The notes under the pieces: model-generated
What the model was told of the DNA's origin: nothing
Databases searched by the model: none
Seen by the model: only the letters and a program-made list of their open reading frames with translations
Source: a virus
Taxonomy: Duplodnaviria; Caudoviricetes
DNA length: 64,000 nucleotides
Strand: one strand, 5' to 3'
IMG/VR virus record: IMGVR_UViG_3300018429_000003
Location: 2,074 to 66,073 of that record
Shown here: one piece after another, positions 1-64,000 of the stretch
Layout of the letters: each line of letters begins with the position of its first letter
How positions within the stretch are numbered: the first letter of the stretch is position 1
Made by a program: the position numbers and the translations under genes

Positions 1-1
1 C

Positions 2-661
2 AATCCTGTCCGTTTCGCCCAACTTGCCGCAGATAAGGGGTGGTCCGTACAAGAGCTTGAGAAGTGGATAAAGTTAAACGAGCCGAACCGTCAAACGCCC
101 CGGCTCGTCGGGTTACCATCCCCTGGCGCGCCGACGCTCTCAGGTTCCGTTACCGTGATCGGAGACCTTCTGGACCCCGACGTTGAAGAGGCAGAACAGG
201 AAGATTCAGAGCTTTCAGCCGAGGAAGTCGAACAGCTCCGGGCTGAGATTGAAAAGAGCCTTCGCGTATTGTCCGCGCTTCGTGATGGCTGTCAGAGTCC
301 CTACCTCGTTAGTCGCTACATTGGTGGCTGGATTGAAGAGCTTGATTGGGAGTTGGCTGAGATAACGAAAGCGCCCGGTAAGTTCAGCGAGCGGGTAATG
401 TCGCTGATTAACGCTGGGTGCTACGTTAAGGAACAGATTGCAGCGCGCGCGCGCGGTTCAGTTATCGACACTCAACAAGCCCTTGACCTGCTGAAGAAGC
501 AGAGGAAGATTGAGCGCCGAAAGCAACGCAAAACCCAGATGGCCAGAGGACTCCCAACGTACCTATGGATGCCGGTGGACATGCCTGCCGGCAGTGACCT
601 GGATCTTGGTGGGCGGCCATCGTTCGAGAGCGAGGATGAAGGGAGTGAGGAGCATTACTGA
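2..661 (+). CDS. Hypothetical protein, 5'-truncated by the window edge
   Basis: The frame of ORF 155..661 stays open back to base 2 (NPVRFAQLAADKGWSVQELEKWIK...). Confidence 0.6.
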   Translation, partial: NPVRFAQLAADKGWSVQELEKWIKLNEPNRQTPRLVGLPSPGAPTLSGSVTVIGDLLDPDVEEAEQEDSELSAEEVEQLRAEIEKSLRVLSALRDGCQSPYLVSRYIGGWIEELDWELAEITKAPGKFSERVMSLINAGCYVKEQIAARARGSVIDTQQALDLLKKQRKIERRKQRKTQMARGLPTYLWMPVDMPAGSDLDLGGRPSFESEDEGSEEHY

Positions 662-746
662 ATTGATTGGGGTCTTCTCCGCGAAGCTTACCGGGACGTT
701 AAGGATGCAAGGCAAAATATCACCAACGCACATAAGGAGTTGAAAC

Positions 747-1157
747 GTGATGCTGGGTGAAACCATACAGGTGACAGTGTTAAGTCATGGCGTCGCGTTT
801 GTGAATACGGACGCGGCCCGGCGGCTGCGCGAGGTTGGGGTTATTCGAAAAGGGACAGGAAAAATCACGAACTATCCTCTAAGCAAGTTGCAGGCGTTAT
901 ATCTGAAGGGCTTTCCGCAGATACGCGATTTGGACCACTACCGAGAATTAGTCGGCGATCCGCGTTCACCCGGGCTAATGTTCCACTTTACCCACGGGCA
1001 GACCGTAACGATGGTGCGACACGAGCGGGGCAAAAAGAAGGTTCTGTGGTACGCGGTCTTGGATACAGCGATAGGGTGTCGGGCGGACTTTCTTGAAGAG
1101 ATGCAAAAGCTTGGACGCCTAAGGATTTCAAGTGTTCCCGCCCCACCGGGGCAATAG
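747..1157 (+). CDS. Hypothetical protein, last gene before the first late-type promoter
   Basis: 136-aa ORF with an upstream AAGGAG SD. Confidence 0.6.
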   Translation: MMLGETIQVTVLSHGVAFVNTDAARRLREVGVIRKGTGKITNYPLSKLQALYLKGFPQIRDLDHYRELVGDPRSPGLMFHFTHGQTVTMVRHERGKKKVLWYAVLDTAIGCRADFLEEMQKLGRLRISSVPAPPGQ

Positions 1158-1168
1158 TGCGGCCAATC

Positions 1169-1197
1169 AAAAATAAACCTCAGGTCCGCGCTATTCT
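1169..1197 (+). promoter_or_regulatory. Phage-specific late-type promoter, copy 1
   Basis: AAAAATAAA-N14-TATTCT; the same spacing occurs at 7 sites upstream of late genes. Confidence 0.7.
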
Positions 1198-1250
1198 TCA
1201 GGCTGACTTGGTTAACCATTTATGGTGTCAACGTTCACTTTGCAAAGGAG

Positions 1251-1595
1251 ATGCGTATGAGAAAAGGTTGGATTCCCGTTCTGGTAGTCACCGCTCTGAT
1301 GGTGACGGCCAGCATTGCGCTCGCACGAGGAGCGCCGAGTGAAAAGGTATTTACCGATCAGGCTATTGTTTCGGTTGACCCGCCCGCTGTGGCAGGTGGT
1401 TCGCCGATGACAGTCGGCTTTGACGTGACCCAAAACTACAGTACCGCCGTGATTCGCATTGGCAATGCGCAACCAATTACAGTCGATACTTCGACACAGG
1501 TGAGGCAGAGCACTACGGTCGCTGAATACGGTGTGACGTTGGGCGCCTACTCGGCACGCTCTGGCCCTTCACCCGACTTGGTGCTGCTGGCTTGA
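1251..1595 (+). CDS. Small secreted protein
   Basis: AGGAG SD; signal-peptide-like N-terminus (KGWIPVLVVTALMVTASIALA). Confidence 0.65.
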   Translation: MRMRKGWIPVLVVTALMVTASIALARGAPSEKVFTDQAIVSVDPPAVAGGSPMTVGFDVTQNYSTAVIRIGNAQPITVDTSTQVRQSTTVAEYGVTLGAYSARSGPSPDLVLLA

Positions 1596-1630
1596 ACGGT
1601 GAGCCGCCAAGAAACAGCAAAGAAGGTAAG

Positions 1631-1654
1631 AGGCTGGAGCGATCCGGCCTTTTG
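1631..1654 (+). terminator. Probable intrinsic terminator
   Basis: AGGCTGGA-gcga-TCCGGCCT hairpin followed by TTTG. Confidence 0.5.
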
Positions 1655-1662
1655 CTTGTCTG

Positions 1663-1690
1663 AAAATAAATCCCCGTTCGCGGCTATGCT
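1663..1690 (+). promoter_or_regulatory. Late-type promoter, copy 2
   Basis: AAAATAAA-N14-TATGCT. Confidence 0.7.
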
Positions 1691-1723
1691 GACCGAAGAA
1701 AGCGAACAGTGAGCGGATGAGAG

Positions 1724-2224
1724 ATGAGCGATCCCGGCATGATTGGAGAGTCCAGCCTCGAAAAGCGGATGATCGAGAGCCTCCGCCGTCTTGATGAGAG
1801 GATCGACTCCGAGCGGCATCTGACAAATGAAAAGTTTGCTCATTCAAAGAGCATTATAGAGGGCAACGATAAAAGATACGCAGAGCGATTTGAGGCACAG
1901 AAGGAAGCTAACGCGCAGCGATTCGACGCCCAAGAGGTAGCTAACAAGTACGATCAGGAGAAATCCAACGAATTCAGAGGCGCGTTAGAGGACGTAGGAA
2001 AAAGGCAGATGCCTCGCACCGAATGTGAGGCGATGTTTAAAGCGATATCGGAGAACGCTAACGCCGCCATACATGCCAACAGTGAAAAGATTGCGGCGCT
2101 TCAGGCGAGACTGGATCGAAACGAAGGACGCGGGAGCGGGTTTGATGCGGGATGGAAGATATTGATCGGAGTAGTCGCATTGGCCGCGGCGCTGCTTACA
2201 ATCTTTTTAGGACTGAAGCCGTGA
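1724..2224 (+). CDS. Coiled-coil protein with a C-terminal TM helix (lysis/membrane accessory type)
   Basis: Heptad-rich body; ends WKILIGVVALAAALLTIFLGLKP. Confidence 0.7.
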   Translation: MSDPGMIGESSLEKRMIESLRRLDERIDSERHLTNEKFAHSKSIIEGNDKRYAERFEAQKEANAQRFDAQEVANKYDQEKSNEFRGALEDVGKRQMPRTECEAMFKAISENANAAIHANSEKIAALQARLDRNEGRGSGFDAGWKILIGVVALAAALLTIFLGLKP

Positions 2225-2293
2225 GGGAGGTAGGTTGATGCAGTGTGACGACCGGATTCACTACTACCGGATAGTAAACATGGGAGACGAATA

Positions 2294-2557
2294 ATGGAAA
2301 GAAATCAAGTGGCGACGGTTGATCCTACTGCTAGGTGGAGCGGTATTACAGACGAAGATTACATACATATCTGCATTCAGGCGTCACACTGGGACGGATT
2401 GCCCGAGGCGTTTAGGCAGACACAAGAAGCCATTGAGCGCAACCCGCAACCGATACCAAGCGTGGAAGATCTGAAAGGATTTAAGGAAAAGTCTTTGTTA
2501 AAAATCTTCGTGGGTCAGACGTATCCAATGGAGTGCGTGTTTACCATTCCGTTTTGA
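2294..2557 (+). CDS. Hypothetical protein
   Basis: GGGAG SD; 87 aa. Confidence 0.5.
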   Translation: MERNQVATVDPTARWSGITDEDYIHICIQASHWDGLPEAFRQTQEAIERNPQPIPSVEDLKGFKEKSLLKIFVGQTYPMECVFTIPF

Positions 2558-2577
2558 GAGGCGGGAGTGAGCGCCCT

Positions 2578-2835
2578 ATGGACTACATGCAATGCGATCC
2601 GAAAGATATACCTGAGTGGAAAGGGGCGGAATTGATGGTTGATAACGGCAACGGATATGTGCCCGTTTCCCATGTTCACAGTTGGGTTGTTTGCAAGGCG
2701 TGGGGGCCAGCGTATGTTTGGTGTAGCGATTGCGATACCAGCCGGGACTTCACTCGGGATGAACTGAGTCGGCATATCCAGGTACTTAATGGGCAGATGT
2801 CTGTAGATGAATTCATGCGAAGGTTGAACGGCTGA
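2578..2835 (+). CDS. Hypothetical protein with a CxxC motif
   Basis: GGGAG SD before ATG 2578; WCSDC. Confidence 0.5.
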   Translation: MDYMQCDPKDIPEWKGAELMVDNGNGYVPVSHVHSWVVCKAWGPAYVWCSDCDTSRDFTRDELSRHIQVLNGQMSVDEFMRRLNG

Positions 2836-3016
2836 AAACAGGAGCGGGCTGCCCCCGAAGAAGCAGCCCAACTGTCACGCACGCCCAATCCGATCAAAGA
2901 CTCGGGCGCACGCGGCGGGATACAATAAACCGAAATCCCCGAAAAGGACAGAATTCAGCACACAGATAGCAGAGGATTGAAACGATGTACTCGCTGAGTT
3001 TTGACACGCTGGGGAC

Positions 3017-3526
3017 ATGCGAAACCGAAAAGAAATCGACCAATTGAGTGCACACTCACGCGCAACCAAAGCATCAGGAAGGCATAATGGCAACGGAAAT
3101 ACCTTGCCTGTCAATTTGCACTTTCCAGAACCTCAACCGGAACAGCCAGATTCGCGTGAGCCTAAAGGTTGGCGCGAATACTTCCCCCACTGGGAGACTC
3201 TCAGCATGGCCGGCGGCAAGACGATAGAAAAGGGCTTTGTAATCACACCTGGCATTGCCGCAGTTCTCTTGGCGGCATTCCTCGCTGTTCTGGGTTGGGC
3301 GTACAAGTCCAGCACGGCGGATTCGCGGGAGACACGGGATTCGATCATCCGCATGGAGACGATGCTTGACGAGCGGACGCGAACCTTTGACGCGCAACAA
3401 GCAAAGTTGCAGGCCGAGATCAAGGAAGAGCGCGACATGGGGCAAGTCTATCGCGAGCGGCAGAATGAGAAGATGATGAAAATCACGCTGGCGATGCAGG
3501 CGAACGGAATTAAACTCAACCAGTGA
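3017..3526 (+). CDS. Membrane protein (one TM helix plus coiled coil)
   Basis: TM segment GIAAVLLAAFLAVLGWAY followed by a charged helical region. Confidence 0.65.
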   Translation: MRNRKEIDQLSAHSRATKASGRHNGNGNTLPVNLHFPEPQPEQPDSREPKGWREYFPHWETLSMAGGKTIEKGFVITPGIAAVLLAAFLAVLGWAYKSSTADSRETRDSIIRMETMLDERTRTFDAQQAKLQAEIKEERDMGQVYRERQNEKMMKITLAMQANGIKLNQ

Positions 3527-3536
3527 GGGTAATTAA

Positions 3537-3776
3537 ATGGGCGGCACTGCATGTAAAAAGATAATCTTAAACGGCCTCGTGATCGAGACGCTAACGAGCC
3601 ACGTTCGAGAAGCTGCTGAGAAAGCGGACGCAGCTGGCGAGTACATGGAGAACTCGAAAGAGATCGTTGGGATCTTTAACGATATGGAAGACTTAGCTTT
3701 CAAGGCCGCACATCTTTACCTCAAGGGCACCGGATTCGAAGGACCGTGGCCGCACAGTTTGCAAATCAAAATCTAA
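3537..3776 (+). CDS. Hypothetical protein
   Basis: GAGG SD; follows directly after the upstream gene. Confidence 0.55.
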   Translation: MGGTACKKIILNGLVIETLTSHVREAAEKADAAGEYMENSKEIVGIFNDMEDLAFKAAHLYLKGTGFEGPWPHSLQIKI

Positions 3777-3823
3777 TTCCTGGCGCCGTTCCCCTTGCCG
3801 ACGCCGCCGGAGAGTTAGTCCTC

Positions 3824-3852
3824 AGAAATAAGATTTCAATTCACAGTACGCT
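3824..3852 (+). promoter_or_regulatory. Late-type promoter, copy 3 (variant)
   Basis: AGAAATAAG-N14-TACGCT, 10 nt before ATG 3863. Confidence 0.55.
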
Positions 3853-3862
3853 GAGCAATAGA

Positions 3863-4303
3863 ATGATTAAAGCTCAACAGATAGATGTCGTCACTCACGA
3901 AAGGAAGCTATGCCCGACTTGTGTCAGGCTGCTTGATGTGGCGATGTTTCGAGATCCCTCAATTTGCATCGAGTGCTGGAATCTGAAGGGCGTCCGCCCG
4001 AACGAGAGAAGACCCTTACCCGCGAAACTAAGAGAACGCAGTAGCCGACTTGAGCGGGTCTACGGGATCACGTTTAGCGAATACCGGAAAATGTATCAGG
4101 CTCAGGCCGGTAAGTGCGCGATTTGCGAGACGGAGCGGCCTTTAAGCGCGGATCGTCCGTTGCCGTTCGGAGTTGACCACCACCACGATACTGGGCAGAT
4201 TCGTGGTTTGCTCTGCACAAACTGCAACGCGGGGCTTGGAATGTTCAAAGACATGATAGAACGATTCGATAACGCTAAAGCCTACCTGGAGCGGTTCAAG
4301 TGA
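3863..4303 (+). CDS. Endonuclease VII-family (HNH-type) nuclease
   Basis: YGITFSEY..MYQAQAGKCAIC...VDHHHDTGQIRGLLCTNCNAGLGMFKD is the Endo VII signature. Confidence 0.9.
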   Translation: MIKAQQIDVVTHERKLCPTCVRLLDVAMFRDPSICIECWNLKGVRPNERRPLPAKLRERSSRLERVYGITFSEYRKMYQAQAGKCAICETERPLSADRPLPFGVDHHHDTGQIRGLLCTNCNAGLGMFKDMIERFDNAKAYLERFK

Positions 4304-4749
4304 GAGTCTCACGGGGTAAAAGTCCTCGTGTGTCGGACAGTACAAAGCGGACGCCTCAACGCGCGCGCGTGGCCCCAAAGCGTGTAGCTCCAAAGCAAAT
4401 AGATAACTCCTGGCACCAGCGGTTCATCCGTAGTTACGCGAAAACGGGCAACATCACTCTCTCCTGTAAGGCGGCCCGAATTGGTCGGCAGACTTACTAC
4501 GAGCACTTGGCGAAGGATGCGCAGTTCCAGTTGGCCGTAGATGTAGCGAAAGAGGAAGCGCTCGACGAACTGGAAGCGGTAGCCCGAAAGCGCGCGCTCG
4601 ATTCCAGTGACTTTCTAATTAAATTCCTTTTGGAGAACCTTCGACCCGACGTTTACCGGCAAACCATTCGCAACCAGCACAGCGGGTCTATAGCAGTCGA
4701 TGTCAGTCAACTTTCAGACGACGAACTCCGCAAGCTCGCTCAAGGTTAG
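4300..4749 (+). CDS. terS: Terminase small subunit
   Basis: HTH (GNITLSCKAARIGRQTYY), SDFLIKFLL..LRPDVY and the LSDDELRKL tail; lies directly before TerL. Confidence 0.8.
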   Translation: MRVSRGKSPRVSDSTKRTPQRARVAPKRVAPKQIDNSWHQRFIRSYAKTGNITLSCKAARIGRQTYYEHLAKDAQFQLAVDVAKEEALDELEAVARKRALDSSDFLIKFLLENLRPDVYRQTIRNQHSGSIAVDVSQLSDDELRKLAQG

Positions 4750-6310
4750 AGCGCGGGCTGAGCTTGAACTGCGACGGCGGCATGCGGCTAAGAACTCACG
4801 TTACGATGCCTATCGAAGTGATCCGGTTCTGTATGCGAAGCGCGAGCTCGGGGTTGATTGGTGGGTAAAGCAGATAGAGGTTGCCGAGTCTGTAGTTAAC
4901 AATCCCAAGACGTTCGTTAAAGCTTGCCACAGCGTAGGAAAAACTCATTTAGCCGGCGGACTCGTAAGCTGGCATTACGACTGCTTCAATCCTTCCATCA
5001 CAAAGACTACGGCGCCGACGAAGGTTCAGGTGGTCGACCTCACCTGGAAGGAAGTTCGTCTTCAGCGCCGCGGCCGAAACATGCTCCCGAAGGCTGCGCG
5101 CATTGAATCCTTTCTACAGAACGGAGACTTTGACCCTGCGCACTTCGCCGCCGGCTACACAGCCAAGGACGCCAACTCGTTTCAGGGTGACCATGAAGAG
5201 CACCTGTTAATCATGTTCGAAGAGGCGGTGGGAATTGAGGAGCAGTTCTGGACTGCGGCCGAGGGCATGCTTTCGTCAGGACCAGGTAACCGCTGGCTGG
5301 CGATAATGAATCCAACCGATACGAGTTCACATGCCTACCAGGAAGAGCTTTCGGGCGACTGGAATGTTATCAATATCTCTGCGCTCGAGCATCCGAACTT
5401 AGCCGCGGAGCTGCGCGGACTTTCAAAGCCTTTCCCGAAAGCCATCAGCTTGTCGTGGGTTGAAGAGCGGGTCCGAAAGTGGTGCACGCTAATTCAGGAG
5501 AGCGAGAAGAAGGCGAGCGACTTCTGCTGGCCGCCTCTCGATTATTGTCTTGAAAAAGGAATCGGACCGAAGTGGTATCGCCCGGGCCCGCTGTTTGAGG
5601 GTAAGGTTCTGGGGCGCTGGCCATCTCAGTCGACCGATTCAGTATGGTCCGAGGCGATGTGGCTTTCCGCGATCGAGGAAAAGCCGGATCTTCAGCGGAA
5701 ATCGGAAGCGGTCCTTCCGGAGATTGGCTGTGACGTCGCACGCTTTGGTGACGACAATACGACAATACACGTACGCCGCAGCTGCGTGAGCATTCACCAC
5801 GAATCACACAACGGCATGTCAACCTCACAGACCGCTGGCCGTCTTAAGCAGATTGTTGACGAGGTCGCCAATCAAGCCAATTGCGAGAAAAATCAGATAG
5901 TAGTGAAAGTGGATGATGACGGAGTGGGCGGCGGCGTCATCGACCAACGAGGAGCGTACAACTTCGTCGGGTTATCAGCTGGGAGCCGTGCACTTGAGGA
6001 AGATAAGTATCCGAATCGCCGGAGCGAGTTTTGGTTCTCGACTGCAGCGCGCGCGGATGACAACCGGCTGGACTTCTCACACCTATCGCCGGAAGCGCTC
6101 ACCGACTTGAGGCGTCAATTCATGGCGCCAAAGTGGAAGCTGGACAATCAGGGCCGTCGGGTCGTTGAAAAGAAGGAAGACACGAAGAAGCGAATCAAGC
6201 GCAGCCCGGACGATGCAGACGCTGTGAACCTGGCATACGCACCAACCGGAATTGAGTTGCCGACGATTGGGCCAATCTCGATCACTCAAAAGAGTTCATG
6301 GAGGGTCTAA
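4700..6310 (+). CDS. terL: Terminase large subunit
   Basis: Walker A (CHSVGKT), Walker B variant (IMFEEA), nuclease motifs GCDVARFGDD, VDDDGVGGG and SPDDADA. Confidence 0.95.
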   Translation: MSVNFQTTNSASSLKVRARAELELRRRHAAKNSRYDAYRSDPVLYAKRELGVDWWVKQIEVAESVVNNPKTFVKACHSVGKTHLAGGLVSWHYDCFNPSITKTTAPTKVQVVDLTWKEVRLQRRGRNMLPKAARIESFLQNGDFDPAHFAAGYTAKDANSFQGDHEEHLLIMFEEAVGIEEQFWTAAEGMLSSGPGNRWLAIMNPTDTSSHAYQEELSGDWNVINISALEHPNLAAELRGLSKPFPKAISLSWVEERVRKWCTLIQESEKKASDFCWPPLDYCLEKGIGPKWYRPGPLFEGKVLGRWPSQSTDSVWSEAMWLSAIEEKPDLQRKSEAVLPEIGCDVARFGDDNTTIHVRRSCVSIHHESHNGMSTSQTAGRLKQIVDEVANQANCEKNQIVVKVDDDGVGGGVIDQRGAYNFVGLSAGSRALEEDKYPNRRSEFWFSTAARADDNRLDFSHLSPEALTDLRRQFMAPKWKLDNQGRRVVEKKEDTKKRIKRSPDDADAVNLAYAPTGIELPTIGPISITQKSSWRV

Positions 6311-6395
6311 CCTGCAGTTGTCACGTTTATATCAGCCCAAAGCGCCAGTTTTGCTTCTGTTATAGCCTTAAAAACGTGACATGCGGGCTCGTCGC

Positions 6396-6424
6396 AAAAA
6401 TAAATCAGCGGCAAGGTGTACGCT
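6396..6424 (+). promoter_or_regulatory. Late-type promoter, copy 4
   Basis: AAAAATAAA-N14-TACGCT, 9 nt before the endolysin ATG (leaderless-like). Confidence 0.7.
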
Positions 6425-6433
6425 TCCGCTCTC

Positions 6434-7324
6434 ATGGCAAACTGGCGACTAGCAAAATCACTCGAACAACTCAGGTCTCAGGTAAACACTGCCAGCCCAA
6501 AGCGGAGCAAGGTTAGTGACGGCACGATTGGCGATGCCGCGCATGCCTCGCGCAGCTCTGATCATAATCCGTGGATAAAAGATTCAAAGGGCGTCGGGGT
6601 AGTTTCCGCGATGGACATCACGCACGATCCCGGCGATGGCGTCGATGGAAACATTCTGAGCCGGGCGCTAATCAAAGACTCCCGCGTTAAGTATGTGATC
6701 TTCAATTCGCAAATCTGGAAGGTCCGCACAGGCAAGTGGGAGAGGTACACAGGCTCAAATGCTCATAAACAGCATGTCCACGTCTCTGTTAACCCGGAAT
6801 CCCTTGACGACGTGAGACCGTGGCCGTGGCCTGTTTCCGTCGCCCCAACTCCCTTCACAGCAGCGGCAGCCAACCTGGGCACTTCGATACCAGTAAGCAC
6901 CTTTATGTCGCCCCAGGCGGCTGTAATACCGGAAGAATCGACCAAGGAAGATACTCCCGCTCCTGACAAGCCGGCCGATATAGTGGAAGTCCAGAAAGAG
7001 AAGCCTGTCCCGTCCGATCAACCCGCCAGCACGCCGGGGATCAAGGGGAGCTTGGTCGGAGTTCTGACCTTTATCACTACTTCTGGCAGCGCGATTGTTG
7101 CCGCACTTGGTGGGTGGCCGACTACGATAATTCTTGGCCTCTTCGTCGTTGCTGGATTGATTGGACTGATTTGGTTGGTGATGCGGTTCTGGTTCGCTAA
7201 TCAGGATGCAAGGCGGAAAGCGGCAGAAAAAGAAGCCGAGGCGACGCGGGCACACCAGATCACCATGGCGAAGATTGCCAGCGCGAGGGATAAGGATTCG
7301 CCAACGATTGAGGTCACAGGATGA
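6434..7324 (+). CDS. Endolysin (M15/LAS-like Zn peptidase) with a Pro-rich linker and two C-terminal TM segments
   Basis: SDGTIGDAAH..SDHNP...AMDIT...HKQHVHVS motifs typical of phage lysins; hydrophobic C-terminus. Confidence 0.75.
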   Translation: MANWRLAKSLEQLRSQVNTASPKRSKVSDGTIGDAAHASRSSDHNPWIKDSKGVGVVSAMDITHDPGDGVDGNILSRALIKDSRVKYVIFNSQIWKVRTGKWERYTGSNAHKQHVHVSVNPESLDDVRPWPWPVSVAPTPFTAAAANLGTSIPVSTFMSPQAAVIPEESTKEDTPAPDKPADIVEVQKEKPVPSDQPASTPGIKGSLVGVLTFITTSGSAIVAALGGWPTTIILGLFVVAGLIGLIWLVMRFWFANQDARRKAAEKEAEATRAHQITMAKIASARDKDSPTIEVTG

Positions 7325-7533
7325 ACGAAACCATCATCGCGTATTTCATCCTTGCATCTGGTGCGGTGCTGTTCTATGTCTGCCTCGTTACGGATGTAAC
7401 AAATAAGCTGAGGTACGTTCTCAGCATTCTCGGATGGTTCTTTGCGTGGCCGGTGATGGTGATTTACTTCGTGGGCAAGGCGCTCGTTGGATATTTCAAG
7501 ACAGACTTTCGCCGGGAACTGAAAGACTTATGA
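7321..7533 (+). CDS. Small two-TM membrane protein (holin candidate)
   Basis: Two hydrophobic segments and a charged C-tail; ATGA overlap with the lysin gene. Confidence 0.55.
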   Translation: MNETIIAYFILASGAVLFYVCLVTDVTNKLRYVLSILGWFFAWPVMVIYFVGKALVGYFKTDFRRELKDL

Positions 7534-7551
7534 GCGGCGAAGGGAGGCGCG

Positions 7552-7728
7552 ATGAGTCACGGCGTAGTTTGTATGAACTGCGAGCATTTTGAAGGAGCGC
7601 ACGATCCTGTGACAGGGAAGTGCGCTGCGTCTTGGCAGGGACAGAAATGCCAATGTGAGCAGTTGGCGCTTCCGCCCGACGCTGATGAGCAGCGGGAGTT
7701 TAGTCGCCGGATAATGGAAGGCCGATGA
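7552..7728 (+). CDS. Small Cys/His-rich protein (not in the ORF track)
   Basis: GGAGG SD; MSHGVVCMNCEH...KC...CQC, 58 aa. Confidence 0.55.
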   Translation: MSHGVVCMNCEHFEGAHDPVTGKCAASWQGQKCQCEQLALPPDADEQREFSRRIMEGR

Positions 7729-8156
7729 TTACAGCAGATCAGCTACTTTGCCATGCGATAGGCGACTACATCCTGCAGTCTGACTGGATGGCAAATGAGA
7801 AAACAAAGAAGACGATTGCGGCTCTCGCACACGTCGCCACCTATGGACTGCCATTCTTGTTTCTCCGCCCGTCGTGGACGGCTTACGCGGTAATTATCGG
7901 AACGCACTTTGTGATTGATCGTTGGCGGTTAGCAAGGTTTGTTGTTTGGGTGAAGAACTGGATGGGCGCAAGGCAGTTTCATGTTGACTCGGCATCTCCC
8001 AGCGGGAAGTCGTGGAAGATCAACCCACCGTGGACCGAGTGCGCTGGAACGGGTTATCCGTCAGATCGCCCCGCGTGGTTGGCGGTTTGGTTGCTTATTA
8101 TCGCGGATAACATTTTGCACGTTACCATTAACGGATTGGCTTTGAAGTATCTGTGA
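7725..8156 (+). CDS. DUF3307-family membrane protein
   Basis: HAIGDYILQSDWMA...H...THFVID...ADNILH motif set. Confidence 0.8.
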   Translation: MITADQLLCHAIGDYILQSDWMANEKTKKTIAALAHVATYGLPFLFLRPSWTAYAVIIGTHFVIDRWRLARFVVWVKNWMGARQFHVDSASPSGKSWKINPPWTECAGTGYPSDRPAWLAVWLLIIADNILHVTINGLALKYL

Positions 8157-8195
8157 TGTGAAGCGCTTATGAGCAGGGAAAGGATGGGATGTGAG

Positions 8196-8282
8196 ATGGA
8201 ATGGGCAATTCTGATTCTATTTATCATCCTCGCCGCAATCGGGATCTTTTTCTATCTGGTGAAGAAAGGGACCGGGGGATAG
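8196..8282 (+). CDS. 28-aa single-TM peptide (not in the ORF track)
   Basis: MEWAILILFIILAAIGIFFYLVKKGTGG; its stop abuts ATG 8283. Confidence 0.5.
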   Translation: MEWAILILFIILAAIGIFFYLVKKGTGG

Positions 8283-8753
8283 ATGTTCACCTTCATCAAC
8301 AACCTGCTCTCGAAAATCAAGACCCCTTGGCGGCGATATGCCGTGGAAATTGGGGCGGTAATTGTCCTTCTGTTTTTGCTCTTTGCGATTACGGCTCAAA
8401 CAGATTCATGTGGCTACAGTCGAAGCAGTAAGAAGTATCACGCTGAGTCAGCGGCATGGCAGACAGACAGAACCAAGATCCTTGCCCGAGCAGAGGCCAG
8501 CGAGAAGCGAGCGGCGGAATTAGAACCAAAGGCAATAGCGTTTGATGCGTTAGCCGAGCAGCATAAGGTAGCTGATGCGGGGTTGGTAAAGAAGATTGAA
8601 GAGGTATCACAAAATGCAGCGAACGAAGAGGCTCGTGCTGAACAGCCTACGGATTGCATTACTAGGGTGCAGCGTGTGTGCGACGGTTTACGGGCAAACC
8701 GGATCAATCACGATTGCGGAGCAATCACACGCGAGTCCTGCGGCCCAAGATAG
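8283..8753 (+). CDS. i-spanin-like protein A
   Basis: N-terminal TM, coiled coil and Cys-rich C-terminus; overlaps the next gene. Confidence 0.55.
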   Translation: MFTFINNLLSKIKTPWRRYAVEIGAVIVLLFLLFAITAQTDSCGYSRSSKKYHAESAAWQTDRTKILARAEASEKRAAELEPKAIAFDALAEQHKVADAGLVKKIEEVSQNAANEEARAEQPTDCITRVQRVCDGLRANRINHDCGAITRESCGPR

Positions 8754-9114
8754 CCAGACGCTTAAGGCGCTGGAAATTGCGAATATAAGGCTGTCGGCGG
8801 CCAACGAAAAGATTGCGCTACTTGAGCAACGGATTGTCGAGAAAGACGCGGTTATCGAGGCGCTGGACGGCAAGGACGCGGTAAAGAGCGAGATGATCGA
8901 GCTATTGAAATCGGCAAATAAGGATAGAGCGTTTGTGAATACAGGGGACGCGCGGATGCTTGAGTCGTGCAACCTTCAACTTTCTAAGGCGGAACTTAGG
9001 ATTCACAAGCTAGAAAATCCAGGATTCCTGCGCAGCGTGTTCGACTACAGGTCCGCAAGCGGCTTCATGGTTGGCTACGGCGCGCGCGCTGCGCAGGGCG
9101 CGTTCACAAAGTAA
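8614..9114 (+). CDS. Exported coiled-coil protein (o-spanin-like partner A)
   Basis: GAGG SD; signal region with a possible lipobox LLGC; starts inside the upstream gene. Confidence 0.5.
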   Translation: MQRTKRLVLNSLRIALLGCSVCATVYGQTGSITIAEQSHASPAAQDSQTLKALEIANIRLSAANEKIALLEQRIVEKDAVIEALDGKDAVKSEMIELLKSANKDRAFVNTGDARMLESCNLQLSKAELRIHKLENPGFLRSVFDYRSASGFMVGYGARAAQGAFTK

Positions 9115-9119
9115 AGGCG

Positions 9120-9296
9120 ATGAAAGACTTTAAGGGAACAATGGGCGAAGCTGAGCGACTACTACAAAGTCTCAGGGCAAATCAGCAACCCCGAGAGTTG
9201 ACGCCAGAGGAAGCACAGCGAGCAGTCGAGATTGCACGACGGGAGTTTAAACAGGCCAAGGAAGCACAGGAACGGGAGCGGATGGTCAAGCAATGA
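9120..9296 (+). CDS. Hypothetical protein (not in the ORF track)
   Basis: 58 aa, MKDFKGTMGEAERLL...; ATGA overlap with the next gene. Confidence 0.5.
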   Translation: MKDFKGTMGEAERLLQSLRANQQPRELTPEEAQRAVEIARREFKQAKEAQERERMVKQ

Positions 9297-9484
9297 AAAA
9301 GAAGAATCCAACCGACGCCACAATGCGCAACGTGAAGGCCGGAGCCAAGCGAGATGTGGCGATGGCGAAGCGGGTGTTGAAATTGGAGTCACAGGTTAAA
9401 CAGATGGCGGAGGTCATCTACGAGCATCTCGGCGTTGTCATAGAGACCGGGCGAAAGTCGCGCCGCAAGGGTGAAGATGACTAA
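9293..9484 (+). CDS. Small basic protein
   Basis: 63-aa ORF, translationally coupled. Confidence 0.5.
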   Translation: MKKKNPTDATMRNVKAGAKRDVAMAKRVLKLESQVKQMAEVIYEHLGVVIETGRKSRRKGEDD

Positions 9485-9599
9485 CTTTGCTTCCAACTAC
9501 CTTTTTCCTTTTAGCGGCCCGCGCTGGGTCTTGCGCTTTTCGAGCTTTCAGCAATTATTTTCGCTCAACGCAATTATTTCTAACTGAAAGGAAAGACAA

Positions 9600-10274
9600 A
9601 TGTCCCAAAAAGTAAACGAGCCATTGCTAAATAATACTCAACTTCAGCAGGTTAAAGGGCTGATCTCAACGGCGATAGAAAAGGCAGAGACAAATCTCGC
9701 TACCACGCTATCGGATTTTCAGGTAGAGATGCGCGGCATGATCGAGAAGAGCGTTAAGGACGCGACGTCGAGCGTTGACGCTGAATCGGTTGAGATCATG
9801 TCCGATCCGGCCGTGTGGGGTGGGAGTAAGGCGGAAGGTGGACTATCTCGATTCAAGTGGCTTGATAAGAATGGCACTGCACGGCTAATCGACGTTGACG
9901 AGCCGCCGAGGGTGATTAGCACCTTCTCAGGCGAGCCAAATGCAAAGCCTGTGGTTACAGGTGCAGAAGCCAAACATAAATGGCTGCAGAAGTATCGCCC
10001 AGTTCAAGCGGCCGGCGGCAGGAGCCTCGAGAGCATCCAAACCAGCGGCGAGAACGATGGTCAGCATGAAGCGGATTGGCAGACAGCGAAAGAAACCCAG
10101 TTTGAAGTCCAGGCGGGGCACAAGTGGACTTCATCCAAGGACGGCACACAGGGGCTCAGCGGCACAAGTCAGTTTGCTGAGAAGCCGGGCATCGACCTGG
10201 GACAAAAGGATGATGGCGGGGCCATGATTGGCTCGACTGAGGTCAAGGTGGGCGGGGTGGATTCGAGGGGGTAA
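9600..10274 (+). CDS. Hypothetical protein
   Basis: AAGGA SD; 224 aa. Confidence 0.65.
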   Translation: MSQKVNEPLLNNTQLQQVKGLISTAIEKAETNLATTLSDFQVEMRGMIEKSVKDATSSVDAESVEIMSDPAVWGGSKAEGGLSRFKWLDKNGTARLIDVDEPPRVISTFSGEPNAKPVVTGAEAKHKWLQKYRPVQAAGGRSLESIQTSGENDGQHEADWQTAKETQFEVQAGHKWTSSKDGTQGLSGTSQFAEKPGIDLGQKDDGGAMIGSTEVKVGGVDSRG

Positions 10275-10276
10275 AC

Positions 10277-10480
10277 ATGAAGCAAATCATTCAGTTCATT
10301 TGGAACGCGCCGGCTTGGGTGATCATTGTCCCGATCTGCATTGTGGTTGGAATGGTAGGCTTAGGCATTTACCGTATCAATAGAGGGCGGCAAGAAGCGA
10401 TGAGCGAGTTTCATCAACGGCGGGAAGAGATGCGGGAGCGAATGGATCGCGGCGCCCGGCGGACAGGGACGGGAGGGTAA
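10277..10480 (+). CDS. Single-TM small protein
   Basis: TM segment WVIIVPICIVVGMVGLGIY; ends GTGG like the peptide at 8196. Confidence 0.6.
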   Translation: MKQIIQFIWNAPAWVIIVPICIVVGMVGLGIYRINRGRQEAMSEFHQRREEMRERMDRGARRTGTGG

Positions 10481-10484
10481 TGCT

Positions 10485-10757
10485 ATGAGCGAAACCCTAT
10501 TGTTAGTCGTCCTGGCGATTGCGATCACGCTCGTGATCTTCTTTCTGAAGCGGCAAGTCGCCGCGCGCACTGCGCCTTTAGACAAAAGAGTTGAGTTGGG
10601 CGTCAGGATCTTGCTGACGTTTCTCGGTGCTTTGATTGCTCACTGGCAGTATGGACGATCATCGGGTGGGCTGACCTTCTGGCTGGCCGTAGGCGCATCG
10701 TGTTTGATTCTCTACGCCGTGACCCACATGGCAGATCGGATTGTGCTGAAGGGATAA
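10485..10757 (+). CDS. Three-TM holin-like protein
   Basis: 90 aa with three hydrophobic helices; GGAGG SD. Confidence 0.6.
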   Translation: MSETLLLVVLAIAITLVIFFLKRQVAARTAPLDKRVELGVRILLTFLGALIAHWQYGRSSGGLTFWLAVGASCLILYAVTHMADRIVLKG

Positions 10758-10759
10758 TA

Positions 10760-10942
10760 ATGAAGTGTCCCAACTGCGGAGACGACGACTGGGAGGTCTG
10801 GTATATGAAAGCGCCATGGTTTAAGCGGGAAAGCAGCGGCGTTCAAGCCGGTACTGCTGACGGCCCGGCGGTTCATTGGGCTGAGGGCGAGCAGACTTGC
10901 CCAACGTGTAAGCATGCATGGTGGGTTTCGGACAGCGACTAA
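10760..10942 (+). CDS. Zn-ribbon protein
   Basis: MKCPNC...CPTCKH. Confidence 0.6.
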   Translation: MKCPNCGDDDWEVWYMKAPWFKRESSGVQAGTADGPAVHWAEGEQTCPTCKHAWWVSDSD

Positions 10943-11400
10943 TGAGTTTCTTGGACACCATCCCGGCCCCGGTGAAGTGGATAGTCGGCACCGCATTGGT
11001 CGTTGTCTTTTTGATCTTCGCATGGCTGTTTCTTACCCGGGGAATGAATGCGGTTAAGGACTTTGTTTTCTGGCGACAGGCAAATCAAAAACAGCAGGAA
11101 GTCAACACCAAGCTGGCGAAGGCGGAAGAGCAACAGAAGGCTCTCGATATAACCCTTCAGGAGTACGCGAAATCGAAAGAAGCGCTGGCGGCGGCGAAAA
11201 AGGAAAGCGAAATTAGAGAGAAGATATTCAATGACAATTCCAAGACCGCATCACAAAAGGTTGCTGCCTACAAAGACGCTTTGTCTGCTGCTCCCACTGT
11301 TACTGATCCTGTTGGGGTTTCCACAGATGACCTCTGTCAGCGCGCAAAGGCCATTGGAGGGAGTTCGCAACTTATCGCTGCCCTCTGCCCAGAAGGCTGA
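10942..11400 (+). CDS. i-spanin-like protein B
   Basis: N-terminal TM, coiled coil and C-terminal Cys pair; overlaps the next gene. Confidence 0.55.
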   Translation: MSFLDTIPAPVKWIVGTALVVVFLIFAWLFLTRGMNAVKDFVFWRQANQKQQEVNTKLAKAEEQQKALDITLQEYAKSKEALAAAKKESEIREKIFNDNSKTASQKVAAYKDALSAAPTVTDPVGVSTDDLCQRAKAIGGSSQLIAALCPEG

Positions 11401-11779
11401 CGAACTCACCAGGCTTCGCAATGCGGTAGTCGCAGCACAGGACCAAATTGACGATTTACAAAAGAAACTGAAGGCCGCAGACGCAGCGGTTGATAGTTTG
11501 ACTTTAGCGGTTGAGTCGGCAAAGCAAGCGTTCGAGGCGAATAGGGTTACACGCGAAGCCTACGAGAATAGTTTGGCCCTTGCCGATAAAGCGATTAAGC
11601 AACAGCAGGATTTGATAGCCACGTACCAGAGCGCAATTAAGACGCTGCAAGAGTTGGTAGGCATGGTGATGGCACGAGTAGCGAGCCTTGAAAAGGAGCG
11701 GGATAGCGCGAATAAGCGGGCGGCGCTGATGGGAATTGTATTAACGGCGGTAGGTGTGTTGGCTTCATTGCGAAAGTAG
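11231..11779 (+). CDS. Exported coiled-coil protein with a C-terminal hydrophobic helix (spanin-like partner B)
   Basis: Leu-rich signal peptide and long heptad region; ends AALMGIVLTAVGVLASLRK. Confidence 0.55.
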   Translation: MTIPRPHHKRLLPTKTLCLLLPLLLILLGFPQMTSVSAQRPLEGVRNLSLPSAQKADELTRLRNAVVAAQDQIDDLQKKLKAADAAVDSLTLAVESAKQAFEANRVTREAYENSLALADKAIKQQQDLIATYQSAIKTLQELVGMVMARVASLEKERDSANKRAALMGIVLTAVGVLASLRK

Positions 11780-11807
11780 AGCCGCAGATAGCATTCACGA
11801 GGTAGTC

Positions 11808-11837
11808 AAAAAATAAAATCCAGCGGCGTGCTAGCGT
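11808..11837 (+). promoter_or_regulatory. Late-type promoter, copy 5
   Basis: AAAAAATAAA-N14-TAGCGT, 7 nt before ATG 11845. Confidence 0.7.
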
Positions 11838-11844
11838 CAGGCCG

Positions 11845-12138
11845 ATGATTGCACCACGCCAAGTTTCGGTCCCACAGGGAACGTTTGCAAGCGCAGAGAT
11901 TCACGCAACGGTTATTCGCTGCGGATGTGGTAACCCGCAAGCGCACGCGAAGCTGAACAAGCCTTGCCCAACGCCTAAAGCATTGGAACTTGCCGGGGAT
12001 GGCGGACTGGTTGGACGGGTGACGGCCAGTGAAATCGGTGCCTACACGTTTGAGCGGGAACCAACCTTGAACGAACTTCTTTCAGACCTTTACCACGCGA
12101 CTATCGGCCGAGTGACGGCCAAATTAAGGAGAGCTTAG
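11845..12138 (+). CDS. Hypothetical protein
   Basis: 97 aa; first gene after a late promoter. Confidence 0.6.
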   Translation: MIAPRQVSVPQGTFASAEIHATVIRCGCGNPQAHAKLNKPCPTPKALELAGDGGLVGRVTASEIGAYTFEREPTLNELLSDLYHATIGRVTAKLRRA

Positions 12139-12140
12139 AC

Positions 12141-12455
12141 ATGGGTGACGGTTTTGATATTGCCGACATGAAGACTCGCCAGCTCACTGGCTTCCTTCAA
12201 TTGAATGACATCACGCCGGAGACTGAAGGCGGTCGTCACATGCTTTTGAAGCGCTTCGTTGACGAACTCGAGGATGACTGGAATAACGAGCACCGCGACC
12301 AACTGCGCAGAAGCGATTGTCAAAAGCTTTTCACTGCCGATGACGTGCGACGGTATGCCGGCATAACGGAGGATGGCGTTGCGGAAAACGCGCCCTTGCC
12401 GCTTAAGGACCGCGCTGAGTTTGCCGACTTTCTTGAAGCCGGTGGAGCGGACTGA
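12141..12455 (+). CDS. Hypothetical acidic protein
   Basis: AAGGAG SD; 104 aa. Confidence 0.6.
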   Translation: MGDGFDIADMKTRQLTGFLQLNDITPETEGGRHMLLKRFVDELEDDWNNEHRDQLRRSDCQKLFTADDVRRYAGITEDGVAENAPLPLKDRAEFADFLEAGGAD

Positions 12456-12495
12456 GCCTTTCATTTCTGAGTTGATTTAAGGGAGAGTTGGACCA

Positions 12496-12966
12496 ATGAA
12501 ACAATACAAGAAAGATGCCTTGCGGCTGGGCTTCATTATCTCGATGGTGATCGCTCTGGCTGTCCAGTTGGGCTCGCTGATGCCGGTTCTGCTTGCGGCG
12601 GGACCCTTCTTTCAAGATAGCGGTAAGGCCATCTGCTCGAACCTCGTATCAGGCCTGGGTGGGACCGTGCCGCGCTACGTGGCCATAGGTACTGGCGCCG
12701 GGCCGGCTGACTCTACCGCCACAGCCCTGACAACTGAAGTCGAAACCCGCACGTCTGGCACGCCAACCCGCGTAACCACTACGGTAACGAACGATACTCT
12801 TCAGGTCGTGGGCACGATTACGATGACGGCCAATCGCGCGCTCACTGAAGTCGGACTGTTTGATGCGTCGTCTGCCGGGAGCGCGTTGATCTTATCGGGC
12901 ATTTCAGTGATTAACCTGTTGACTGGCGACAGTATCCAATTGACCTTTCGCCTACAGTTTTCTTAA
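12496..12966 (+). CDS. Virion fibre/collar-type structural protein
   Basis: YVAIGTG....TATALTTE...ALTEVGLFDA motif common in phage fibre-anchoring proteins. Confidence 0.7.
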   Translation: MKQYKKDALRLGFIISMVIALAVQLGSLMPVLLAAGPFFQDSGKAICSNLVSGLGGTVPRYVAIGTGAGPADSTATALTTEVETRTSGTPTRVTTTVTNDTLQVVGTITMTANRALTEVGLFDASSAGSALILSGISVINLLTGDSIQLTFRLQFS

Positions 12967-13001
12967 GCGGCTTAGTTTTTCAGGCGAACTTCTTATTTTA
13001 G

Positions 13002-13039
13002 TGGCCGCGTCGCTTACCAAGTCGGCGCGGCCAATCTTT
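13002..13039 (+). terminator. GC-rich hairpin, possible terminator or processing site
   Basis: TGGCCGCGTCG...CGGCGCGGCCA followed by ATCTTT (weak U-tract). Confidence 0.35.
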
Positions 13040-13046
13040 AACGCTA

Positions 13047-14744
13047 ATGGATAATGTCGCAAACTTCGCGGTTAGCACTTTAGCGGCGGGGATTGCCGCT
13101 GGCGCTACTTCGATGTCTGTTGCTACCGGCGAAGGCGCTGCCTTTCCTGATGAACCCTTCACAATCGTCATTTGGGATAGATCAAGCTATTCGCGAGCAT
13201 CGCTCGATCCAAATAAAGAAATCATACGAGTACTGGTGAAGGATGGAGACGACTTCACTACGATCGTTCGCGGTCAGGAAGGAACCGGGGACAGCGCGCA
13301 TGACACCTCCGGGCATGTGTACGAGGTCACCAACAGTCCAACGGCCGGAATGTTCGAGACCATTGCCACTGCGTTTGCCGATCAGTCCGCAGGGCAGGTA
13401 TGGGCCGGACCTGTATCAGGTGGAGCAGATGCGCCGGGCTTTAGGTCACTGACCGCTACAGACTTTTCCTTTCTCACTCCCGGTTCAGTGCTTTTTGGAG
13501 GAGAGGATGGAGAGCTCGCCGAAGACAACGACGTTCTCCATTACGATGCCGTCAATAAAGTTCTGACGTTTGACGTTGAAGGTGGTCTGGGGTCACAGAC
13601 AGACTTGGCAAGTTGGGCGCTGAGCACGTTTCGCATAACCAAGAGCGTGGACTCTTCAGCAGGTCAATATCTGGTTGCCCTCCAGCCTTACGCAACCGAT
13701 GACTCCGGCGCGGTCGGTAATTACGAAAAAGCCGCCCTTCTAATTCAAGCTAAGACAAACGATCCCTCGGAACCAGGTTCGGATCGCGACATGGTGGGCA
13801 TCGACTCTCGCGGGATCATCGCTTCAACCAATCCTACAGGTCGCGCATGGGGCGGCGCATTCCAAGGTGTCGTTGAGGACGGTGGTGACGGCTATGCCAT
13901 AGCATGCGAGTTCTCCATTGACAACGAGGGAGTGGACCAACCGCTGATCGGTCAAACTAACAGCAAGAACGTCTTGAATGTGATAACAACTGGAAACGGA
14001 GCAACTGCAGCAATAAATATCTTTGGCTCAGGAGGTGGTTTTCACAAAGGGCTTTACATGAACCCCACCCACATCCTCGGGACGCACGCGAACGACTCCT
14101 TTATTGAGCTTCTGGATACCTGGAAAGTCAAAAAGGATGGCTCGACTTTCGTAACTGGAGGCGTGAACAACCTTACGCTCCTCACGTTAAAGCGCAACAC
14201 TGACACCGCTCCGACCGGGAAGTTTGTTGACTTTCAGAATGCCGCTGGCGGCTCGCTGTTTTCGGTAAATGTCGCGGGGCTGGTCACTACCGCCAACGGC
14301 TTTTCTGGCCCAACACACGGCGTTATCGACGGCAGCAATGCGACGGCTGGAGACGTGGGCGAATACATTACCGCAACCTTAGCGTTAGGTTCTGAGACTT
14401 CTCTAACAACCGCGACCGGGAAAACTGTAATAAGCATTTCACTGACCGCGGGTGATTGGGACGTGTGGGGCACAATGGTTCACAAGATCGCTGCCACCAC
14501 TAACATCACCCTGCTGACTTGTAGTATCGGAACTGTCGATAACACGCTGAACGCTGCTGTAGAGCAGCGAAACCATGTCGCCTATCCGGGTGTCGTGATC
14601 GGCGCTGGGAGTATCACCCAAAACGCGCCCATGACGCGCATCTCCGTTTCTGGGACGACCACCGTATATCTGGTTGCTTTAGACGTTTTCTCTGTTAGCA
14701 CAATCTCTGCCTACGGTTTTATTTCAGCACGAAGAGTGCGGTAA
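13047..14744 (+). CDS. Tail/head fibre protein
   Basis: N-terminal NFAVSTLAAGI...VRGQEGT fibre domain; Gly/Thr-rich body; C-terminal SNATAGDVGEY...LTAGDWDV...ISARRVR domain. Confidence 0.8.
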   Translation: MDNVANFAVSTLAAGIAAGATSMSVATGEGAAFPDEPFTIVIWDRSSYSRASLDPNKEIIRVLVKDGDDFTTIVRGQEGTGDSAHDTSGHVYEVTNSPTAGMFETIATAFADQSAGQVWAGPVSGGADAPGFRSLTATDFSFLTPGSVLFGGEDGELAEDNDVLHYDAVNKVLTFDVEGGLGSQTDLASWALSTFRITKSVDSSAGQYLVALQPYATDDSGAVGNYEKAALLIQAKTNDPSEPGSDRDMVGIDSRGIIASTNPTGRAWGGAFQGVVEDGGDGYAIACEFSIDNEGVDQPLIGQTNSKNVLNVITTGNGATAAINIFGSGGGFHKGLYMNPTHILGTHANDSFIELLDTWKVKKDGSTFVTGGVNNLTLLTLKRNTDTAPTGKFVDFQNAAGGSLFSVNVAGLVTTANGFSGPTHGVIDGSNATAGDVGEYITATLALGSETSLTTATGKTVISISLTAGDWDVWGTMVHKIAATTNITLLTCSIGTVDNTLNAAVEQRNHVAYPGVVIGAGSITQNAPMTRISVSGTTTVYLVALDVFSVSTISAYGFISARRVR

Positions 14745-14760
14745 TAATAGGAGCAAAGAC

Positions 14761-15264
14761 ATGAAACTTACTTACCGGAGATCCTTTGAATTTGGAAGCG
14801 GTGGGCGGATAGCCGGCATCAGGCTTGGCTTGGCTCACGTCTATCTCGCGAATAACAAAGATGAGACGAAGGTCGCTTATTCGATGCAGCGGAGCTTGGT
14901 CCAAATGCGCAAGATAGAGCAAACCTACCTTGACGCAGGGAGGGCCATCGATCGCCAATTCTGCGCCACAAATGAAAAAGGAATTGTTCTCAAAGACGTG
15001 CACGGTAACTTCGATTTTACCAAAGAGGATCTGACCAACCGTGATAACGCGGTTATGGCATTGCTGAATTCTGAGATTGAATTTACCCAATACCTTGCGA
15101 CCAGCATTCCTCAGTCAGTTGCCGACACGCTTACGTATGAACAGTTAGAGTGTTTTGACGGAATCGTGATTTCCCACGAGGATGTAGAGCGCATACTGGC
15201 CGAGCGAGAACAAAGAGCTGGAGGGGTCAAGTCGCCCCAGGCCGCTCAAGAGCAAGTAATGTAA
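14761..15264 (+). CDS. Hypothetical protein (possible fibre chaperone)
   Basis: AGGAG SD; lies directly after the fibre gene. Confidence 0.55.
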   Translation: MKLTYRRSFEFGSGGRIAGIRLGLAHVYLANNKDETKVAYSMQRSLVQMRKIEQTYLDAGRAIDRQFCATNEKGIVLKDVHGNFDFTKEDLTNRDNAVMALLNSEIEFTQYLATSIPQSVADTLTYEQLECFDGIVISHEDVERILAEREQRAGGVKSPQAAQEQVM

Positions 15265-15282
15265 GCATGATCGGGAGACTGA

Positions 15283-16527
15283 ATGTATCTTGGAGGTGAA
15301 GCACTTGGCGAGAACGCTCTGGCAGATAGCCACGCCTCACAGGTGTCATTCGAGATCAGCGCGCTAAGCTCGAACTTTGCTTCAGCAATCAAACAGCCCC
15401 GCCAGATTATTGCGCTTGCCACGGCAAATGAAGCCACGTCGATCGCCTCCCGCCTGTACGTCCTTGCCTTAGACGTTGCGACCACAACTATCGCGCTAGT
15501 TGTTTACGCAGTGACAAGGGAGGTAGTCGCTACGGCAACGGCTGTGGCCACCTTCATCCAGTCGGTTCTCAGGCAGGTATTTATCGACGTCAACTCCTCG
15601 GAAGAGACTTTCGTGGTCAAGATGGCAGCGCCGATTATTCGAGCAAATGCGGCGGGCGTTCCATCGCTTTCGAGGGCGGTTTACGTATCAGTCCTATCAA
15701 TCGCTAACGCTAACCCAGCAATCGCCCGGGACGTGCTTGTCGCTATCAGCGTAGATGCGAGCGGCGTTGCAACTACGGTGAAGTCAGCCTTGTTGCGCGT
15801 GGCCGTCGTAACCGCGACTGTCGAGGCGAGTGTTATTCGGTTCGTGATGTTCGTCGTGAGTGCCACTGCTAATGCGGCCAGCTTTGTCGAACGTCTTCCT
15901 TTGGTCTCGTTTGCTTTGGTAGCCAGCGGCACATCGTTTCTATCAAGAGCGGTATCGACCTCTGTAGCTGCCGCGAGCGGTAGCCTGGCCACACTTCTCA
16001 GGGATGCCGCGGTCCACGCTTCCACTCAATCCATTGGTGAACCCTCGGTTATTCGTCTGCCTGAAATGATTGTTAGCGCCAACAGTGAGGCCCAGCCTTC
16101 CATTATTAAGCTCTCACTGATTGCGTTGGAAGCAATGGCCACGGGAATGCCGGCGGAGGTGATAAAGCAAGCTCAAGTGCGTATCAGTGCAAACGCCGTG
16201 GGCCATCCTTCAATACTTCGGTCAATCATCCTGCTCGTTGCGATTGTCGTCTCTTCTGAAGTGGCCTCGATCAAACGGGAAGTGTCGACCTCAGTACAGA
16301 GTGTGATTGCTACCGGCGTTTCTTCTGTCCTGGTGTCGCCGCTGCGAATCCTGGTGGCTCTCGCAACCGGGATGGCCTCGCTGAGTAATCGCTCTGTTGG
16401 GATTATCGTGCGGAAGGCTACTAACGCGCTGGCCTCGTTTCTTACTCTGCAGATTCGACGCGTGCGCTTGCCGTCTTCGGTGAAGCTGGACTCGGACGGA
16501 ACAACCAAGGTGAAGGTTGATAATTGA
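15283..16527 (+). CDS. Ala/Val/Ser-rich repetitive structural protein
   Basis: Low-complexity pseudo-repeats of roughly 22 aa; MYLGGEALGE N-terminus. Confidence 0.65.
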   Translation: MYLGGEALGENALADSHASQVSFEISALSSNFASAIKQPRQIIALATANEATSIASRLYVLALDVATTTIALVVYAVTREVVATATAVATFIQSVLRQVFIDVNSSEETFVVKMAAPIIRANAAGVPSLSRAVYVSVLSIANANPAIARDVLVAISVDASGVATTVKSALLRVAVVTATVEASVIRFVMFVVSATANAASFVERLPLVSFALVASGTSFLSRAVSTSVAAASGSLATLLRDAAVHASTQSIGEPSVIRLPEMIVSANSEAQPSIIKLSLIALEAMATGMPAEVIKQAQVRISANAVGHPSILRSIILLVAIVVSSEVASIKREVSTSVQSVIATGVSSVLVSPLRILVALATGMASLSNRSVGIIVRKATNALASFLTLQIRRVRLPSSVKLDSDGTTKVKVDN

Positions 16528-16528
16528 G

Positions 16529-16873
16529 ATGCTGAATCCGGACATCACAATTAAGAGAGGGGACCACGGCAAGGTCGTTGCCGGTCAGTTTCTCGACTCC
16601 CACGGCGCACCGGTACCTCTTCCAGGTTCAATCACGCGCAAGCTCTTTATGCGTGGCTACTCAACCAACGTAATAAAGATCAACGGTGCGAATTTTATCT
16701 TTCTTGACGCGGAGGTTGGCACCTGGTCCTACACGATGACACCTGAGGACGTGGACACGAGCGGCGTTTACAAAATCGAGTTTGAAGTAACGCGGCCCGG
16801 AATTGTCGATACCTTTCCCACGGATCCAGAGAACCCTTACCTGATAGTGCTGATACAGGACGATATGGGCTAA
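16529..16873 (+). CDS. BppU-like Ig-fold virion protein
   Basis: ITIKRGD...DAEVGTWSY...DVDTSGVYKIEFEVT...TFP pattern. Confidence 0.7.
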   Translation: MLNPDITIKRGDHGKVVAGQFLDSHGAPVPLPGSITRKLFMRGYSTNVIKINGANFIFLDAEVGTWSYTMTPEDVDTSGVYKIEFEVTRPGIVDTFPTDPENPYLIVLIQDDMG

Positions 16874-18366
16874 TGGCTGAGAACGACACATCGCTACCAG
16901 ATGCAATGCGGGTACCTGCTTCGAAGCGCGGCTACTTCGACGAGCTCGGGCGCACCGGTCTATTGCAGTATGGTGGCTGGATTCAGGAAGAGTTTCTGTC
17001 AGAACTCACGGGCGCTCGTTGGGTTCGCATCGTCAAGGAGATGCTGGCGAACGATCCTGTTATTCATTCAATGTTCTTCACTGTTGAGTTACTAACTCGA
17101 GGCGTTGAGTGGAAGGTAACGCCGGGCTCCGACGACAACGAAGGCAGGCAACGCGCAGACTTCGTGCAATCGAACCTCGACGACATGTCACAGAGTTGGA
17201 AGGATATGATTTCCGAGATTCTGTCGTTTCTCGCCTGGGGCTTTAGCTATCACGAGATTTGCTACAAGCTGCGGAACGGTGACAAGCCGGGTACGTTTGT
17301 TAACGCTGAGGGGAAAGAAGAAGAGCTGCCGATAAGCAAGTTCAACGACGGGCGTATTGGTTGGCGCAAGCTGCCCATTCGCTCGCAAGACTCACTTGAG
17401 CGTTGGGAGATAGACGACAAAGGCGGGATTCAAGGCTTCTGGCAAAATACACTGTTCAGCCGGAATTTTATTCCTATCGATAAAAGTCTGCTGTTCAGGA
17501 CTTCGATAAACAAGAATTCGCCTGAAGGTAGGTCGCTTTGTAGACGGATATATCGGCCATGGTATTTCAAGCAAAAGATCGAGAACATCGAGGGCATTGG
17601 AATTGAGCGGGACCTTGCCGGGCTGCCCGTCATTAAGCTTCCCGCCGAGTACTTCAACCCAGCTGGTACATCTGAGCAAAAAGCAGTGCTTGCGCAGTAT
17701 ATGAAGGTCGCTACGAATATCCGAAACGATGAGCAGGCAGGCCTCCTCGTGCCTTCCAACTGTTTCCCTGACACTCAGATTCCGATGTTTGACGTCAAGT
17801 TGTTATCTGCCAGCGGAACTCGCCAGTTCGACACTGGCAAGATTATTCAACGGTACGATCAGCGAATCCTCATGACGATGATGGCTGACTTTCTATTGTT
17901 GGGCCATGAGAAGGTTGGATCGTTCGCCCTGGCAAGTTCCAAGACCGAATTATTCTCCATCGCGCTCAGCGGATTCCTCGATATCATCTGTGACGTCTTC
18001 AATCGTCATCCTATCCCGAAACTGCTACGGCTCAATGGCATGCCGACCGACAAGCAACCGATGCTCACACACGGTGATGTTGAAACGGTCGACCTTAAGG
18101 AGCTCGCACAACTTGTCTCAAGTGTCTCAGGTACCAAGATTGAATTGAGCACCGACGAACAAGACTGGGTACTATCACAAGCTGGCTTCCCTGTCGTCGC
18201 CGGGGCCCGTGAGAAGCTACAAAAGGAAGCTGAGAAGAAAGCGGAGAAGATAGCGAAGCAAACGGCAGCGAATGCGCCTCCGCTCAATAAACCTGAGACG
18301 AATGGAAATAAGCCGCCAACTCCACAACTGCAAGAGCAGGATGGCGCTGTTCTCAATGCAACCTGA
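16873..18366 (+). CDS. Portal protein (Mu gp29/DUF935-like)
   Basis: WGFSYHEI, NSPEGRSLCR.IYRPWYFK..IENIEGIGIERDLAGLP, GSFALASSK. Confidence 0.9.
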   Translation: MAENDTSLPDAMRVPASKRGYFDELGRTGLLQYGGWIQEEFLSELTGARWVRIVKEMLANDPVIHSMFFTVELLTRGVEWKVTPGSDDNEGRQRADFVQSNLDDMSQSWKDMISEILSFLAWGFSYHEICYKLRNGDKPGTFVNAEGKEEELPISKFNDGRIGWRKLPIRSQDSLERWEIDDKGGIQGFWQNTLFSRNFIPIDKSLLFRTSINKNSPEGRSLCRRIYRPWYFKQKIENIEGIGIERDLAGLPVIKLPAEYFNPAGTSEQKAVLAQYMKVATNIRNDEQAGLLVPSNCFPDTQIPMFDVKLLSASGTRQFDTGKIIQRYDQRILMTMMADFLLLGHEKVGSFALASSKTELFSIALSGFLDIICDVFNRHPIPKLLRLNGMPTDKQPMLTHGDVETVDLKELAQLVSSVSGTKIELSTDEQDWVLSQAGFPVVAGAREKLQKEAEKKAEKIAKQTAANAPPLNKPETNGNKPPTPQLQEQDGAVLNAT

Positions 18367-18385
18367 CCTGTGGTATTAACACCCT

Positions 18386-18586
18386 ATGCCACGTCGCTTT
18401 GTCATCAGACCCCCAGCCAGCGAGCCCGTACAGGCCACAGAGTCTACCGGGGCGTTCGATTGGTCTGAGGCTGAACTTGATGCGCTCAGTGAAGTCTCAC
18501 GTGAGGACATGGATGACACCCGCGACTGGTTGAGGAGGCTGGGCCAGGATGGAGCGGCGGCGCTGTTTGAAGCGGAGGTGGAGTGA
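18386..18586 (+). CDS. Small acidic hypothetical protein
   Basis: 66 aa, within the head operon. Confidence 0.55.
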   Translation: MPRRFVIRPPASEPVQATESTGAFDWSEAELDALSEVSREDMDDTRDWLRRLGQDGAAALFEAEVE

Positions 18587-18771
18587 TGGACGTACCGCAA
18601 GGTCAATCGATAATCGACAGTGAGCTTTCGCCGGGCCATCGCGAGCTACTCGCCGATTACTTAACCTCCCTTGATGGACTAATCGAAGCCAGTCAGAAGG
18701 CTGCCGAGGCGGGCCGTCAGATGATCGCACGGGCAGAGGTCGCCGAACTGGAGGAGCTATATCGAAAGTAA
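18583..18771 (+). CDS. Hypothetical protein
   Basis: GGAGG SD; coupled to neighbours on both sides. Confidence 0.55.
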   Translation: MMDVPQGQSIIDSELSPGHRELLADYLTSLDGLIEASQKAAEAGRQMIARAEVAELEELYRK

Positions 18772-19391
18772 TGCCCGTCACTCTCACTTCAGTCTCATGG
18801 GACGCTACCCGCCAACGCTACGTAACAGCGAGCGGCAAGACTCTCACTCACGCGCAGGTCCGCAAGCTCATTGATGCAGCCGTAACGGCCTCCAGCGCCC
18901 GGCTCAAAGGTTGGGCCGCTCAGATGCAAGCTGGAAAGCTCAGCGTTCCCAAGTGGCAGGCACTGATGGCCCGCGAGGTTAAGAACGTGCACGCCGCGGT
19001 GTCCGTGATAGCCAACGGCGGGCGTAACGCAATGACACCTTCGCTTTGGGGTAAGTTGGGAGCCGACCTTAAGTTTCAATTCAAGCATCTTCGTGACTTC
19101 GCTCTTGCGGTCCCGCGAACGATTAGCGACCGAACAGGATCCATTCCACCGCGCGCTGAGATGTACGGCACTGCGGCAATCGGGAGTTACGAGAACGCGG
19201 TCTTGGAGCGTAATAAGAAGTTTGGATTGAGCATTGCCCGGCGGGTGATGGCCCGAGGCGTCGATTCATGTGATGTCTGTATTGATGAAGACGACTTAGG
19301 CTGGCAGGACATCAATGAGATTCGGGCGATAGGAGATTCGCCGTGTATGGGCAGGTGTAATTGCCGGATAGAGTATGAAGAGGTTAGCTAA
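18771..19391 (+). CDS. Head morphogenesis/minor capsid protein (Mu F/SPP1 gp7-like)
   Basis: C-terminal SCDVC...C..RCNCRI motif; lies after the portal. Confidence 0.7.
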   Translation: MPVTLTSVSWDATRQRYVTASGKTLTHAQVRKLIDAAVTASSARLKGWAAQMQAGKLSVPKWQALMAREVKNVHAAVSVIANGGRNAMTPSLWGKLGADLKFQFKHLRDFALAVPRTISDRTGSIPPRAEMYGTAAIGSYENAVLERNKKFGLSIARRVMARGVDSCDVCIDEDDLGWQDINEIRAIGDSPCMGRCNCRIEYEEVS

Positions 19392-19585
19392 GCATTCCCT
19401 GAATCGTAGATATCGCACAACTTGAAAAGCAAGTCCTGAGAAAGAGAACCGCCTTCACCAACGACTACCGACTCAAAGCCCAAAACGGTCGCCCCTGTGG
19501 GCTTCCTTCGCACTTCGGTCTCACAGACAACGAGAACTTGTTCGTCTATGCCGTATACCGCAGTCGTGAATCTATTTACTCGCAC
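19388..19585 (-). CDS. Small antisense hypothetical protein
   Basis: AAGGGA SD and GTG start; fills the gap in the head operon. Confidence 0.45.
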   Translation of the reverse strand: MRVNRFTTAVYGIDEQVLVVCETEVRRKPTGATVLGFESVVVGEGGSLSQDLLFKLCDIYDSGNA

Positions 19586-19615
19586 GCGTATTCCCTTTGA
19601 TGAACGTAGCCGCGC

Positions 19616-19771
19616 TTAGCGTACACGCTGCGCTGTCATCTTTATTCGATCAATAAGCCAGTCGAATCCACAGCGGCAGGTGAACCTCACTAAGTCGCCG
19701 ACAATTGGTACCTTAAACAGTTCCGTGCTGCACTTCGTACAAACGGCGTTGGTTATTTCTTTGTCGCTCAT
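19616..19771 (-). CDS. Small Zn-ribbon ORF without a canonical in-frame start
   Basis: IERQEITNAVCTKC...FTCRCG; TATAAT 6 nt upstream; start is either ATT or the out-of-frame TTG at 19770. Confidence 0.4.
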   Translation of the reverse strand: MSDKEITNAVCTKCSTELFKVPIVGDLVRFTCRCGFDWLIDRIKMTAQRVR

Positions 19772-19812
19772 ACCGCAATTATACTTCCCACCAACGCCCC
19801 TCGCCTACCTCT

Positions 19813-19842
19813 AAAACGTAAAAATTCCCCTCGTGGTAATTT
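19813..19842 (+). promoter_or_regulatory. Late-type promoter, copy 6
   Basis: AAAACGTAAA-N14-TAATTT, 8 nt before ATG 19851. Confidence 0.65.
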
Positions 19843-19850
19843 CGCCAGCG

Positions 19851-21770
19851 ATGGCAACGACCTCCAAGAAAACCCCCGGGCTCCACTACCTCTCCAAGAT
19901 CGTTGCGGCGATTAAGGAGAAGCTGAAAGCCGGAAATCTCACTGAGACGGACCTTGACGGCATCGTTAAGAGCGCTCGCTCACACGCCGGAGGTAAAGCA
20001 AAAGCTGAAAAGATGAAAGCCGACACTGCGGCGCTGGTTGCGTTTGAACAGCAGTTTGAAGCTGCTGAGGCTGGCGGTAATCAAACTGGCCTGATGATTT
20101 GTTTCTATCTTTCTGATGACGCAGCGGCTCGGCTGGCTATTCCCCAAGGCGAATCACATGAAGACCTTCACCTGACCCTTTGCTACCTGGGCGACTCTTC
20201 ACAGTTTGGCGAGATAGCAATTGCGGAGATTCTCATTGCTTGCCGCAATCATGCGAACTGGCAAACACCACTATCCGGCGTAATCTCTGGAACCGGCCGC
20301 TTCATAGGTGACGAGATCGACGTCTACTACGCATCGGTCGATATCCCGATGCTTGCCGAGTTCCGTACTGACCTTGCGCGAAGGTTAGCGAGTTGCGGAA
20401 CGCCCGCCAAGACAGAGCATGGTTTTGACCCGCACATCACGCTCGCCTACTTGGAAAAAGACGATCCAACGCCTGACTACGATGTGAGTGATATCGAGCT
20501 TCGGTTCGACACCATGTCCGTGATGATTGCAGGGCGACGCGTTGACCTACCAATGGCCATGTCGAGCAATTTCAACGAGGTTGCCGATTTGTGCAACCAG
20601 TCAGGGCCCATGCGCTTATTCATGGAACAGCAGTTCGCGGACGCGCCCGAGTGGATTAACTATCTGCCAAAGCCCGGTGTATACACCAGCCCGCGCTATG
20701 GGCAAATCACCATCACAAAGGAGCGCAACCAGAGCTTTGTAGATAACTTCCTTAACGAGGTCTACCAGAAACAGCTTCCGATCGATAACGAGCATGATCT
20801 CGCGCAGTCCGGCGCTTCTGGCTGGATTACGTCGATGAAGATCAACGACGACGGAGGCGTTGACGCGAAAACCGAGTGGACCGATCGCGGCAAGAAACTA
20901 ATCGAGGAAGAGCGGTTCAAGTATTTTTCGCCCGCCTGGTTTGATAGCTGGACCGATCCGGTTAACCCGGAAACCAGACATAAAAACATCGCAATCGGCG
21001 GCGCACTGTGCATTCGCCCTTTCTTCAAAGAAAACGCTTTGCGCCCAATCGTGGCTAACGAGCAAGGCCTTTCCATTCTTACCGGTGATGTTCCGGAAAA
21101 CTTAAATTCATCCGATACGGTAAACCTACACTTCGAGGCGCTCACGCCAGTAACCGATCAACAAGGAGCTAGTGACATGACCCAAAGTGCTAATCCGACG
21201 CCGCAACAGTTCACGGAACTGGAAACCAAATTCCAAGCGGCGGAAAAACTGGCCAACGAAGAGAAAGCCCGTGCGGATGCCGCGGAGGCCAAGCTCAACG
21301 AGCAAAAGCAGGCCGCCGAAGCTGCAACGACCGAACTCACCAAAGCCACGGAATCAGTCACGAAGCTGAATGAGCGCGTCGCAAGTCTTGAGAAAGACAA
21401 GCGCACTTCTCGCTTTACCGAAATCTCACGCAACTGGATTGGCGAGCGCCAGGGCCACATCGACATGCTCGAACTCATCGTTAACGCCACCGAGAAGGGC
21501 GAAGAGTCCACGGAGTTCAAGGCTTATGTCGAGTCTCAGAACGCTGCGGTCGAACGTGTGAGAACTGCCGGCTTGTTCACTGAAGCTGGAAGCACGGCGC
21601 CGGCTGCTGGCGGTGCGATTCAGAAGATTGAAGCGAAGGCTCGCAAGATGGCCGAAGACAGCGCCGGCCAGCTGAGCTACGAGGCCGCAATGACTGCCGT
21701 TTTGGAAGCTGAGCCGCAACTCTACAAAGAGCACCTTGCGGAAATGCGCGGCGGAGCAGTCGCCGGTTAG
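19851..21770 (+). CDS. Fusion of a 2H phosphoesterase (Acb1/2'-5' RNA ligase-like), a Mu-like prohead protease and a coiled-coil scaffold
   Basis: DLHLTLCYLG and FDPHITLAY (two HxT motifs); LPIDNEH...ASGWI...EWTDRG...FKYFSP; helical C-terminus. Confidence 0.85.
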   Translation: MATTSKKTPGLHYLSKIVAAIKEKLKAGNLTETDLDGIVKSARSHAGGKAKAEKMKADTAALVAFEQQFEAAEAGGNQTGLMICFYLSDDAAARLAIPQGESHEDLHLTLCYLGDSSQFGEIAIAEILIACRNHANWQTPLSGVISGTGRFIGDEIDVYYASVDIPMLAEFRTDLARRLASCGTPAKTEHGFDPHITLAYLEKDDPTPDYDVSDIELRFDTMSVMIAGRRVDLPMAMSSNFNEVADLCNQSGPMRLFMEQQFADAPEWINYLPKPGVYTSPRYGQITITKERNQSFVDNFLNEVYQKQLPIDNEHDLAQSGASGWITSMKINDDGGVDAKTEWTDRGKKLIEEERFKYFSPAWFDSWTDPVNPETRHKNIAIGGALCIRPFFKENALRPIVANEQGLSILTGDVPENLNSSDTVNLHFEALTPVTDQQGASDMTQSANPTPQQFTELETKFQAAEKLANEEKARADAAEAKLNEQKQAAEAATTELTKATESVTKLNERVASLEKDKRTSRFTEISRNWIGERQGHIDMLELIVNATEKGEESTEFKAYVESQNAAVERVRTAGLFTEAGSTAPAAGGAIQKIEAKARKMAEDSAGQLSYEAAMTAVLEAEPQLYKEHLAEMRGGAVAG

Positions 21771-21837
21771 TGATTCTATCTCTCAGGTTTTCAAATCATT
21801 CGTTTAGAAACGCGACTCAAATTAAGGAGCGACACAA

Positions 21838-22212
21838 ATGGCATACGAAATTCCCGGTCCAGGTTGGCCTCTTGAAGCTGCTGCCGATTACCGAACCAAG
21901 CAGTTCTACTTCCTGACCGTCGACGGTAACGGTCGTGCGCTCCTTCCCACTGGTGACGGCACCGTTTGTGTTGGCGTTCTCCAAAACGACCCGCTGCAAT
22001 TTGAGGCTGCGACAATTGTTGACCGTGGCATCGTCAAGCTCGTTTCGAACGGCACGATTGAGGCCGGCGACAACGTCGCGTGCGCCAATGGCGGCAAAGG
22101 TAAGGAAGCTGCCTCCGGTGAATACATTCAGGGTACTGCACTTGAAGGCGATGGCGCTGTTGACGGCGCGATCATTTCAGTCCTTTTACGGCCTCAGGGT
22201 CGGTTGGCTTAA
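21838..22212 (+). CDS. Capsid cement/decoration protein (DUF2190-like)
   Basis: AAADY..KQFYF...VGVLQNDP...GIVKL...GTALE; lies just before the MCP. Confidence 0.8.
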   Translation: MAYEIPGPGWPLEAAADYRTKQFYFLTVDGNGRALLPTGDGTVCVGVLQNDPLQFEAATIVDRGIVKLVSNGTIEAGDNVACANGGKGKEAASGEYIQGTALEGDGAVDGAIISVLLRPQGRLA

Positions 22213-22282
22213 TCGCCCAAGTAATGACAGTTGAGCGGCTGAATAATCCGCAACGATTCTTTTCAAACTAGGAGCATCTACC

Positions 22283-23257
22283 ATGCAACCAACTCCAGGC
22301 CAGGTCCACGTAGATCGGCTGCTTTCAAATCTGTCGATTGCGTTTATCCAGGGACTAGATCAATTCATCGCGAACAAGATCTACCCCGTCGTACCGGTCG
22401 AGAAGCGGTCGGACCTGTTTCGCGTCTATCCAAAGGACGACTGGTTCAGGGATGAGGCGAAGAAGCGCGCTCCTGGTACAGAATCAGCAGGTGGCGGATA
22501 CGACGTCTCCACTGATAGCTATTTCTGTGAGACCTACGCGTTTCACAAGGATATTGACGATCAGACCCGCGACAATTCAGATGCGGATCTAAATCTCGAT
22601 CGCGATACGACTCAGTTTGTCACCACAAAGATGTTGCTCAAGCGCGAGAAGGTTTGGGTCACGAAGAACTTTCAACCAGGCGTGTGGGGAACGACCACCA
22701 CAGGCGTAGCGGCTGCCCCTGGGGCCGGTCAGGTGCTTCGCTGGGATGATGCCAATTCTGATCCCCGCGCGAACGTGAAGGCTGCCCGTCGCCAAATTCT
22801 CGCAACCACCGGCTACAAGCCCAACACTCTTGTTGTGCACTATGACGTCATGGATGCGCTGATTGACCATCCGGACTTCATTGAGCGCATTAAGTACACA
22901 TCGCGCGAGTCCATCAACGAAGACGCGCTCGCTAAGATTTTCGGTGTTGACCGTGTGCTCGTTGCAGGTGCTATTGAAAACTCCGCCAAAGAAGGTGTCT
23001 CACCTGCCGTGATCGACTTCGTTTACGGGAAACATGCGTGGCTGGGCTACGTAGCGCCGTCGCCAAGCCTGATGGCTCCTTCAGCTGGTTACACGTTCTC
23101 ATGGAAGCACGCGCCGTTGAATAACAATATGGGCGTTCAGATCAAGCGCTTTCGCATGGAACATATCGAATCGGAACGCATCGAAGGTCAGATCGCCTTT
23201 GACGATAAAATCGTTTCGACAGAATTGGGGTATTTTTTCGAGTCAATTGTTGCCTGA
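22283..23257 (+). CDS. Major capsid protein
   Basis: HVDRLLSNLSIAF...FIANKIYPVVPVEK...TGYKPNTLV...PSAGYTF...ELGYFF. Confidence 0.9.
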   Translation: MQPTPGQVHVDRLLSNLSIAFIQGLDQFIANKIYPVVPVEKRSDLFRVYPKDDWFRDEAKKRAPGTESAGGGYDVSTDSYFCETYAFHKDIDDQTRDNSDADLNLDRDTTQFVTTKMLLKREKVWVTKNFQPGVWGTTTTGVAAAPGAGQVLRWDDANSDPRANVKAARRQILATTGYKPNTLVVHYDVMDALIDHPDFIERIKYTSRESINEDALAKIFGVDRVLVAGAIENSAKEGVSPAVIDFVYGKHAWLGYVAPSPSLMAPSAGYTFSWKHAPLNNNMGVQIKRFRMEHIESERIEGQIAFDDKIVSTELGYFFESIVA

Positions 23258-23325
23258 TGCAGCCCTCGATTTCGCAGGTGTCGTCTCTTACTCAGAGGCG
23301 AGTCAATGAACAAGGAGCTAGTCCA

Positions 23326-23865
23326 ATGACCAAACAATTCAAAGTCCTTCGACACTTCAAAGTTGACGGCGCAATGCGCAAGCCTGGTGACCTACTTGAG
23401 GTCGCGAGTGTGAAAAACCCTCAGGCTTTGATTGATCAACGCTACATCGTTGACGCAAGCGACGATTCAACCAGCTTCAATCCAGGCGGCCCAACTCCCG
23501 ATCCCAAGATTGCCCAGGACCGCATGGTTGAACAGGCGGCAGGGCGGCAGGGTGGACCAGAGAACGACGTTGCGGATGATGATCCTATCACCAGCGAGAA
23601 CGAAGAAGAGAACGGAGCTCTTGCCAAACCGTCTCAACTCCGAGGTTCACTGCCTGATGACTTCCCGGGCCACAAGCCATTGACTGAAGCAGGCTTTAAT
23701 ACCTACGCAAAGGTTCGTAAACAGCTTGATAACCTGGAAGACGTTGACGGCATCGGTAAGGCGACCGCTGACAGGATTCGCGCTGAGTTTGCCAACGAAG
23801 ACGCGGGGGGCGACGACGACAGCGAGCCCGGCGATTCGACGGTACCCAAAGCGCCCAACGTCTAA
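23326..23865 (+). CDS. Head-associated protein with a helix-hairpin-helix motif
   Basis: AAGGAG SD before ATG 23326; LEDVDGIGKATADRI. Confidence 0.7.
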   Translation: MTKQFKVLRHFKVDGAMRKPGDLLEVASVKNPQALIDQRYIVDASDDSTSFNPGGPTPDPKIAQDRMVEQAAGRQGGPENDVADDDPITSENEEENGALAKPSQLRGSLPDDFPGHKPLTEAGFNTYAKVRKQLDNLEDVDGIGKATADRIRAEFANEDAGGDDDSEPGDSTVPKAPNV

Positions 23866-23917
23866 CTGGGATAGAAGGATTTAGGACACCAAGTACTGCT
23901 GGAGGCGGTTCCACACC

Positions 23918-24886
23918 ATGGGAAAACTAAGAAAACGCGGAATGACCTATCTCATGACCGGTATCGAAGTTGATGCTGGCAAAGCTCTGGCTGGTGGTCA
24001 GGAGCTTGCCACCACAACTCAGTACGGTCGGACGTTATACGTTGACGCGAGTAAAGCCGCATCTGGTGATGGCCGCTCATGGGCAGGCGCATTTAAGACG
24101 ATGGCCGAAGCTTTTGCTGCTCTGGCTGGCGGCGAGCGCGTGTTCTTCCGCGGCAATGTGCGCGAACAGTTGACGTCGCCAACCGGTGTTCCGGATGTCA
24201 CGATCATCGGCGCCGGGAATCGGCCGCGACATGCAGACACTCATCCGCTCAATGGTGAAAAATCCGCGTCGACATGGAAGCTGCCAGCGTCAGGTAGCAC
24301 TAATAATCCTCTTCTTATTCTTCGCAATCCGGGCTGGAGAATCTTTAACGTTCTCTTCGCCGCACATGCCAGCAACTATGCCCTCAGGTTGGAGCGCACC
24401 GGCGTAGAAGACGAAACCGAACAGGACGCTTCGCACCTGGAGGTTATGGGCTGCCGATTCGCTTCAGGCGGCGGCGGTATCAGTGACGTAGGTGGCTGTT
24501 TCAACGTGAAGATTGAAGGCAACCACTTTGGAGCTTTGACAGTCGCCTGCATTCTCGGCGTGGGCAATATCGGCGTGGGCTAGTTGGCCTGGCAGGTACG
24601 CGATAACCACTTCAACAACTTCACCAACGGCGTAAAGATTGCCGGTCACGAGTGCGTAATCTCAGGCAACTTTTTCACCGATGGCGGAACGCCCAACACA
24701 ACCTTCGTGCTGAACACCAACAACGGCGGCGGTCGAGATAATTTCGTCGTTGATAACTACTTCCAGACCGCGACCGCTAACTTCAATACACCGGACGTCG
24801 TTGGGACCGCGACGGACGTTTGGAATAACACCAGCATCGACGGTGAAGCCAGCATGATGGGCCGCGAGGTGGGCGTGCCGGCGTAA
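23918..24886 (+). CDS. Pectin-lyase-like beta-helix virion protein interrupted by an in-frame TAG at 24581-24583
   Basis: LYVDAS...GDGRSWAGAFKTMAEA start; xxNxF beta-helix repeats continue in frame across the amber codon. Confidence 0.65.
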
Positions 24887-24912
24887 ATCTGGCTCTTTGA
24901 ACTGAGGTAGCA

Positions 24913-25359
24913 ATGGGCTGGACCTATGATTCCGACCTTCCAACCGCTAAAGACAAAGTTCGCTTCATGGTCGGCGACGTTGAGCGCGGCGACCAACTGA
25001 TTGAAGACGGCGAGATTAACTTTGCCCTCGCTTCTACTGGTAACAATCTCCACAAAGCTGCTGCCGTTTGCTGCCGGGCAATGTCGGCCAGACTGCGACG
25101 GGAACTGACCTTAAACCCTGCGGCTGGTTCACTCTCTCTCGATTCACAAGTACAAGCTGACGGATTCCTTGAACTGGCTGAGAAGTTCGAGCGCGAAGCC
25201 TTACTGAGTGGAGGCGCGGGAATCTTCGCGGGAGGTATCTCAAAGGCCGGGAAGCGCAGTGTTGAGCAGGATCGCGACCGTGTACTCCCTGCGTTCACCG
25301 CGAATCGGCATCACCCGAGTCAGCCGGGTTCAGAAAGGCTATCGCAGACAGATGACTAG
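24913..25359 (+). CDS. Head-tail adaptor
   Basis: WTYD......DKVRFMVGD......IEDGEI; position in the neck module. Confidence 0.8.
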   Translation: MGWTYDSDLPTAKDKVRFMVGDVERGDQLIEDGEINFALASTGNNLHKAAAVCCRAMSARLRRELTLNPAAGSLSLDSQVQADGFLELAEKFEREALLSGGAGIFAGGISKAGKRSVEQDRDRVLPAFTANRHHPSQPGSERLSQTDD

Positions 25360-25789
25360 AGCACTCGCAATGGGCGTCAAGGCAAACCGGTTCGCCATAC
25401 GGGTGGCGCGCCGTGCTGCTGGGAGAATGCCAGACCTGTGCGTTGTTATTTCAACGTCAAGTGAGCGCGACGATCGCGGCGGCGTTCGCGTACTGCCAAC
25501 CGAGCTGCCTGTGCTGCCAGACCTTGACCCTGCGGAACTAATTCCCTGTCGCGTCGAAGGCAGGGCGGGGCAGGAGCGTGAGGTTGGCGGCATCGTACTG
25601 TCCGTGACCATCTACACGATGCGACTAATGGCGCTGAAGCCTGACGGAAAGACTGCGGTAGTCGTTCAACAGAAGGATCGTGTCTACGTGCTGCCACGCG
25701 GGACCGTTCCCGGGCGGTTACTTGAGGTTGAAACAATGGCCTATCGCGAGGGCGTAACGATTGATGTTGTGGGGTTGCTGGCAAACTAA
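25352..25789 (+). CDS. Head closure/stopper protein
   Basis: MPDLCVV....DDRGG...IPCRV; ATG 25352 overlaps the end of the adaptor gene. Confidence 0.65.
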   Translation: MTRALAMGVKANRFAIRVARRAAGRMPDLCVVISTSSERDDRGGVRVLPTELPVLPDLDPAELIPCRVEGRAGQEREVGGIVLSVTIYTMRLMALKPDGKTAVVVQQKDRVYVLPRGTVPGRLLEVETMAYREGVTIDVVGLLAN

Positions 25790-25798
25790 GCAAATGAA

Positions 25799-26218
25799 AT
25801 GTCATGGGAACTCGACAAGGTTGAACGATGGATGGTTTCAGCGCTGGAAACAGCGGTTGACCATACCCGCGTTTACAACAGCTTTCGCGCAGCCAGGGAA
25901 GCTCACGGTTCAGCCGGCTTCATCGTCTTTCGGCTCGTGCCTGGAGTTAGAAGCGACGTTCGAGTTCAGGGCCCACAGAGAATCATGGTGCGACCAACTT
26001 ATGACGTTACGGTCATCACGAAAGGCAGCCCGACCGACGCATCAGAGGCGATGGTTTCAGCCATGGATGACGCACTTAATATCGGCGAGCCTGTTAGTTT
26101 TGAAGAGATGCTTATCAGCTGTACTCGACTCAACCCTTTGTCTTACGAATCGCCGGGCCTTATTCCAGAAGAGTTTTTTGTCTACCGGGGCGGAACTTAC
26201 CAACTTTGGATTACTTAG
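25799..26218 (+). CDS. Tail terminator-like protein
   Basis: Size, position before the tail tube gene and GGTYQL C-terminus. Confidence 0.6.
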   Translation: MSWELDKVERWMVSALETAVDHTRVYNSFRAAREAHGSAGFIVFRLVPGVRSDVRVQGPQRIMVRPTYDVTVITKGSPTDASEAMVSAMDDALNIGEPVSFEEMLISCTRLNPLSYESPGLIPEEFFVYRGGTYQLWIT

Positions 26219-26230
26219 CGAGGTGTCACC

Positions 26231-27223
26231 ATGCCAGCACGTCCGTTAGTCTCGATCATCACCCAGCTTGGCGTTGAGGTAACGCCAGGTACAGCGGTCG
26301 CAGCGAACCGCATTATTCGCTCGCTAAGCTTTATGCCAAAGCTGCGGCGCGAGACAAAGCCCTTTCGGCCCAGGGGATATAAATTTGCCACGCTGAGCAC
26401 GCCTCACAAGGTATGGGGCGAAGGTAATTATGAGGGCGTTGGTTGTTATAACGGTATCCTCTACGTTTGCTCCGGATTGCTCCCACATCCGACTCCGACG
26501 GCCGTAGGAGCTTCCGCTGCGAAGAAATGGACCTATATACCGAACACGCGGCAGGAAGACGATACACGCAAGACTTACACCTTTGAAGTGGGCAGCGCCG
26601 TTACTGTAGACAAGTTCGCGTTTGGCCAATTGGCCAGCATGGAGTTCAGTCTGACTCAGGACGATGTTGCTATTTCCGGAAATCTCTTTGCACGCAAGCC
26701 AGTCTTCAATCAAGTTCAGACTGTGAGCCCAACAGAAATCGCAGCCCGGCCGATCCAACGTGGGCAAATCAACGTTTACCTTGATACGACCTTCGGCTCG
26801 ATCGGGACAACTAAAATAACGGACGCCGCGCAAGAGACGATATCGATGGGGGATAAGTGGCATCCCACGTGGGCTCATAACACTAGCTCGTCTTCATTCA
26901 GGGATACCGTCGAGGTGGCGCCCGACCTGAACTTTAGCTTTGTCACTCCGCATAACTCCCAGTCCCGCGCCTACCTGGACGCGCTCGACACGAACGCTCT
27001 CCAGTACATGCGCATTGAGTGTATTGGGGATCAGATTTCGCTCGATGGCGCTACCCCGGTTCTCGAGTCCGTGAAATTTGATATCGCCGGCAAGTTCACC
27101 CAGCCGGACGACGACGAAGAGCAAGACACTTACGCGCGCAAATTCAACTTTCAGGCACTTGATGACAGCTCTCTTGGCGGCGCATTCAAGGTTGAAGTTG
27201 TTAATTTGATTGCCGCCCTCTAA
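26231..27223 (+). CDS. Major tail tube protein
   Basis: QLGVEVTPGTAVAA N-terminus, TYTFEVG, KVEVVN C-terminus. Confidence 0.85.
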   Translation: MPARPLVSIITQLGVEVTPGTAVAANRIIRSLSFMPKLRRETKPFRPRGYKFATLSTPHKVWGEGNYEGVGCYNGILYVCSGLLPHPTPTAVGASAAKKWTYIPNTRQEDDTRKTYTFEVGSAVTVDKFAFGQLASMEFSLTQDDVAISGNLFARKPVFNQVQTVSPTEIAARPIQRGQINVYLDTTFGSIGTTKITDAAQETISMGDKWHPTWAHNTSSSSFRDTVEVAPDLNFSFVTPHNSQSRAYLDALDTNALQYMRIECIGDQISLDGATPVLESVKFDIAGKFTQPDDDEEQDTYARKFNFQALDDSSLGGAFKVEVVNLIAAL

Positions 27224-27236
27224 CGAAAGGGATTCT

Positions 27237-27701
27237 ATGGGATTCGATTACGCCAGTTTGCTGGGACCGCCGACGAAAGTCCCAATGATTGCCGACGATG
27301 GCAGCAAGCTGAACATGGAACTAAACCTATCTCTCGTGACAGCCGACTTTTTGAGCACGCTGGAAAACACCACGAATGCTCTCGCGGCGGCCAGAGCCCC
27401 ACGAGCCGCACGCAGGGCCGCTAAAGCCAAACAGAGACATCTTGCCGCCCAGCCTGAGCCCGAGTCAGTTGTGCGAGCGCGCGTTAATGAGATGCGCTTC
27501 ATGGCGAGCGTTCTTGGCGGGCCGGAAGGTGACGATGATCCAACCGCTCGAGTCGTTGTCGCCTGGGATATGACTCGAAATAAAAAGCCAGTTCAGCCAA
27601 GCTTTGAATTCTTCTATGGTCTGCCTTATGCCGTGCTTGCCAAACTGTTTGCCTTTTGCTGCTTTGAAGCCGCTGCGCCAAAAAAAACAGAAGAGAAATA
27701 G
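27237..27701 (+). CDS. Tail assembly chaperone (G)
   Basis: Follows the tube gene; VVAWD motif; A8 slippery run just before the stop. Confidence 0.7.
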   Translation: MGFDYASLLGPPTKVPMIADDGSKLNMELNLSLVTADFLSTLENTTNALAAARAPRAARRAAKAKQRHLAAQPEPESVVRARVNEMRFMASVLGGPEGDDDPTARVVVAWDMTRNKKPVQPSFEFFYGLPYAVLAKLFAFCCFEAAAPKKTEEK

Positions 27702-27928
27702 TAGCGATAAAGCGCTGGATCGTGGACGGAATGATCTACGATGGCGAACCTCTCCCTGAATGGTTTACCGACTTCGATGATGCGCGGCTTCTGCGTATTA
27801 GCGTCCTTGAGATAGGTAAGGTACCTCTGCATATCCGCCGGCGAGCACGCGTTTACGATGTCGCACGGCGTGAGGCTCGAATGCGCATCGCAAAGGGCGC
27901 TTGGGCGGTATTCAATATCGAGATCTGA
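27680..27928 (+). CDS. -1 frameshift extension of the tail chaperone (GT)
   Basis: CCA AAA AAA ACA; the -1 frame reads KKNRREIVAIKRWIVDGMIY... and is open to TGA 27928. Confidence 0.7.
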   Translation, partial: KKNRREIVAIKRWIVDGMIYDGEPLPEWFTDFDDARLLRISVLEIGKVPLHIRRRARVYDVARREARMRIAKGAWAVFNIEI

Positions 27929-27929
27929 C

Positions 27930-28277
27930 ATGCCTGTCAAAACCAAACGCACAAGTTCAACGATGAGCACTTACCACGCGACCGCGAAACGTCTTAACGA
28001 AACCGTCGAGCGTCACGCGAAGGGCGCAGCGGTTCTGGTGAGTGAACTGGCTCCCGTAAGTGAGAAGGACCATCTGCATATGTACCAAACTGTGAGCGCG
28101 CGGGAGGAGAGAAAGGGCAGGTGGAGAATAATCGTAGCTGCTGTTTATTCCGTCTTTCAAGAGTATGGGACGATTTTTATGGAGGCTCAGCCATTCTTCA
28201 GACCTGGAATTGCGTCGGCCCGAAGAGCACTTCGACGTGATTTGAAGATTGTGAAGGGACCACCGCGGATTAGCTAA
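27930..28277 (+). CDS. HK97 gp10-like tail completion protein
   Basis: LAPV......YSVFQEYGTIFMEAQPFFRPG. Confidence 0.8.
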   Translation: MPVKTKRTSSTMSTYHATAKRLNETVERHAKGAAVLVSELAPVSEKDHLHMYQTVSAREERKGRWRIIVAAVYSVFQEYGTIFMEAQPFFRPGIASARRALRRDLKIVKGPPRIS

Positions 28278-29067
28278 TTTTTGTTCTCTTTCTCTTTATC
28301 CACGCACTGCGGCGATGGCCCGCATTTTCTTTAGGTGTTGCCCACCTGCAATTCCCCGGTTCATAGTCACCGTCATTGTTAATACGATCAATTTGATGCC
28401 TGGAAGTTGGCCGTCTCCCCATATCAGCAAGAAAGTTTTCGAAGGTCTGCCAGCGCTCACATACCTTTATTCCACGGCCTCCGTAGTATTCCCAACTGGC
28501 CATTCTTGGATTTGAGCAGCGTGATTTCATCCCAGCCCAAACTTTATATTCTGCGCTCTTAGTCTCGCCGTGGACCAAGTTCCCCTTATTCTCAAGTGGA
28601 ATTCCAAGATGTCTGCAATGCGATGCGATGCAATTACCCGAAACCGCAAAGCGCCTACCCACATCATTAGCTGATAACCCGTCGTTAATCAGTTCGCGCA
28701 ATTCATCAGCGGACGGCATCGGCAAGTCCTCTTTGCGTCGCGTAGTCCATATCTTTGGCTTTGCAATGCCGTGCCGTTTAAGCCAGAAAGGGACCGCGGT
28801 GAAGTCCACGCCGAACATCGCAGCGATTTCACGGTAACTATGATGCTCACCGTGAACCAATCTCTCTAGATCTTCCTTCGTGGGTTCTTGCTGTCCTCGA
28901 TTCAGCAGGCCGTTATGACTTGCTCGCGGTTGAATCCCATAGTGAAGTAGCCACCGGCGCACCGTGATGTGAGCAACCTCATAGATGCTCCCAATCTGAC
29001 GTGTAGTAAGGCGTTGAGCCTCATACAAGTCGCGAACCGTTTCTTTGCTTGGACGTTTACGTTTCAC
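28270..29067 (-). CDS. HNH endonuclease with three N-terminal HTH repeats
   Basis: EYKVWAGMKSRC.NP....YYGGRGIKVCERW..FENFLADMG...IDRINNDGDYEPGNCRWAT. Confidence 0.9.
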   Translation of the reverse strand: MKRKRPSKETVRDLYEAQRLTTRQIGSIYEVAHITVRRWLLHYGIQPRASHNGLLNRGQQEPTKEDLERLVHGEHHSYREIAAMFGVDFTAVPFWLKRHGIAKPKIWTTRRKEDLPMPSADELRELINDGLSANDVGRRFAVSGNCIASHCRHLGIPLENKGNLVHGETKSAEYKVWAGMKSRCSNPRMASWEYYGGRGIKVCERWQTFENFLADMGRRPTSRHQIDRINNDGDYEPGNCRWATPKENAGHRRSAWIKRKRTKIS

Positions 29068-29222
29068 TGTGTTCTTTCTTGTCGAACCAAGCGCAGATAA
29101 GGCAGTGGCTTTGGCTTCAAAGTCATCCTGAGAACCTTCTTGCGTGGTCTAATCTTTGGCCTCAGCACTATCACAAAGTACTGAGGCCGTTTGTCTGGTA
29201 GTGGTAAGCAGATGCTTTTCAT
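29064..29222 (-). CDS. Small basic protein (not in the ORF track)
   Basis: 52 aa, MKSICLPLPDKRP...; overlaps the stop/start of both neighbours. Confidence 0.45.
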   Translation of the reverse strand: MKSICLPLPDKRPQYFVIVLRPKIRPRKKVLRMTLKPKPLPYLRLVRQERTQ

Positions 29223-29584
29223 TAGTTGCTTATCGCCTCCTGAAATTCAGACTCCGTCAGCGGGCGGAAGAGTTTCAATGGGCCTCCGTACTTTTCGGGG
29301 TTCATCGTTACGTGCTGCGCAACCATGTCCTCTTGTGCAACGTCCACTCCTTCGTTTGTCGCTTCTTCGCAAAGAACTGCGTAGCAAGCACGGATAACCC
29401 GCGGGTTCCAAATAGGAACAACCGATAGCAGTTCCAATAGATGATCTTTGATTCCAGCGGCTACGCCTTCCGGCGTGTCGTCGTTCTCGATGAGGCTGGC
29501 ATACTGAGCGGCCAACTTCTCAAAACGTTTGCGGTTTCTGGTGGCGGTGGAATGTGAGCGGGTGCTATTCTTTGAACGTGACAT
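29222..29584 (-). CDS. Hypothetical protein, first gene of the moron's leftward operon
   Basis: AGGAG SD; 120 aa. Confidence 0.65.
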   Translation of the reverse strand: MSRSKNSTRSHSTATRNRKRFEKLAAQYASLIENDDTPEGVAAGIKDHLLELLSVVPIWNPRVIRACYAVLCEEATNEGVDVAQEDMVAQHVTMNPEKYGGPLKLFRPLTESEFQEAISN

Positions 29585-29669
29585 TGACTCTTCTCCTAAT
29601 CCGGGTTGGTTGATGTCGCCTGGCTCAGCAGTGTTTCAGCACTGGCTGGGCCGTTTTGTTGACAGAGAC

Positions 29670-29730
29670 AGTCTAAGCCTAAAGCTTAGAACTTGTCAAG
29701 CTTGAATTTAAGCGTGAGGCTTAGTATAGT
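29670..29730. promoter_or_regulatory. Divergent sigma70 promoters with two TAAGC-N5-GCTTA operators
   Basis: Plus strand TTGAAT-N17-TATAGT; minus strand TTGACA-N18-TAGACT; palindromes at 29672-29690 and 29709-29723 lie in the spacers. Confidence 0.75.
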
Positions 29731-29738
29731 GTTTCTCA

Positions 29739-29933
29739 ATGGAAGGTTCGGAATTAAAGAGACGCCGTGAAGCGATGGGATACTCCCAGGGAGAGATGGC
29801 CCGGCTGATGGGTGTGCACTCAATGACGCTGTCAAAATGGGAGCGTGACGTTCTCCCGGTCCCGCTCTACATCGAACTTGCCCTTAAGACTCTCGAACGT
29901 GAAAAGCTTGCCAAGCCACGCTCTAAGAAATAG
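29739..29933 (+). CDS. XRE-family HTH regulator (leaderless)
   Basis: LKRRREAMGYSQGEMARLMGVHSMTLSKWE; ATG 8 nt after the -10 box. Confidence 0.9.
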   Translation: MEGSELKRRREAMGYSQGEMARLMGVHSMTLSKWERDVLPVPLYIELALKTLEREKLAKPRSKK

Positions 29934-29944
29934 AATTTTGGGAC

Positions 29945-30778
29945 ATGAAAACCCTCCCAGCGCTCTTCCTCCTCTCCTTTCTGTTTTGCTTCTCTTCTGT
30001 TTTCAGCCAGCAAGGCAAGGTGGTCGAACAGACGAAGGAGCAAGCCAAGTTACAACGACAGGCTGTAAAGGATGCTGAAAAGCGGCGAAAGCGCGAAGAA
30101 AAGGAACGACTAAAATATCCTGCATCAGTCCAGATCTCCGGCGCGGCTGATCAAATCGGCGCACTAATCGTACAGCATATGAACAGCCTGAATTACCAGA
30201 TTGTTGAGGAAGGTAAATACCGAATAGTTTTCAGCCAAGAAGTTGCCGGTTTTCGGGGTGCTTTGTATGGAGGGCTCGTGGGAGCGCAAGGACCGCCATT
30301 GCGGATCTTGGCGTTTACGATTACACAGCTTGGGGATACCAGCACAGTATCGGTGGACATCTCCCTACGGATAAGGAAGGCTTTTGGCAGAGTTGACCGC
30401 GTAGATTTGAACAAAAACAGGGAATGGCGCTCCGACGTGGACAGTTTTCTTGGGACGCTCAAGTATCGCACCGAGCTACGCGCGGATACTGGCAGACCAG
30501 AGGTTAAGATCGAACGTCCTCCGGCTGTAGTTGATGAAAAGTTCCACGGCGTCACGCTGCGAGGCTTTGAACAATTGAAAGACGGAATGGACTACGCGAC
30601 CGTTGTACGCGTTCTGGGATCTGATGGTGTCGCGATTGAGAATCCCGTCAAAACGTCAGTGGCCGATTCAGTAACAACGTATCAGTGGAAAGTGCCCAGA
30701 GGCTCTGGCTTTGCAATCGTTATTGTTATGTTTAAGAACGACCGACTCTTGCACAAACTCCAGTCCGGCCTCGACTAA
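29945..30778 (+). CDS. Exported protein with a C-terminal BLIP/DUF3862-like domain
   Basis: Signal peptide; FEQLKDGMDYATVVRVLG..G......YQW...VMFKNDRL..K.QSGL. Confidence 0.7.
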   Translation: MKTLPALFLLSFLFCFSSVFSQQGKVVEQTKEQAKLQRQAVKDAEKRRKREEKERLKYPASVQISGAADQIGALIVQHMNSLNYQIVEEGKYRIVFSQEVAGFRGALYGGLVGAQGPPLRILAFTITQLGDTSTVSVDISLRIRKAFGRVDRVDLNKNREWRSDVDSFLGTLKYRTELRADTGRPEVKIERPPAVVDEKFHGVTLRGFEQLKDGMDYATVVRVLGSDGVAIENPVKTSVADSVTTYQWKVPRGSGFAIVIVMFKNDRLLHKLQSGLD

Positions 30779-30791
30779 GACGAACCTCCCC

Positions 30792-30821
30792 AAAACATAA
30801 ATTCCGCTTCCCTCTTAGAAT
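30792..30821 (+). promoter_or_regulatory. Late-type promoter, copy 7
   Basis: AAAACATAAA-N14-TAGAAT upstream of the tape measure gene. Confidence 0.7.
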
Positions 30822-30868
30822 CCGCCTGTGGCCCGCACATTTAGCGTTGACCCCAGGAGCGGATTCTT

Positions 30869-33571
30869 GTCATCGAAGTCGAACGCCTAGAGGCTCTGTT
30901 CACCGCAAATACTGCGTCAGCAGAGCGTAACTTTGCCTCTCTTGATCAAAAGGTCTCAGCACTCGACCGCAAACTCCAAGGCTTCCAGGGCGTAGATCAT
31001 CTCGCCAGTAAACTAAACAAGGGCAGCAAGGCCGCTGGCGTCATGGCTGGAGCCGTGGGAGGCTTAGTCGTCATGCTTGGCCAGCGTTTGGTTGACGCAC
31101 TCACTTCCGGCGCCAGCGCGTGGCTCAATTACAGCTCCAAACTCGAATCAACAAAAATAGCCTTTACCACCATGCTGGGTAGCGTTGACCTGGCCACTGA
31201 ACACCTCGCGGAACTTCAAACATTCGCCCTAAAGACTCCCTTCGAATTTGAGGGCCTGATCGATGCCTCCCAGACGATGCAGGCACTTGGCTTCAACGCC
31301 TCTCAGGTTATCCCGATCTTAGAAGACGTTGGCAACGCGGTTGCTGGAGCCGGTGGCGGTAAAGAAAGGCTCGACCGCGTAGTCCTGGCGTTAGCTCAGA
31401 TCCAATCAAAAGGAAAAGTTGCCACCCAGGAAATTAACCAATTAGCAGAGTCTGGAATCAGCGGCTGGAAGATTCTCGAAGCGCAGTTGGGTAAGAGCCG
31501 CGCTGAGCTAACGAAGATGGTCGAATCTGGCCAGATATCTTCAGCCGTTTTCCTCGAAGCGTTTCAGAAGTTCTCTAAGCAAAACTTTGGCGGCTTGATG
31601 GAGGCCCAGTCAAAGACCTTCGCGGGCGCCATGAGCAACATCAAAGACGCGCTGCTCCAGACTTCGGCAACCGCCTTCGCACCGCTCTATCAAAAGCTCA
31701 GCGAAACTGCCCTGGCTTTAGGTGACATGGCGAATAACTCCAAGAAGTTCAAAGACGACATGGAGAGTCTTGGAAAGGTGATGGTCACCGTCTGGGAGGG
31801 AGCGGGAACCCTTATCTACGCGGCCAGGGATGCGGTAGGCATCGTCTCCGCGCTGGCTACCCAGCAGTTCGCGATTATGACGCACGGTGCGATGGCGTTC
31901 GCCCGTGGCCTTCAATCGGTGCTGTACAACATGGAGGCTTTTGCGAGGCTTGCAGTTGGCGATTTCTACGGGGCTGCCATAGCGATGATAAAGAGCAATC
32001 AGCAGGCGGCGCTTGCTGTGGGCGAGATGAAGGAAGCAGTTGAGGCCAGCGGCATCGCCATCCGCGCGGCAGGTCAAATGTGGACCGATCTTAGCGATCG
32101 TGCGACTCGGGCCGCGATGAAAACGGTCGAAGCTGGGGTAATGATTAACGCCGCCGCAGCAAACCTGCTGGGCGCTAACGTTGGACAGAGCGCTTTGGGT
32201 GCGGGAATCTTCCGACAGAAAGCCGCTCCCACCAGTCTGGGTACATCAACGTCGAAAGGCACTGACCCGGCTGTTGCTCAGCAACGAATGGAAGAGCTGA
32301 GGCTCAAGGCTACGCTCGCAAGACTTGACGAGGAAGATCGAGCGAGAGAACGAAGCCTTGAGAAAAGAAAAAAGCAGTTCGAAGTGTTCATGTTCGAACT
32401 CGGAGTTAGCGAGGAAAGCCGCCACCTAATAATAAAGAACAGCCTGGAGAGCGAAAAGAAGGCTGCGGAAGCTTTGCGCGATCCTCAGCAACGCAATATT
32501 CAACTGCTCGAAATCGCAAATAAAATCACTGAGGAGAATAATCGACACCAGAAGGCTAACGAGGATATGGCCGACAGGCGCGCTAAGGTTCTCGACGAGA
32601 CCAACGACTTCATCAAGGATCAAAACGAGGCGATGGCCGAGAGCGTTGTGCGCACCGACCGATGGACCGCCGCAGTCAATGCCCATATTAAATCGCTGGC
32701 TAAGCAGGGGGTTGCCCTCCGGTATGAGCAGGAACTGATGTTGCGCATGAGCGCGCTCGATAAGGTCGTCGCAGAGAACAGGGAGCGGGCCATTGAGGCG
32801 ATGGCGGACCCGTCTAATATGCGCATCCCCTCCGGTCTGGATCAAATATTTGGAGATATCGAGGCGCAGCGCGACGCGTTGGCCGATGCCATCAACCAAG
32901 GAATGGGCGGCGAGCTTCCACCTGTGATGATGGACCTGTCTTCTTTCTACGATCAGATGCGCCAACTTGGGCGCGACCTCACTAACACAATTGACGATTC
33001 CATCCGCACGGGCTTTGAGCGAGGCATTGGCGCGGGCGTGCTGACCTTCTTTCAGGGAATACTGGAGATGATCAACAGTGCCGCTCTGAATGCGCTGGAA
33101 AAGCGCCTTGCAGACGTTTTCTCGGGCTTAGGCGGGGGTAGCGCGGGCGGCGGTGGTAGTTGGTGGCAAAAGCTGCTGGGAATAGTGGTAGGGGGGATTG
33201 CTGGAGGCGTTGGCGGCAGTCTAACCGGAGGCGGCACGCCGGGCGGTACCGACATTGGCCGCTCCGTCAACCTTCCAGGCTTCTCAGGGTTCGGCCGGCG
33301 GGCCAAAGGTGGAGATGTAAGCGCTTGGAAGCCTTACATGGTCGGTGAAAAAGGCCCGGAGATGGTTATCCCAAACCGCAACTCTTACGTCGTTCCCAAC
33401 AATCAACTGGCTGCGATGAATGGAGGCGAGGCAAAGAATTACCACTTGCATTTAACGCAGTTAATTCAAGCACCAAGCGGCCGAGTTGCGCCCGAAAGCG
33501 CGGAACAAGCCGCCGCGAAAGCGATGAGCGCGATGGCGAGTTTTAGCGCGAAACGAGGAGGGAACTTCTGA
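30869..33571 (+). CDS. Tape measure protein (true start unresolved)
   Basis: Tape-measure domain FALKTPFE...LAQIQSKGKV..EINQLAE; RAKGG.V....YMVGEKGPE; the frame extends upstream of ATG 31043 as VIEVERLEALFTANT. Confidence 0.9.
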   Translation, partial: VIEVERLEALFTANTASAERNFASLDQKVSALDRKLQGFQGVDHLASKLNKGSKAAGVMAGAVGGLVVMLGQRLVDALTSGASAWLNYSSKLESTKIAFTTMLGSVDLATEHLAELQTFALKTPFEFEGLIDASQTMQALGFNASQVIPILEDVGNAVAGAGGGKERLDRVVLALAQIQSKGKVATQEINQLAESGISGWKILEAQLGKSRAELTKMVESGQISSAVFLEAFQKFSKQNFGGLMEAQSKTFAGAMSNIKDALLQTSATAFAPLYQKLSETALALGDMANNSKKFKDDMESLGKVMVTVWEGAGTLIYAARDAVGIVSALATQQFAIMTHGAMAFARGLQSVLYNMEAFARLAVGDFYGAAIAMIKSNQQAALAVGEMKEAVEASGIAIRAAGQMWTDLSDRATRAAMKTVEAGVMINAAAANLLGANVGQSALGAGIFRQKAAPTSLGTSTSKGTDPAVAQQRMEELRLKATLARLDEEDRARERSLEKRKKQFEVFMFELGVSEESRHLIIKNSLESEKKAAEALRDPQQRNIQLLEIANKITEENNRHQKANEDMADRRAKVLDETNDFIKDQNEAMAESVVRTDRWTAAVNAHIKSLAKQGVALRYEQELMLRMSALDKVVAENRERAIEAMADPSNMRIPSGLDQIFGDIEAQRDALADAINQGMGGELPPVMMDLSSFYDQMRQLGRDLTNTIDDSIRTGFERGIGAGVLTFFQGILEMINSAALNALEKRLADVFSGLGGGSAGGGGSWWQKLLGIVVGGIAGGVGGSLTGGGTPGGTDIGRSVNLPGFSGFGRRAKGGDVSAWKPYMVGEKGPEMVIPNRNSYVVPNNQLAAMNGGEAKNYHLHLTQLIQAPSGRVAPESAEQAAAKAMSAMASFSAKRGGNF

Positions 33572-33576
33572 TGCGT

Positions 33577-33608
33577 AGAAATGAAAACGGCCAACCGAAG
33601 TTGACCGT
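33577..33608 (-). terminator. Intrinsic terminator of the repeat RNA
   Basis: ACGGTCAAC-TTCG-GTTGGCCGT followed by TTTCATTTCT on the minus strand. Confidence 0.8.
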
Positions 33609-33609
33609 C

Positions 33610-33704
33610 TTTCCGTACCATGCCTTGCCTGGTCTCGCCGCGCCGAGCCTCGCCGGGCCGCTCCACATCTTGCCTTGACGCGCCAGGCCTAGCCTAGCCG
33701 TGCC
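33610..33704 (-). repeat. 19 x 5-nt array with constant GGY and variable NN
   Basis: GGCAC GGCTA GGCTA GGCCT GGCGC GTCAA GGCAA GATGT GGAGC GGCCC GGCGA GGCTC GGCGC GGCGA GACCA GGCAA GGCAT GGTAC GGAAA. Confidence 0.95.
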
Positions 33705-33710
33705 GGGCGC

Positions 33711-33740
33711 AGTGTACGCGAAGAATGGAGGATTTGACAA
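33711..33740 (-). promoter_or_regulatory. sigma70-type promoter for the repeat RNA
   Basis: TTGTCA-N18-TACACT; predicted +1 falls on the first G of the array (33704). Confidence 0.7.
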
Positions 33741-34388
33741 GTGGCTTGGATAAATTTTGACGAAGTTTTGCTCGATCCGTTTTATACGAACCTCGCGCGC
33801 GGCGGCCCGGAATATGCGACCGCGACTATCGACACCATAGCAGGCGTCGAGCAAACACGATCGAGTCGTTACGATTATATTAGTCGGTATCAAATTGACT
33901 TCGCAGAGCTATCGAACCAGAGACGTAAGGACATCCGCACCTTCCACATTTTGCGCTTTGGCATGCTCTACGGGTTCCGCTTTCTCGCACCAGATGACTC
34001 GACAGACGATGGCAAGGGCGTGTTGCTGGATGCTTCCGGCGTTCAGGTGAGTTCGGTGGTGAACGGTTCGACCTATTATTTGGCCAAGCGGTATGTCGAT
34101 GTTCGAACTTATTACCGTCGCATCGTGAAGCCAATCGGGGGAGCGTGGGGGACAGCGCCTCAGTTGCTACTCGCTGGTTCGCCGGCTGCTTCAACCACAA
34201 ACACAACGAACGGGCAGATAGTTGCCGGTGCAAACGGGAACACTCCTACATGGACCGGAACATTCCATCTGCCTGCAAGATTTTTGACTGATTTTTCCGA
34301 CATGGCCACCGATGAAACCACGATATCGGAGTGGACCGGGATCGGGCTCAGAGAATTGTTGCCCATTGCTTTAGGAATTTCGGCTTAA
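33741..34388 (+). CDS. Distal tail protein (DUF2460/GTA-like)
   Basis: FDEVLL......GGPEYAT...YGFRF...YLAKRY...RRIVKP...FHLPARF..D; GGAGG SD. Confidence 0.85.
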   Translation: MAWINFDEVLLDPFYTNLARGGPEYATATIDTIAGVEQTRSSRYDYISRYQIDFAELSNQRRKDIRTFHILRFGMLYGFRFLAPDDSTDDGKGVLLDASGVQVSSVVNGSTYYLAKRYVDVRTYYRRIVKPIGGAWGTAPQLLLAGSPAASTTNTTNGQIVAGANGNTPTWTGTFHLPARFLTDFSDMATDETTISEWTGIGLRELLPIALGISA

Positions 34389-34393
34389 ACATC

Positions 34394-35251
34394 ATGCCTA
34401 TTTCAGTTGGGATGAAAGAGTATATCCGTGGAAGCGCCTTTGTAAGCACCTTCATCAAAGTCACCGCCAAGGACGGCACCGTAATCGCGATTAGTAACCA
34501 CACTCGCAATCTGGTTATTGATGGAACGAATTACCTTGCCTGGCCGTTGCAGCCAACTCAATTCAATCAGACCGCGGGACTGAACGCCGACAACGCCGAA
34601 CTCGATACGGTGATGGCGGATCCATTCTCGGACATCAAACTGCGGGGTAAGAAATGGTCAGGCGCACGCGTGCTCTATCAACTGTTCAATCCTGCGGACA
34701 TCACCTTAGGCCCGCTGTTCAGCAAGTCTGGATTCATCGGTGACCTCACAATCCGCAAGTTTAGTGTGACTTCACAGTTCCGCTCGATGTCGCAGCTGCT
34801 AAATCAGCCAATCGGCGAAATGGTCATGGAGGATTGCATTGTTATTGAACTTGGCGATGCTGACTGTGGCGTCAATCTGGCTGGTAATACGGTGACCGGA
34901 TGGCCCATCTCAGTTAACACCTCGATTAGCTCCTTTGCCAATCAGCAACAGTTTACGGTTGGGTTGGGTTCACCACGGCCCGATGACTTTTTCAAGATGG
35001 GCAAGGTGCTGTGGACCTCAGGCGGTAACGATGATCTCGAGATGCACATTTTGAAAAGCGTCGGTAATCAGATCACTTTATTCGGTCCCGCATTTTTCAA
35101 CATGCAGGTTGGCGACACGTTGACGCTGATTGCCGGTTGCAACCGCACGCGCGCTCAGTGTCGCGATACTTTTGCGAACGTGCGCCGGTTCAAGGGCTAC
35201 CCAGACTTACCTGGAAGATCGAGGCTTCTTCGTTTTCCTGAGGGCGCGTAA
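34394..35251 (+). CDS. Baseplate hub protein (DUF2163/BR0599-like)
   Basis: C...LGDADCGVNL...LWTSGGN...AGCNRT..QCRDTFAN...FKGYPDLPG. Confidence 0.85.
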   Translation: MPISVGMKEYIRGSAFVSTFIKVTAKDGTVIAISNHTRNLVIDGTNYLAWPLQPTQFNQTAGLNADNAELDTVMADPFSDIKLRGKKWSGARVLYQLFNPADITLGPLFSKSGFIGDLTIRKFSVTSQFRSMSQLLNQPIGEMVMEDCIVIELGDADCGVNLAGNTVTGWPISVNTSISSFANQQQFTVGLGSPRPDDFFKMGKVLWTSGGNDDLEMHILKSVGNQITLFGPAFFNMQVGDTLTLIAGCNRTRAQCRDTFANVRRFKGYPDLPGRSRLLRFPEGA

Positions 35252-35258
35252 TAGAAAT

Positions 35259-35726
35259 ATGACCACCAGACTCGAAATCGTTGCGGCTGCGGAATCGCTA
35301 CTCGGCGCGCGCTATGCCCATCAGGGCCGGTCAATGGAGATTGGTTTTGATTGCGCAGGTACGTTGATCGAGGTGGGCCATAAAACAGCGGTCACAGCTT
35401 TTGAGTTTCTTGGCTACTCATCTGAGCCTGACGGGGAAACATTCGAGCGATTGCTTGACGAGAACCTCGAACGGTTGCCGGAAATCTATGACGCGCGACT
35501 TGCCGACGTGCTGGCTTTTGATTTTGGCAAAGGGATCCAGCATTGCGCCATTGTTGTCTCAGTTATCGAGCACCGATTCGACTGGCGCCGGTTTACCGTC
35601 GTGCATGCGTTACGGCCGCGCGCGAGTAACAGACCGGATGGCTATGGAGTTGTGAGAGGCCCGCTGATGCCAGTGTATTCCAAGGCTCTCAAAGTCGCTT
35701 ACCAAATCCCTGGGATTATTGATTGA
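35259..35726 (+). CDS. NlpC/P60 tail peptidase
   Basis: IVAAAESLLGARYAHQGR...GFDCAG...QHCAI...VVHA. Confidence 0.85.
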   Translation: MTTRLEIVAAAESLLGARYAHQGRSMEIGFDCAGTLIEVGHKTAVTAFEFLGYSSEPDGETFERLLDENLERLPEIYDARLADVLAFDFGKGIQHCAIVVSVIEHRFDWRRFTVVHALRPRASNRPDGYGVVRGPLMPVYSKALKVAYQIPGIID

Positions 35727-38700
35727 TGAGTTGGTTTCGTTCATTGCTGAGGGTTACCGTACCGGCGCTGCTGTTGATTTGCGGCTGGCCAATTACTGCG
35801 CATGCTGATCCAAGTTTCGGAATAGGGACTGGAATCCTTATCTCCATGGCCATCTCAGCTGCGACGGCCGGGGCAAGCATGCTCCTGACGCGCATCCTCA
35901 CTCCGAAGCCAAAGGGTCAGGTCAAAGGAAAGATGCAGGGCGAGATTCGCTTATCGGACTCGACCTGGGACGTTGCCAAGAATGAAATCTTTGGGTTTCG
36001 TTTTGCCGATGGCATCGGTGGTGTCGAAGTCGGGGTCAACTTTATCTGGCTGAACAAGGAAGGCATTAGGGAGCATCGAACAGTGGTTCAGGCCTCGAGT
36101 AGCGGCGGTGGCGGTGGTAAAGGACCGCCTAAGCCGCCTCCGGAGACTCGGATTACTTACGACTGTGATTGCGCGTTCCTGGTGGGCAAGGGTCCGCTCC
36201 GGATCCTGCGCATGAAATTCAACGAGGATATCGTTTACAACGTGCCCCCCTCAGGAGCGCCAGGTACAGGTCAAATCACCGGCATTCACGATCCGACTTA
36301 CCCCCCGGAGGTTCCTTATGACCACTATCTCCCACCGAACCCGTACACGGCAGATACCAGCCCCAGACTGCGCCACGATGATGCGATTGTGGTTGACCCG
36401 GTTGATAACTCCGTGGGTGTAACGATCGTCGGCGGTGCTTATGCCGATATTCAGATCTACGAAGGCAACGAAGATCAAGAGCCGGACCCGGTAATCCAGA
36501 CCGACGTTGACAGTATCTACGGCGCCAACTCAACGCCGGCGTATTTGAATGACTGCTACGTGCGGCTCAGCGGGTTGAACATCACGAAGTACAACGGCTT
36601 TCCGAATATCGTTGTGCTGGCTGAAAACGTTGAACTGCAGACCATCGAAGAGATTGTTGTGCACCGAACTGTGCGGTCGGGTTTATTAACCAGCGACCTT
36701 GATATGTCTGCGCTGAGCACTACGCCATGCCGGGGTTATGCAATCACGACACAGCAGGCGGCGAAGAAAGACCTCGAAGACTTTGCCATCATGTTCAACT
36801 TCGACTTTGTTGAGACTCCGGACGGCACACTACAGGCCGTTGATCTATCGAGTCGCACACTCACAGCGACGCTAACGGATGCGGATCTCGGAGCCTATGT
36901 GAAGGATGGCCAGTCGAAAGCTCCTATCGATGCCGTGGTTACCAAAATTCCAGATGAGTCGGAGATGTGGAAGACCGTTCGCGTTCAGTTCTTCAATCCC
37001 CTGATGGAGTTTCAGGTCGACGCCAAACAGCAGACCTATCCCTTTACGACCTCACAGCGGAATGAGTCGATCGAGTTGATGGCCACGTTACTCCCACAAG
37101 AGGCCGACTTGATTGCGTTGCGCATCCTGCAGATGCACTGGGCCGGGGCGTTTCCTCACGAGTTCTCTATCTCCGATCAATGGATCTGGCTTTATCCCAC
37201 TAATAGAATCCTGATGCCAATTTCGGGCGAGGTTCGCGCGGTGCGATTAAGCGAAGTGCAGGGCATTTCGCCGGGAGTGTTGCGTTGCTCTGCTTACCCT
37301 GATGAGCTGGTTGTCTTTGCGGCTGCTAACTTGAATCCAGTTCCGCCCTCAAACAACGTCGCGGTTCCGGCTAATACCGTCGCCACCTTCCTCGATATCC
37401 CGTGGCTGCATCCGCAAGCGGTACCCGGGATCTACATTGCAGCAACGCCCAAGGACATTGATTCAGGCTATTGGCCGGGCGCGACCGCTTACCGATTCAA
37501 GGACGCCGATGAGCAGCAGATGACCACCTTCGTTGCCCCGGCGACGATGGGGCGCACGACTAACGCGCTGGCAGACGTTCCCGCTTCGTGGTCCGGTAAT
37601 CGAAACAACTTTGTAAAGCGATTCTATGCTGGAGCCGCAGCTGGTGGCGGCGGGGGAACTGGCGCACTCAATCGCATGCCCGACACCGTAAGTGAATTGG
37701 AGCCGTGGGCAGAGAGATTGCGAGGCTCAGATCCGTTGCTGGTAGCGCGCAACCTTGGACGGGCCTTGTTTCTGTCACAGGAGTACATGAATCGCCTTAG
37801 CCTGTCGAGTGGAGGAACATCGATAACGCGAACTAACCTCGTTGGCGTAATCGAATCTGGCGGTAATGCTGTCAAGACCGCTTCGTCTGGGTGGAGCAAT
37901 GGCGGCTTTTCCAGTGTTGAGACTCTTGTTGGTGACGGGTATATCGAGTGGGTGGCAATAGGATCTATTTCCGATCACTTGATGGTTGGACTGTCAACAA
38001 CTGATGCTGATGCCGATTTCGCTACTATCGGTTTTGCGATTTACCAGGGCGGCAGTAGCTTGGTTATTTACGAAGGCGGCTCCAGCGTGGGGACTTTTGG
38101 GACCTACACGACCTCGACGATGTTTCGCATGGAGCGCGTCGGGTCAACTCTCTCGTACTACAAAGATGGAGGTTTATTAAGGTCGACCACGATTACGACG
38201 GCTGACCTGATCGTAGACTGCGCAATCAATACCAGTGGCGGCACCGTTGGACCGATTACGCTTTCAACCGGCAGTCCGGTTTACGTCCCGCGCACGAACC
38301 TCGAGTTTGTAACCGATTTATATTCTGCTTATTTGAATCGAGATCCTGACGATGCTCCTGATGTTGACATGTCCGGCCGTGACTTTTGGGTTGGCGAACT
38401 GGATGGAGGCGACACGCGCGACCATGTAATCCTGGCATTCGAAGTCTCCCCGGAATTTGAAGCGCGAGTACAAGCGGCCGCTGCAACTTTCTTCGATACG
38501 ACGTCGACAGTGACCATTGACCTGTTCGGTCAGGGCGAGCCCACGTCGTTGACTGATGACCAGGCGCGCGCAGGTTTAGGCGTTTGGGTGTTTGGTAATG
38601 AGGCTGTCATTCCCTGCGTCTGGACTCGCGACATGTCGGCTGCAAATCGATGGACTGGCACGCGGATGATTCGAAGGCTAAAGAATACTGATGCTGCCAG

Positions 38701-39736
38701 CGGGACTCATGTAGCGTTTGAGCGGTGCGTGCTAATGAACTCAGCAGTCCGGTTCGTCGAGCTTGACGAGTCAGAGCAAGGCATCACACGGATTTGGAGA
38801 GTGATTACGACGGGCGCGAGGCTGCAGGATGGCGCCGATATAGAGGTCACATGGAACGGCAAGAGTATTCCTCCCGATCCGCTCCTGGATCCGCATGTGC
38901 CGGGGCTGGGTGATGTAGCCACAATTACAAAAGATGAAGCTTCGCCGAGCTGGATCATCTACACACCCAAGCCGGCAATCTATGGCGCCACGATTACCGA
39001 CCTTGAGTTGTGGCAGTACAGCGACTCCGGTGGTACAACGCTGATTCGCAGCCATATAGGCAACCTCAGCGGTCGGTCAGTACTGGCTCAGACAGTCGCT
39101 GATGCCTACTTTCGTTATCGATGGCGCAACAAGTCTCTGGAGGATATTGGCTCAGGCCGCGGATGGTCAGAGTTATCTGGTGTCTCATCAGTAGCTGCTG
39201 GCACTGGCAGCGGAACGCCTCCACCAGATGACGGGCCAACGGTTCCGCCTCCAATTGATCCGACTGATGGCGGCGCTGGTGGCGGACCAGGCGGCTGCTT
39301 TGTCGCCGGTACGATGCTCAGGAGACCTGACGGCATTCAGGCGATTGAAACCTTTGAAGCCGATTCGCCGATCATGGTTTGGGACTTCGCGTTAGGCCAG
39401 CTCGTAGCTTCAGAAGTAGAGCGTGTTGAGGTCCATGAAAGAAAGCTCACGCGCGAGCTCGTAACCGGAGACGGACGTACCGCAAGACTCAGCGATGAGC
39501 AACCTATTCATACTGGCGCAGGCAACTTTACTCGATCAGATAGATTGCTGGTTGCGAGAAGTATTGAGGCTGTGAATGACAGCGGAGAGCTAGTTACCGA
39601 CCGGGTAGACTCGCTGGATACTGCCGCCTACGCCACCGTGCACCATCTGCATGTGAAGCATCCCGACCATAACTATGTGCTCGAAAACGGCATCATCGCT
39701 CACAACATCAAGCGTCCCGTGATGCTTCCACCCTAA
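35723..39736 (+). CDS. Tail tip/host-specificity protein (GTA megatron-like) with inserted DUF4214-like and ConA-like domains and a C-terminal Hint domain
   Basis: IYEGNEDQEPDP..TPAY; FLDIP..PGIYIAA...WPGA; YSAYLNRDPD...GRDFW...AFEVSPEF; CFVAGT...IIAHN. Confidence 0.85.
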   Translation: MMSWFRSLLRVTVPALLLICGWPITAHADPSFGIGTGILISMAISAATAGASMLLTRILTPKPKGQVKGKMQGEIRLSDSTWDVAKNEIFGFRFADGIGGVEVGVNFIWLNKEGIREHRTVVQASSSGGGGGKGPPKPPPETRITYDCDCAFLVGKGPLRILRMKFNEDIVYNVPPSGAPGTGQITGIHDPTYPPEVPYDHYLPPNPYTADTSPRLRHDDAIVVDPVDNSVGVTIVGGAYADIQIYEGNEDQEPDPVIQTDVDSIYGANSTPAYLNDCYVRLSGLNITKYNGFPNIVVLAENVELQTIEEIVVHRTVRSGLLTSDLDMSALSTTPCRGYAITTQQAAKKDLEDFAIMFNFDFVETPDGTLQAVDLSSRTLTATLTDADLGAYVKDGQSKAPIDAVVTKIPDESEMWKTVRVQFFNPLMEFQVDAKQQTYPFTTSQRNESIELMATLLPQEADLIALRILQMHWAGAFPHEFSISDQWIWLYPTNRILMPISGEVRAVRLSEVQGISPGVLRCSAYPDELVVFAAANLNPVPPSNNVAVPANTVATFLDIPWLHPQAVPGIYIAATPKDIDSGYWPGATAYRFKDADEQQMTTFVAPATMGRTTNALADVPASWSGNRNNFVKRFYAGAAAGGGGGTGALNRMPDTVSELEPWAERLRGSDPLLVARNLGRALFLSQEYMNRLSLSSGGTSITRTNLVGVIESGGNAVKTASSGWSNGGFSSVETLVGDGYIEWVAIGSISDHLMVGLSTTDADADFATIGFAIYQGGSSLVIYEGGSSVGTFGTYTTSTMFRMERVGSTLSYYKDGGLLRSTTITTADLIVDCAINTSGGTVGPITLSTGSPVYVPRTNLEFVTDLYSAYLNRDPDDAPDVDMSGRDFWVGELDGGDTRDHVILAFEVSPEFEARVQAAAATFFDTTSTVTIDLFGQGEPTSLTDDQARAGLGVWVFGNEAVIPCVWTRDMSAANRWTGTRMIRRLKNTDAASGTHVAFERCVLMNSAVRFVELDESEQGITRIWRVITTGARLQDGADIEVTWNGKSIPPDPLLDPHVPGLGDVATITKDEASPSWIIYTPKPAIYGATITDLELWQYSDSGGTTLIRSHIGNLSGRSVLAQTVADAYFRYRWRNKSLEDIGSGRGWSELSGVSSVAAGTGSGTPPPDDGPTVPPPIDPTDGGAGGGPGGCFVAGTMLRRPDGIQAIETFEADSPIMVWDFALGQLVASEVERVEVHERKLTRELVTGDGRTARLSDEQPIHTGAGNFTRSDRLLVARSIEAVNDSGELVTDRVDSLDTAAYATVHHLHVKHPDHNYVLENGIIAHNIKRPVMLPP

Positions 39737-39758
39737 AAATAAAGGACTTATATTAAAC

Positions 39759-40253
39759 TTAACTTCCCTGTCTCAAAGTGAACCTCTCAACCTGTGTTGA
39801 GTAGGGCAGCATCAAGGGGTGTCGCGGTGTGCCGTCGCCGTTACGTCCGAAGCAGTACAGATCCGGAATCTCTCTCTCGATTGCTTCGCAACGTCCGACA
39901 AAATAGTTTCCGTTTTTACCCCACGCGGCGATAACTTTCGTCGGCTTGAATTGCCGAATGTATTGCAGCAAGTGCTCAACACTGTTCTCTGGGCCAACAG
40001 GATCAATGGCTTTGCGGCATTTCCGGGGATCTGTTTCACGGTAGGCCGCTACATTCAACTTTAGTATCCCGCCAAATCCAAGACGGGAGGCAAACCCAAT
40101 GTCCTTGAGGATGGTTTGATCGTTCGTTCGCCAGTCCGCTGTCGATGGATTTACGCCGATGATCGCGAGCAACGGCAACCGGGAATCCCAAACACGAATC
40201 AACCAATAGCGATACTTGCCGTCCTCAGAAATGTAGGCGTCACTTATTTGCAT
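39759..40253 (-). CDS. DUF1643-family protein
   Basis: AYISEDGKYRYWL.RVW...IGVNPSTAD...D.TI...AAWG...GTPRHPL. Confidence 0.9.
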   Translation of the reverse strand: MQISDAYISEDGKYRYWLIRVWDSRLPLLAIIGVNPSTADWRTNDQTILKDIGFASRLGFGGILKLNVAAYRETDPRKCRKAIDPVGPENSVEHLLQYIRQFKPTKVIAAWGKNGNYFVGRCEAIEREIPDLYCFGRNGDGTPRHPLMLPYSTQVERFTLRQGS

Positions 40254-40936
40254 GGTTCAATTTGACTTGGGGTAGTTAAGTATATAAGTCCCAAAATAAA
40301 GGTTTCAAGATATTCAGTTTCATGCAGCCCAACCCCCTCATCGGGTGACTTTGCGGGAAGCGCCGAGACGGACGCAGATTCAGGCTTGGAGGCGGACGGA
40401 AAAATCTCACGATAGCGAACCTCACAACGATTTTGATCAGGAAAGCGATCAGGCTCTAACGCTTCCTGAAATCCCGCGTTCCATCCCGCTTCAAACATTT
40501 TCCGGTTGTTGTCGGGTGAGTTTGCGGTTGTCGCGGAAGCCGTCTCGGTGTCTTGAATGATCGGGGACAATTCGGGCCTGTTATCTTCGTTTCGCAGGTT
40601 GGCCAGCGCGCAGTCCTGATGAGGGTTCCATCCGAGCGCGTGACAGATATCGCACGAGTACGTGGAACCGTGTGCGGTGATGTCAGAGATAAACGTCCAC
40701 AGCGGCGAACCTTTCCACTTTGCCTTTTTGCCAAATCGAGAGTGCAGGATGATCAACATCCTACGTGGCAACGCTTCCAGAGTTCTTGCTACCTCACTCG
40801 AATTGTCTTTTTCCATCGCTACCGGGGCCACAGGAGGGGTATATCCTCCTAAACTTTGATCCTGATCTGCTTTCCCTTCAGTAAGGACGGAAATGGCTGT
40901 GTATTTTGATTCGTTCATTTCTGCTCCTGTTTCCAT
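40244..40936 (-). CDS. Hypothetical protein
   Basis: 230-aa ORF in the leftward operon. Confidence 0.5.
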   Translation of the reverse strand: METGAEMNESKYTAISVLTEGKADQDQSLGGYTPPVAPVAMEKDNSSEVARTLEALPRRMLIILHSRFGKKAKWKGSPLWTFISDITAHGSTYSCDICHALGWNPHQDCALANLRNEDNRPELSPIIQDTETASATTANSPDNNRKMFEAGWNAGFQEALEPDRFPDQNRCEVRYREIFPSASKPESASVSALPAKSPDEGVGLHETEYLETFILGLIYLTTPSQIEPCK

Positions 40937-41158
40937 TCTCGAACCTTCGCGAGCCAGGAATCTACTATTGCTCTCGCAGCTTGAATTGCTAAACTTTCCA
41001 TTACTTATCCCTTTCGGTGGGGTGGATACAAATCCATCTGTTTATGCGGAACACTACTCCTTTACCCTGTCATCACGGTTGTACCCGCTTCGCGGTGCTA
41101 GTGCGCTCTCTCCATATCTTTCGCATCTCAGGATCGCGGTAGTCGAATGATTCGCTTT

Positions 41159-41536
41159 TTAGTTTTCCGCAAGAATAAACACTTCCTCAGTAACTTCGGC
41201 GTGTGGGTGATTCTTGGCTATTTCGTTAGCGCAAGGCTTGTCTACGTTGCCGCACCAGTACGATCCGACAGCGATGTGGCAGGTTGCCGCCTCTCCGCAG
41301 GTAGCGCCACTGCGAACGTGCGGGCAGGTGGTCTTGTGCGAGCCGATGAGGCCGCTCATGTGGTTCTTTTTCAGGATGCAGGTCACTGCTTCGCCCTTCA
41401 CTTCAATCCGCTCAATCTCAATCTGGTTCGGTATCCGCGAGCGCATCACGGCAACCTTTACGGCCGTCTCGATCTGCTCGGGCGTCAACGTTAGCTCCGG
41501 GGTTTCGATCTCAATGGTTAGGCTGATTGTGGGCAT
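41159..41536 (-). CDS. Hypothetical Cys-rich protein
   Basis: Coupled to the upstream ORF; Cys/His cluster. Confidence 0.55.
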   Translation of the reverse strand: MPTISLTIEIETPELTLTPEQIETAVKVAVMRSRIPNQIEIERIEVKGEAVTCILKKNHMSGLIGSHKTTCPHVRSGATCGEAATCHIAVGSYWCGNVDKPCANEIAKNHPHAEVTEEVFILAEN

Positions 41537-42006
41537 TAGGAATCATCCTTGTTGTCGCTGACGATTTCCGGCCACCCGAACTTGCCCTCATGCTTTTGCA
41601 TCATTGTTAATATCGGCTTCATTAAGACATCGAACTGCTCGTTGAGTTTTATGAACTCCGACGCTAAGAAGCCATCCGGGTCGGGGTTAATCTTCTTCTC
41701 TCCCGGCTTTCTCACCATCCGGTTCCAGTAGTTGGCGTCGATAAAGTTGAACGCGATATTCAGCCGAATAGCAACGTTATCTCGCAACAGTCGTCCTCTC
41801 GACACCTCAAGTGGTCGGCCGAGTTTAACGAGACATTCAGAGCAGGTAACTTCGTCGTGGAGCCATTCAGACATCACGACATATTCCAAGTCTTGGTCGA
41901 TGGAATGCGGCGGTTCAAAACACAGCGCGCCAACTTCCCCGCATGGCCCAATCAGACCTTTGTGAGTGATCCTTATCTCCGGTGGCACTATCACGCAGCC
42001 TTCCAT
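41536..42006 (-). CDS. Hypothetical protein
   Basis: GGAG SD; VTCSEC motif. Confidence 0.55.
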   Translation of the reverse strand: MEGCVIVPPEIRITHKGLIGPCGEVGALCFEPPHSIDQDLEYVVMSEWLHDEVTCSECLVKLGRPLEVSRGRLLRDNVAIRLNIAFNFIDANYWNRMVRKPGEKKINPDPDGFLASEFIKLNEQFDVLMKPILTMMQKHEGKFGWPEIVSDNKDDS

Positions 42007-42275
42007 TCTCCGACCGTACGGGCTTCAATTCGCGCAAACTTGAGCGGCCCCTCTAACCTGATGCGTGCGGTTTTTTGCTTGAAGGTTTCGCCGCCGCAAT
42101 CGCAGTGATAGCCGGTACAACAAACTCGGTCGTCGGCTTCGAAGCCGAGCAGCTTCCAAGGTTCATCGCTCGTAAGCAGTCCGTACCGCACTCTCGCCCC
42201 TTTCTCTCCGGCGTAGCGTCTGACTTGCTGAACGCCGCCCTCGCGCTGCCAGATAACTCGATATTCAAACGCCAT
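41991..42275 (-). CDS. Hypothetical protein
   Basis: Likely start MAFEYRVIWQRE, overlapping the upstream stop; CC...CDC. Confidence 0.5.
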   Translation of the reverse strand: MAFEYRVIWQREGGVQQVRRYAGEKGARVRYGLLTSDEPWKLLGFEADDRVCCTGYHCDCGGETFKQKTARIRLEGPLKFARIEARTVGEWKAA

Positions 42276-42628
42276 CACGCGGCCCTCGATTGCTTCTTTA
42301 AGTTGATTTCCATCTGCCGAAGTACTGCGTAAACATGCGAACACATCCTGCCTGTCTTCGGCTTCTCGGGATTGCCAGGTACGAAGTCTGCGTTCGCCTC
42401 GCAGATATCGCCGGTAAATCGATCTGCACATTCAGCGGTGCGGTTATCCAGGTCGATGACGACAATGCGCTTTGTCTTGTTGTGGTGGTCGAACTCGGCG
42501 CCGTAGGGCGTTACTCTGTAGACGAGCTTGTTTGTTGTGCTCGCTGATGTGCGAACCGCCCACATGTTTTTTGCCCGTCCGCGAATCCAGGCAGAAGGCT
42601 CCCCTGATATGCTTTCTAAGTGGATCAT
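42275..42628 (-). CDS. SWIM-like Zn-finger protein
   Basis: AEC.......ICEA...RMCSHVYAV. Confidence 0.55.
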   Translation of the reverse strand: MIHLESISGEPSAWIRGRAKNMWAVRTSASTTNKLVYRVTPYGAEFDHHNKTKRIVVIDLDNRTAECADRFTGDICEANADFVPGNPEKPKTGRMCSHVYAVLRQMEINLKKQSRAA

Positions 42629-42630
42629 TT

Positions 42631-42816
42631 TTACCTTCTTTCTCCATGCTTCTCAGGCTTCGCACACTTGGCCCAACTCGGCACCGATTCACGGATGTAC
42701 TGATTGCAGTGTTCGCAGCGTTCCCATCGCTTGGCCCACAGGAGCGCGTCTCTCCTGGCTATCACTAGCTGTTCCGGGCTCATATCCTTGGAGGTAGTCA
42801 GGCGGTAATCCATCAC
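42631..42816 (-). CDS. Small Zn-finger-like protein
   Basis: GGAGG SD; CEHC...C...H. Confidence 0.5.
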   Translation of the reverse strand: MMDYRLTTSKDMSPEQLVIARRDALLWAKRWERCEHCNQYIRESVPSWAKCAKPEKHGERR

Positions 42817-43259
42817 GCCTCCTTCGTATCTACGGCGACCACCCCGTTGCGCTCGTCAATTTCCCTTAGCCGCGCTTCGTGGTTCGCGATAATCCGATCT
42901 GCCTCAGTCTTGAACTTGGCGGCGTATTCGCTCGCGAGTTCCTCGGCGATTCGTTTCCCTTCCTGCTCAAGGTAGGCAATGGTTTCCGGTGCGGTCCCAT
43001 AGCCCTCAGCGCAGCAACCGGGGCACGTTTCCTTCACGGGCCGTCCTTCGCCGTTGTCGTTCCCGGTCGCAGCAAGCCAGCGCTGTGAGCACGCCGAGCA
43101 ATCCCTCGCTCTGCATCCAGTGCTGTCGTGGTTCAGCCCGCAGTGTCCGCACATGTCGTAACTGGAGAGTGCCCATTGATCACGTGCGGAAAGGTTGATG
43201 TATTGGGTGGCCATTTTGGACAAATCCTCGTAGTGGTCGTAAAGCAGGAGGTAGCTCAT
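42813..43259 (-). CDS. Cys-rich hypothetical protein
   Basis: Likely start MSYLLLYD; several CxxC motifs. Confidence 0.5.
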   Translation of the reverse strand: MSYLLLYDHYEDLSKMATQYINLSARDQWALSSYDMCGHCGLNHDSTGCRARDCSACSQRWLAATGNDNGEGRPVKETCPGCCAEGYGTAPETIAYLEQEGKRIAEELASEYAAKFKTEADRIIANHEARLREIDERNGVVAVDTKEA

Positions 43260-43266
43260 ATCAGCT

Positions 43267-43998
43267 CTAGGAAGTGCCGCTGCCGGCCCTTTCCCTTTGG
43301 CTCTTTTCAATGGCCTGAGTAAATCGAATCGCCTCACGGTAATCGTTACCATTGCGGCGTTGTTTTCGCGCTGCATAGCTCCACGCCATGGAGTCGGCAG
43401 AATGTAAGAGGTGTCGTATGGTTCCGTTTGCCAGAGCTGTAGATTTCAGCCCAAAGCCATGCAGCCGAAGGTCGGGTCTGAGCGTTTTTACCGAAGAGAG
43501 GACCGCAAGAATCGCTCCGATGTCGGCGTTCCGTTTGCAGACCGAGCCCACTCCTACCCAAGCGCCAATTGGAAACCGCTCTCCGTACATCTGGACATGC
43601 CTTGCATAGTCAAGCGGTTCATAGCCTTGCAGGACCGGCAGGATGTAGGTATCGGTCTTCTCGGTTATTAGATCATCGTATTCACGAATCGTGAGACGCT
43701 GATGCTGTTCGACTGTCATCCCGGTTCTGGCCAGCATTGGCGCCTCGCACATGTAATCGCGGCTCACGGCGGCAACGAGATTTCCGTTACCTCTCCAGCG
43801 ATTCACTTCACGGGCGAAGTCCGATGTGGGCTTTGGATAGCCGCCGTGCTTTTCGATTGTGGTGAAACCTGCGCAATCCATAATCCAATCCCTTACCTCG
43901 AACGGTCCCTTGCGATCGCAAATCCGATTGACAGAGATAAAGCACCGCTCAAAATGCTTAGCGTCTGACGGCTGGTGGAGTCCCACATAGAAATCCAA
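43267..43998 (-). CDS. tRNA-guanine-transglycosylase-like (DpdA-like) protein
   Basis: WIMDCAGF, RDYMCE, LPVLQG, VGVGSVC, LHGFGLK and SADSMAWS motifs of phage TGT-fold proteins. Confidence 0.75.
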   Translation of the reverse strand: MDFYVGLHQPSDAKHFERCFISVNRICDRKGPFEVRDWIMDCAGFTTIEKHGGYPKPTSDFAREVNRWRGNGNLVAAVSRDYMCEAPMLARTGMTVEQHQRLTIREYDDLITEKTDTYILPVLQGYEPLDYARHVQMYGERFPIGAWVGVGSVCKRNADIGAILAVLSSVKTLRPDLRLHGFGLKSTALANGTIRHLLHSADSMAWSYAARKQRRNGNDYREAIRFTQAIEKSQRERAGSGTS

Positions 43999-44001
43999 GC
44001 T

Positions 44002-44283
44002 TTACACAGCCCTTTCTTCCATCGTTATCAAGTGGTCTGTTTTCGCGAGAATCGCTTGCAACCGCGCCTCTTCCTCATCAAACAGCGGTCTCGCGTAAAG
44101 CACTCGCACCCGAGTCTCATCGAAGGGGTAGCCCTTGGTCTTAAATCGGCCGCTCGCCTCTTTCACCGCTTGCTGTTCGCTCTCCGCAACGACCGTGACC
44201 TCGTAGCGCTTCTCGCTGGGACGAAAAGGCGGCTGAAACTCTCGAATCGTGACCTCGATGCTGAATTCTGTTTTGGTTGACAT
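44002..44283 (-). CDS. Hypothetical protein, first gene of the leftward early operon
   Basis: AGGAG SD. Confidence 0.65.
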   Translation of the reverse strand: MSTKTEFSIEVTIREFQPPFRPSEKRYEVTVVAESEQQAVKEASGRFKTKGYPFDETRVRVLYARPLFDEEEARLQAILAKTDHLITMEERAV

Positions 44284-44328
44284 TGCGTCTCCTGATTGGT
44301 CTTGCTTTTCGGCTTTGGTTGCAGTAAA

Positions 44329-44372
44329 GTTGCAACGCTTGCAATGTTAACAAAGTTAGCGACACAACGCAA
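44329..44372 (-). promoter_or_regulatory. Leftward early promoter with operator (OL-like)
   Basis: TTGCGT-N17-TAACAT; the 17-mer GCTTGCAATGTTAACAA (44337-44353) is identical to 46690-46706. Confidence 0.75.
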
Positions 44373-44416
44373 GCATTATTTTTCAGGCGGGAAAGACGGG
44401 GTTAGGAGGGGCTTGT

Positions 44417-44941
44417 GTGGAACAGGTAGTTGATGGAAGGCAGGCAGTGCAGTTTACCCTTGGGAAACAGGTGGAAGAATTTGTCTCTGAATGGAAAAGT
44501 CGCAGAGGCGAAATTGTGATTGAGATTGACGCTCGCGGTGTGGGCGACCTTATTGCCGACTATTTTGCTCGGCACGGCCTTAAGACTAGGCGTTTGTGTT
44601 CTACCCGGGACTGCCGTTCCTTTATGCATCCCTTTCACGTGGTGCAGGGGAGCAATAGAGGCGTCAGCGAAGAACGAAAGATCCCGACGCAGTTTGTCAG
44701 ACAAAAGAGCCCGTTCCGGCTCTCGACAAAGCCGGGCGTCCGGTACGACAACCGTTTTGTTGATGCAACGACTATTGAGTGGAGCGTGTTTTGCCGTGCA
44801 CGATTCTGGATTATTGAACAGCTCGTCGCTAGGTTTCATCGAAGGGGAACGCTGGCGCGACATCCGTGGCTGATACGCACTCGGCCTAATTTCACTGAGA
44901 CAACGGAAGGGCTTCGGTGGGACACCAATGCTACGAACTAG
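44417..44941 (+). CDS. Hypothetical protein
   Basis: AGGAGG SD before GTG; the opposite-strand ORF reads like a shadow. Confidence 0.45.
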   Translation: MEQVVDGRQAVQFTLGKQVEEFVSEWKSRRGEIVIEIDARGVGDLIADYFARHGLKTRRLCSTRDCRSFMHPFHVVQGSNRGVSEERKIPTQFVRQKSPFRLSTKPGVRYDNRFVDATTIEWSVFCRARFWIIEQLVARFHRRGTLARHPWLIRTRPNFTETTEGLRWDTNATN

Positions 44942-44988
44942 TTACGACTCGTTAACAGCGGAGGCGCGCCGCCAACTAATCCGGTACT

Positions 44989-45414
44989 TTAATTTGAGGG
45001 CATGTCGTTACGTAGCTTTTCGATTTGTCGCATCGCATCCAAAAGCGCCTCTACGTGTTCTAGTGTCAAGAGGACCTGGATCTCATGATCCATTACGTCT
45101 TGAATCTGGAGATCAAGAGCGCCGGACTCGGGGCGTACTATGCACTGAAGGCCGCCAGGCGCGGCGTAAAAGATAGGCGGCGGGGCGTCAAACGATAACA
45201 CGGGCGGGTCCGAGTCCGGCGGAACGTGACGCTTAATCTCCGCTTGATCGTTAAACCGCATTAGCTGAAACGCTAGATTTGTTAATGCCCATCCGGGAAC
45301 AACCAGTGTTAGCTTCTCTCGCTGCGCCGTCTGAAACTCAAGAAGCAGTTCTCCCCCGTCTGAGCGTAACCGAACATCCGAAATACCCTTGATTTTGAAC
45401 TTATGGGCCATCAA
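44989..45414 (-). CDS. Hypothetical protein in the immunity operon
   Basis: GAGG SD; follows the DUF2846-like gene. Confidence 0.6.
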   Translation of the reverse strand: MMAHKFKIKGISDVRLRSDGGELLLEFQTAQREKLTLVVPGWALTNLAFQLMRFNDQAEIKRHVPPDSDPPVLSFDAPPPIFYAAPGGLQCIVRPESGALDLQIQDVMDHEIQVLLTLEHVEALLDAMRQIEKLRNDMPSN

Positions 45415-45422
45415 GTCCTCGT

Positions 45423-45881
45423 TTACTTGGACACGACTGTTTGGTCCACCAGCGACTTGTCAAAGATGTCGTTCTTTTTTATCGGCTGAAGCTGCTTAAC
45501 GGTAAATTCGCCTTCCTCTTTCGGGATAATCGAGAGGCCTCGGAATCTCATGAAGTAAGTGCCCTCATCGATGTTCACTTTCAGGTAGTAAGTCTCGCCT
45601 GGCTCAACTGTGAACTGTACGCCTCCGAGCTTCTTTTCCTTTATGTAGAACTCGTGATTTCCCGGAGGGAGTCGAAGTAGGAAATACCGATTCTTATTGA
45701 TTTCCGCAACCCGTTTGTTATCTACGAAGACCTTCGCGGAGAATCGCCCTAACGTCTTGGCGTGGCCCAACATGTACACAAAGACCTTGGCCGGCTCCTG
45801 ACTTTGCGCCACCGTTCGATGATGGGTAGGTAAAAGGCTCAGCAGTAGCAGCGATACAGTGAGAACGTGCTTAACCGTCAT
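45423..45881 (-). CDS. Exported DUF2846-like protein (superinfection-exclusion candidate)
   Basis: Signal peptide; AKVFVY...VFVDNK......YF...LPPGNH...VEPGETYYL. Confidence 0.7.
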   Translation of the reverse strand: MTVKHVLTVSLLLLSLLPTHHRTVAQSQEPAKVFVYMLGHAKTLGRFSAKVFVDNKRVAEINKNRYFLLRLPPGNHEFYIKEKKLGGVQFTVEPGETYYLKVNIDEGTYFMRFRGLSIIPKEEGEFTVKQLQPIKKNDIFDKSLVDQTVVSK

Positions 45882-45909
45882 GGGTGAGAGTCTCCTAAGT
45901 GGACATAGC

Positions 45910-46320
45910 TTACCAGTCGCGCTCGGTGCGAACAGCTTTGCTTACCCGATGAATCGCGAACTTTACGATCCCCCACACATCAGGCTCAGCCGACGTCTTC
46001 AAGGTTGCCGTGTCTGGCACCAGGCGCAAGCTACCGTGGTGAGCTTCAAAGAGACGGGTAATAACTAGTTGCCCGTTATGAAGAATTATTACCACGTCGC
46101 CAACGTTCGCCTCAGCGCCTTTTTCTACAACCAGGAGATCCCCAAGGTGAATCCCCGCCTCGACTATGCCTTCGTCTTCGACGCGAATCAGGTAACACCC
46201 GTCTGAGCGGACTCCAAGGTACGCGGAGAGGTTGATACGCTCATCAGTAAAAAAGTCCCCCTCTGCTGGGGTGGGAGGACCAGCGCGATTAGTCATCAGT
46301 ATCAGCGGCAACAGGGCCAC
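45910..46320 (-). CDS. S24/UmuD-LexA-like domain lacking the catalytic Ser and Lys
   Basis: LPL...RAGPPTPAE...RVEDEGIVEAGIHLGDLLVV...VITRL...VWGIV. Confidence 0.85.
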   Translation of the reverse strand: MALLPLILMTNRAGPPTPAEGDFFTDERINLSAYLGVRSDGCYLIRVEDEGIVEAGIHLGDLLVVEKGAEANVGDVVIILHNGQLVITRLFEAHHGSLRLVPDTATLKTSAEPDVWGIVKFAIHRVSKAVRTERDW

Positions 46321-46344
46321 TTGGGAGAGTGGCCGTAAAAGAGA

Positions 46345-46635
46345 TCAGCCCTTTTTCTTTTTTCGGGGAGTGTCTAGGTAGGTCTTTGCGCCTTTGACTG
46401 GCAGCGTTTCGCTACCATTGTCGGAATCTGGCTTTCCGCTATTGCCGCCACCTTCGCCGCCTTCCGGCTCGAATAGCAGCCCGTCTCTTTTGAAGGCCGC
46501 AACGCCGCGCTCAAATAAAGCCAGCTCAATCTCGCTCAGCTTTCGCCGCTCCCTCTTTGCGAGGTCTGTTACGACCTGATAAAGCGACGAATAAACGCGA
46601 AAGGCAACCATTTCCGACAATCGGGCTCGCTCCAT
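46345..46635 (-). CDS. Ribbon-helix-helix repressor candidate (leaderless)
   Basis: SEMVAFRVYSSLYQVVTDLAKRERRKLSEI; TTGACG-N16-TACAGT-N7-ATG. Confidence 0.75.
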   Translation of the reverse strand: MERARLSEMVAFRVYSSLYQVVTDLAKRERRKLSEIELALFERGVAAFKRDGLLFEPEGGEGGGNSGKPDSDNGSETLPVKGAKTYLDTPRKKKKG

Positions 46636-46642
46636 GTAGGCT

Positions 46643-46720
46643 ACTGTACCCACTCTTTTGCCTCCGTCAATGTTTGCAACGAAAATACTGCTTGCAATGT
46701 TAACAATAATGTTGTAGAGT
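46643..46720. promoter_or_regulatory. Divergent switch promoters and operator (OR-like)
   Basis: Minus strand TTGACG-N16-TACAGT; plus strand TTGCAA-N17-TAGAGT overlapped by the shared 17-mer. Confidence 0.8.
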
Positions 46721-46729
46721 CCGCTCCCG

Positions 46730-46909
46730 ATGGCTACCAAGACTAAAAACAAAAGCGACGAGCAGAAGTTGGACGTAACGGTCGGAACCCGAATTCCGGC
46801 ATGGGTGCGTGAGTTCTACGAACGCCAGGCCGACAGTGAGCGACGAAAGCTCGGCGCTGTCCTCCGTAACGTTCTTATCGACCACGCAGCAAAGAAGCGC
46901 GCCGCCTAA
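46730..46909 (+). CDS. RHH protein in the Cro position (59 aa, not in the ORF track)
   Basis: MATKTKNKSDEQKLDVTVGTRIPAWVREFYERQADSERRKLGAVLRNVLIDHAAKKRAA; ATG 9 nt after the -10 box. Confidence 0.75.
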   Translation: MATKTKNKSDEQKLDVTVGTRIPAWVREFYERQADSERRKLGAVLRNVLIDHAAKKRAA

Positions 46910-47045
46910 TCAGGAGAGAGGACGGAGGGACCGACTTGTAGCGTTTCGTCTGCGCCCCTCCCAGGGTCTGCCTTTGTCGAGCGTCAAGTTAATCGAAGCG
47001 CTTACCGGATACCACTGTTAGTTTTCGGGAAACTTAAGGAATCGC

Positions 47046-47525
47046 ATGGACGAAGTTGATCAATACCAGACTGAGTTGTTTCTTCACCAAACATTAGTCC
47101 GTGGCGACAAGTCCAAGCTGGCTGAAAAGCTGGGCGTGACCCTCTCGGAGATCTCGCAGCAATGTAATCCTGCTGAGACGGCCCGCAAAAGCTACTACTA
47201 CCAATTTAAGCGATTTCTAACGGCACTGAAGGCGGTAAACCCACGAGCGCACGAGCTATTACTGGCGGACCTGCACTCTACTGTCGACACAGAGCCGCGC
47301 AGTCAAAACCTTTCGCAACTAGTGGCGGACGCGAGTAGAGAACATGCCGAGCTAATCGGCGCGTGCCTGGAAGCAAAGCCCGCATCGCTTCAGCTAAAAG
47401 AAGCCCTTGAGACTCAGGTAGCACTTTCCCGGGTAGTTAAGGAGTTAAACCACGTAGCCCGCAAAGGCGCACAGATAGCCCAGTTTCCGCAGAGGAAGGC
47501 TGAGCTACGGAGGAAGACACGGTGA
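47046..47525 (+). CDS. CII-like regulatory protein
   Basis: HTH KLAEKLGVTLSEISQQCNP; position after the cro-like gene. Confidence 0.6.
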   Translation: MDEVDQYQTELFLHQTLVRGDKSKLAEKLGVTLSEISQQCNPAETARKSYYYQFKRFLTALKAVNPRAHELLLADLHSTVDTEPRSQNLSQLVADASREHAELIGACLEAKPASLQLKEALETQVALSRVVKELNHVARKGAQIAQFPQRKAELRRKTR

Positions 47526-47608
47526 GGGGATGGATACCACCTGAAGAGAATCAGGCTTGGGCAAGAGCCTGAGAGGGGGATCGCAAGTGGATTCAGGGGT
47601 GAGGCTAC

Positions 47609-47627
47609 TTGCGATTCCCAAATATCA
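47609..47627 (+). repeat. 19-bp direct repeat, copy 1
   Basis: TTGCGATTCCCAAATATCA. Confidence 0.9.
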
Positions 47628-47645
47628 AAGAGAGAGAGAGAAAAA

Positions 47646-48224
47646 ATGCGAGTCTTAATTGCATGTGAGTTTTCGGGGGTAGTGCGGGACGCCTTTGCTG
47701 CGCGAGGCCACAATGCGTGGTCATGCGATCTGCTTCCGAGCGAGACGCCCGGCCAGCACATTCAGGCTGACGCGATTGAGACTGCATATCTAACTCAGGA
47801 TTGGGATCTCTTAATAGCCCACCCGCCTTGCACGCACCTTGCGGTCAGCGGTGCGCGGTGGTTCAAGGATAAGCAGTCAGAGCAAGCGGACGCCTTGCGG
47901 TTCGTGGAAAAGCTGACGCTCGCGCCGATCGGTAAAATTGCCATTGAAAACCCAATCAGCATTATCAGTTCGCGTATCCGCAAGCCTGATCAAATTATTC
48001 AGCCCTGGCAGTTCGGGCACGGCGAAACCAAGGCTACCTGCCTGTGGCTAAAGAATCTCCCACTGCTTACGCCAACCAATATCGTTGATGGGCGAACGCC
48101 CCGAGTGCACTACGAGCCGCCGGGGGCGAATAGGTGGAAAAACAGATCGCGCACGCTTCAAGGAATCGCGGATGCGATGGCTGATCAATGGGGCGGCATT
48201 GTCTCGGCATCGGCTGCCGCGTGA
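47646..48224 (+). CDS. Short phage DNA cytosine methyltransferase
   Basis: RVLIACEFSG...SCD...IAHPPCT...IENP...QPWQFG..ETKATCLWL...RSRT..GIADAMADQW. Confidence 0.85.
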   Translation: MRVLIACEFSGVVRDAFAARGHNAWSCDLLPSETPGQHIQADAIETAYLTQDWDLLIAHPPCTHLAVSGARWFKDKQSEQADALRFVEKLTLAPIGKIAIENPISIISSRIRKPDQIIQPWQFGHGETKATCLWLKNLPLLTPTNIVDGRTPRVHYEPPGANRWKNRSRTLQGIADAMADQWGGIVSASAAA

Positions 48225-48226
48225 GA

Positions 48227-48245
48227 TTGCGATTCCCAAATATCA
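48227..48245 (+). repeat. 19-bp direct repeat, copy 2
   Basis: TTGCGATTCCCAAATATCA. Confidence 0.9.
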
Positions 48246-48258
48246 GAAAAGAGGTTGA

Positions 48259-48489
48259 GTGATGGTGATGATTGTAAACCCACGCAATAAGGCTGACGAG
48301 GCCACGATCGTAGCGGCGCGAGAGTACATAGCGTTCCTAGAGGAAGGCGTCAAGGCCGCACATGCGGAGCTTGATAAGGCGGGGATTGAGCGCGAAACCA
48401 TCGAGTGGGAAGGCCCCATTCAGCACGTAACTGAATATCCCGTGTGCGACCGAATTAAGCTCCTAGCAGCACGGAGGGCGAAACGGTGA
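48259..48489 (+). CDS. Hypothetical protein
   Basis: GAGG SD. Confidence 0.55.
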   Translation: MMVMIVNPRNKADEATIVAAREYIAFLEEGVKAAHAELDKAGIERETIEWEGPIQHVTEYPVCDRIKLLAARRAKR

Positions 48490-48680
48490 CACCCAGTAAA
48501 CACTATCGATACCGCGTGCGCGTGCCCTACATCAGTTCAGCCGTAAAGCCTGCCCAGTACCGGCGGAACCTGCGCAGTGAACGGCGGATCGCGATGTGGA
48601 GGACAGTGGCCGTGATGTGTACCTGCGCCGCGCTTCTGTTCTTGATGTTGGCGGCTGGATTTCTGGATTGGCTTCTATGA
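48486..48680 (+). CDS. Small protein with a C-terminal TM helix
   Basis: GGAGG SD; GTGA overlap. Confidence 0.5.
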   Translation: MTPSKHYRYRVRVPYISSAVKPAQYRRNLRSERRIAMWRTVAVMCTCAALLFLMLAAGFLDWLL

Positions 48681-48757
48681 AAAGTCTTAGATACCGATTC
48701 TGGCGAGCAGTGAGACGACTTATTGGTGACGAGTTGTTTCGTTTCTAAGGTGAATTT

Positions 48758-49804
48758 ATGAGCGCAGCAATTGAATCTCAGCCGATTACGGCCCCGCCAC
48801 CTGATGCCCGCTCTTTAGCGGAAAAGATGAGCGCCACCTGGGCAAAGATGGTTGCCAGCGACCGCACGCCCCCGTCGCCACGCCAGTACGTTTACGCGTC
48901 TTCTTATCGTGCCTGTGATCGCCGGATGGTCTACGACATGACGCATCCGGACCAGGTGCAGCCCTTTAGCCCTGACACTCTGGCCAACTTCAGACGCGGT
49001 AACGACCGTGAGCGAGAGCTGCTCATCGACCTCGCGCGCGTCGGTCGGGCGAATGAGCCTCAATTCGAGATAGTCGGACAGCAGGAACGATTTGAACTGA
49101 AAGACCGTAAGGGCCGGGTTGTTATCGTCGGCAAAGTTGACTGTCGGCTTAAGTTCGGGAGAGCCAGCGCGCCGGTTGAAACGAAATCCTGGAATCCAAA
49201 CACCGTCGCTCGCATACATCGCTTTGATGACCTGTTTTTGAATCCGTGGACACGTTCCGGCGCTTACCAGCTGCTTTGTTATCTCTACGGTTCAAACGAG
49301 CCGATCGGGTTCATGATTCTTGACCGAAACGGTTTACCGCTCATTCTGCCAGTAGTCCTTTACGACCACCTGGATCTCGTAGAAGAGTTTCTTAATAAAG
49401 CTACAAAGGCAATGGACCATCGCGAGGCCGGGACTCTTCCGGACTTCCATCGGGACCCATCGGAATGTAAGCGATGTTCTTTCTTCGGCACGGCCTGCAA
49501 CCCCCCATTGAAGTACGACGGCGCTCAAGTTCTGACGGATCCTGAAATCCTTCAGATGCTTGAAATCCGCGAACAGAACAAGAAGGCGGCAAAGGACTTT
49601 GAGTGGGTCGATAAGGAACTTAAAAAGCGACTTCGCGGCGTTGAGCAGGGGATAGCAGGCGGGTTTGTGTTGGCTGGAAAATGGACGGCTCAAACCTCTT
49701 ACGACTTGCCGCCGGCGGTTAAAGAAGAGTTCAAGCGGACTGACCCTAAGGGGCAATTCAGACTGACAATTACTAAGGTGGATGGTCAGCCTGAGAAAGA
49801 ATAA
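48758..49804 (+). CDS. Cas4/RecB-like PD-(D/E)xK exonuclease
   Basis: N-terminal C.R; GKVD...VETKS; QLLCY; CKRCSFFGTAC (Fe-S-type Cys cluster). Confidence 0.85.
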   Translation: MSAAIESQPITAPPPDARSLAEKMSATWAKMVASDRTPPSPRQYVYASSYRACDRRMVYDMTHPDQVQPFSPDTLANFRRGNDRERELLIDLARVGRANEPQFEIVGQQERFELKDRKGRVVIVGKVDCRLKFGRASAPVETKSWNPNTVARIHRFDDLFLNPWTRSGAYQLLCYLYGSNEPIGFMILDRNGLPLILPVVLYDHLDLVEEFLNKATKAMDHREAGTLPDFHRDPSECKRCSFFGTACNPPLKYDGAQVLTDPEILQMLEIREQNKKAAKDFEWVDKELKKRLRGVEQGIAGGFVLAGKWTAQTSYDLPPAVKEEFKRTDPKGQFRLTITKVDGQPEKE

Positions 49805-49849
49805 TCACCTTAACCCAATCAAACAATCAATAAAGCATAGGAGCAAATC

Positions 49850-50938
49850 ATGGAAACACAAACTGTTGACGGCGAGATTATCGACACGTCACAAGCTATA
49901 GACCTGCGCCACCCTGCGGCGCCTGCCACTCTCGAGCAGATAGCCGCCCTGGGAGACGGCGGCAACGAAATTGTAAGGGCCCGCATTCAAGTTCTTCAGA
50001 CCCTTCGTAAAGCGTCTATCCAAGCGACGAACCCAGAAGACTGGCTGCTGTTTCATGCCGTGGACCGACGAACAGCTCAGGAGCGCACTGTTGCGTACCT
50101 GCAGGACGCGGGCTGTGACCGGGTGGCCTCACTTTGGGGTATTGAGGTTTTCGGTATCGGCAAACCGGAAAAGATTATAGCGAACGATGGGACTGCGAAT
50201 TTTATGTACCTGGTTACCGGGAGCGGTCGGTGCTCAATTACTGGGCAGACTGTTGAAAGCGTGGAGGGAGGCCGGTCCTCGGCTGATGACTTCTGTAAGG
50301 ATAAGACAGGCACAGCCCTGGAACTCGCGACTCGGAAGGCCGCGCGCGCGAACCTTGACGGGAATATCGTTCGAGAACTGACCGGGCTCAAGTCGGTGCC
50401 GTTGGAGCAGTTAAGAGAGGCATGGTCCGTTTCGAATAAGAATTCGGATAACTGCGTGAAGGCCCGCGGCTACGGAAGTAGTAACGACCAATCTAACAGT
50501 GTCGGTGCTCAGGTTGACATGAGCGCGCCGGTACCTAACTGCCCGAAATGCCAAGGGCCTATGTGGGATAACAGACTCAAGAAAGCGAGTCCGAAATCCC
50601 CGGACTTCAAATGCAAAGATAGAAGCAACTGTGATGGCGCTGTATGGGCCGACAAGAAGCCTGCTCAGACCGTCGCGTCAAATGCGCCATCAGGCCCAGG
50701 CGATAGCGACGGTCAAGGCGTCGCTATTAACGGCATCGCGTTCCCGGCTGACTGTAAGGCCGCGAAAACTAATCCGGTCCTGTTGTCCTCAATGCAGCAA
50801 GAAGCCAGCCGCGCGGACGCCAATCTCTATCAGCTGGTTTGGTCCAACCTGAAGACAAAGCCTAACGAAATGTCTGACGAAGCGGCGCGCCTGATGGTTG
50901 AAGTTTTACGCGCAATGCCGGACGGAGGTGGCGACTAA
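49850..50938 (+). CDS. Probable single-strand annealing/recombination protein with a Zn ribbon
   Basis: Follows the exonuclease; RKAARAN...VRELTGL; CPKCQGPMWDN...PDFKC...CDGAVW. Confidence 0.55.
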   Translation: METQTVDGEIIDTSQAIDLRHPAAPATLEQIAALGDGGNEIVRARIQVLQTLRKASIQATNPEDWLLFHAVDRRTAQERTVAYLQDAGCDRVASLWGIEVFGIGKPEKIIANDGTANFMYLVTGSGRCSITGQTVESVEGGRSSADDFCKDKTGTALELATRKAARANLDGNIVRELTGLKSVPLEQLREAWSVSNKNSDNCVKARGYGSSNDQSNSVGAQVDMSAPVPNCPKCQGPMWDNRLKKASPKSPDFKCKDRSNCDGAVWADKKPAQTVASNAPSGPGDSDGQGVAINGIAFPADCKAAKTNPVLLSSMQQEASRADANLYQLVWSNLKTKPNEMSDEAARLMVEVLRAMPDGGGD

Positions 50939-51159
50939 TGTCAAAACGTACATCACTGGTCCAACACGTGACCAACTTCTTTACCACGGCCGACGAAGGC
51001 GCGGTCAACGTCATGCTTGAGGTGGTCCGGCAAATCATCGCCAGCCGCTTCAAGAAAGAGGTTAAGAGGCGCGGTCCGAATAAGCCGAGGGGTAGCCAGG
51101 CTCCGAGTCTTCTGACGAATCAGGGAGATGCACAGGGCAGTGACGCGGCGGACGCTTGA
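50938..51159 (+). CDS. Hypothetical protein
   Basis: GGAGG SD; TAATG coupling. Confidence 0.55.
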   Translation: MSKRTSLVQHVTNFFTTADEGAVNVMLEVVRQIIASRFKKEVKRRGPNKPRGSQAPSLLTNQGDAQGSDAADA

Positions 51160-51406
51160 AGCTTTGCGGGATTGCCAGAAGGCAACGACTGGCGGGCCAC
51201 TCCTGAGCCTGGACCGTCCCGCATTGAAATGTGGTTGCTTGCGGGGGGCTTGCAATCACTAACGCGGGCAGGGTTTGGGGTTAAGGTTCTGCTCGCACCT
51301 TTGAAATTGCTGGCCTTCAAGTGTGACACGCTGGTTATGTCCCGGCTGCGTTTTACGCGACAGACATTTCGAAGGTCAGCACGTTATCGCCGATTCTTAG
51401 AGACAC

Positions 51407-52030
51407 ATGGCCCAACTAAGAGACAAGCCCTACTTCTGGGTGACGTGGTTATCGTCGCTGCTTTCTGGCGAGGACTCCTGCGAATGGAAAGTATGGATGA
51501 AGGGCCACTATCAGGGCTTAACGAAGCTGAATCGAGACTTTGATTCAGCTCAGTGGAACGAGAACCATACCGCACTGCTGAACGACCTGAAGGAAGAGTA
51601 TAGAAGCAAGTCTGCAGGTTTACTCGTTGAAGGTCAGACTTCGTGGAGGGTTGACGGAAGGACGGCAACCGTCGCGGGCAAGATGGACCTGATTACCATC
51701 AATCCAAACCTGATCATCGACGCCAAGACAGGTAAGCGAAAAGACGCCCACGTTATGCAGATGAAGATTTACCTTCTGGCGGCACAACGCGGCGCCGTTA
51801 AGGGAGTCTCAGGGATTGCTAAAGCGGTTTTAAGGTACACCAACAGCCCAACGGTCGAAGTTTTCAGTTGTGACGATGTGTTCAAGAAACGGTTCTTTGA
51901 TCTCGTCGTGCGACTTGCGGGGCCGGAACTTGAACCGGTGCCAAGCCTGAACGAATGCAAGTTTTGTGATCTGGCTGATTGCAAGGTTCGAGCGGAAGAG
52001 AATCCGGCGGTGAAGGTGGATGAATTTTGA
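51407..52030 (+). CDS. Second PD-(D/E)xK nuclease
   Basis: AGKMDL...IIDAKTG......QMKIY...ECKFCD...C. Confidence 0.85.
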   Translation: MAQLRDKPYFWVTWLSSLLSGEDSCEWKVWMKGHYQGLTKLNRDFDSAQWNENHTALLNDLKEEYRSKSAGLLVEGQTSWRVDGRTATVAGKMDLITINPNLIIDAKTGKRKDAHVMQMKIYLLAAQRGAVKGVSGIAKAVLRYTNSPTVEVFSCDDVFKKRFFDLVVRLAGPELEPVPSLNECKFCDLADCKVRAEENPAVKVDEF

Positions 52031-52031
52031 A

Positions 52032-52310
52032 ATGAGCGCTCAATTCTCAAAGCTACATCAGCACCGATGCCGCGCCTGCAATGAGCCATACGACTGCTCG
52101 AACATGGATTGCAAGGCTGGCACCGTCAACTTCAGTGTTCGCAGAGAGACTTGTCCGGCCTGTAGCCAGGGACCGGGACAACTTAAGACGCGGCTCGCAG
52201 AGGGTGGTCTAACCGAAGTCTACTGCGAGACGTGCGGGGCTGTCGGTACGGCCGGGAGACGGTTGCCGGCGTGTAACGGTGAGCATCTCGACGCGGAGAT
52301 CATCGCATGA
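52032..52310 (+). CDS. Cys-rich Zn-binding protein
   Basis: Multiple CxxC motifs. Confidence 0.5.
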   Translation: MSAQFSKLHQHRCRACNEPYDCSNMDCKAGTVNFSVRRETCPACSQGPGQLKTRLAEGGLTEVYCETCGAVGTAGRRLPACNGEHLDAEIIA

Positions 52311-53119
52311 GATCGCCGGCGTTTCAGTTTTACCCGTCAAACTATCTCGGCAGCCGTGCCGTTCGCTTGATGGACGCCGAACAAAGAGGATGGTACACGC
52401 AGCTGCTTTTTGAATCCTGGGAGTCGGAGCCGCAGGCAACGCTCCCAAACGATGACGCCCTTCTCCGGGTGTTAGCAGGCGTGAACAGCCGTTCAACAGA
52501 TGTTGAGCAGCGCTGGGAATTTGTTAAGTCGCAGTTCAAACAGAAAGGGAAACTCCTCTATAACAGCAGGCTTTTGGACGAGTTCGTGAAGCAAGAAGAA
52601 AACAGAGAACTAAAGAGGCGCGCAGGAAAGGCAAGTGGCGAGGCAAGGCGCACGCAGCGCGAAGTCGTTAAAACCCATCACCTTACAAGCGCGGGTAGCT
52701 CGAACGGAAGTTCAACAGGTGTTCCAGAACGTTCACTTTTCGTTCGAACAGAAGACGAGCAAAATCGAACCCTCTTATCTCTTACTCCTACTCCATCACC
52801 AAACTCTACCTTAGGGAATACTGAAGAGGCTCGCACGGCCAAGCCGCGCTCACCCAGCACACCGAAACTTTGCGATGAGGCATACCTTGACGAGCTTCAA
52901 AAAGACGAAGCTTACAAGTCACTGGACGTTCGTCACGTCTATTCGAAGATGCTTCGCGTGTGCAAAGAGCGAGGCAAGCGGCCGACAAGGCTGAGATTGA
53001 TTAACTGGCTGAATCGGGAAGATCAGCCCATGGGAAGCAATGGAACACCTAAAACAAATCGCGGAGAAAGTAGCAGAACAAGTGCTACTGAAGCAGGATT
53101 CCGCGGCTCAATTACCTAA
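52307..53119 (+). CDS. Replication initiator (DUF1376/YdaU-like)
   Basis: RSPAFQFYPSNYL.......EQRGWY..LL..W...LPNDD..L. Confidence 0.85.
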   Translation: MRSPAFQFYPSNYLGSRAVRLMDAEQRGWYTQLLFESWESEPQATLPNDDALLRVLAGVNSRSTDVEQRWEFVKSQFKQKGKLLYNSRLLDEFVKQEENRELKRRAGKASGEARRTQREVVKTHHLTSAGSSNGSSTGVPERSLFVRTEDEQNRTLLSLTPTPSPNSTLGNTEEARTAKPRSPSTPKLCDEAYLDELQKDEAYKSLDVRHVYSKMLRVCKERGKRPTRLRLINWLNREDQPMGSNGTPKTNRGESSRTSATEAGFRGSIT

Positions 53120-53789
53120 CTGCATGCGCTGTTTTGATACCGGAACCGTGATGGTTCAGCGGGTCGTCGCGGACGTGGGTAGTTGGCAGGAAGCGAAGGT
53201 TTGTCGCTGCCGGCGGGCTGACGCTTACCGAAAAGCTTTGAGCCGTGTTCCCCCGGTGTTCGGTAATCCAAAGCTCTCTCGGTTGAAGCCACGAACGGAC
53301 CGCCACCCAAACCAAGCCAAGGTCATTGCTCACGTCAAAGCAAATCCTGACGCTTCGTATTTGCTGATGGGTCGAAATGGGTCCGGTAAGACGCATATTG
53401 GATGGGCATTATATCGCAGTGCTGTGGTAAGCGGGCGAGGAGTGGTTGCTTGTAGCGTGCGGGACTTACTCAACGAGTTTCGCCAGTTCGAGGTACAGGG
53501 ACCAAATGCGCCGGAGACACTGCCGCGAATCACCGTGGACCAGCTCCGGAGGTCACCCGGCAAGTGGCTGCTCTTTTTGGACGAATTTGAGAAAGCGCGC
53601 CCGAGTGAGTTTGCTTCGGAGATGCTTTTCGGAGTGCTCGACGCGGCGAGGTCTTTTAAGCACCAGCTCGTGATTACCAGCAACCTCAACTGGGTGGACT
53701 TAAAGAACCATTGGAGCCGTCAAGACGTCACGTGGGGCAACAGCATCATCGAGCGCCTAAAAGATTGTTACACAGCGGAACTGTTCTAA
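53040..53789 (+). CDS. DnaC/IstB-like helicase loader ATPase
   Basis: CxxC..CxC; GRNGSGKTH; LLFLDE; ITSNL; SIIERL. Confidence 0.85.
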   Translation: MEHLKQIAEKVAEQVLLKQDSAAQLPNCMRCFDTGTVMVQRVVADVGSWQEAKVCRCRRADAYRKALSRVPPVFGNPKLSRLKPRTDRHPNQAKVIAHVKANPDASYLLMGRNGSGKTHIGWALYRSAVVSGRGVVACSVRDLLNEFRQFEVQGPNAPETLPRITVDQLRRSPGKWLLFLDEFEKARPSEFASEMLFGVLDAARSFKHQLVITSNLNWVDLKNHWSRQDVTWGNSIIERLKDCYTAELF

Positions 53790-53792
53790 CTC

Positions 53793-53885
53793 ATGACTTC
53801 CGAACCACAAACAGACCAGCGCGCGGCGTACCTAAGATTCCTCGAGGGGAAGCGCGTCGAGATCGAAGCGTCAGGCTTTGCGGAC
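53793..53885 (+). pseudogene. Orphaned 5' remnant of the helicase gene
   Basis: YLRFLEGKRVEIEASGF resembles YADFLSSKRVDISPSGF at the helicase start (54350). Confidence 0.55.
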
Positions 53886-53904
53886 TGTGGTATAATTACT
53901 GGAA

Positions 53905-54390
53905 ATGCAGGTAAATCTACATTGCGCGGAGTGCGGAGTCGAGTTTTTCAGGCTTCAGTGTCAATTGGGTCGGGGTCGAGGCCGTTTTTGCTCGAAAGCG
54001 TGTTTAGGCAAATCGAAACGCCACGGTTCGGAGTTGTTTTGCGCTCCGTGCGATTCGCCGTTCTATCGCCGATTTGGGGAACAGGATATAGGTGTAGCCA
54101 TACGCCAATTTTGCTCGCGAGACTGCTACTCGGAATGGCGGGCGATGAATCGAAGTCCGAATACTTACCTAAAAACGGGCCGCGTGCATACACATCGCGT
54201 GGTAGCCGAAGCGGTCTTAGGGCGGCAGCTTATGCCCGAAGAGGTGGTGCATCATATAGACCTGAACAAGCAAAACAATCACCCGTCAAATCTCGCCGTC
54301 TTCCCGGATCAAGCCATGCACGCGAGTTGTCATCAGGGAGGGCTTTCTGATGACGAACTACGCCGATTTTCTCTCATCCAAGCGGGTTGA
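53905..54390 (+). CDS. HNH homing endonuclease with Zn-finger repeats
   Basis: CAECG..FCSKAC-type repeats; HRVVAE..LGR.L..EEVVHHID.NKQNNHPSNL......H...H. Confidence 0.9.
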   Translation: MQVNLHCAECGVEFFRLQCQLGRGRGRFCSKACLGKSKRHGSELFCAPCDSPFYRRFGEQDIGVAIRQFCSRDCYSEWRAMNRSPNTYLKTGRVHTHRVVAEAVLGRQLMPEEVVHHIDLNKQNNHPSNLAVFPDQAMHASCHQGGLSDDELRRFSLIQAG

Positions 54391-55735
54391 TATCAGTCCC
54401 TCCGGCTTCCCGGTTGATAAGTCTTCTCTAAATCCCCAACTGTGCAGCTTTCAGCGCGACCTAACGGCGTGGGCCATCGAAAGAGGCCGCGCCGCGCTAT
54501 TCTGCGATTGTGGCTTGGGCAAAACGCCGATGCAGTTAGCCTGGGCCGAACAGGTAACACGCAAGCTGAACAAGCCCGTTCTGATTCTTGCGCCGCTGGC
54601 GGTCTCGAAGCAGACAGAGCGAGAGGGTAAGAAATTTGGTATAGCCGTAAAGGTCGCGTCGTCGGATATCGAGGTCCGCAAGCATGGTGTTTACGTCACT
54701 AACTACGAAAAGCTACAGCACTTCGATCCGTCGCGATTTGGTGGCGTGGTTCTGGATGAAAGCTCGATCCTGAAGTCCTTTACTGGCTCAACCCGCAACC
54801 TGCTGATCGAGAAGTTCAGTAACACGCCGATGAAGCTTTGCTGTACCGCGACGCCAGCACCGAACGACTTCATGGAGCTAGGGAATCATTCTGAATTTCT
54901 CGGAGTGCTTACACGCACAGAAATGCTTTCCACGTTCTTTGTGCACGACGGCGGCGATACCGCCAAGTGGAGGCTGAAGGGCCACGCAGAGGAAGAATAC
55001 TGGAAGTGGATTTGCCAGTGGGCCGTGATGATTCGCAAGCCTTCGGATCTCGGGTACTCAGATAAGGGTTTTGACCTACCACCGCTCACGCTTCACCACG
55101 TCACGGTGAGCGGCAAGAACGCGCTGGAAGGGTTTCTATTCCCGGTCGAAGCTCAAACCATGCAGGAGCGCCGGGACGCTCGTAGAGGTAGCTTGCAAGA
55201 CAGAGTGCGAGCATGTGCTGACCTTGTGAATGCGAGCACGGAGCCCTGGCTGGTTTGGTGCGACCTGAACGCGGAAGGTGAACTGCTGGAAAAGGCGATT
55301 CCAGATTCCGTTCAAGTGGCGGGCGCGGACAAGGACGAAGTTAAAGAATCGCGGATGCTGGAATTCAGTGATGGTGCCCATCGCGTGCTGATCAGCAAGC
55401 CTTCGATCTGTGGATTTGGAATGAACTGGCAGCACTGCCCAAACGTGGCATACGTCGGCTTGAGCGATTCTTATGAAAAGTTCTACCAATCGCTTCGCAG
55501 GGCTTGGCGATTTGGGCAACGGCGACCGGTTAACTGTTACGTGATTACGTGTGAACAGGAAGGCGCAGTTGTCAAGAATATCGAGCGCAAGGAGAAAGAC
55601 GCGATGCGCATGGCCCAGGAGATGGTTAAGCACATGAGCGTTTACAACACGGAAGCCGTTCATGGGACCGTGCGAACTGGAGAAAACTATCGACCGATCA
55701 GGGCAATGGAATTGCCGGAATGGATGCAAGTATGA
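54350..55735 (+). CDS. SNF2-like (SF2) helicase
   Basis: DCGLGKT, NYEKL, VLDESS, TATPAPN, GFGMN, QSLRRAWRFGQ. Confidence 0.9.
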   Translation: MTNYADFLSSKRVDISPSGFPVDKSSLNPQLCSFQRDLTAWAIERGRAALFCDCGLGKTPMQLAWAEQVTRKLNKPVLILAPLAVSKQTEREGKKFGIAVKVASSDIEVRKHGVYVTNYEKLQHFDPSRFGGVVLDESSILKSFTGSTRNLLIEKFSNTPMKLCCTATPAPNDFMELGNHSEFLGVLTRTEMLSTFFVHDGGDTAKWRLKGHAEEEYWKWICQWAVMIRKPSDLGYSDKGFDLPPLTLHHVTVSGKNALEGFLFPVEAQTMQERRDARRGSLQDRVRACADLVNASTEPWLVWCDLNAEGELLEKAIPDSVQVAGADKDEVKESRMLEFSDGAHRVLISKPSICGFGMNWQHCPNVAYVGLSDSYEKFYQSLRRAWRFGQRRPVNCYVITCEQEGAVVKNIERKEKDAMRMAQEMVKHMSVYNTEAVHGTVRTGENYRPIRAMELPEWMQV

Positions 55736-56643
55736 AAGTAGTCGATCAAAGATTCGGTAAGACGTGGGCCATGTATCTCGGCGATTCGTGCGAGGTCATT
55801 CAAGGAGTGCCGTCTAGCTCAATTCACTATCAGATATTCTCTCCGCCGTTCGCTTCGCTTTACACCTACTCGGCGAGCGAGCGCGACCTTGGCAACTGTC
55901 GAACCCACTCGGAATTCTATGAACACTTCAAATTCCTAATCGCGGAAATGTATCGAGTGGCAATGCCGGGGCGGTTGCTATCTTTTCATTGCATGAATCT
56001 GCCTTCATCGAAGCAGCGCGACGGGGTGATCGGGATATTGGATTTCAGGGGCGACCTGATCCGCATGTTTAGGGAGGTAGGGTTTATCTACCACTCAGAA
56101 GTCGTGATCTGGAAAGATCCCGTCACCGCAATGCAACGGACAAAAGCTCTTGGTCTATTGCATAAACAGATCAAAAAAGATTCGTGCATGAGTCGGCAGG
56201 GGATTCCTGACTACCTCGTTACGATGCGTAAGCCGGGAGAGAACCCCGAGCGCGTCACTCATACAAACGAATCTTTCCCTGTCTCGGTTTGGCAAAGGTA
56301 CGCTTCGCCTGTCTGGTTTGACATTAACCCGTCCAAAACACTGCAACGCGAATCAGCGCGAGAAGATAACGACGAGCGCCACATATGCCCGTTGCAGTTG
56401 GAAGTGATTGAGCGAGCAGTTGAACTGTGGACCAACCCCGGCGATACGGTTGCGAGCTGGTTTGCGGGCATCGGCAGTGAAGGGTATGTCGCGATTCAAA
56501 AAGGCCGTCGCTTCATCGGCGTTGAATTGAAACCGAGTTACTACAAGCAAGCGGTCGCGAACCTTGACCACGCAGAGAATGAGGCGCCCAGGGATCAATT
56601 GTTTGCTGCTGCCGACCTAATGAGTGTTGAGGCTATCGCATGA
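55732..56643 (+). CDS. N4-C/N6-A DNA methyltransferase
   Basis: FSPPF catalytic motif; HICPLQL; NPGD.V..WFAGIGSEG; GVELK. Confidence 0.9.
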   Translation: MKVVDQRFGKTWAMYLGDSCEVIQGVPSSSIHYQIFSPPFASLYTYSASERDLGNCRTHSEFYEHFKFLIAEMYRVAMPGRLLSFHCMNLPSSKQRDGVIGILDFRGDLIRMFREVGFIYHSEVVIWKDPVTAMQRTKALGLLHKQIKKDSCMSRQGIPDYLVTMRKPGENPERVTHTNESFPVSVWQRYASPVWFDINPSKTLQRESAREDNDERHICPLQLEVIERAVELWTNPGDTVASWFAGIGSEGYVAIQKGRRFIGVELKPSYYKQAVANLDHAENEAPRDQLFAAADLMSVEAIA

Positions 56644-56846
56644 ACAGTTACACCGAGCGCCGGAAGCTAAGAGAATCTTCAAACCTTGAGGGCGCGAGCA
56701 TCGATCAGGGCAAGCGCTGCATTTGCCCAACGTGCGGAGGCGAGCATTACACGAAGCGGGAAAACGTCACAAGCAGTGACGTGAGAACAGAGCAGGCGGA
56801 CAGTTTCACAAACGCTGAGACCGCGATTCTAACTTTTGGAAAATAA
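56640..56846 (+). CDS. Small Zn-ribbon protein
   Basis: CICPTCGGEH; ATGA overlap. Confidence 0.5.
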   Translation: MNSYTERRKLRESSNLEGASIDQGKRCICPTCGGEHYTKRENVTSSDVRTEQADSFTNAETAILTFGK

Positions 56847-56856
56847 AGGAGACACC

Positions 56857-57537
56857 ATGCAATACGAGATCTCAAACGAAATAGAAAAGATGGCCCGCGG
56901 CATCATCAAGCAACACCATCCAGACCTTACCAGCAAGAACATCGTCTACGTCTTCCAAGCGCGCAAAGACAAAGGCACCGGTGAGGCGCAGGCGCAGATG
57001 CGCAAGGGCAAGCCAATTCTCGCTGACGTAAAGATTGTCGGTGGCCTGAATGCCTTTCTCGTCTCCGGTGAGGCGCGCACAGATGAGAATGGACCAACGC
57101 CTTTCGTGGTCATGATCGTCAGTAAGCACGCTTGGAACCTGCTGAAACCTGAGCAGCGCCAGGCGATGATTGACGAGCAGCTGTGCCGCGTTGACTACGA
57201 CATTGAAACCGGACGGCCCGCGCTTCTCGCTTACGACGTTAACGCTTTCAGTCTGAACGTGAAGCGCTACGGAGCTTGGCATAACGACCTCGCTACGTTC
57301 CTCAAAGTCGCAAAGCAGCATCCACTATTCGAAGACCTCGAAAACCAGCCTGACCCTCAGCCTGTCGTTGAACAGACCGCATCAGCCGAAGCGAAGCAGC
57401 AAGTGAAGGTGCTGAAGGCTGGTAGCGGTAATGGCGCTGAGAAGGTTGAGCCTGCGAAGGAAGCGCCAAAGCCCAACGAGCTTCGGATTATCAAACAGAA
57501 AGTCGCAGAGCGAAGTGCGGCAAGGGCGACGAAGTAG
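56857..57537 (+). CDS. Putative phage metallopeptidase-family protein with a degenerate HExxH
   Basis: II..HHPDL...I.Y...W..L..EQRQAMIDEQLCR...YDV..F...VKRYGAW; AAGGAG SD. Confidence 0.65.
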   Translation: MQYEISNEIEKMARGIIKQHHPDLTSKNIVYVFQARKDKGTGEAQAQMRKGKPILADVKIVGGLNAFLVSGEARTDENGPTPFVVMIVSKHAWNLLKPEQRQAMIDEQLCRVDYDIETGRPALLAYDVNAFSLNVKRYGAWHNDLATFLKVAKQHPLFEDLENQPDPQPVVEQTASAEAKQQVKVLKAGSGNGAEKVEPAKEAPKPNELRIIKQKVAERSAARATK

Positions 57538-57770
57538 GAAGCTTGAATCCGATTAACGTTTTGCGCGTCACGCTGCCAAATCCATGCTTTCTAAAGTGTG
57601 GCGCATAAATGGCTCGAAATTGGAAGTGTGAAAGGGAAAAGCGATGGCAGACCAACCTATTGATTTTCATTGCGCTGACTGCGGTTGTGATCGTGGTGGC
57701 GTGATCGATTTGGCGGAAAAACCCACTGTGCTGCGATGCTTCGAATGCACACAGAAACCCAGAAAGGAAA

Positions 57771-58136
57771 ATGCAAATGCCAGAGACAGTAGACAACGGC
57801 AAGCCCGGTAACGGTTTCGACGCGTGGTGCGTTCTCGATCTGTTTGGACACCAGCGTACAGCGGGCCACGTCACTGAACAGACAATCGGCGGGTGCTCTT
57901 TCATTCGAATAGATGTTCCTGAGAAAGACGGAGGATATCGGACGGAGTATTACGGCAATGGAGCGGTCTACAGCATGCGCCCCGTCACAGAGGAATTAGC
58001 GCGGGCGATTGCGTTACGTGCTGCCGCTCCCGTGAGTGCGTGGGATCTTTCAAGACTCGGGTTGAATCCCGCCCCGGCAGAGGGCACTGCAGCCCATGTT
58101 GATCACGCTGGGGAAGATGACGAACAGGACGATTAG
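57771..58136 (+). CDS. Conserved phage hypothetical protein
   Basis: WCVLDLFGH..AG.VTEQ.IGG.SFIRIDVP...AVYSM.PVTEE.AR. Confidence 0.7.
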   Translation: MQMPETVDNGKPGNGFDAWCVLDLFGHQRTAGHVTEQTIGGCSFIRIDVPEKDGGYRTEYYGNGAVYSMRPVTEELARAIALRAAAPVSAWDLSRLGLNPAPAEGTAAHVDHAGEDDEQDD

Positions 58137-58138
58137 CC

Positions 58139-58435
58139 GTGGTAATGACCCAGCGATACCTTCACGGAGTGGCCCAATCATTTTGGCGTGGATGCCGTTG
58201 CGGTCCCTGTCGCGTTGCTGGTTCAGAGTATTCAAGGTTCCGCTATCTGGAGCGAGCGAAGGGGCGACGGAAAGATTGCCGAAAGGCGTGGCGATCAAGG
58301 GCGGCGATTCGTGGAATTGGAACGCAAAGGGAGATCGCGGAACTGCTGGGAATCGGACAGGCAACAGTCTCTCGGATACTCGCCGGGAAGAAGATCAGGC
58401 CCGAGACAGAGCGGAAAGTACTGAGGGCTGCGTAA
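58139..58435 (+). CDS. HTH protein with an HG...GCRC..C Zn motif
   Basis: HGVAQSFWRGCRCGPC; GTQREIAELLGIGQATVSRI. Confidence 0.7.
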   Translation: MVMTQRYLHGVAQSFWRGCRCGPCRVAGSEYSRFRYLERAKGRRKDCRKAWRSRAAIRGIGTQREIAELLGIGQATVSRILAGKKIRPETERKVLRAA

Positions 58436-58463
58436 TTGGATTACTGAAAGTGGCAGGGGTGAA

Positions 58464-58736
58464 TTGATGAAATACAGACTGCGATGGCGCGTTCAAGAAA
58501 AGATGCGGGCCGTGTGGCGCAATACCATCGGGTTTCGTTTGGCGCTTTGGCTGGATAAGAGATTTCCGAAATGGTGCTGGGCTGAACTTTGCACCACGAT
58601 CGGTCTTGGCTATGACATTCAAGACTGGCGCAAGGCTCGTGAGACTGGCCCATCTTGTGCCCGAGATTGCGAAACATTTGGATCGTGCTACTGCGGCAAG
58701 ATGGTCAAGTCGGAAGCAAAAGCGGTGACCGCATGA
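58464..58736 (+). CDS. Hypothetical Cys-rich protein
   Basis: WCWAEL...C..DC...GSCYCGK. Confidence 0.55.
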   Translation: MMKYRLRWRVQEKMRAVWRNTIGFRLALWLDKRFPKWCWAELCTTIGLGYDIQDWRKARETGPSCARDCETFGSCYCGKMVKSEAKAVTA

Positions 58737-58948
58737 ACAGCAACGAGATCCAATATCAAATGAATCGGCTGATTCAGAAAATCGTAACAGCCCAGCAAGC
58801 GCAGGGTGAGCGATGCAATCACGATCACCACTGCCACTGTGTGCCTGAATTAAGCGAAGCCGAAAACATCGCACGAGACTTGAAGCGCGAACTTGAAATG
58901 CAGGAGTCGGAGCGGGTGATAGCTCAGGGAAAGGTGGTGACGGCGTGA
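58733..58948 (+). CDS. Hypothetical protein
   Basis: ATGA and GTGA coupling. Confidence 0.5.
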   Translation: MNSNEIQYQMNRLIQKIVTAQQAQGERCNHDHHCHCVPELSEAENIARDLKRELEMQESERVIAQGKVVTA

Positions 58949-59166
58949 GCACTGAAATCAAATACGTTGGCGGTTCAAAGGATGGCCAGACCAAGCGCGT
59001 GCGCTCTGTCGGTGAACAAAAGTCTATAGAGCGATACGTTTGGAAAGAGTTCAATAAAGCGACGAACCAGCCGACAGGTCGCACGCGACGGGAGAACTAT
59101 CGCCTTGAGCGCGGGCGGGGCGAATACGTCCTTCAGGGAGACATTGAAAGCGAGGCGGTTCAATGA
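58945..59166 (+). CDS. Hypothetical protein
   Basis: YVGGSKDG motif; translationally coupled. Confidence 0.55.
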   Translation: MSTEIKYVGGSKDGQTKRVRSVGEQKSIERYVWKEFNKATNQPTGRTRRENYRLERGRGEYVLQGDIESEAVQ

Positions 59167-59351
59167 GAATCCAACTCCCCAGCGGCGGGACCGCAACAGT
59201 GTCAGAAGACGTTCAGCCAAAGACGGTGGCGGCGTTGGACCAGGGTTATCGAGTTTAAGAAACTGTGACCAAGGACTACGAATGACCATTCAACTTGAAA
59301 TCCCACGCGAACCAATCGAGCAGATTAAGTGTTTGCGCAGATGAGGTGAGT

Positions 59352-59555
59352 ATGAGCGCTGAATTAGAAAAGCACTATTACACCGATAAAGAGTTCTGCG
59401 AAATGATGGAGATAGATCGTCGCACGTCGAAGCGCTGGCGTGAGAAGCGATTGATCGGCTACATCCGCACGCCCACCGGGAAGATTCGCTATCTGCAGCG
59501 ACACATCGAAGCGTTCGACAAGCGCAACGAAAGGAAAGCGAAGACAGCAGCGTGA
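59352..59555 (+). CDS. xis: Excisionase-like MerR-type winged HTH protein
   Basis: YYTDKEFCEMMEIDRRTSKRWRE...IGYIR...KIRY....IEAF; GAGG SD; abuts the integrase. Confidence 0.75.
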   Translation: MSAELEKHYYTDKEFCEMMEIDRRTSKRWREKRLIGYIRTPTGKIRYLQRHIEAFDKRNERKAKTAA

Positions 59556-60758
59556 TTACTCGTCATCCTCTTCAAGCAGTTTTGCAGCTCGCTTCCGTGT
59601 TGACTTATCGACGTGCATGTAGCGCCAGGTTGTTTTAGGTTGAGAATGGCCCATAAGTTTACCCGTTTCTTCCAAGCTCAGTCCGCGCCGAATCAGGCGC
59701 GTGGTAGCCGTGTGCCGCGCATCGTAAAGTCGAAAGCCTTCCAGCGAAATTCCTTCAAGTCCGGCCAACCGTTTGGCTGTAGCAAAGGACCGCTTCACCG
59801 ACTTAAACGGCAAGGTCTTCTTTCCTTTCTTGTACGTGAAAACAAACTCGTCGGGTTTCTTGCCTTCGCACAACGGGGTGACAGCGGCCCTGGCTTTGGC
59901 TGTCAGATCGAAGGACCGCTCCTTCCGGCGTTTTCCTTTGTACGAAACAACGGTGATGCAGTTGTCGGCCAGGTCAACATCCTTGACGCGAAGCTGGAAA
60001 AGTTCAATCGGTCGGCAACCGGTAGCGAATGCGCAGATCAAAAGTGGCTTCAGGTGCTTGCGTCGATCGTCTTCATCGCAAGCGTCAATCAAGGCCTGCT
60101 CTTCTACCTTAGTGGCGATACGTTCGCGCTCTGTCTCTTCAGCTTTCTCTACCAAAGAGTCGCCCTCGTGAAATGGATTGCGCTTGATCCATCGATGCTG
60201 ATGGGCAATAACGAACAGTCGGCGAAGGACTTCAAGTTCACGGTGGACGCTGGCTATCGAACGCTGCCAGGTCTCTTTGATTTTGATTGCGGTTCGCTTC
60301 CCTTCCGTGTCGCGCTGGTACTTATCTCGGGTCGCAGGGGTTTTGAGGCGGGCAGACTTGAAGTCAGCAAGGTCTCCATAGGTAATGCTTCTAACTCGCC
60401 TGTTGGGTCCGAAGAAATCCACGAGCGCATCGGCCTTACGGCGCGCGTCTCGCCAGGATCGCATTCCAGCCTTCTTCATTCCCTTACGGTCGTATTCAGC
60501 CTCGATGGCGTAGTTGTCTTTGTAGTGGTCCACCAACTGCTTGATCGTAAGGGTGGCGCCGTCAACCGCTGCGTCGTCGCGGTCGTCGTCAATGTCTTCC
60601 ATCAAATCCTTGATGTGGTTGCGGGCTTCTTTTTTGGTTCCGCTTACAGACTTCCGTTTCTTGTCGTGAACCTTCCCTTTAGAGTCGGTCCACGTGATGC
60701 GACCGTAAAGATAGCCTTCAGCGTCATACCAAAAACTGCCAGTTCGCGCTCGGGGCAT
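59556..60758 (-). CDS. int: Tyrosine integrase
   Basis: TGCRPIEL (R), YDARH (RH; the box II His appears as Tyr), MGHS and TTWRY (catalytic Tyr). Confidence 0.95.
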   Translation of the reverse strand: MPRARTGSFWYDAEGYLYGRITWTDSKGKVHDKKRKSVSGTKKEARNHIKDLMEDIDDDRDDAAVDGATLTIKQLVDHYKDNYAIEAEYDRKGMKKAGMRSWRDARRKADALVDFFGPNRRVRSITYGDLADFKSARLKTPATRDKYQRDTEGKRTAIKIKETWQRSIASVHRELEVLRRLFVIAHQHRWIKRNPFHEGDSLVEKAEETERERIATKVEEQALIDACDEDDRRKHLKPLLICAFATGCRPIELFQLRVKDVDLADNCITVVSYKGKRRKERSFDLTAKARAAVTPLCEGKKPDEFVFTYKKGKKTLPFKSVKRSFATAKRLAGLEGISLEGFRLYDARHTATTRLIRRGLSLEETGKLMGHSQPKTTWRYMHVDKSTRKRAAKLLEEDDE

Positions 60759-60923
60759 TTTTCCAGATTCAACTTCCAGATTCAGGCTGCGACACACGGT
60801 ATATCAAAGTCCCGCAATGTCACAATAGGGAGTATAATAGAGCCGCTTTTATCTGCGATAAATGGCAATGAATCGGTAAGATGTCCGGTGGTGTCACGGA
60901 CTGTCACAAGAGCGGGATGGGTG

Positions 60924-60965
60924 CTTTTAACCAGTGGGTCGCAGGTTCGAGCCCTGCTCGGCTCA
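60924..60965 (+). other. attP: attP core equal to the 3' half of tRNA-Lys(UUU)
   Basis: CTTTTAA anticodon loop, GCAGG-TTCGAGC-CCTGC T-arm and acceptor 3' strand; no 5' half; next to the int start. Confidence 0.85.
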
Positions 60966-61137
60966 TACTTAAATCAAGCCCTTTCTAAGCCCTCACCGGG
61001 TTTCCTTCCAGATTCCACTTCCATTAACGCCGCAGAATCTTCGATTTTGGAGGGTTCTATGGGTCACGGTACTGCTCTGGGAGAGGTGTGTTTGATGCCG
61101 CTTTTTAGGAAAGCGCGACGGAGATTGGAGGCGGGGA

Positions 61138-62235
61138 ATGGCCGCTGAGTTAGCCCAACAAGATCCATATACGCTGGTTGCGCATCATCTTCAGGATGGC
61201 GAAGCGACCCGGGCCGAACTGAAGGCGTTAACCGGTTTGGACTATGCGCAGATCGAAGCGGCCTTGTATCGACTTGTTGGGGTGACGGAATGCGTTGGCG
61301 TTCGGGAAGACGGGTCGGGTATTGAGCACTACTACTGGAAGGATAATGCGGAGCCTTTTCAGCCCCAGCCTCAGAGCCCAAGGCTCGTACCAGCGGAGCC
61401 CGCCGAGTCGCGCGAGGTTTTTAGTGACGGAGTAGCAGACGATTTGGAGGCGGGGCCAAGTAGGGCAGCCCGGCCGACTGGCTGGAGCCTTGCGGCAAAG
61501 GTTCGAGAGTTTCTCAGCGAAGTCGAGAGTGATGAGCAGTTTTCAATAAGCGAGATATACGACTTTTTGACTAAGCGTTACCCCAACGCGTGTGAAACCT
61601 ACGAAGCCGGAGCCTTGCGGTCGCAACTAACCCCAACGCTGAATTCTTTTATCAATAAAGAAGTTGTTTTAGTCAGCAAGGGGTCAGGGAAATACCCCAA
61701 CCTCTACGAGAAGAAGATCGGGGCCAATATCGACCTCTCAAGAGTCGAGTCCCTCATTGCAGCGGACCTTAGTATCACAGCGATGTGCGCTGAGTTAGGT
61801 GTTTCAGTGGCGACGTGGACTCGTCATCGCAAGGCGGACCCAAGACTTCAAGCCGCGTACGAGAAAGGCATTCAGCGCCGTGATGCGCTCGAACAGATCG
61901 CGCAAAAAAACTCAGACTCTGACAAGCCGTTGTCCAAATCCAGACAAGAAGTTGCCAAAGTCGAGACACCGGAAGAGGCGGAATCCGAGCAACCGTTGAG
62001 TCTTCAGATGATTGAACCGGACAAATCGGAAGACAAATCAGAGTCCTCGAATCTCGGTAATTTTATAACCACAAATCAGGTAGCGACCGATATTGCCGAT
62101 TTTGCCGACTCATCTGAGACGTCAAATCGAGCAACGTATGCGCTGCCGTCGTTCATTGCGGAGCTGCGCGCCGAACGTGACGAACTCGATCAACTGATTA
62201 CATTGCTCGAAAGACGAGCCGCGCGGGTCGGCTAA
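61138..62235 (+). CDS. Hypothetical multi-HTH protein
   Basis: GGAGG SD; wHTH-like N-terminus; ITAMCAELGVSVATW. Confidence 0.65.
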   Translation: MAAELAQQDPYTLVAHHLQDGEATRAELKALTGLDYAQIEAALYRLVGVTECVGVREDGSGIEHYYWKDNAEPFQPQPQSPRLVPAEPAESREVFSDGVADDLEAGPSRAARPTGWSLAAKVREFLSEVESDEQFSISEIYDFLTKRYPNACETYEAGALRSQLTPTLNSFINKEVVLVSKGSGKYPNLYEKKIGANIDLSRVESLIAADLSITAMCAELGVSVATWTRHRKADPRLQAAYEKGIQRRDALEQIAQKNSDSDKPLSKSRQEVAKVETPEEAESEQPLSLQMIEPDKSEDKSESSNLGNFITTNQVATDIADFADSSETSNRATYALPSFIAELRAERDELDQLITLLERRAARVG

Positions 62236-62648
62236 AAGGAAAGGCCTGACGCTGTAACGCCAGGCCAAGGTGGAAACGGTTCGAACAGCAACGGGAGTGT
62301 ACCCCGAGAAAGAAGTTTAAGTATGGCTGATATACGCATGGAGGAATTATTGAGGTGGCCGGAAGAGAAGCAGCGGCCAGTGAGTTCACGTGAGAAATGA
62401 AAGCGTAAGGCAAAGTGAAATGAGCCACAGCGGAAAAAGGTTGAAACAGACAGCGATACGCCGCGCGCGAAAGCGAGAGCGGACGTCCAAGCAGTGCGCA
62501 AAGGACGCAAAGGCGTTCGCGTGCGGTCGAAAGGTGATCTACATGAGCGAACCCGAGGCTCAGGAAGTAGCGGTCAAGTTAGGCGCTTATTTTACCACAG
62601 AAACACCGCACATCTGCCCGGTAGCCAGCGATTCGCAAGGAGGGTGGC

Positions 62649-63632
62649 GTGAAAGTTCTGCTTCTGCAGCTTGATGGAAAGATCCCGAACATCGCGTTAA
62701 TGCGCATCGCAGCGCACCATCGCACTCTGGGTGACGACGTTGAGTTACGCCACGGCACTAGTGAGACAGAAGCGGGCCTGTTCGATGATGCCGATCAAGT
62801 TTACGCTTCGCTCATATTCACTAAGACACGACCAAAAGCCGAGCGACTAAAAGCAACGCGGCCTAATTCTGTTATTGGCGGTACAGGATGGGACTTAACT
62901 ACAACACTTGAAGCGCACGGCATTACAACGCCCACTTATGATTACTCGATCTACCCCGGCTGGAAGCAGAGTATTGGCTTTACGCAGCGCGGTTGCCGTT
63001 TACGCTGCTCGTTTTGCGTAGTCCCTCAGAAGGAGGGCGCGATTCGCGAAGTCGCGACCATTGCAGACATTTGGCGTGGCGACCCTTCGCCGCGGGAGAT
63101 CTTATTGCTCGACAATGATTTCTTTGGTCAACACCAGTGGCGCGAACGAATTGCAGAGATCAGGGATGGCGGGTTCAAGGTTTCATTTAATCAAGGCATC
63201 AACGCGCGTACGCTTAACGATGAAACCGCCGCCGCGATTGCCTCAGTGCGTTATTACGATGACAGCATGAGCGCGCGGCGGGTTTATACCGCGTGGGACA
63301 ACCGAAAGGACGAGGCGCGACTGTTTGCAGGGCTCAACGCGCTTACACGGCAGGGCGTCAAGCCTCACCACATCATGGTCTACATGCTGATTGGCTACTG
63401 GCCGGGCGAAACGGACGCAGATTGGGAGTACAGGCGGAGTCAATTGAGAACTTTTGGTGCGCGACCGTACCCGATGCCTTACGTTCGAACCGCAGCGACG
63501 ATGGGTTTTCAGCGTTATTGCGTCGGCGCATATGACAAGCGGATTCAATGGACCGACTGGAAGGCTGCGAACTATCGACCTGAGAGGCTGGGCCTTCTGA
63601 CCCACGAACCTGAACTGGAGTTTGCAGCATGA
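62649..63632 (+). CDS. Phage radical SAM protein
   Basis: QRGCRLRCSFC (CX3CX2C); N-terminal DGKIPNIALMRI domain; LLDNDF. Confidence 0.9.
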   Translation: MKVLLLQLDGKIPNIALMRIAAHHRTLGDDVELRHGTSETEAGLFDDADQVYASLIFTKTRPKAERLKATRPNSVIGGTGWDLTTTLEAHGITTPTYDYSIYPGWKQSIGFTQRGCRLRCSFCVVPQKEGAIREVATIADIWRGDPSPREILLLDNDFFGQHQWRERIAEIRDGGFKVSFNQGINARTLNDETAAAIASVRYYDDSMSARRVYTAWDNRKDEARLFAGLNALTRQGVKPHHIMVYMLIGYWPGETDADWEYRRSQLRTFGARPYPMPYVRTAATMGFQRYCVGAYDKRIQWTDWKAANYRPERLGLLTHEPELEFAA

Positions 63633-64000
63633 TAATTCTCGGTGTAGATCCAGGTGCATCGGGCGCCGTCGCAGTACTTCCCGTCGATTCCTTTTGGCGA
63701 GTGAAAGCGCCGGCGTCCGCAGTGAAGTTCGCTAATCTCACGGAGCGCCAAATAGCGGACCTCTTCTGGAAGATTTACGTCGACTCGAATAACGCTGGGG
63801 ATGAAGTCGTTGCGATTCTCGAGCTGGTGCACGCGATGCCTGCCGTGAAGCAGTGGCGCGACAAGGATGGTCAGTTGCAGACGAAGATCATGCAGGGCTC
63901 AGTTGGCACGTTTAAGTTTGGCCAGAGCTTTGGATTCTTGCGCGGTTGCCTGGTAACCATCGGAATCCCCTTTGAAGAGGCGCGACCTCAGGCTTGGCAG
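63629..64000 (+). CDS. RuvC-like Holliday junction resolvase, 3'-truncated (not in the ORF track)
   Basis: MIILGVDPGASGAVA...ILELV...TFKFGQSFG...IPFEEARPQAWQ. Confidence 0.85.
   Translation, partial: MIILGVDPGASGAVAVLPVDSFWRVKAPASAVKFANLTERQIADLFWKIYVDSNNAGDEVVAILELVHAMPAVKQWRDKDGQLQTKIMQGSVGTFKFGQSFGFLRGCLVTIGIPFEEARPQAWQ

Follow-up and report, generated by a model that had tools for sequence, protein, structure and literature searches.

A candidate solo VIPR-type guide RNA gene inserted beside the tape-measure gene of an uncultured phage

What is a tandem array of G-rich pentamers, read from the minus strand and closed by a hairpin, doing between two tail genes of a phage whose genes lie mostly on the plus strand? 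The locus is found in a 64,000-nucleotide stretch of IMG/VR record IMGVR_UViG_3300018429_000003 (positions 2,074 to 66,073), which covers nearly all of this 66,073-bp viral record and is called the window below. A first-pass annotation made from the letters alone had read the array as a candidate guide RNA and had pointed to viral GGY/NN repeat RNAs with a RAMP-like partner, VIPR; such systems are real, and are the subject of 2026 preprints. As described in PMC13142463, Vipr is a minimal RAMP of ~20 kDa that polymerises on guide RNAs (vrRNAs) built of GGY/NN repeats and a conserved tail, with 9-16 repeats in the type II guides. According to the same preprint, the filament uses the NN bases to read double-stranded DNA and skips one base in each unit, usually a codon wobble position; seven VIPR types with differing array architectures exist, and perturbing the GGY triplets abolishes silencing. 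Filament and triplex structures of VIPR are reported in a second preprint (10.64898/2026.04.26.720927). A third (10.64898/2026.10.15.759431) describes solo vrRNAs carried by satellites and by 346 enterobacterial phages that are VIPR-null, the satellite solo vrRNAs redirecting helper Vipr to decoy sites; its vrRNA caller accepts four or more units, and its authors apply a target identity threshold of 0.8.

We consider it reasonably probable, at about 0.6, that the locus is a solo guide RNA gene of VIPR type that depends on Vipr supplied in trans, that sibling phages are its target, through a core that reads the 3' end of their tape-measure gene, and that the phage's own allele has been partly recoded.

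Anatomy and setting of the inserted unit

The viral record carries direct terminal repeats, has a CheckV completeness of 100% and a GC content of 53.8%. Terminase subunits, a Mu-type portal and a capsid protein are recognised among its head and packaging genes by Pfam and PHROGs; for the large terminase, no entry among 50,697 phage records exceeds 30% identity. The head module also encodes a 645-aa protein (19833-21770, plus strand) that joins a 2H phosphoesterase/LigT-like domain (residues 105-213) to a Mu-like prophage protein I (protease/scaffold) domain, which is an unusual fusion. Elsewhere, the presence of DpdA (PF23859, E 3e-37; 43267-43998, minus strand), a DUF1643 protein (39759-40253, minus strand) and a radical-SAM protein (62649-63632, plus strand) suggests a DNA modification pathway of the 7-deazaguanine type. 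The tail module contains an island upstream of the tape-measure gene, of which the minus-strand part (28270-29584) encodes a 265-aa HNH homing-endonuclease-like protein with HTH domains (PHROG matches down to E 2e-39) and two small ORFs, and the plus-strand part (29739-30778) an HTH_3 repressor-like gene followed by a 277-aa gene. Other small mobile inserts are therefore also present in the late operon of this lineage. The features at and around the array are as follows (window coordinates).

31043 to 33571, plus strand: tape-measure gene, 842 aa (PF20155), the 3' end of which carries a guide-like site
33571 to 33678, plus strand: 35-aa ORF whose ATG overlaps the tape-measure stop and which runs into the insert; GGAGGG site upstream
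33577 to 33609, minus strand: 3' tail, hairpin ACGGUCAAC-UUCG-GUUGGCCGU followed by a U-rich run
33610 to 33704, minus strand: candidate vrRNA guide array, 19 GGY-NN pentamers, from direct reading and script parsing
33711 to 33740, minus strand: predicted sigma-70-like promoter, TTGTCA-N18-TACACT, 9/12 matches
33741 to 34388, plus strand: DUF2460 distal-tail gene with a GTG start, part of a GTA-like tail tip
34331 to 35251: hub protein of the GTA-like tail tip (Pfam/PHROGs)
Also in the GTA-like tail tip (Pfam/PHROGs): host-specificity protein of 1,337 aa

Re-reading and script parsing return exactly the 19 pentamers in perfect register, the triplet counts and the dinucleotide list that the first-pass annotation had given. 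In transcript order the units are GGCAC GGCTA GGCTA GGCCT GGCGC GTCAA GGCAA GATGT GGAGC GGCCC GGCGA GGCTC GGCGC GGCGA GACCA GGCAA GGCAT GGTAC GGAAA, all in one register with no indel. Fourteen of the triplets are GGY (13 GGC and one GGT), two are GGA and the others are GTC, GAT and GAC, so that 5/19 units are off consensus; the NN positions (AC TA TA CT GC AA AA GT GC CC GA TC GC GA CA AA AT AC AA) hold 11 different dinucleotides within this single array. With an array caller that scores the GGY register at +1/-1.5, the array reaches 8.0 and nothing else on either strand of the 66,073-bp genome reaches 3.5, while the maximum in 60 first-order Markov genomes averages 3.09 (sd 0.28, highest 4). 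An origin by chance is excluded. Tandem Repeats Finder detects just 5.2 copies of period 5, with a score of 31, and the array is thus not a slippage microsatellite, in agreement with the original reading.

The promoter-like site that had been noted upstream of the array is present, with the -35 element TTGTCA at 33740-33735, an 18-nt spacer and the -10 element TACACT at 33716-33711, which would put +1 near G33704, where the array begins. Read on the plus strand, this stretch includes GGAGGA, which serves the DUF2460 gene as ribosome-binding site. Two such sites occur in 1.7 kb compared to 0.9 +/- 0.8 in shuffled sequence, so the promoter taken alone is weak evidence. At the other end, the UUCG hairpin that had been reported directly after the array occupies 33608-33587 and has nine pairs, one of them G-U; the fold lengthens it to 12 pairs (centroid), with the preceding AAAG pairing with the following Us, and the UUUCAUUUC tail reaches ~33577. 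The repeat tract is mostly unpaired in this fold, and the stability of the whole RNA is ordinary (z = -1.6; equalled or exceeded by 14 of 200 shuffles). The promoter/terminator scan does not call the hairpin and its U run as a terminator, which we read as the stem rule having taken up part of the U run.

A search of 33000-34300 against Rfam gives no match at E up to 10, and a nucleotide search of 33000-34400 against the 50,697 phage records gives none either. The 35-aa ORF overlaps units 6-19 only. Units 1-5 lie past its stop, the period-5 pattern continuing for 26 bases there; five is, moreover, no coding period, and the ORF is absent from all three relatives described below. Most likely, the insertion created it incidentally and it is no gene.

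Searches of three collections for relatives of the DUF2460 gene returned just three.

Closest relative (L001, identical to L005): complete 67-kb viral contig; DUF2460 67% identical (68% in a second alignment)
Second relative: 1.6-kb metagenome contig; DUF2460 60% identical
Third relative: Pyrinomonadaceae MAG, the sole relative in genome contigs; DUF2460 39% identical

In all three, the tape-measure stop and the DUF2460 start abut or are separated by a few to ~20 bases, and in the closest they overlap; the gap in the phage is 169 bases. No GGY-NN array and no remnant of a VIPR locus is present at the junction in any of the three, and the whole 67-kb genome of the closest relative contains neither an array nor Vipr. 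The unit is, relative to these three, an insert of ~170 bp in this phage only.

Vipr genes and GGY-NN arrays in this and other viruses

Nine perfect GGY-NN units in succession were found at no fewer than 137 loci in viral contigs and, among the loci listed, a family of proteins of 190-230 aa begins just after many of the arrays. A profile built from eight of these proteins matches 62 ORFs (at 51 of the 80 loci with full flanks and 11 of the 57 with short flanks, among those listed). It also matches the protein of Escherichia phage SUSP1, the type II reference, at E 3.7e-46, which identifies the family as Vipr. At the SUSP1 VIPR locus itself, our array caller finds guides on both sides of the 195-aa gene, and these vrRNAs also include off-consensus units (2/15 and 1/7).

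The first-pass annotation had recognised no RAMP-like ORF in the window, and this extends to the whole complete genome by four methods. With the Vipr profile, hmmsearch of all phage ORFs of at least 50 aa gives a best E of 0.6-1.6. A six-row Vipr alignment searched against the complete genome yields no candidate, the control records being found at 3.5e-43 and 7.3e-41, and hhalign of a 55-row Vipr profile against the 161 phage ORFs of at least 90 aa gives probabilities of at most 6.4%, compared to 99.9% for the control. The C-terminal Vipr motif, which is carried by 39 of the 62 Vipr matches, occurs in none of the phage ORFs. The unit is therefore no complete VIPR system but a candidate solo vrRNA, and such an RNA could act only on Vipr supplied in trans. 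This corresponds to the published class of solo vrRNAs and to the original suggestion that the RNA is an orphan or acts in trans.

Other complete viral genomes also carry arrays with no match to the Vipr alignment. One of 95.8 kb (L025, record G009; 95,777 bp, 100% complete) has more than 12 staggered GGY-NN arrays, while in another (L036, record G004; 100% complete at 45,388 bp, with terminal repeats) the only array has 11 units and a hairpin tail. It may be that orphan arrays are widespread beyond enterobacterial phages, or that the profile misses some Vipr types. Pfam searches of 12 genes flanking four other solo-like arrays returned nothing informative. A 108-aa ORF of the phage (genome bases 13-339, plus strand, outside the window) is 36-38% identical to RuvC-like resolvases that adjoin GGY-NN arrays in two other viral contigs (L008 and L037); since RuvC is common in phages, this likeness may be a coincidence.

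The 3' tails of other arrays were also compared. The 22-mer of the hairpin has one other match in viral contigs, at 2001-2022 (plus strand) of an unrelated 37.7-kb contig (L002), where it forms an ordinary terminator behind unrelated sequence, with no array. The recurrence is probably convergence of UUCG-loop terminators, and the tail accordingly gives no family signal and no tie to a particular Vipr type. Three other sampled arrays end in GG(G)GAA(A)G followed by a GC hairpin, a layout like that seen here. One of the three, with a GGAAAG-hairpin tail, follows the end of a vipr gene at a distance of ~340 bases in another viral contig; two others belong to records, 77% and 14% complete, in which no Vipr was found. 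The nearest layout to the tail of the phage unit belongs to a 14-unit, solo-looking array (L041, 2001-2110, plus strand), which ends in GGGGAAAG, a GC hairpin and CUUUCC-AUUUAUUUCC; its 56-kb record, at 77% completeness, yielded no Vipr.

The tape-measure match and its competing explanations

Potential targets were scored by the rule given in 10.64898/2026.10.15.759431, which for this guide means 38 informative bases with one wildcard per unit. With one base skipped per unit, the closest relative has a site at the 3' end of its tape-measure gene that agrees with units 7-15 in 17 of 18 informative positions; it lies on the sense strand of the gene, 52-107 bases before the stop, and every skip falls on a wobble position. 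The gene is the same one that abuts the insert in the phage. The guide core spells [K/N]-V-A-P-[E/D]-S-A-[E/D]-[Q/H], and the relative encodes K-I-A-P-E-S-A-E-Q (AAG ATT GCG CCA GAG TCT GCG GAA CAA). A score of 17 is reached by none of 300 unit-order shuffles (six reach 16), none of 300 base shuffles (nine reach 16) and none of 159 real guides from other phages (maximum 16, in two guides), and skip rules of 0, 2 and 3 give only 14-15. Together with the vrRNA-like anatomy, this match at the level of the code supports the guide-RNA reading put forward in the first-pass annotation.

The phage's own gene contains a weaker version of the site.

33464 to 33519, plus strand: guide footprint on the phage's own tape-measure gene, in codon register under the 1-nt skip; 20/38 overall

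Here units 7-15 face R-V-A-P-E-S-A-E-Q (33482-33508; CGA GTT GCG CCC GAA AGC GCG GAA CAA) and match at 14/18, two of the mismatches falling where serine uses the other codon family and two where Lys is replaced by Arg. Within this stretch, units 8-15 (33485-33507, V-A-P-E-S-A-E-Q) match at 14/16, with both mismatches in the Ser codon AGC where the guide has TC, and this is the best eight-unit match anywhere in the phage genome. The two alleles differ in match by 3 of the 18 core positions, and discrimination on that basis is conjecture. Over the full length, the guide matches 23/38 (0.61) in the relative and 20/38 in the phage. Both values are below the 0.8 used by the authors of the published rule, and the intended target, if any, is thus probably a third allele. 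The inference of a target draws on one relative genome only.

Searches for such an allele, or for a full-length target of any kind, gave values at the level of chance. Within the phage genome, the best full-length self-target under skip rules 0-2 is 22/38, compared to a shuffled null of 22.3 +/- 0.9; in 143 collected loci, including their vipr genes, the best is 25/38, compared to a null mean of 23.35 and maximum of 27. Exact eight-unit seeds from units 1-8 and 9-16 find 22 and 20 matches in viral contigs, the best being 26/38, again the chance level. The core seed finds 29 matches in viral contigs, of which the sole tape-measure gene is that of the known relative; the best of the others, a match of 25/38 at the C-terminus of a DNA methyltransferase, was rejected as due to chance. 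At the protein level, the last 149 aa of the tape-measure protein have two weak partial matches among related loci, and searches with the C-terminal 153 aa return the protein itself and four distant or partial proteins, none with the APESAEQ motif. When 225 other guides were compared with the DNA within 2 kb of each, no enrichment was seen and the maximum was 15/18, so the adjacency of guide and site is a peculiarity of this case and not of vrRNAs generally.

How such a gene might work can be set out from these observations. We infer that transcription from the minus-strand promoter would begin with the first G of the 19 units, and that the UUCG hairpin and U run would end the RNA at ~125-130 nt and double as the 3' tail of the vrRNA. 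The source of the Vipr acting in trans would be a co-infecting phage, the host or a resident prophage; with a protomer seated on each GGY triplet, the protein would hold out the NN bases for reading. Units 7-15 would then read codon positions 1 and 2 of the conserved K-[V/I]-A-P-E-S-A-E-Q in the tape-measure genes of siblings, and binding at the 3' end of that gene might block late transcription of the rival into its tail-tip genes. The four core mismatches in the phage's own copy (Ser as AGC rather than TCN, and Arg as CGA rather than AAN) may spare the phage itself.

An alternative to this working guide, unlikely though still to be weighed seriously, is a decaying relic, that is, a vrRNA gene that once worked or was acquired by recombination from a phage with VIPR and is now inert for want of Vipr, the tape-measure match being the fading trace of an old target. 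The lack of Vipr from a complete genome is as expected for a relic, as are the five off-consensus units, three of which (GAT, GGA and GAC) fall in the matching core, and the low full-length identities, the best to any sequence being 0.68 (26/38, the chance-level seed match) and that at the tape-measure site 0.61. The unit is nevertheless compact and apparently complete, the array beginning at the +1 predicted from a promoter-like site and leading into a 12-pair hairpin that is intact. Its register is unbroken by any indel across the 19 units, working SUSP1 guides likewise contain off-consensus units, and nine consecutive units still match at 17/18.

It is improbable, in our estimation, that the RNA is a decoy or anti-VIPR RNA that soaks up or redirects the Vipr of a rival, with the likeness to the tape-measure gene incidental or itself a decoy site. 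The satellite solo vrRNAs of 10.64898/2026.10.15.759431 offer a precedent, the 19 units exceed the 9-16 given for type II guides in PMC13142463, and a full target is missing from the collected loci and from the seed searches of viral contigs. An in-frame match of 17/18 beside the point of insertion is, however, hard to call incidental, and the closest relative has no Vipr to be decoyed.

We give similarly little weight to a homing or poison-antidote cassette, in which an RNA guide and a recoded, immune target allele would travel together. On this reading, the guide would lie ~90-240 bases from its own immune allele, the synonymous change of Ser from TCN to AGC would evade a code that skips the wobble position, and the relative that lacks the insert would retain a sensitive allele ~50-110 bases from the empty site. 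Given Vipr in trans, especially of a nuclease-linked type, the guide could disable naive siblings in mixed infections, and guide and immune allele would spread jointly by recombination because they are too tightly linked to separate.

The binding site of CsrA has a GGA core, and the triplets bound by TRAP are GAG or UAG. That the locus is unrelated to VIPR, being a CsrA-like or TRAP-like sponge (the alternatives named in the first-pass annotation), a G-rich structural element or a real 35-aa gene, is very improbable: a period-5 triplet array does resemble TRAP sites in outline and GGAGGG does precede the 35-aa ORF, but the in-register triplets include GGA in only 2/19 units and GAG or UAG in none, which leaves the sponges unsupported, Rfam and the comparison with relatives offer neither a known RNA family nor a conserved gene, the GGY-NN pattern accompanies Vipr genes at 51 of 80 full-flank viral loci among those listed, and the tape-measure match arises only under the 1-nt-skip rule of VIPR.

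Comparison with known systems

The candidate guide resembles the type II vrRNAs of SUSP1 in its tandem GGY-NN units with a constant triplet and variable dinucleotide, its occasional off-consensus units, its structured 3' tail directly after the last unit, its predicted length of ~100-130 nt, and the match of its core to protein-coding sequence with one wobble base skipped per unit. It differs in that no vipr or vap gene is present nearby or anywhere in the genome, in having 19 units instead of the 9-16 of type II, and in being rich in GGC whereas the SUSP1 arrays are rich in GGT. Its tail is a simple UUCG terminator hairpin rather than the pseudoknot of SUSP1, and the unit is single, inside a tail-gene operon and on the opposite strand.

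In 10.64898/2026.10.15.759431, the solo vrRNAs of VIPR-null SUSP1-family phages and F5 satellites are likewise guide genes on mobile elements with no protein of their own, presumed to use the Vipr of a competitor, with a self-match lower than the match to relatives and a wobble-aligned target. According to that source, the published solos are former VIPR loci that retain the family tail after a 1,114-bp vipr-vap1 deletion, whereas the phage unit is a 170-bp insert at a place where its relatives have no VIPR locus. The targets described there are vipr genes, other vrRNAs, satellites and host repeats; the best match of the present guide is, by contrast, a structural gene of a sibling, next to the guide. 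VIPR was described only in 2026, and the solo guides reported to date come from SUSP1-family phages of enterobacteria and from their satellites. If our reading is correct, solo guides also occur in an uncultured phage that is unrelated to these, its large terminase sharing no more than 30% identity with any phage record, and a guide can arrive as a stand-alone 170-bp cassette and not as the remnant of a deleted locus.

Two other known systems provide further points of comparison. Orphan mini-CRISPR arrays borne by viruses target close relatives and rely on the Cas proteins of the host. The phage unit is similarly a virus-carried guide with no effector that would be aimed at sibling viruses, but those arrays carry contiguous spacers while the code here is a gapped pentamer code, and the effector family is another one. 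Free-standing homing endonuclease genes of phages are small intergenic inserts that are absent from relatives. In common with these, the unit has a putative recognition site in the relative, ~50-110 bases from where the insert is missing, and a diverged site in the carrier; it differs in being a candidate RNA guide with no nuclease of its own, and the likeness is one of geometry only, not of cleavage or gene conversion. The allele pair, with a TCT serine in the relative and an AGC serine in the phage, raises the question of whether six-fold degenerate codons might provide a loophole in a code that ignores the wobble position, and the linkage of a guide to a recoded target bears on how vrRNAs are gained and how they spread.

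What the first reader, a model, noticed from the sequence alone, without database searches (positions are those of the whole stretch)
34071..34091. The array's first dinucleotides spell a wobble-skipping near-match to the adjacent tail gene
Seen: with one skipped base between dinucleotides, the first NN units give ACn TAn TAn CTn GCn AAn AAn. The DUF2460 gene ~370 bp away reads ACC TAT TAT TTG GCC AAG CGG (TYYLAKR). That is 11/12 matches over six codons, starting at the first NN and with each skip on a third codon position. The one mismatch is a synonymous Leu change (CTn vs TTG), and the seventh unit would give K/N instead of R. Inference: the RNA may target this conserved motif in competing relatives while the resident allele escapes. 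Caveat: by hand the chance is about 37/4^12 per site, roughly 0.3 expected hits across both strands of the window and about 0.003 within this gene. The later NN units do not match here, so this is suggestive only.
Basis: partly seen in the sequence, partly recalled or inferred. Interest (0 to 1): 0.75.

Follow-up and report, generated by a model that had tools for sequence, protein, structure and literature searches.

The report
Lone VIPR guide aimed at rivals' tail genes
A small guide-RNA gene wedged between two tail genes of this soil phage spells, skipping every third base, the versions of those same two genes carried by a rival phage rather than its own, so it looks like a weapon kept beside its own resistant copies.

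Summary
The match is real. 34071-34091 (ACC TAT TAT TTG GCC AAG CGG, DUF2460) agrees with guide units 1-6 at 11 of 12 positions, with each skip on a wobble base. Inside this phage that is chance level: 64-79 of 300 shuffled guides do as well, and the full guide scores 17/38 there.

The array (minus strand, 33704-33610) is a VIPR guide RNA (vrRNA), a class described in 2026 preprints. Relatives settle the question. The only close relative with DNA in hand (G001, 67 kb, no array) reads ACC TAC TAT CTG GCG AAA AAG at the same motif, 14/14 for units 1-7. Units 7-15 match the end of its tape-measure gene at 17/18 (KIAPESAEQ). The resident scores 11/14 and 14/18. No shuffle of 1500 reached both blocks.

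The guide is therefore two-part. It is aimed at the two genes flanking its own roughly 170-bp insertion, as the array-less rival carries them.

Neither phage has a vipr gene. Vipr homologues beside GGY-NN arrays occur in genomes of the family that holds distant prophage relatives.

The published test (80% or more over the full guide) is not met; the best is 23/38.

This scan has noted the same "lone guide beside its resistant allele" pattern in other soil phages.

The parts
33711..33740 (-). Sigma-70-type promoter of the guide-RNA gene: TTGTCA (33740-33735), 18-nt spacer, TACACT (33716-33711). This would put the start near the first G of the array (33704).
   Evidence: the only promoter-like site in 33400-33900, 9 of 12 matches, against a shuffle mean of 0.4. 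Sequence seen. The -35 box abuts the GTG start of DUF2460.
33610..33704 (-). vrRNA repeat tract: 19 pentamers in one register. 14 are GGY-NN. The irregular triplets are unit 6 GTC, unit 8 GAT, unit 9 GGA, unit 15 GAC and unit 19 GGA. Units 1-7 form guide block A and units 7-15 form guide block B. Units 16-19 have no assigned target.
   Evidence: the only such array in the 66,073-bp genome. TRF sees only a weak period-5 signal. No Rfam family matches.
33578..33609 (-). 3' tail: a hairpin (ACGGUCAAC-UUCG-GUUGGCCGU) followed by a U-rich run. It is the likely terminator and the structured cap of the vrRNA.
   Evidence: the hairpin is present in both the MFE and the centroid structure, while the repeat tract itself is not unusually structured (z -1.6). 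The strict consensus scan did not call a terminator here.
33574..33740 (.). Inserted cassette of about 170 bp holding tail, array, promoter and a new Shine-Dalgarno GGAGGA. In G001 the tape-measure stop overlaps the DUF2460 ATG (TAATG). Here a relic ATG still overlaps the TGA stop (33569-33573), and DUF2460 restarts at GTG 33741.
   Evidence: alignment of the two junctions shows a single indel of about 170 nt. The boundaries are my reading of the sequences.
34071..34091 (+). Site A, resident allele, in DUF2460 (TYYLAKR). It scores 11/14 against units 1-7. The mismatches are Leu TTG in place of CTN and Arg CGG in place of AAN.
   Evidence: G001 allele 14/14 and L005 allele 12/14.
33482..33508 (+). 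Site B, resident allele, at the tape-measure C-terminus (RVAPESAEQ: CGA GTT GCG CCC GAA AGC GCG GAA CAA). It scores 14/18 against units 7-15. The mismatches are Arg CGA in place of AAN and Ser AGC in place of TCN.
   Evidence: G001 allele AAG ATT GCG CCA GAG TCT GCG GAA CAA scores 17/18. The site lies in the one conserved island of otherwise divergent C-termini.
31043..33571 (+). Tape measure protein gene (842 aa).
   Evidence: Pfam TMP_3, E 5e-31.
33741..34388 (+). DUF2460 tail gene (215 aa).
   Evidence: Pfam DUF2460, E 2e-19. Only 18 proteins with E of 0.001 or better among 5.8 billion.

Best explanation
The roughly 130-nt minus-strand transcript is a solo (vipr-less) VIPR guide RNA. It is carried on a roughly 170-bp cassette inserted exactly at the tape-measure/DUF2460 gene junction.

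Its variable dinucleotides, read with the published one-base-skip rule, form two guide blocks that share one unit. Units 1-7 spell T-Y-Y-L-A-K-K of DUF2460. Units 7-15 spell K-V-A-P-E-S-A-E-Q at the end of the tape-measure gene. Both are spelled as array-less rival phages of the G001 type carry them, on the coding strand and with the skip on the wobble base.

Inferred mechanism: a Vipr protein supplied in trans (by the host chromosome, another prophage or a co-infecting phage) polymerises on the GGY triplets. It pairs the NN bases with the template strand of the rival's late operon and blocks transcription of its tail genes. The resident copies 64 bp and 331 bp away carry 4 and 3 informative mismatches and are spared. 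Tight linkage keeps the weapon and its resistant alleles together.

Shown here: the anatomy, the matches and their statistics, the absence of a recognisable vipr gene, and the presence of Vipr homologues in the candidate host family. Inferred only: expression, processing into one or more RNAs, binding by Vipr, silencing, and whether 7-9 matched units are enough.
For: - **Anatomy.** Promoter, 19 in-register pentamers and a hairpin tail.
- **Published rule.** GGY/NN repeats, one-base skip, either strand, no PAM, wobble-phased coding targets, no self hits (preprint 10.64898/2026.04.26.720920, Results and Methods section 27).
- **Matches.** G001 scores 14/14 for units 1-7 and 17/18 for units 7-15; the resident scores 11/14 and 14/18.
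- **Shuffles on G001.** The best block is reached by 4 of 1500 shuffles, the second by 2 of 1500, and both by 0 of 1500. On the phage's own genome the guide is unremarkable (120 of 300 and 90 of 300).
- **Decoys.** The summed block score is 16.3 in G001, against 11.0-12.9 in five other sequence sets.
- **Exact scans of 2.9 million viral contigs.** The units 7-15 pattern gives 2 hits: G001 and one unrelated gene. The units 1-7+TA pattern gives 13 hits: G001 and 12 that are not DUF2460 (10 out of frame).
- **Which allele the guide follows.** G000 and G001 differ at 8 informative bases in the two sites. The guide follows G001 at 7 and the resident at 1 (read).
- **Insertion.** G001 has no array and no gap at the junction.
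- **No vipr gene found.** phmmer with SUSP1 Vipr gives a best E of 0.16. A 3-sequence Vipr profile against the six-frame translations of both phages gives a best E of 0.1.
- **Vipr in the candidate host family.** Homologues sit next to GGY-NN arrays of 13-19 units in two genomes of the family of a Pyrinomonadaceae MAG that carries a distant prophage relative (BLASTP to SUSP1 Vipr 3e-12 and 2e-8).
- **Precedent in print.** Solo vrRNAs that score lower on self than on rivals are described in 10.64898/2026.10.15.759431 (section 8).
Against: - No site reaches the published threshold of 80% over the full guide. The best is 23/38 (61%) in G001.
- No published test that I read shows that 7-9 matched units out of 19 suffice.
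- DNA-level support comes from one rival genome and one 1.6-kb fragment. Three further relatives are known only as proteins.
- Units 16-19 have no target.
- The resident Arg allele also occurs in the array-less L005 and in P0005-P0007. The resident's mismatch density (2 of 7 and 3 of 9 codons) is ordinary for genes this diverged. Escape by selection is therefore not shown.
- The source of Vipr is unknown, and the host of this phage is not established.
- Expression is untested.
- The consensus scan called no terminator.
Confidence: 0.7

Rival explanations
1. The array is a vrRNA, but its real target is an unsampled sequence matching all 15-19 units. The two block matches to G001 are coincidence or leftovers of past targets.
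For: The published natural-target criterion is full-length identity of 80% or more, and nothing reaches it. Databases hold very few relatives of this phage: 18 DUF2460 homologues and 1 close viral contig.
Against: No shuffle of 1500 gives two such blocks. Both blocks are in frame, on the same strand, and in the two genes that flank the array's own insertion point in the nearest relative. In all viral contigs, the exact units 7-15 pattern hits only G001 and one unrelated gene.
Confidence: 0.1
2. Self-regulation: the RNA, with Vipr, tunes the phage's own tail operon through the imperfect resident sites (11/14 and 14/18). Alternatively it acts as a plain cis-antisense RNA against the polycistronic tail mRNA it overlaps.
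For: The resident sites lie within 64 and 331 bp of the gene. The resident tape-measure site is 14/16 over units 8-15. The transcript is fully complementary to the intergenic part of the tail mRNA.
Against: In the phage's own genome the guide does not exceed shuffles. The guide follows the rival's allele at 7 of 8 differing informative bases. The preprint reports no self-targets of 80% or more, and lower self scores than rival scores for solo guides. A plain antisense role does not explain the 5-nt GGY periodicity.
Confidence: 0.08
3. Homing or drive: the cassette sits between the two sites it recognises in empty-site relatives. Vipr binding, or cutting by a nuclease partner, there during co-infection stimulates recombination that copies the cassette and its resistant flanks into the rival.
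For: The two sites bracket the insertion point (64 bp upstream and 331 bp downstream in the resident). The insertion is precise at the start codon. Some VIPR types carry predicted nucleases. The same tail module holds an HNH homing endonuclease gene that G001 lacks.
Against: No nuclease or vap gene is linked to the cassette. Only one occupied and one empty site are known. The characterised VIPR activity is repression, not cleavage.
Confidence: 0.08
4. It is not a guide RNA at all. The GGC-NN periodicity serves another purpose, such as wrapping a ring-shaped RNA-binding protein in the manner of TRAP, or it is a DNA-level repeat.
For: I held this reading before I found the VIPR literature. Nothing shows binding to Vipr.
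Against: It does not explain why the NN bases spell two conserved coding motifs of a rival in codon phase. Arrays of the same grammar sit beside Vipr homologues in related bacteria.
Confidence: 0.03

Closest known systems
Solo (orphan) vrRNAs of VIPR-null SUSP1-family phages and F5 satellites (bioRxiv 10.64898/2026.10.15.759431; I read sections 8, 17, 25, 26 and passages)
   Same: It is a GGY-NN guide gene on an element with no vipr or vap gene, and it is presumed to borrow Vipr in trans. The guide scores lower on self than on rivals. The target sites are coding, with the skip on the wobble base.
   Different: The published targets are vipr, other vrRNAs, satellites and host REP elements, scored over full-length windows at 0.8 or more. 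Here the targets are two tail genes of a sister phage. The guide is two-part (7 and 9 units, sharing one unit) and reaches only 55-61% over its full length. The gene is inserted between the resident, mismatched copies of its own two targets. The tail is a simple hairpin terminator rather than the SUSP1 pseudoknot. The setting is a soil phage rather than an enterobacterial one.
Type II VIPR system of Escherichia phage SUSP1: Vipr, Vap1 and four vrRNAs (bioRxiv 10.64898/2026.04.26.720920 and .720927)
   Same: The repeat grammar, the one-base-skip reading, independence of strand, and an RNA of about 100 nt with a structured 3' end. Vipr homologues of 28% and 25% identity exist in the candidate host family. 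In my alignment they keep 4 of the 5 RNA-contact residues named in the structure paper: H17, R138, D177 and R179, but not W178.
   Different: No vipr or vap gene lies beside the array or anywhere in the 66-kb genome. The array has 19 units against the 9-16 reported. Five units have irregular triplets.
Staggered vrRNA arrays (fig. S18 legend of 10.64898/2026.04.26.720920; I saw the legend only)
   Same: One long pentamer tract could yield several guides. Here the irregular units (6, 8, 9, 15, 19) fall at the borders of the matched blocks.
   Different: Processing was not tested. The published overlap is one nucleotide, whereas here one whole unit (AA) serves both blocks.
Homing endonuclease genes and poison-antidote linkage (general knowledge, recalled, not from a call)
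   Same: A small selfish insert recognises the empty allele and sits beside recognition sites that have been altered in its carrier.
   Different: Recognition is by RNA guide rather than by protein. Neither cleavage nor mobility has been shown.

Membership tests
vrRNA (VIPR guide RNA) | Tandem GGY-NN pentamers in one register (9-16 reported; callers accept 4 or more, and internal degeneracy is noted) | tested here: met
   19 units in register, 14 of them GGY. Definition taken.
vrRNA (VIPR guide RNA) | Own transcription unit ending in a structured 3' tail | tested here: inconclusive
   There is a promoter-like site and a stable terminal hairpin. The tail is not the SUSP1-type pseudoknot, the strict terminator scan found none, and there are no expression data (one search listed no run).
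vrRNA (VIPR guide RNA) | NN bases spell a natural target under the one-base-skip rule at 80% or more of all informative positions | tested here: not met
   The best full-length scores are 23/38 in G001 and 22/38 in the phage's own genome. The rule is met only block-wise: 14/14 for units 1-7 and 17/18 for units 7-15.
vrRNA (VIPR guide RNA) | Skip base falls on the codon wobble position in coding targets | tested here: met
   Both G001 sites and both resident sites are in frame with the skip on the third position.
vrRNA (VIPR guide RNA) | No self-target of 80% or more on the source contig | tested here: met
   The maximum is 22/38 (58%) in the window. The block scan on the whole genome is not above shuffles.
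vrRNA (VIPR guide RNA) | Bound by a Vipr protein | not testable with these tools
   Needs pull-down or reconstitution.
Complete VIPR locus (vipr plus vap plus vrRNA) | A vipr (RAMP) gene next to the array | tested here: not met
   The neighbours are the tape-measure and DUF2460 genes. SUSP1 Vipr phmmer gives a best E of 0.16. The 3-sequence Vipr profile against the six-frame translations of G000 and G001 gives a best E of 0.1. A very divergent Vipr type cannot be excluded, because no ORF was folded.
Solo vrRNA (VIPR-null element) | A vrRNA on an element lacking vipr and vap, with the self score below the rival score | tested here: met
   (no vipr). Resident 11/14 and 14/18 against rival 14/14 and 17/18.
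Staggered vrRNA array | One tract processed into several vrRNAs | not testable with these tools
   Needs small-RNA end mapping. The only hint is that the irregular units coincide with block borders.

The most novel reading that the evidence does not exclude
The cassette is a natural RNA-guided drive. One guide RNA reads two separate sites that bracket the cassette's own insertion point in cassette-less sister phages. Engagement of a borrowed Vipr there, or of a nuclease partner, during co-infection cripples the rival's tail operon. It also promotes gene conversion that copies the cassette, together with its linked resistant flanks, into the rival. This would be a homing element whose specificity is written in RNA.
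Probability: 0.08. Interest if true: 0.9.

Novelty: new variant of a known kind. Interest (0 to 1): 0.6.

Why it matters
VIPR was described only in 2026, and its natural targets are known mainly for enterobacterial and Pseudomonas phages.

This case shows a lone guide in an uncultured soil phage that is aimed at structural genes of a sister phage. The guide gene is physically linked to the resident, mismatched copies of both targets.

If the two-block reading holds, full-length scoring at 80% or more (the published way to find targets) would miss such guides. It would also mean that 7-9 matched units can define a target.

The case gives a compact, testable example of weapon-plus-immunity linkage in phage-phage conflict. 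It also offers a possible route by which guide cassettes spread.

Tried and rejected
- **TRAP-like ring-protein array.** This was my first idea. I dropped it once the VIPR preprints and the codon-phased matches were in hand.
- **Rfam.** No family matches; the only hit was a spurious snoRNA at E 2.6.
- **INPHARED phages.** blastn of the tail region found no match.
- **Sequencing runs.** None was listed and no RNA holder was listed.
- **Tape-measure C-terminus protein search.** It returned only the query itself and one weak hit, so the conservation of site B rests on a single pairwise comparison.
- **Third guide block (units 15-19 or 16-19).** No meaningful site in G001.
- **Contiguous or block targets in 401 genomes of the candidate host family.** 9 genomes had a match with at most one mismatch, against 5 for the reversed-pattern control. 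All 9 were unrelated sequence.
- **Arrays in G001.** Only two overlapping three-mismatch coding hits.
- **Arrays in the three MAGs with distant prophages.** None.
- **Vipr candidates.** PHROGs and Pfam on 33 ORFs of the window gave no RAMP-like hit, and several of the unknown "ORFs" look non-coding. I did not fold any ORF, so a very divergent Vipr is not excluded.
- **Escape by selection.** Considered and not claimed. The resident Arg allele is shared with array-less relatives, and the mismatch density is ordinary.
- **Scoring null.** The block scores assume a uniform 0.25 chance per base. That this is only approximate shows in an AT-rich decoy (SUSP1, block 22/28). I therefore rely on the shuffles and decoys rather than on the nominal probabilities.
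- **Supplements.** They may already list tail-gene targets or solo guides of this kind.
- **Search for this in print.** 'vipr'+'vrrna' found 6 papers, 4 of them listed. 'vrrna'+'tape measure' found 1 paper. The one tape-measure passage I saw there concerns how satellites are defined; I did not read the other two. In the text I read I found no description of a vrRNA inserted between its own targets' homologues, and none of a two-block guide.

Full report
**What is at the coordinates.**
Window 34071-34091 (+) reads ACC TAT TAT TTG GCC AAG CGG. It lies in frame in a 215-aa ORF (33741-34388) that Pfam assigns to DUF2460. The ORF sits downstream of an 842-aa tape-measure gene (31043-33571) and upstream of the hub and tail-tip genes.

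The 169-bp gap between the tape-measure and DUF2460 genes carries a minus-strand unit with three parts:
- a promoter-like TTGTCA-18-TACACT;
- 19 pentamers in one register starting at 33704, of which 14 are GGY-NN;
- a stable hairpin followed by a U-rich run. The strict terminator scan did not call this hairpin.

The dinucleotides read AC TA TA CT GC AA AA GT GC CC GA TC GC GA CA AA AT AC AA.

The window is nearly all of a 66,073-bp virus record, and this is the only such array in it.

**Is the match more than chance?**
Not by itself. Units 1-6 match the site at 11/12 and units 1-7 at 11/14. Across both strands of the window, 3 sites reach 11/12 or better for any six-unit block, against 4.4 and 3.8 expected from two kinds of shuffle. 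The first block finds such a site in 79 of 300 and 64 of 300 shuffles. Over all 19 units the site scores 17/38, and the best site in the window scores 22/38.

**What the array is.**
Earlier notes of this scan on other genomes pointed me to 2026 preprints on VIPR systems. I read the following:
- the Results and Methods section 27 of 10.64898/2026.04.26.720920;
- the first part of the Results of the structural companion 10.64898/2026.04.26.720927;
- sections 8, 17, 25 and 26 of 10.64898/2026.10.15.759431;
- passages of 10.64898/2026.10.21.760802.

In these papers vrRNAs are tandem GGY-NN repeats with a structured 3' tail. One Vipr protomer binds each repeat and hides the GGY triplet. The NN bases pair with DNA while every third target base is skipped. 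Either strand can be the target and no PAM is needed. Natural targets are mostly coding, with the skip on the wobble base. They are called at 80% or more identity over the whole guide, and no self hit reaches that level. Solo vrRNAs on vipr-less phages and satellites are described, and they score lower on self than on rivals.

**Relatives.**
The DUF2460 protein has only 18 database proteins with E of 0.001 or better among 5.8 billion. Three of them (P0002-P0004, 82-86% identical to each other and about 66% to the resident) read TYYLAKK. The resident and P0005-P0007 read TYYLAKR.

DNA could be fetched for one close relative. This is G001, a 67,024-bp viral contig rated complete. DNA was also fetched for a 1.6-kb fragment, L005.

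G001 shares the structural module with this phage at about 50-85% protein identity for most structural proteins. Its early genes are different.

**The decisive comparison.**

| Site | Guide units | Resident (G000) | L005 | G001 |
|---|---|---|---|---|
| A, DUF2460 motif | 1-7 | 11/14 | 12/14 | 14/14 (ACC TAC TAT CTG GCG AAA AAG) |
| B, tape-measure C-terminus | 7-15 | 14/18 (CGA GTT GCG CCC GAA AGC GCG GAA CAA) | not on the fragment | 17/18 (AAG ATT GCG CCA GAG TCT GCG GAA CAA = KIAPESAEQ) |

Site B lies in the one conserved island of two otherwise divergent C-termini. All the sites are in frame, on the coding strand, with the skip on the wobble base. The RNA therefore has the sense of the mRNA and could pair only with the template DNA strand.

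**Controls.**
- On G001, 4 of 1500 shuffled guides reach the best block, 2 of 1500 reach the second, and none reaches both.
- On the phage's own genome the real guide is unremarkable: 120 and 90 of 300 shuffles do as well.
- The summed block score is 16.3 on G001, against 11.0-12.9 on five other sequence sets. One pooled decoy set includes a short locus from a genome flagged unpublished; nothing rests on it.
- Distant DUF2460 loci give at most 11/14 and 12/16.
- In 2.9 million viral contigs, the exact units 7-15 pattern (with R allowed at unit 8) hits G001 and one unrelated gene. The units 1-7+TA pattern hits G001 and 12 sites that are not DUF2460. Ten of these are out of frame, and several of the contigs repeat one another.
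- The two phages differ at 8 informative bases within the two sites. The guide follows G001 at 7 and the resident at 1 (read).

**The insertion.**
In G001 the tape-measure stop overlaps the DUF2460 ATG and there is no array. Here a relic ATG still overlaps the TGA stop. About 170 bp follow, and DUF2460 restarts at a GTG behind a new GGAGGA.

The cassette therefore sits between the resident copies of its own two targets. Site B lies 64 bp upstream of it and site A 331 bp downstream.

**Where is Vipr?**
The neighbours of the array are tail genes. I located SUSP1 Vipr in the public record. The residues named in the structure paper (H17, R138, D177-W178-R179) check out. It has no homologue among the ORFs of either phage (best E 0.16).

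The distant prophage relatives lie in MAGs titled Pyrinomonadaceae, so I scanned 201 genomes of that family for eight GGY-NN units. 31 matched, many of them low-complexity, and the reversed-pattern control also scored. Of those 31, I fetched eight loci, and all eight hold arrays of 7-19 units.

In two of the eight, a protein of 202-208 aa immediately upstream of the array is a Vipr homologue (BLASTP to SUSP1 Vipr 3e-12 and 2e-8). A profile built from the three Viprs finds nothing in the six-frame translations of G000 or G001 (best E 0.1).

The guide is thus solo as far as sequence can tell, and a suitable Vipr exists in the candidate host family. The host itself is not established, and I folded no ORF.

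**How it most likely works.**
A borrowed Vipr coats the RNA. Blocks A and B recognise the rival's DUF2460 and tape-measure genes, and transcription of its late operon is blocked. The resident alleles are spared, and linkage keeps guide and resistant alleles together.

What is shown is the anatomy, the matches, the statistics and the gene content. Everything about expression, processing, binding and silencing is inferred from the preprints.

The main weakness is that no site reaches 80% over the full guide; the best is 23/38. The reading needs one of two things. Either the tract is processed into shorter guides, as in the staggered arrays mentioned in a figure legend I could read. The irregular units 6, 8, 9, 15 and 19 do fall at the block borders. 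Or 7-9 matched units out of 19 must be enough for binding. Units 16-19 have no target.

I do not claim that the resident alleles evolved as an escape. The Arg allele is shared with array-less relatives, and the mismatch density is ordinary for this divergence.

**Comparison and novelty.**
This is a new example of the published solo-vrRNA class. Three features were not described in the text I could read. The targets are structural genes of a sister phage. The guide is two-part. The guide gene lies between the resident homologues of both targets.

This scan has already noted lone guides beside near-targets in other soil phages, one of them behind a DUF2460 gene (e1-5360537, e1-5360538, e1-5978933, e1-5813040). 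The pattern is therefore recurrent within the scan. Those notes are not independent evidence for this case.

The boldest reading not excluded is that the flanking arrangement makes the cassette an RNA-guided homing element. Nothing here shows cleavage or mobility.

Noticed in passing
window 28270-29067 (-): A 265-aa gene with HTH domains and an HNH endonuclease domain lies on the opposite strand inside the tail module (PHROG HNH endonuclease families, E down to 2e-39). It has no counterpart in G001. It is probably a homing endonuclease insertion about 4.5 kb upstream of the guide cassette.
   Followed up: partly
window 33571-33678 (+): A relic ATG overlaps the tape-measure TGA stop, as the DUF2460 start does in G001. 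It opens a 35-codon frame that reads through the array on the plus strand. It is most likely a leftover of the insertion rather than a gene.
   Followed up: no
L045 5374-6000 with arrays at 6009-6073 (+) and 3310-3475 (-); L047 1125-1733 with array at 1760-1854 (+): Two genomes of the family of a Pyrinomonadaceae MAG carry Vipr homologues (28% and 25% identity to SUSP1 Vipr) directly upstream of GGY-NN arrays of 13 and 19 units. In L045 an ORF with an HExxH-type motif lies just upstream of the Vipr homologue.
   Followed up: partly
window 33610-33629 (-) and L045, L049, L051: The last units here (GGCAA GGCAT GGTAC GGAAA) resemble runs in other arrays of that bacterial family, for example GGCAA GGGAT GGTAC inside an L045 array. 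A GGAAA/GGAAG followed by a hairpin-terminator ending recurs in L051 and L045. These units may be a constant 3' part rather than guide.
   Followed up: no
window 43267-43998 (-), 47646-48224 (+), 48758-49804 (+), 62649-63632 (+): These are a DpdA-family gene (Pfam E 3e-37), a DNA methyltransferase, a Cas4-domain exonuclease-like gene and a radical SAM gene (PHROGs). The phage appears well stocked with DNA-modification and recombination functions.
   Followed up: no
L048 (G077) 4297-4381 and L047 (G025) 1760-1854: Two genomes share the first eight or so units of an array and then diverge in the later dinucleotides. In L048 the ORF upstream is not a Vipr homologue. This may be an example of array turnover or vipr loss.
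   Followed up: no
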